Shown here: positions 1 to 13,928 of the stretch, piece by piece
Layout: each line of letters opens with the position of its first letter
Numbering within the stretch: position 1 is the first letter of the stretch
IMG/VR virus record: IMGVR_UViG_3300042348_001111
Coordinates: 107,453-121,380 of that record
Source: a virus
Lineage: Duplodnaviria > Heunggongvirae > Uroviricota > Caudoviricetes
Reading direction: 5' to 3' (one strand)
Length of the DNA: 13,928 bases
Program-made: the position numbers and the translations under genes
The notes under the pieces: generated by a model
The model's input: the letters and a program-made list of their open reading frames with translations, nothing else
Told to the model about the DNA's origin: nothing
The model's database searches: none

Positions 1-360
1 GTTTGTACCGGCTTGAAACCATACAGTTTGTCCTGCAATTCTTCCTGAAAGATTACCAGTAAGCGTAATTGTCGTTGTGGTACCTCCAGTTGGAGTAAGC
101 GTATTTGACCATCTACCCCAAGCTCCACAAGCACCTGCTCCAAATGTTCCTGCAAGTGCCATTGAAGGTATTTGAACCCATGCATCCTCGTCAACATCAT
201 AAATATACTGAGCAGTTGTACTTGCAACTAAAAGAGATGTTCGTCTTATTCCTCCAGGATCTTTGATAATAAATACACCAGCTCCTGTAGAAACAGGAGC
301 AGGAGTCATCATTTGCCACTCCTTGCGGTGCAAAAGTAGTTTGTTGTTTTGTACGGCCAT
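1..360 (-). CDS. Phage structural protein, possibly beta-propeller/beta-rich; 3'-truncated by the window edge
   Basis: Not in the ORF track; translated by hand. ATG at 360, 2 nt after the TAA of the 161-aa gene, open to position 1: MAVQNNKLLLHRKEWQMMTPAPVSTGAGVFIIKDPGGIRRTSLLVASTTAQYIYDVDEDAWVQIPSMALAGTFGAGACGAWGRWSNTLTPTGGTTTTITLTGNLSGRIAGQTVWFQAGTN. Product is inferred from composition and context. Confidence 0.8.
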   Translation of the reverse strand, partial: MAVQNNKLLLHRKEWQMMTPAPVSTGAGVFIIKDPGGIRRTSLLVASTTAQYIYDVDEDAWVQIPSMALAGTFGAGACGAWGRWSNTLTPTGGTTTTITLTGNLSGRIAGQTVWFQAGTN

Positions 361-362
361 TG

Positions 363-848
363 TTAGTTTACGTTGTTGATGTTAGAATTGATTGCAGAGA
401 TATTATCAAAACTCTTTACTAAAGAGCTAGCTGAGTAACTACCAATAGAACCAATGTTTGAAAGAGTACTCAATGTACTCATGTTTGGTGTCGCTGTTGG
501 TGTTACCCTTATGTCTGCAAGAATACCTTTTGCTTGCGAAAGTACTTCTAAATGTTTAACCATGTCAAACAAAGCATTTAAAAGTTGGTCACTTGCCGGA
601 ATATACTCTGTATCATAATAAATCTGAAGCTTGTCAGCATTTGACATGCTTGCTGTATTGTAAGTAAGCGTAAGTATATTTCCAGCAATAGTGCCACCCA
701 ATGTAGAACTTGCAAAATTATAAATAATCGTGTTTGTTGTACTATTGGTAATTAAAAGCACTCTGTTTAAATCAATGCTTGTATAGTCACTAAAAGTGAT
801 AGTTTTTGACGCAGCATTGAAAGTGTAATTGGTTATTAATGTTTTCAT
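363..848 (-). CDS. Phage structural/fibre-associated protein (161 aa)
   Basis: Thr/Ser/Asn-rich. The N-terminal ~80 aa beta-rich module (YTFNAASKTITF...VLLITNSTTNTIIYNF...KLQIYYD) resembles modules I recall from aquatic phage virion proteins. Flanked by 11-nt and 2-nt gaps. Confidence 0.75.
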   Translation of the reverse strand: MKTLITNYTFNAASKTITFSDYTSIDLNRVLLITNSTTNTIIYNFASSTLGGTIAGNILTLTYNTASMSNADKLQIYYDTEYIPASDQLLNALFDMVKHLEVLSQAKGILADIRVTPTATPNMSTLSTLSNIGSIGSYSASSLVKSFDNISAINSNINNVN

Positions 849-859
849 TCATTGAGTTT

Positions 860-1120
860 TTATAGAACAATAGCATATGCTATGATCATTGACTCTGTTA
901 AACTGTTTGCGGAAGTTGCACTAATTGTGACATCTCCAGTCCCTGAATCAGCACCGCTAGATATAATAGTGATACCTGTACCTTGAACAATTTTTGCAAC
1001 AACAGCCTGACCAACAGTGGTGGTGTTCAAATCAGATCTGCTTACAGATCCTTGCTTAATGAGATCACTGTCAATTGTGTCAGAAACAATCTGAACACCA
1101 TTCACTTTGGTTCTTGGCAT
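860..1120 (-). CDS. Small fibre-like structural protein (86 aa)
   Basis: Fills the gap between co-oriented genes. Has a GTGITI...GDVTIS fibre-type beta motif, a hydrophobic C-terminus (MIIAYAIVL), and an N-terminus resembling that of the 581-aa protein. Confidence 0.7.
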   Translation of the reverse strand: MPRTKVNGVQIVSDTIDSDLIKQGSVSRSDLNTTTVGQAVVAKIVQGTGITIISSGADSGTGDVTISATSANSLTESMIIAYAIVL

Positions 1121-1162
1121 ATATTGTTGATTTTACTCAGCTTTTTTAAACGGTTTTAAATA

Positions 1163-2908
1163 TTATGAACCTACTCCAAAATCTCTAAGATAAGTAACTT
1201 GAATAGTATCTCCAGCATTAAGCGAATAGTTAAAAGTAATCCGATTTTGAGTTAAACCTGTTCCTATTTGATAATCATCACCTACTCCTTTTTTCATTAA
1301 TACTCCATTGACATATACATGTTCTGTACCATCATAAATAGGCAAAGTAACATCATAAACAGTACTTGCAGTTATAACAGCTGGTGTTTCTTTGAACCTC
1401 CAACCAAGATTTACAATTGCACCAGCAGCTGTAGATGCACCAGTACCACCATTAGCAATTACAAGTGTGCCTCCAAGAGTTACTGCGCCACTGGTTGCTG
1501 AAGATGGCGTAAGACCCGTACTGCCACCTGAAAAAGAACTAACAGCTGTAGCAGCTGTAAGATAGGTATTTGTATCAAGACTCCATGTATCAGTAGCAGT
1601 TTTTCTCAAAAGACCTGAAGTTCCTGAGAGTGCAGCAATTGCTGCTAAGTCAGCATCATAAGCTTGCACGTTTGTTCCAATAGCAAGACCCAAATTGGTG
1701 CGAGCACTGGCAGCATTGTTTGCACCTGTACCACCATTTACAACAGCTACAATACCAGTGACGTTAGTAGCTGTACCTGTAATGTTAGAGTCAGTAAACG
1801 CAATGTCTTTAGTAGACGCGGTTGATCCATCGTCAGATCTGTATTTAAGCACACCAAATCTGGCCCACAAATCGCCTGTTTCAGGAGAAGTAGGATTAGC
1901 ACCATTTACTATTCTTAAAGAAGCTGTAGCTGCTGTAGATGTAACCAGTTCAATTTTTCCTGTCATTACACCACCAGCTCTTGATAAAGCTGCAGCTGCA
2001 AGCTCGTAGGTTACTCTTACAGCATTTGCAGTAGCAGCACGATTTGTTTGAACTGAGCTGGTTGAATCGTCAAGTTGTACAATACCACTTTGTGATGTTG
2101 TTGCATTTCTTACTGAGCCTGTGCTAAGTCCTGTGACACGTCCAAAACTATCAGTTGTAACGGTTGCTACAAAACTAATTCCAGCTGTTGCAGAACCTGT
2201 TGAAAGACTAACAGCTGCAAGATTTATACCACCTGCTCCAACTGTAATGTTGTCAGTGTTAGCTGAAACAACTGTTAGTATGTTTCCACTTTTACTTAAA
2301 CCATTTCCTGCAGTTATTTGACCAGCACCTGAAAATTGCTCAAACGAAAGAGCAGTAGTCCCAAGCGCAATAGTGCCGTCTGTAATAAGTATCCAACCTG
2401 AATTAGCGTTAGCAGTTCCTTCTTCAACAAACGTAAACATGCCTGATGTAACATCAGCGTTAGCATCAGCGTCTGTTGATCTTGACCATGCGCCTGCGGC
2501 TACCACATAAATACCGTTGGCAGAAGCAGTAGTTTGGTTTTTAACCAACACACGATCACCAGCGCTCAACGCTACACCGTCAATGGTCTGTGTTCCAGAC
2601 AATGTAATGTTTGCTGTAGTAGCGGCTCTTACAGAAGCCTTGACATCAAGACCCTGTGAAAGACTATCTACTCTTGTATCAACGTAGTTTCTGGTAGCAG
2701 CGTCTTGTGCGGCAGTTGGATCTGCAAGACCTGTAATTCTCTGGGTACCCATTTGAAGGTTACCTGTCATTACTACAGAGCCATCTTTTTTGATAAAATT
2801 AGTACCATCCGCAAGTTTGGATGTTGCTATAGCAGCGCCTGATGCGATATCTGCGTCAACAATGTTTAAAGGACCAAGTTGGCCTTTTCTAATTAGTGTA
2901 ACTGGCAT
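1163..2908 (-). CDS. Phage fibre protein (tail or head fibre), mosaic, 581 aa
   Basis: A/T/G/S-rich. Motifs include [41 protein letters not shown], a lambda Stf/P2 gpH-type repeat ([17 protein letters not shown]...[14 protein letters not shown]), two GGTGA..A..A..NLG motifs, and a C-terminal beta-sandwich-like module. Confidence 0.85.
1404..1750 (-). repeat. Two copies of a fibre motif inside the 581-aa gene (~1687-1750 and ~1404-1468)
   Basis: [22 protein letters not shown] versus [22 protein letters not shown]; protein-level repeat. Confidence 0.75.
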
Positions 2909-2910
2909 GA

Positions 2911-2929
2911 TTAAAAGGGGTTAAAGGGG
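2911..2929 (-). repeat. Short imperfect tandem repeat just upstream of the fibre start codon
   Basis: Plus strand TTAAAAGGGG TTAAAGGGG; on the coding strand CCCCTTTAA CCCCTTTTAA TC ATG. Confidence 0.5.
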
Positions 2930-2965
2930 TCACTTATAATTTAATACAAAAATTTAATTTTTTTA

Positions 2966-3532
2966 CTATGTTGCTTTATAATCTACAGTTATAAGATCAT
3001 TATTAAATGGTGCTGTAGAAAATTCTATTTTGTCAGGTTGAACTTCAATGTAGTCATATTGAACTCCCGGTGTAAGTCTTATACCATTTAAAAAAACCTT
3101 TGTAGAGTTGCTTAAAAAGGCATAACGTAAAGAAAAAACCTTATTAGAACTATTTCTGTTTCCTAAAATGTCATAATCATAATCAGTTATATCAGCACTT
3201 ACTGCAATTACGTTTGTTTGTACTACAAATTTGTTTGAAGTATAAACACCGGTACCTGTTACGTCACCTGTTAACTCAAATGTCCTAAAACTTGCTTGAA
3301 GCTTATTTACAGCTTGAAGCAGGTTGTCAGAAGACGTGATAGCTGAAGCGTTAGCAAGACTATTAAAACCTGTTAAAGGTCTGCTTAATACAACATCTGT
3401 CTCAACACCGTCTGGGGCTAAATATGTGAGAAACTGATTTTTTACATAGACTTTTACAAACCCATTTGCAGGACTGGCTGGCGTTGTAGCAAAGTTTGCC
3501 AAATGAAGTGGCACTAAAAACTTTGAAGCCAT
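2966..3532 (-). CDS. Phage fibre-associated structural protein (188 aa)
   Basis: Contains an LTGF...AITSSDNLLQAVNKLQ coiled segment of fibre type. Its C-terminal module (VFLNGIRLTPGVQYDY...IEF...DLITVDY) parallels the 581-aa C-terminus. Ends in tandem stops TAG TAA. Confidence 0.8.
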   Translation of the reverse strand: MASKFLVPLHLANFATTPASPANGFVKVYVKNQFLTYLAPDGVETDVVLSRPLTGFNSLANASAITSSDNLLQAVNKLQASFRTFELTGDVTGTGVYTSNKFVVQTNVIAVSADITDYDYDILGNRNSSNKVFSLRYAFLSNSTKVFLNGIRLTPGVQYDYIEVQPDKIEFSTAPFNNDLITVDYKAT

Positions 3533-3564
3533 CAGGTTTTACATTTTTAAGCTCTGGTTTTATG

Positions 3565-3602
3565 CAAAAAGAATACTACAGGCACACAATGCCCACAGTA
3601 GT
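3565..3602 (-). terminator. Possible intrinsic terminator downstream of the giant-gene operon
   Basis: Minus strand ACTAC-TGT-GGGCA-TTGTG-TGCCT-GTAGT (bulged stem) followed by ATTCTTTTT, about 65 nt after the 2,012-aa stop. Confidence 0.4.
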
Positions 3603-3649
3603 CACTAATAATATAAAGAATTTTCTTAGCATTTTTGCAAAATATTAAG

Positions 3650-3657
3650 CAAATATA
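3650..3657 (-). promoter_or_regulatory. Candidate Bacteroidota-type -7 promoter element
   Basis: TATATTTG matches the TAnnTTTG consensus. No properly spaced TTTG -33 element is evident and the region is AT-rich. Confidence 0.25.
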
Positions 3658-3667
3658 GCAGAAATCT

Positions 3668-6600
3668 CTATTGATTACGCTTCATTATGTCAATTCTGTA
3701 GTTAGGATCTGCAAAATCGCGGAAATTTTTAAGACCTGTAAGATCCATAAAATCCTTAGCAATCTTAGGGTCACCCTTCTCGTAAACACCGCTTTTGCGT
3801 GAGTAAAACGCGTCTTTCCATATCTCCTGGTAGTATTCACTATCATACATAGGATCAGGTTCCTGACCACCATTCATAAGCATTGCTTGACCATAGTAGA
3901 ACGTATGGCTGCCCAAACGCTGCAAAGCTGTAAATTCACGCACCAGAGGAACTGCAGTAGTAAAGTTCTTGATATACTCTTGAGAACCGCCGCCTACAGG
4001 AAACATGGAGGTTGCTTCACCCTTTACACCCCACAGGATGCGTATCGCGTTACCCTCCAAAAAGCTCAGTTCTTCATCTTCATCGTTCTTTTTGCGTACA
4101 TACATTAGTGCCATCATAGACACCATTGTCAGAATGGCCATTACAAGTGCATCACGCGATGCTTGGTCCATCTTGCGAGAAAGCAGTTCACCCAGTTGGT
4201 TCTGGTTAGTCTTGCTCATATGCTTAGACCCACGAATCCAGTGCTTCATTGCGTAACCTGGACCATAGTTCCTAAAGACAATCCCTACAGCTCTCCAGTA
4301 ACCCAAGGCAGCTTCACCAGCTTCCCAGTTGGGACGCAGGTAACCAAAACGGTTCAGCAATTGTGGCACCAGATACTTTCTGAAAAACATCACAATTGTA
4401 CCAATGGGAGACTCCTCAAGCTTTGTCTGGTCAGCTTTGGCGTAGTTACCCTGGGTGCGGCGCATCTCAGAATAGATAATATTGCGCACACGGTTCTCAT
4501 CCTCCTGGTCATACTCTACATCCTGCCTGCGCTGAAGTTGACCGGTGTTGTCCTTGTAGTAGATTTCATGCACAGGAATCATGACATCCTCACCGTTAGC
4601 ATCTTTCTGATAGATATTGTTGCCCTGAGGATCTTTACCTGCAATAACGCGATAGCGATTGTTGTTCATCACTGCGTACATGACTGTGACAGCGATCTCT
4701 GTGTCACCCTTGTCCTGGAACATGAACCCAAGCTCCTGGATACTGGTCATATGTGAAGCTACTTTGCGTTTTCTTCCACCAGTTACCTCGTTCATGTATC
4801 CTAAGAAGTCTTTCTGTGCAGGGTTAAAGAACCGGTACAGCATGGTAGATTCACTGACATCACCAATTTTGCCAAAGTCTGCAAAGTAGTTGTGTAAAAA
4901 TCCATTGTAACCATACACCTTGCTTTTAGCCCACATGTAGTCTTTACGCGAGTATTGGTCAGACGCAAGACCACCTGCAGCAATAAACGCCTGCACGTTA
5001 CCAGAAATGTAGTTTTTGGTCTGGTTCACTAGGTCAAATCCAATACGTATAAAGGATGAGTAAGCAAGTGCTGAGTTTAGCTTTTTGTTGATAGCACGAT
5101 CTCCGGCAGCACCGCTTTTGCTTTGTCCATAGAGAAACTTGCGTTTTTCAAAGTTCAGAATGCTGAGCATAGTCTCAAGCTCTTCCACACGTTCTTGCAT
5201 GTTTACCTGGATACTGTTGCCTTTTTCATCAGGCTCTGTCATAAACTTCTTTCCTGTACCTACTTCTTTACGTAGATTCGTAAGCTGCATCTCAAAAAAT
5301 GCAATGTACTGCTCTACTGCAGGTGCCACTTTTTGCATGGCAATGTTGTGCTGAGCTTCAACAGTGTACTTCATAATAGCCCCAATAGCATCACGTGTCT
5401 GCAGTTCTTCAGGAAGCTGCTCTGTAAACCTATGACGCAGCTTGCCATTCAGGTCTCCATACATGCCATCTACCTGATCAATCTTACTATGAGTACGCCA
5501 GGTGTTTTCAGCAAACTTCTGATACTCACCATTGAGTGAACCCACAAGACCTTTTCTGGCAATATTCTCTACAGTGCTTGCGGCAAAACCTGGTACCAAA
5601 TAACCCATCTTACGACCTTCAACTTTTTGCTGAATGTCAAAGTACATAGTCATTAAGTCGTTGTAGAAACTAAACAGCTCTGGGTCTGCCATCAGCTTTC
5701 TGTACTTGTTAGAGATGTTTGGAGAACTCTCAAAACCTGGGCGTATCACATACTGACCATCACTGTTCTGCATTACAGTCTTGGGCATAGGAATGCCTTC
5801 AGGACTCTGTAAAAAGTCAGGGTTCTTGGCGCTTTCTTTGATACGCTTGATTTTGTACTTGGGATGCGGCACTGTTTCCATGTATAGTGAATACAAGGAC
5901 TCAACTGGCAAGTTCTCAAAGTTGTATGACTTAGGCAGTGCATTTTGCCTTACATCATAACCGGTAGTGACAGACTGGTATTTGTTATTGTGATGCAGAT
6001 TGTACCAGGTGCGAAACTCTTTTTCTTTTTTACTGAAATTAGCTTCTGCTTTACTTAAAGCAGTTTGTGCTGCGTCAATTTCTTTTTTGTCTGCCTTGGT
6101 AGTTGCTGTGGCAAGATCGTTTTCTGCGGTAATCATCTCCCGCTGCGCGGCGTAAAGGATCTTAAGTTTTTCATCAAAAGTGTCCAGGTATCCTTGTGCA
6201 AGACGCTTCTCAGAAATCTTTTTAATCTCGTTGGATATCTGCACAAGTTGTGCTTTCTGCTGAATATCAAGCATGCCGGTGTTTCTCTTTTCCAACATGA
6301 TTTCTTCTATCAAACCTGCAATTTCATCAAGTCTTGTCACATGATCCTCGCTCATAAACTTAGGCTGCAGACGTCCTCCTACTTTGTACTGACGCAGAAT
6401 AGCATTACGTTCATCCATCAGTTCTTTTATCTCAGGATCACTTCCTGCAATGGCAGCTTTTGCGTCATAGAGAAGACCCAGTTGTTCATGCCAGTTAAGC
6501 ATCTGCAGATCATTACGCATAGCTACTACAGTTTCACCGTCCTCATTGACTAAATCTACAGATCCTGCTGCACGTTCTGTGACAACTGTCCATATCTGAT

Positions 6601-9600
6601 CCTGGTACATGACATTAGTGCCGCGCGTAAGTTCTTGAGGCAATTCAGGTCTTTTTGTTGGACGCTGTACCTCATTGGTCTTCTGCCACTTTTCCCAAAG
6701 TTCAGGGTGTGAATCTTTATAGCGTACCATAGCACTATCGCGCATACGCTCATAGAAATTGATGTTTACATCATACTCATAGAGCTCATTGAGCTGATCC
6801 ATGTACTGTGCATACTCAGGACTCATTTCTTTTGCCTGTTGGCGAAGAGTTCTGATTTCCTGTTCAAGTTCTTGTAAACGCTCAAAGTCGTACTCTTCCA
6901 AGAGTATTTCATTACCCTTGCCTACATCATAGACAATCGTTTCCATTTCAAAGTAGCGTTTCTGCAACTCTTCACGAATAGATTGAGGCAAAGCTTTTTG
7001 CAAAGAATAAAATGCTTCTGTGTAAGGAAGCTGTGCGTTGTCTATCATCCATTGTAGGTACTGGTCTTTGTACTGTTCATATTCAGCAACTTTGTCCAAG
7101 TAAATCTGTTTTGCAGCAGGACCATCTGACTCCGTAGCTTTCATGTGACTGTCAGCTTTAAGAGCACTCATCTCTTTTCTGAAAACTTGCAACTTAAGAT
7201 TGTATTCTTTAAACGTGTTTTTGTATGCTTCAGTGTAGGGTGCACTCATATACAGCCGCCGCTGTGTTTTTAACTCACCTTTATCCAGATAAGTATGGTC
7301 GCGGTACTCAGAAACTATGTCGTTGAGCTCTTCTACAGTGTAACGCTGCAAGAGCGCATCTCGCTTTTGGTCAAACTTCATTGACGCAAAGTTGTTCTGA
7401 ATAGCAAGACGCGCTTGTGCTTCTGCATTTTTCAGCATAATAGTAAACGCACTGACCGCTAATTCTGAGTTGGACGCAGAAGAGATAAACTGATCCATAA
7501 AAGTATTACGAAACAGCCCTGAACCTGAAAAAGTACCCTGACTTCCTACATAGTTTTGAGCATTAGGATCTCTAAGACCATTAATGTATTTCTCTAAAAA
7601 CTCATCATTAAACATATATCCGCTTTCCAGCAGTGCTTTTTTTTGCAGGATTTGTCTTTGCAGTTGTTCCATCTGCACCAGTACGCTTGGATCTATACCA
7701 CCTTGTGCAAGCGTTTCAGCCACACGTCTTTTATAAGAACTGTCCATAAACATCAATGCCTTGTGCTTAAAAGCTTTGAGAATTGACGCAGATTTGCCTT
7801 GTTCTAGGTCTTGTAGTTGTTGCTCCAGCTTTTTGATTTGTAACTCAAGAACTTCTTTGAGTTCTTTGTTTACATTAGTAAAGATTTTTTCTCCCGGAAC
7901 TTTTAAAACCTGCACAGCATTGTGTAAAGCAGTATGCCTAAACGCTGCTGCAATGTTGTTCAAAGCGCCATCTATTGCAGTAGTCTTAGATTCAAAAAGT
8001 TCATTTACTACAAAAGCATTTTCAGTATTCTTACTTGCTTCAGTAATAGTTTCTTTTAAAAGATCAAAAACCAGACTCAGTGAATTACTCATCTGGTAGA
8101 TTTTTAGAATCTCTTGTCCTTCTTTGCTTATTGCGAGATCAGGAGACAGTACAAACTTATCCATCAAGTTATCTGCAAGGTTGCTAAGTCTTGTGACATC
8201 GCGCTCAACTGTATCCAAAAGGTTTGAGAAATTATACGCAAAAGATAGCTCACTGTCGTCTGTGACCTTGCTTACAATATCCTGGTAAGTGCGCAGTGTG
8301 CTGCGGCGTGTTTCAAGTGCTGCCAACAGTACATTGTCGTTGCCTTCTCTTTTGAGTTTTTCAATCTGTATTAAAGTGTCGTTAAGTTCTGTATTGATAG
8401 CTCCCTGTATCTTAGTTTTGAGAGCTGTGTTTTGTTTTTCAGTAATCTTAAAATCACTGATTAAAGCTTTTCTTTTTGATTCTGCCTGAGCTTCTTCAGA
8501 AATAGGGATCTGCTGATCTACAGTTTTTCTGAAAGAATCAAGTTTTTGATAACCAAAAGTAGGTTCTGTTTTCCAATACCCATTGTTGTTGGGAACATTG
8601 GCTCCTTTTGCATAGTCGTAGTAGTACTTCTCGTCAAAGACATGTATGGCAGCACCTTCAAACTTGCCGTCATCGTCTGTTTCATACATCAGTGCCACAA
8701 TGCTTTGATCATTGACCTCTAGGCCATTTTGTATCAGCATGTTTTCATAGACCTTCAATTGCAAAGTCCAAGTGTCATAAGCTGACCGGTTAGTACCTTT
8801 GAATGCTGCTTCTGTACCAGGTTTGTTGTCTACAGTAAAGGTTTTTTCAGCAAGATGAACCAGTGCACCGTCTACGTTCACAGACCTTGTGCCATCTGGA
8901 TTTGTTTCCATAAGGCGCTTAACTTTCTTGGTCTTAAAGTCAAACACGTTTACACGTCCTTGAGAGTCAATTAAGAGCAAGTCAAGACGACCCACTACCA
9001 TGCTGCCTGTCTTTGTGGTACCTGTAATAGTAACCTCTGGCAGAATCATGAAGCCTTTGTCATTAAAGACTGTGATATGCATAGCAAGACCCCGCGCCAT
9101 TTCAAACATGGCTTGTTCAGTGAGGTTGTCAATATTGAAAGGATACTTTTCTTTGTAGTTTTTTAACGCGTTGTCAAAAAACTCTTGTGTAATTACATCA
9201 TAAATGGCAACACCAGACGTAAGACTTTCTACCTGTGCAAGCTCTAAAGCTTCATGCATAAACGTACCAAACAGTTTGAACGCTTCATACTTAGAAGGAT
9301 CTCCCTTAAAGTCAGAAGCACCAATAAAGTTTGAAACACTGACCGTCTTTTTGGGAGGCATGCCGTTTTTGACAAGTTGAATATTCTCACGCAAAAACTC
9401 CTGTTGCCGCATGTTCATTTCCATAAGCTTGTCAAGCGTGACTCTTTGCAAAGGTTTAGCACTAAACCTAGCACGCTGAAGCATTGTCATTTGAGCTATC
9501 GCACGCTCCAGTTTAAACTCATCTGAACTTTTGCTGATCTGCTCATCTTTTTCTTCAGCTTTTAGACTAGCCAAAAGCCTTTGTGCGTCATAAACATCAG

Positions 9601-9706
9601 GTGTCTCATTGTTGTTTAGGGTGTAAGCCGTCATGGCGTTACCTTCACCTAAAGCATTAACAAGACGCTTCCACTCAGGACTGTCGGGGTAAGGGCATGT
9701 GTTCAT
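3668..9706 (-). CDS. Giant virion cargo/ejection protein with N-terminal PD-(D/E)xK nuclease (2,012 aa)
   Basis: Uninterrupted 6-kb ORF with an MNTCP...EWKRLVNALGE start. Nuclease motifs, a long helical/coiled-coil body, and C-terminal TQGNY...IVMFFRKYL plus a hydrophobic helix, as I recall for crAss-like giant virion proteins. Confidence 0.8.
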   Translation of the reverse strand: MNTCPYPDSPEWKRLVNALGEGNAMTAYTLNNNETPDVYDAQRLLASLKAEEKDEQISKSSDEFKLERAIAQMTMLQRARFSAKPLQRVTLDKLMEMNMRQQEFLRENIQLVKNGMPPKKTVSVSNFIGASDFKGDPSKYEAFKLFGTFMHEALELAQVESLTSGVAIYDVITQEFFDNALKNYKEKYPFNIDNLTEQAMFEMARGLAMHITVFNDKGFMILPEVTITGTTKTGSMVVGRLDLLLIDSQGRVNVFDFKTKKVKRLMETNPDGTRSVNVDGALVHLAEKTFTVDNKPGTEAAFKGTNRSAYDTWTLQLKVYENMLIQNGLEVNDQSIVALMYETDDDGKFEGAAIHVFDEKYYYDYAKGANVPNNNGYWKTEPTFGYQKLDSFRKTVDQQIPISEEAQAESKRKALISDFKITEKQNTALKTKIQGAINTELNDTLIQIEKLKREGNDNVLLAALETRRSTLRTYQDIVSKVTDDSELSFAYNFSNLLDTVERDVTRLSNLADNLMDKFVLSPDLAISKEGQEILKIYQMSNSLSLVFDLLKETITEASKNTENAFVVNELFESKTTAIDGALNNIAAAFRHTALHNAVQVLKVPGEKIFTNVNKELKEVLELQIKKLEQQLQDLEQGKSASILKAFKHKALMFMDSSYKRRVAETLAQGGIDPSVLVQMEQLQRQILQKKALLESGYMFNDEFLEKYINGLRDPNAQNYVGSQGTFSGSGLFRNTFMDQFISSASNSELAVSAFTIMLKNAEAQARLAIQNNFASMKFDQKRDALLQRYTVEELNDIVSEYRDHTYLDKGELKTQRRLYMSAPYTEAYKNTFKEYNLKLQVFRKEMSALKADSHMKATESDGPAAKQIYLDKVAEYEQYKDQYLQWMIDNAQLPYTEAFYSLQKALPQSIREELQKRYFEMETIVYDVGKGNEILLEEYDFERLQELEQEIRTLRQQAKEMSPEYAQYMDQLNELYEYDVNINFYERMRDSAMVRYKDSHPELWEKWQKTNEVQRPTKRPELPQELTRGTNVMYQDQIWTVVTERAAGSVDLVNEDGETVVAMRNDLQMLNWHEQLGLLYDAKAAIAGSDPEIKELMDERNAILRQYKVGGRLQPKFMSEDHVTRLDEIAGLIEEIMLEKRNTGMLDIQQKAQLVQISNEIKKISEKRLAQGYLDTFDEKLKILYAAQREMITAENDLATATTKADKKEIDAAQTALSKAEANFSKKEKEFRTWYNLHHNNKYQSVTTGYDVRQNALPKSYNFENLPVESLYSLYMETVPHPKYKIKRIKESAKNPDFLQSPEGIPMPKTVMQNSDGQYVIRPGFESSPNISNKYRKLMADPELFSFYNDLMTMYFDIQQKVEGRKMGYLVPGFAASTVENIARKGLVGSLNGEYQKFAENTWRTHSKIDQVDGMYGDLNGKLRHRFTEQLPEELQTRDAIGAIMKYTVEAQHNIAMQKVAPAVEQYIAFFEMQLTNLRKEVGTGKKFMTEPDEKGNSIQVNMQERVEELETMLSILNFEKRKFLYGQSKSGAAGDRAINKKLNSALAYSSFIRIGFDLVNQTKNYISGNVQAFIAAGGLASDQYSRKDYMWAKSKVYGYNGFLHNYFADFGKIGDVSESTMLYRFFNPAQKDFLGYMNEVTGGRKRKVASHMTSIQELGFMFQDKGDTEIAVTVMYAVMNNNRYRVIAGKDPQGNNIYQKDANGEDVMIPVHEIYYKDNTGQLQRRQDVEYDQEDENRVRNIIYSEMRRTQGNYAKADQTKLEESPIGTIVMFFRKYLVPQLLNRFGYLRPNWEAGEAALGYWRAVGIVFRNYGPGYAMKHWIRGSKHMSKTNQNQLGELLSRKMDQASRDALVMAILTMVSMMALMYVRKKNDEDEELSFLEGNAIRILWGVKGEATSMFPVGGGSQEYIKNFTTAVPLVREFTALQRLGSHTFYYGQAMLMNGGQEPDPMYDSEYYQEIWKDAFYSRKSGVYEKGDPKIAKDFMDLTGLKNFRDFADPNYRIDIMKRNQ
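8672..9346 (-). other. RecB-family PD-(D/E)xK nuclease domain (boundaries approximate)
   Basis: SVS..IG...GTFMHEALE...PEVTI...GRLDLLLIDSQGRVNVFDFKT (8924-8992)...QLKVY. The catalytic E, D, D-x-K and QxxxY motifs are all present. Confidence 0.85.
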
Positions 9707-9709
9707 AGG

Positions 9710-12700
9710 TTATAGGCACTTGATTTTTTCCAGGATCTGATTTGTTGGGGTAGAAGCTCTGAGGTTTGCAATCATTGCCGCAGCAGCTTGTCTGAAACTC
9801 TCTTTAGAAAGACGCTTGCTAGACTGGTTGTAAAGATAGTCAACAACCGGTTGTGTAAGGTTTAGATTGTTCATGTCCATTGTCACATTTCTATTCTGAG
9901 AAGCCAGTTCAAGTACTGCAACACGGTCGCCGTTGTTCTCTTGCCATTGCATGGCTTTATTAGTAGTCATAGAGATGATGGTGTTCTTAGGTGTCACCAA
10001 ATACTGAGAGCCTTTGTAGTCTACTAGAACTGCTTTACTACCAGGAATCGCTGTAAGGTTAGAAGCAGACACTGACTTTTTAGAAGCAGGGCCCTCTAAA
10101 GTGGGATTGTAAACCTGCACGGTACTATTACTGTTTATCTTAGTCACTATGAAAGTCTCGTTGTTGAACTTGACAAATTGACCTGGTTCAATAACTGCTT
10201 CTGTCTGTTGTTCTACAGGTGTTGCCTGCATCATGCTGAGAAGCATGTCTGTAGCATCCGGCATGCTAGTCATCTCTTCTTGAGGTGCTTGTGCTGCAGA
10301 AGTTAATGCTGTTGCTTTACTCCATCTAGAATAACCATTTAATCTTTCTTCTGTATAGCCGTTCTTTTGCAGATATTCTGCAACAAGCTGATCTGACAGA
10401 TTTCCTTTTTCATACTGATTACCTACTCTAAATGAAGCATTTGCTTTTATAGCTGCATTTAATAAAGATTTATACTTAGTGCTTAGAGTTTCAATAATTT
10501 GTTCGCGAGTCACACCTCTAAATAAACCGCTTCCTGATACCATTACAATGTCAGTTTCAGTGTAGTTTCCAGTGTTAGCTTTATTTCCCCAAGCTTCTTT
10601 GTACTTTTTAGTAGAGCTTACAGCTGCATTGCCTGACTGAAAACCAATATACTGAGTAGATTCTTCAGCCATCTGAATATCTTTAGCTGCGTTGCCAGAC
10701 ATGTCTGTGGGTTTAACTCCTGCTGTTATTAATGGGTTTTCTTTTTTAACACTAACAGGAGCTTGAGCACCTTGTTCACCACTAACAAATTCTTTAAATC
10801 CTTCTATATCTTGTTTACTACCTAATATATTATATTCAGTAGTAGGTTCACTTTTAATATCTTCAAGCATTTGCTTATAAGATGCAGCATGTCTATCAAT
10901 AGTTTCATCAGAAACAGCAGCTCTGTTTTCACTTCTTGCTAATTGTGCTTTAATTCTTTGTTTAGCTAATTCTGGATTTAATTCCATTAGCTTATATTGA
11001 ATATTAGCAGTAGGTATTTCTTTTTTAATAGCTTCTATAAAAGGTAATCTTTTATCTTTGGTAATATTAGTAGTATCAAATACAACTTGTTTACCTTGTT
11101 TTATAGCTTGTACAGCTCGGTTAGCAGCTTCAATATAAATTTCTTTATCTTTAGATTTATCATTAATATCACCTGTAAATTCAACTCTCATTGCATCAGG
11201 TTCTATAATTACTAAATTTTCTTGAGGTAAAGATTTTATAAATGTAGATTTACCACTACCACTTGTACCTATTGGTAATATAACATCAGGTTGCTTAGTA
11301 TCAAGATATTGAGAGTATAGTTGTTGAGCTTGTTGTTTTTGTTGTGGGGTTATATTATACTTTACTAAGTCTTTTGCTGAAACACCGTTTTTTGTAAAAA
11401 AACCATCTTTATCTTGTTTATATCCTAATTCTAATAATCTATCAATAAATACTTGGTATTGTTTATTTTTTAAATCTCTTGAATCAAAAGCTACAAAATC
11501 AAAATTTTCAGCGTTTATATCTTTTAAAGTACTTTCAATTTGGTTTTTTCTTAAAACTTCATTTGTAAATATAATACTCAATTTTCTTTGGTATATCTCA
11601 TCATTGGTTCTTTTACTAAACCCTAAAGCTTCATATACAGCATTAGCTAATTCAGGATTAGATTCAAATAGTTCTTCTACTCCTGGTTTTACTTGTGCAG
11701 GTTGTGTTGTAGCAGGTTTTGTTGCGACAGGTGCCGGTGCAGCAACAGCAGGAAGCTTTGCTTTGTTAGTTGTGTAAGCAACGTACTTCTCAATCTCTTG
11801 CTTAGACATACCTATAGGTGACATAAGTCCAGTGGAGACAACAGCAGGAATAGCTTTGTACTTGGCAATGCTGCCTTCTACGCTGGACGCGCCAGTACCT
11901 GTGATAGACCTGAACATACTCTCACCAAAGTTCTGATATTCTACTTGTTCACCTACACCTTGCAGTAAGTATGTTATACTTTCTTGTCTGCTGTCAATCT
12001 TGAACATCAAAGGAAACTTGTAAACGCCAGGTTTGCCAAATACGCGTTTTACACCAAAGTTCTTTCCTAGTTCAAACATGGTATCATCGTTTGCCTCTGG
12101 TATTAATGCTGGCTTTGACATGTCAAGTGTGATTTCACTGACCACTTCACCAGCTGCGTTTCTGTTCTGAGGTGTGTATCCTTTTGATGCGTTTTTGGGT
12201 GCTTGACCCATAAATTCCATCAACACATTGCTTGCAATACTAATACGCTCATTATCTGTAGCTGTTTCAGAAAACCTAAAAGACTGCATGAAGCTTCTGT
12301 CTTTTGCAAAAGAGAATTGTCTTGCAATCCTGATCTTGTTGTTGTTTGCCTCCTGACTGGCTGCATCTGCCATAAGCATGAAGACCTCGTCAAAAAAGTT
12401 GTACACGTCTGCCTCTGTAGCTTCATTACCTAAGATGCTTTTTACAGCACTCATCAGTTTTACACGATTACCCTTTGCATTCTCAAGCGCTTTTACAAAG
12501 TCATTAATGTAAGGGGAGAAAGGTCGCATCATCTCTGTAGGAAGAAGTTGTAAGAACGAACCTGACTTGTACATGAGACCTGTTTTGGCAAGCTCGTAAT
12601 AGAAAAGCTTTTTGGCAAAAAGGTTTTCTTTGATCATGAGCGCGTATGCGTCGTCTGTTACATCGGATGCGTAGCTACCTGAAATGTTTGCTTTAGTGAC

Positions 12701-13927
12701 CAGTTTAAGACCTCTTTCTGTGATCTTTACGCCTTTTTCTGTAAAAGCAGCAGCGTCGCCATTTTCACTGACCAATAACTGTAAGAACTTGTTGTCAGGA
12801 TACTTCTGTAGCATCTGTTCTACTTCGTCCTTTAAATTGTTAGTAAAAAAATACACTGCTTTAAATGCATCACGCAGGTTTTGATCATCCCGTGCAAGCA
12901 GGTTGTCTATAGCCTCAACGCCCGTTGTTCTAGATCCTGGCATCAAACGCTGGTACTGACGAAGAGCAATATAGCTGGTGATCATCTTTGCAATGGTGCT
13001 CTTATCTTCAAAGACCTCCTCAAACAGTTGCTTGACCGGCGCAAAAAAGCTTGTTCTTTCCAGAAACAACTTAGAAGACTGCTCATTCAAATCTTGCATG
13101 GCCTCAAAAAGATACTTGAATACCTGGTCATCCTCAAAGATTTTACTTACAGACTCACTTGTAAAAATGCTGTTCTCGCCGTCTTTAGCAAGATCAGTCA
13201 TGTTTTTAAGTAGCTTGTCAAAAGTTACAAACCTGGGGTTTAGTTTCTTAAACGTGTTCAGAATGCTTCCTGCTCTTTGAACAGCAAACTGCTGTTGTGC
13301 CTGACTTGCATAGTAGCTGAGAAGAACGATGCGCTGAGCATCTTCGCTTAAATTTTCAACTGTGTTGGTGTCATTGTTTACAGCTTTGACATCATACCCA
13401 ATTTCTTTAGATGTGAGAGTATTGCTATTAACCTTGGCGGCATCTAGTTTTTGAGCCTTAAAGCTAAGTGCAATGTTTTCTTTTTTCAGTGCAATATCAT
13501 AAGACTTAGAAAGAGGAGAAACAACACCAGCGTTTTTCAATTCTTCAAGAACACCAGGATTTTCTTTTACCAGTTTTGCAATCTGATTTTTGACTTCTTG
13601 ATGTAAAAACTTTGAACTGTTGACATCAGAACTGCTGATGGCGTACTTAGTAGCCTGGACTGCTTCAACAGCGTTTTTTACTTCTGGTAGGAAGTTAAAC
13701 CCAACTGCAAACGTAGGCGAAAGACCCAGTCCTATCATTACAAGCGTGGTGCCTACGTTTTCTTCGTTCATGCCCAATGCAGAAGGTATAGGTTTTTTCA
13801 TACCATCTGCAAACATGCCCAGGATGTTTCCTATGCTTGCAATAACGCGCTGGTTTTCCTCACTCAGAGTACCAAAGTTGGTGTATTTCCTCAAAGTAAG
13901 GTCATACTCAGTGTCACCGGTTTCTGT
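9710..13927 (-). CDS. Giant virion protein, probably the C-terminal part of a crAss-like virion RNA polymerase; 5'-truncated
   Basis: The frame stays open upstream of the called TTG at 13894 (TETGDTEYDLTL...) to the window edge. The segment ILGMFADGMKKP...MNEENVGTTLVMIGLG...FLPEV resembles the D..K.P/N/LG/P segment I recall downstream of the active site in crAss-like RNAPs. No DxDxD catalytic motif is visible. The CDS itself is certain; the RNAP identity is about 0.55. Confidence 0.7.
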   Translation of the reverse strand, partial: TETGDTEYDLTLRKYTNFGTLSEENQRVIASIGNILGMFADGMKKPIPSALGMNEENVGTTLVMIGLGLSPTFAVGFNFLPEVKNAVEAVQATKYAISSSDVNSSKFLHQEVKNQIAKLVKENPGVLEELKNAGVVSPLSKSYDIALKKENIALSFKAQKLDAAKVNSNTLTSKEIGYDVKAVNNDTNTVENLSEDAQRIVLLSYYASQAQQQFAVQRAGSILNTFKKLNPRFVTFDKLLKNMTDLAKDGENSIFTSESVSKIFEDDQVFKYLFEAMQDLNEQSSKLFLERTSFFAPVKQLFEEVFEDKSTIAKMITSYIALRQYQRLMPGSRTTGVEAIDNLLARDDQNLRDAFKAVYFFTNNLKDEVEQMLQKYPDNKFLQLLVSENGDAAAFTEKGVKITERGLKLVTKANISGSYASDVTDDAYALMIKENLFAKKLFYYELAKTGLMYKSGSFLQLLPTEMMRPFSPYINDFVKALENAKGNRVKLMSAVKSILGNEATEADVYNFFDEVFMLMADAASQEANNNKIRIARQFSFAKDRSFMQSFRFSETATDNERISIASNVLMEFMGQAPKNASKGYTPQNRNAAGEVVSEITLDMSKPALIPEANDDTMFELGKNFGVKRVFGKPGVYKFPLMFKIDSRQESITYLLQGVGEQVEYQNFGESMFRSITGTGASSVEGSIAKYKAIPAVVSTGLMSPIGMSKQEIEKYVAYTTNKAKLPAVAAPAPVATKPATTQPAQVKPGVEELFESNPELANAVYEALGFSKRTNDEIYQRKLSIIFTNEVLRKNQIESTLKDINAENFDFVAFDSRDLKNKQYQVFIDRLLELGYKQDKDGFFTKNGVSAKDLVKYNITPQQKQQAQQLYSQYLDTKQPDVILPIGTSGSGKSTFIKSLPQENLVIIEPDAMRVEFTGDINDKSKDKEIYIEAANRAVQAIKQGKQVVFDTTNITKDKRLPFIEAIKKEIPTANIQYKLMELNPELAKQRIKAQLARSENRAAVSDETIDRHAASYKQMLEDIKSEPTTEYNILGSKQDIEGFKEFVSGEQGAQAPVSVKKENPLITAGVKPTDMSGNAAKDIQMAEESTQYIGFQSGNAAVSSTKKYKEAWGNKANTGNYTETDIVMVSGSGLFRGVTREQIIETLSTKYKSLLNAAIKANASFRVGNQYEKGNLSDQLVAEYLQKNGYTEERLNGYSRWSKATALTSAAQAPQEEMTSMPDATDMLLSMMQATPVEQQTEAVIEPGQFVKFNNETFIVTKINSNSTVQVYNPTLEGPASKKSVSASNLTAIPGSKAVLVDYKGSQYLVTPKNTIISMTTNKAMQWQENNGDRVAVLELASQNRNVTMDMNNLNLTQPVVDYLYNQSSKRLSKESFRQAAAAMIANLRASTPTNQILEKIKCL
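10310..11692 (-). other. AT-rich in-frame island inside the giant gene
   Basis: Hand counts of G+C per 60-nt line: 14 at 10801, 13 at 11461 and 14 at 10441, versus 29 at 11881 and 24 at 9961. One internal line (10501) has 26, so the left part is mixed. Confidence 0.75.
10829..11296 (-). other. P-loop kinase domain, polynucleotide-kinase/AAA_33-like, in frame within the giant protein
   Basis: Walker A GTSGSGKST (from 11269), DxxR (DAMR), VVFDTTN, and an Arg-bearing lid (AKQRIKAQLARSENRAAV). The motif order matches T4 Pnk and bacterial Pnkp kinase modules. Confidence 0.85.
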
Positions 13928-13928
13928 T

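What the first reader, a model, noticed from the sequence alone, without database searches (positions are those of the whole stretch)
10310..11692. Motif-bracketed, apparently swappable payload cassettes inside a virion polymerase-like protein
Seen: after a Pro/Ala/Thr linker, the gene drops from ~40-48% to ~22% GC in sampled lines without breaking frame. The order is motif A VKPGVEELFESNPELANAVYEALGF (11618-11692), an ~88-aa variable segment, motif B ITPQQKQQAQQLYSQYLDT (11297-11353), a 156-aa kinase (10829-11296), motif C ILGSKQDIEGFKEFV (10784-10828), a linker, and another domain. Recalled, not verified: motifs A, B and C recur in giant proteins of environmental crAss-like phages, where B and C usually enclose an ADP-ribosyltransferase-like domain starting 'IFP.SKVKDIVYHG'. 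Here a different enzyme sits exactly between B and C. Inference: the motifs act as conserved homology arms and structural joints that let phages exchange effector domains in frame on an injected protein, a recombinational cassette system for day-zero effectors. It is related to, but more structured than, described phage polyvalent proteins.
Basis: partly seen in the sequence, partly recalled or inferred. Interest (0 to 1): 0.8.

Follow-up and report, generated by a model that had tools for sequence, protein, structure and literature searches.

The report
Swappable enzyme cassette on phage polymerase
A crAss-like phage has recently taken up, in frame, a foreign block of enzyme domains near the end of its giant virion RNA polymerase gene; the block is framed by three short motifs that recur in many phage genes around different enzymes, and close relatives carry a different enzyme or nothing at the same spot.

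Summary
Motifs A, B and C, the 156-aa kinase and the frame-preserving GC drop (GC3 0.40 to about 0.07) are at the stated coordinates.

The gene runs across the contig ends. It is a 4,333-aa crAss-like virion RNA polymerase fusion on a 121,206-nt circle.

The stretch 10305-11719 is a 466-codon in-frame insertion in a Pro/Ala linker, and it starts at motif A. A relative with a 94% identical backbone (L046) has nothing there. A second relative (L047, 81-87%) has A, an HExxH segment, B, an ART-PolyVal domain and C at the same site, also as a low-GC island.

- **DNA similarity:** matches to 42 viral loci fall in four sharp blocks only: A, B, kinase and C.
- **Payloads:** across hundreds of giant phage proteins the A|B and B|C slots hold many unrelated ones. 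B|C holds an ART, nothing, a second P-loop domain, or rarely this kinase. The same kinase also sits in A|B or outside any motif.
- **Kinase type:** it is T4 Pnk/CthPnkp-like.

Exchange of cassettes is shown by comparison. That the motifs are the recombination arms is circumstantial.

This is a new, structured variant of the known polyvalent proteins. Earlier notes of this scan describe similar swappable cassettes on crAss-type polymerases in other genomes.

The parts
11768..13927 (-). Backbone: C-terminal region of the 4,333-aa crAss-like virion RNA polymerase fusion (aa 1-720 of the window ORF). The gene continues across the contig ends.
   Evidence: 94.7% nt identical to L046 and 81% to L047. 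The upstream part of the same ORF carries the DFDVD motif and matches crAssphage KP06_gp44, 'RNAP catalytic subunit', at E 3e-15. GC3 is 0.40.
11693..11767 (-). Pro/Ala/Thr/Gln linker holding the left junction of the insertion.
   Evidence: The codon alignment with L046 diverges within this linker. The short repeat GCACAAG lies just before motif A and again at the right junction.
11618..11692 (-). Motif A (25 aa), the first element of the inserted unit.
   Evidence: Exact match. Some 30 viral loci match just this block at 74-98% nt identity. It forms a short helix in the model.
11354..11617 (-). Slot 1 payload X (88 aa), an orphan segment.
   Evidence: No nt or protein match in any locus or retrieved protein. 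The model has pLDDT 42-67 in its first half. In other proteins this slot holds the kinase, HExxH segments or GNAT-like domains, in 27 clusters among 48 units.
11297..11353 (-). Motif B (19 aa).
   Evidence: Exact match. 58/58 nt identical to L047 although both flanks are unrelated. About 30 loci match just this block at 82-100%. It forms a long helix that runs into kinase strand 1.
10829..11296 (-). Slot 2 payload: a polynucleotide-kinase-like P-loop kinase (156 aa).
   Evidence: PF13671 E 2e-15. CthPnkp kinase 4jst by sequence, E 4e-7. Foldseek top matches are CthPnkp, mammalian PNKP and T4 Pnk. Walker A K-S/T, D-x-x-R and D-T-T-N are invariant in 46 copies. It is 71-92% nt identical in about 20 loci, with block edges at 11292 and 10830.
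10784..10828 (-). Motif C (15 aa).
   Evidence: Exact match. About 30 loci match just this block at 79-96%. It forms a helix after the kinase.
10742..10783 (-). Short Gly/Gln/Ala/Pro linker between C and domain Z.
   Evidence: Translation. The C-linker-Z order is also seen in P0135.
10310..10741 (-). Domain Z (about 144 aa): an uncharacterised Rossmann-like alpha/beta domain, the last part of the inserted block.
   Evidence: AF2 pLDDT 89.7, pTM 0.85. No specific PDB or AFDB match. It recurs at 51-79% identity in 15 other giant proteins that carry AlkB, RNase H, helicase or ART domains. GC3 is 0.21.
10262..10309 (-). Right junction linker (Ala/Gln/Pro), where similarity to the empty allele resumes.
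   Evidence: blastn resumes at 10304. Junction alignment.
9710..10261 (-). Conserved C-terminal domain of the backbone, plus the stop codon.
   Evidence: 94% nt identical to L046. The last 56 aa are 91% identical to L047. GC3 is 0.43.

Best explanation
**What it is.** Window 10305-11719 is a laterally acquired, frame-preserving block of 466 codons. Its order is motif A, orphan segment X, motif B, a T4 Pnk/CthPnkp-type polynucleotide kinase, motif C, a linker, and an unknown Rossmann-like domain Z. It sits in a Pro/Ala-rich linker near the C-terminus of the 4,333-aa virion RNA polymerase fusion of a crAss-like phage.

**The unit.** A to C is one copy of a widespread two-slot unit of phage polyvalent proteins. 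A, B and C are short, mostly helical connectors. The A|B and B|C slots hold interchangeable domains, and B and C also occur fused as one element of about 35 aa with the slot empty.

**How it most likely works.**
- Units and single payloads are exchanged between co-infecting phages of a low-GC pool by recombination across short conserved stretches. These are motifs of 45-75 nt at up to 100% nt identity, and repetitive linker codons.
- Illegitimate joins also occur, and selection keeps those that preserve frame and fold.
- The enzymes then travel in the virion as part of the polymerase and enter the host with it.
- The kinase most likely phosphorylates 5'-OH ends of RNA or DNA, for example to heal host-inflicted RNA cuts.

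**Shown:** the insertion, the three alleles at one site, the block structure of DNA similarity, the combinatorial slot contents, and the kinase fold and signature residues.

**Inferred:** recombination at the motifs, delivery into the host, and the kinase substrate.
For: 1. **Alleles at one site.**
   - L046 (backbone 94-95% nt identical) replaces window 10305-11719 with 17 nt. The difference is 1,398 nt, or 466 codons.
   - L047 (backbone 81-87%) has at the same linker A, a 161-aa segment with HExxH, B, ART-PolyVal and C. This is a 22-27% GC island in a 42-48% GC backbone.
2. **Foreign composition.** GC3 is 0.07 in the A-C stretch against 0.40 in the backbone. The 42 other host loci have 21-37% GC, which matches the cassette.
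3. **Sharp DNA blocks.** blastn of the insert against 42 loci hits only A (11694-11617), B (11353-11296), the kinase (11292-10830) and C (10830-10783). X and Z get no hit.
4. **Synonymous sites, window against L047.** Motif codons are identical in 49/55 cases, against 237/365 in the co-linear backbone (Fisher p 1e-4). B is 19/19. Across loci the values are A 0.86, B 0.80 and C 0.81, against 0.60-0.76 for kinase segments and about 0.63 expected from codon usage.
5. **Combinatorics.** Among 48 complete units there are 27 X clusters. The same X pairs with kinase, ART or a second P-loop domain. The kinase in the A|B slot pairs with many ARTs or with an empty slot.
6. **Census without kinase bias.** 338 clusters at 50% identity match the B-C profile. 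Among the 142 top representatives the slot is empty in 35, holds an ART in 23 (plus a few divergent ART-like starts among the 10 'other'), and holds the kinase in 1.
7. **Breakpoints inside motifs.** A variant in which the first half of A is joined to the second half of B occurs in P0010-12 and L001.
8. **Host protein.** The DFDVD region matches the crAssphage RNAP catalytic subunit at E 3e-15. Many other host ORFs are giant and carry DFDxD. Crassvirus polymerases are packaged and ejected (PMC10136315).
9. **Kinase.**
10. **Assembly.** A second contig (L048) is 100% identical across both junctions.
Against: - No recombinant was observed directly. All evidence for exchange is comparative.
- The kinase keeps the same edges in the A|B slot, in the B|C slot and in many contexts without any motif. 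Its spread therefore does not depend on B and C as arms.
- The conserved start of the ART payload has the same raised synonymous identity (0.81) as the motifs. The DNA-level conservation is thus not specific to the connectors.
- The loci are AT-rich, and that alone raises codon identity to about 0.63.
- Direction is ambiguous. The outgroup L047 also has a unit with the same linker-to-A junction. L046 may therefore have lost a unit by deletion between the GCACAAG repeats, rather than the window having gained one.
- The genome holds only one unit, so partners must come from other phages, and co-infection is assumed.
- Packaging, ejection and enzyme activity were not tested.
Confidence: 0.65

Rival explanations
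1. The motifs are conserved only for protein reasons. They could be the N- and C-terminal caps of an ancestral ART-PolyVal module, a helical hairpin (B+C) that tolerates domain insertion, or recognition sites for the embedded zincin-like peptidases that would cut the polyprotein into separate enzymes. On this reading domains come and go by illegitimate recombination, and selection merely preserves joins at these tolerant points. The DNA similarity at the motifs is then a by-product of strong amino-acid constraint, AT-biased codons and recent spread.
For: - B and C are contiguous in many proteins, as one element of about 35 aa.
- B is almost always followed by the conserved ART start, and C is preceded by the conserved ART end.
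- The ART start shows the same synonymous identity as the motifs.
- The kinase moves without the motifs.
- All three motifs are helical in the model.
- An HEAFH motif lies at aa 990 of the same protein, and HExxH is frequent in the A|B slot.
- Iyer et al. 2017 propose processing by zincin peptidases (PMC5512222).
Against: - Motif B is 58/58 nt identical between two genes whose backbone synonymous identity is 0.65.
- Motif synonymous identity (0.80-0.86) exceeds that of equally conserved kinase segments (0.60-0.76).
- Hybrid A/B junctions have their breakpoints inside the motifs.
- No cleavage evidence exists.
Confidence: 0.28
2. Vertical descent with differential loss. The ancestor of this polymerase lineage carried a long array of domains at this linker, and today's alleles are different remnants. 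Nothing was imported.
For: The window and L047 share the same linker-to-A junction. L046 could be a clean deletion between short repeats.
Against: - GC3 is 0.07 in the unit against 0.40 in the backbone, both in the window and in L047. The composition matches a low-GC pool of other phages.
- The kinase is 80-92% identical at nt level to copies in unrelated genes, while the backbones are unrelated.
- X and X', and the kinase and the ART, are not homologous to each other.
Confidence: 0.05
3. Assembly chimera: the low-GC island was joined to the polymerase gene by a metagenome assembler.
For: Abrupt compositional change at both edges.
Against: - The insert keeps the frame over 466 codons.
- A second contig, L048 (56 kb), is 100% identical across both junctions.
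- L047, from another sample, has an analogous island at the same site.
- Dozens of independent contigs show units inside giant ORFs.
Confidence: 0.02

Closest known systems
Polyvalent proteins of phages and conjugative elements (Iyer, Burroughs, Anand, de Souza, Aravind 2017, PMC5512222)
   Same: Giant proteins that string together biochemically disparate domains, are predicted to enter the host with the DNA, include ART domains fused to virion RNA polymerases, and have repeatedly accreted the same domains.
   Different: That paper's main text does not contain the words linker or shuffling, or the names ART-PolyVal or crAss. No Pfam model covers A or B-C. Not described there: the three conserved junction motifs, the two defined slots, the empty form, the nucleotide-level block structure, and the presence, absence or replacement of a unit at one site in near-identical genes.
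T-even phage adhesin gp38: glycine-rich motifs separating hypervariable segments (Trojet et al. 2011, PMC3157838; Tetart et al. 1998, known here only by its title as cited there)
   Same: Short, strictly conserved motifs alternate with interchangeable segments. The motifs are thought to form the structural core, and genetic exchanges between phages swap the segments in frame.
   Different: There the swapped pieces are receptor-binding loops of one domain in a tail-fibre tip. Here they are whole enzyme domains of 80-360 aa on an internal virion protein, and the unit as a whole is also mobile.
Polymorphic toxin systems (CdiA with the VENN motif, Rhs with the PxxxxDPxGL motif).
   Same: A conserved short motif marks the border of a highly variable effector domain, and homology at the border allows cassette replacement.
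   Different: Those cassettes are C-terminal, bounded on one side only, bacterial, and paired with immunity genes. Here the payload is internal, bounded on both sides, phage-borne, and has no immunity gene.
T4 polynucleotide kinase and Clostridium thermocellum Pnkp kinase domain (PDB 1ly1, 2ia5, 4jst)
   Same: P-loop fold, Walker A GxSGSGKST, the D-x-x-R pair and the D-T-T-N strand.
   Different: 25% identity or less. No phosphatase or ligase partner domain was detected in the unit (no Pfam or PHROG family beyond the kinase). Built into a virion protein rather than expressed early as a free enzyme.
T4 Alt, an ADP-ribosyltransferase packaged in the head and injected (as described in PMC5512222)
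   Same: A ready-made enzyme delivered with the phage DNA to act before phage genes are expressed.
   Different: Alt is a separate protein of another ART clade, and no cassette structure is known for it.

Membership tests
Polyvalent proteins (Iyer et al. 2017) | Two or more domains of disparate biochemical activity in one polypeptide | tested here: met
   RNAP-like region with DFDVD, an HEAFH motif, a Pnk-like kinase and domain Z, all in one 4,333-aa ORF.
Polyvalent proteins (Iyer et al. 2017) | Encoded by a phage or conjugative element, in a virion or early-delivery context | tested here: met
   Circular 121-kb phage contig. The gene lies in a block of giant minus-strand ORFs that have a pilot-protein PHROG match and transglycosylase/LysM matches. 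crAss-like RNAP homology.
Polyvalent proteins (Iyer et al. 2017) | Hallmark domains such as ART-PolyVal, MPTase or LPDs | tested here: inconclusive
   No ART-PolyVal or LPD Pfam hit in the window's protein. HExxH is present only as a bare motif. The allele L047 and most sister units do carry PF18760.
Polyvalent proteins (Iyer et al. 2017) | Transfer of the protein into the host with the DNA | not testable with these tools
   Inferred from crassvirus literature (PMC10136315).
Crassvirales virion RNA polymerase | Sequence similarity to the crAssphage RNAP catalytic subunit, including a DxDxD metal-binding motif | tested here: met
   tblastn of P0123:2250-2985 hits KP06_gp44 and 68 other crAss-like records. 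The best is E 3e-15, 24.5% identity over 390 aa. DFDVD lies at aa 2690.
Crassvirales virion RNA polymerase | Two double-psi beta-barrel domains; polymerase activity; presence in virions | not tested
   phmmer against the PDB gave no hit.
T4 Pnk / Pnkp-type 5'-OH polynucleotide kinase | P-loop kinase fold closest to polynucleotide kinases | tested here: met
   Foldseek ranks 1-6 are CthPnkp (E 1e-7, TM by target 0.70-0.72), followed by mammalian PNKP, Pnkp1 and T4 Pnk. phmmer finds 4jst at E 4e-7.
T4 Pnk / Pnkp-type 5'-OH polynucleotide kinase | Walker A Lys-Ser/Thr, a catalytic Asp followed by Arg three residues on, and downstream Arg residues | tested here: met
   K154, S155, T156, D172, R175, D212, R221, R252, R263 and R273 are invariant in 46 copies. 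They align with the CthPnkp motifs. The match to the T4 residue pattern rests on my own knowledge.
T4 Pnk / Pnkp-type 5'-OH polynucleotide kinase | Phosphorylation of 5'-OH RNA or DNA ends | not testable with these tools
   Needs an enzyme assay.
Zeta toxin (UNAG kinase) | Pfam PF06414 above its gathering score and a zeta-type active site | tested here: inconclusive
   29.1 bits against a cut-off of 22.3, but AAA_33 scores 57.7. No zeta toxin appears among the 50 best structural matches shown, which are led by polynucleotide kinases and include adenylate and APS kinases.
ART-PolyVal (PF18760) | ART domain between B and C | tested here: not met
   The window has the kinase there. The ART is present in L047 and in most other units.
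Motif-delimited in-frame exchange systems (gp38 GRM/HVS type) | Conserved short motifs alternating with non-homologous segments, and alleles that differ only in the segments | tested here: met
Motif-delimited in-frame exchange systems (gp38 GRM/HVS type) | Crossovers demonstrated inside the motifs | tested here: inconclusive
   Block edges coincide with the motifs, an A/B hybrid exists, and there is excess synonymous identity. No recombinant was observed, and the kinase also moves without the motifs.

The most novel reading that the evidence does not exclude
Low-GC crAss-like and related phages may maintain a dedicated cassette system inside their ejected proteins. This would be a two-slot unit whose three connectors are kept nearly identical at the nucleotide level, so that any co-infecting phage can swap single enzyme domains in frame. 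It would be a protein-internal counterpart of integron or polymorphic-toxin cassettes, giving each phage a rapidly changeable set of enzymes that act before its own genes are expressed.
Probability: 0.35. Interest if true: 0.8.

Novelty: new variant of a known kind. Interest (0 to 1): 0.62.

Why it matters
Ejected virion proteins are the first phage molecules a host cell meets, and what they carry decides whether early defences are beaten.

If crAss-like phages, among the most abundant viruses of the gut and of other habitats, change these enzymes by in-frame cassette exchange at fixed connectors, two things follow:
- It explains how their giant polymerase genes reach 4,000-6,000 codons.
- It explains why close strains differ there.

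The connectors also give a simple handle. Three short motifs can be used to harvest hundreds of candidate counter-defence enzymes from metagenomes, many with no known family, such as domain Z here. They also point to natural, tolerated insertion sites for loading foreign domains onto a packaged phage protein.

Tried and rejected
- **Cultured phages.** megablast of the whole window against 50,697 phage records found no match. tblastn of the cassette against the same records found only distant kinases of Bacillus phages and no motif hits. The unit is therefore not in cultured phages at this sensitivity.
- **Backbone and neighbouring giant ORFs.** Pfam and PHROGs found nothing for the backbone. 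phmmer of the 2,985-aa N-terminal part against the PDB found nothing. The polymerase link came only from tblastn.
- **ESM Atlas feature search** for Z and for A-X-B gave no usable hit.
- **Fold of Z.** There was no match with E <= 0.001 in the PDB. VIA-align gave Z <= 5.3, to assorted Rossmann-like methyltransferases and HAD phosphatases. AFDB returned two uncharacterised clusters. I therefore assign no function.
- **Close backbone relatives in IMG/VR.** Only one was found. The second came by chance from the protein search.
- **Read-level check of the junctions.** A second, identical contig was used instead.
- **Other copies in the same genome.** There are none, so intragenomic recombination is rejected.
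- **A single ancestral 'A to C' domain with one fold.** This is left open.
- **Zeta-toxin reading of the kinase.** Kept only as inconclusive.
Full report
**1. The observation**

The window ORF 9710-13927(-) translates without a stop. It contains the three motifs exactly as quoted:
- A at aa 746-770 (nt 11618-11692);
- B at aa 859-877 (nt 11297-11353);
- C at aa 1034-1048 (nt 10784-10828).

A Pro/Ala/Thr linker precedes A. The 156 aa between B and C match PF13671 AAA_33 (E 2e-15) and, more weakly, PF06414 Zeta_toxin.

GC falls to 25-29% over about 10800-11700, against about 42% on both sides. By codon position, GC3 is 0.40 in the backbone, 0.00-0.11 in A, X, B, kinase and C, 0.21 in the following domain, and 0.43 in the C-terminal domain.

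**2. The gene is larger than the window shows**

- The genome is one contig of 121,380 nt whose first 174 nt repeat at its end, so it is a circle of 121,206 nt.
- The ORF continues across the join and is 4,333 aa long. It has HEAFH at aa 990, DFDVD at aa 2690, and A, B and C at aa 3674, 3787 and 3962.
- A separate 56-kb contig (L048) is 100% identical over 7.2 kb. That stretch includes the join and both edges of the island.
- Pfam, PHROGs and the PDB sequence search say nothing about the backbone.
- tblastn of the DFDVD region does hit the 'RNAP catalytic subunit' of prototypical crAssphage (KP06_gp44) and 68 other crAss-like records. The best is E 3e-15.

The host protein is therefore a crAss-type virion RNA polymerase fusion. 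Such polymerases reach about 6,000 aa, are packaged and are thought to be ejected partly unfolded (PMC10136315).

**3. The island is an in-frame insertion at a polymorphic site**

*The empty allele, L046.* This locus comes from a 107-kb viral contig with 43% GC. Its backbone is 94.7% identical upstream and 94.0% identical downstream. In place of window 10305-11719 it has 17 nt. The difference is 1,398 nt, or 466 codons.
- By codon alignment the extra block starts at the first codon of motif A. It ends after domain Z, at about 10310.
- The heptamer GCACAAG lies at both junctions, within Pro/Ala/Gln linker codons.

*The ART allele, L047.* This 5.2-kb contig is from another sample. Its backbone is 81-87% identical.
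- At the same linker it has A, a 161-aa segment with an HExxH motif, B, a PF18760 ART-PolyVal domain and C.
- This unit forms a 22-27% GC island in a 42-48% GC gene.

One site in one backbone lineage therefore has three states: empty, kinase unit plus Z, and ART unit.

*Direction of change.* L047 is the outgroup and shares the linker-to-A junction. L046 may therefore have lost a unit, and the payloads may have been replaced since. Independent gains are also possible. Either way the turnover is recent, because the island shows no compositional adjustment to its host gene.

**4. Where the cassette comes from**

A protein search with the cassette region returned 361 giant proteins. A scan of IMG/VR returned 42 loci. 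These loci have 21-37% GC, the same as the cassette.

At the DNA level the insert matches them only in four blocks with sharp edges:

| Block | Window coordinates | Loci matched | nt identity |
|---|---|---|---|
| A | 11694-11617 | about 30 | 74-98% |
| B | 11353-11296 | about 30 | 82-100% |
| Kinase | 11292-10830 | about 20 | 71-92% |
| C | 10830-10783 | about 30 | 79-96% |

X and Z have no nucleotide match.

**5. The motifs bracket two slots**

- In the retrieved proteins the order A, B, C recurs at any position, sometimes in tandem with C followed directly by the next A.
- The B|C interval is an ART-PolyVal-type domain of 81-237 aa in most cases (plus a 244-aa ART-like variant in P0014). 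It starts IFPDSKVKDIVYHG and ends EPEQIH.
- It is the kinase in six proteins, a second P-loop domain in two, and kinase plus ART in two. It is absent in five, where B and C abut.
- An exhaustive search with a profile of the contiguous B-C element found 338 clusters. This profile carries no kinase bias. Among the 142 best representatives the slot was empty in 35, held an ART in 23 (plus a few divergent ART-like starts among the 10 'other'), and held the kinase in 1.
- The A|B interval falls into 27 sequence clusters among 48 complete units. These include the same kinase (14 units), HExxH segments and GNAT-like segments.
- The same X occurs with a kinase, an ART or the second P-loop domain in the other slot.
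- No Pfam model covers A or B-C.

**6. Limits of the homology-arm idea**

- The kinase (80-90% amino-acid identity) also sits in the A|B slot, behind an unrelated N-terminal head followed by C, and in dozens of proteins without any of the motifs. It always has the same edges. It therefore spreads without needing B and C.
- A hybrid in which the first half of A is joined to the second half of B does place breakpoints inside the motifs.
- Synonymous codon identity among loci is 0.86 for A, 0.80 for B and 0.81 for C. It is 0.60-0.76 for equally conserved kinase segments, and about 0.63 is expected from codon usage. The conserved ART start, however, reaches 0.81 as well.
- Between the window and L047, motif codons are identical in 49 of 55 synonymous comparisons (B 19/19), against 237 of 365 in the co-linear backbone (p 1e-4).

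The motif DNA is thus younger or more constrained than its surroundings. That fits repeated recombination through it but does not prove it.

**7. The payloads**

*Kinase.* The unit model (pLDDT 79.7, pTM 0.66) shows A as a short helix, B as a long helix leading into the first kinase strand, and C as a helix after the kinase.
- Its best structural matches are the C. thermocellum Pnkp kinase, mammalian PNKP, Pnkp1 and T4 Pnk.
- The Walker A Lys-Ser/Thr, the Asp-x-x-Arg pair and several arginines are invariant in 46 copies.
- I read it as a 5'-OH polynucleotide kinase. The substrate is inferred.

*Domain Z.* It folds confidently (pLDDT 89.7) into a Rossmann-like alpha/beta domain without a specific known relative.
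- It recurs at 51-79% identity in 15 other giant proteins that carry AlkB, RNase H, helicase or ART domains.
- It is often flanked by QPSTSV linkers, and once it follows C as it does here.

*Segment X* is an orphan with a partly poor model.

**8. Comparison with what is known**

- Iyer et al. 2017 defined polyvalent proteins, ART domains fused to virion polymerases, and repeated domain accretion. Their text does not mention junction motifs, linkers or shuffling.
- The nearest mechanistic parallel is the gp38 adhesin of T-even phages. There, conserved glycine-rich motifs alternate with exchangeable hypervariable segments (PMC3157838).
- Polymorphic toxin cassettes are a second parallel. This comparison rests on my own knowledge.
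- Earlier notes of this scan describe swappable cassettes on crAss-type polymerases in other genomes, and the same kinase as a swapped-in module. They agree with this reading but are not independent evidence.

**9. Verdict**

The finding is real and is not an artefact. It is a structured, two-slot, motif-bracketed form of domain exchange in a known class of proteins. It is caught here as three alleles of one site in a crAss-like virion polymerase.

The exchange itself is well supported. The motif-as-arm mechanism, the delivery into the host and the substrate of the kinase remain inferences.

Noticed in passing
L016:5911-6951 (also L017 and L027); corresponds to window about 10930: In three loci the same kinase is itself interrupted. 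A domain of about 135 aa is nested in the loop that reads ARSEN in the window, and the kinase resumes in frame afterwards.
   Followed up: partly
window 10310-10741: Domain Z is a confidently folded Rossmann-like domain with no Pfam family and no specific structural relative. It is itself a wandering module, found beside AlkB, RNase H, RecD/PIF1-type helicase, ART and the kinase in other giant proteins, and typically sits between QPSTSV linkers.
   Followed up: partly
G000 contig ends; window 13754-13927 repeats G000 1-174: The contig is a circle of 121,206 nt. The window ORF joins the 2,985-aa ORF at the contig start to give one 4,333-aa gene with HEAFH at aa 990 and DFDVD at aa 2690.
   Followed up: yes
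L047:1480-1960, and the A|B slot of L017, L028, L032, L035 and L037: The A|B slot often holds a segment with an HExxH motif, which may be a small zincin-like peptidase. This would fit the proposed self-processing of polyvalent proteins.
   Followed up: no
P0105:222-382, P0108:1044-1204: A second, unrelated P-loop domain (GHPGIGKT) occupies the B|C slot. It begins with the same KQ-DVILP junction residues as the kinase.
   Followed up: no
P0018 (1,023 aa): One protein has B, kinase, ART and C, followed by DUF7831 and a NADAR domain. An ADP-ribosyltransferase and a domain of a family known to remove ADP-ribose thus sit on the same chain.
   Followed up: no
L046:9059-11661 against L047:2602-5204 and window 7293-9877: The backbone itself is mosaic. 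The downstream 2,012-aa gene of L047 is 96% identical to L046 but 87% to the window, while upstream L047 is only 81-84% identical to both.
   Followed up: no
window 3668-9706 (-): The next gene encodes a 2,012-aa protein whose only family match is an N-terminal PD-(D/E)XK nuclease domain (PF12705, E 2.5e-5).
   Followed up: no
P0013, P0022, P0024, P0028, P0034 (aa 1-37): Five giant proteins begin with a conserved head of about 37 aa (MACIITY.NK.YTQ.EF) that is joined directly to the kinase and then to motif C. This is another recurring junction.
   Followed up: no
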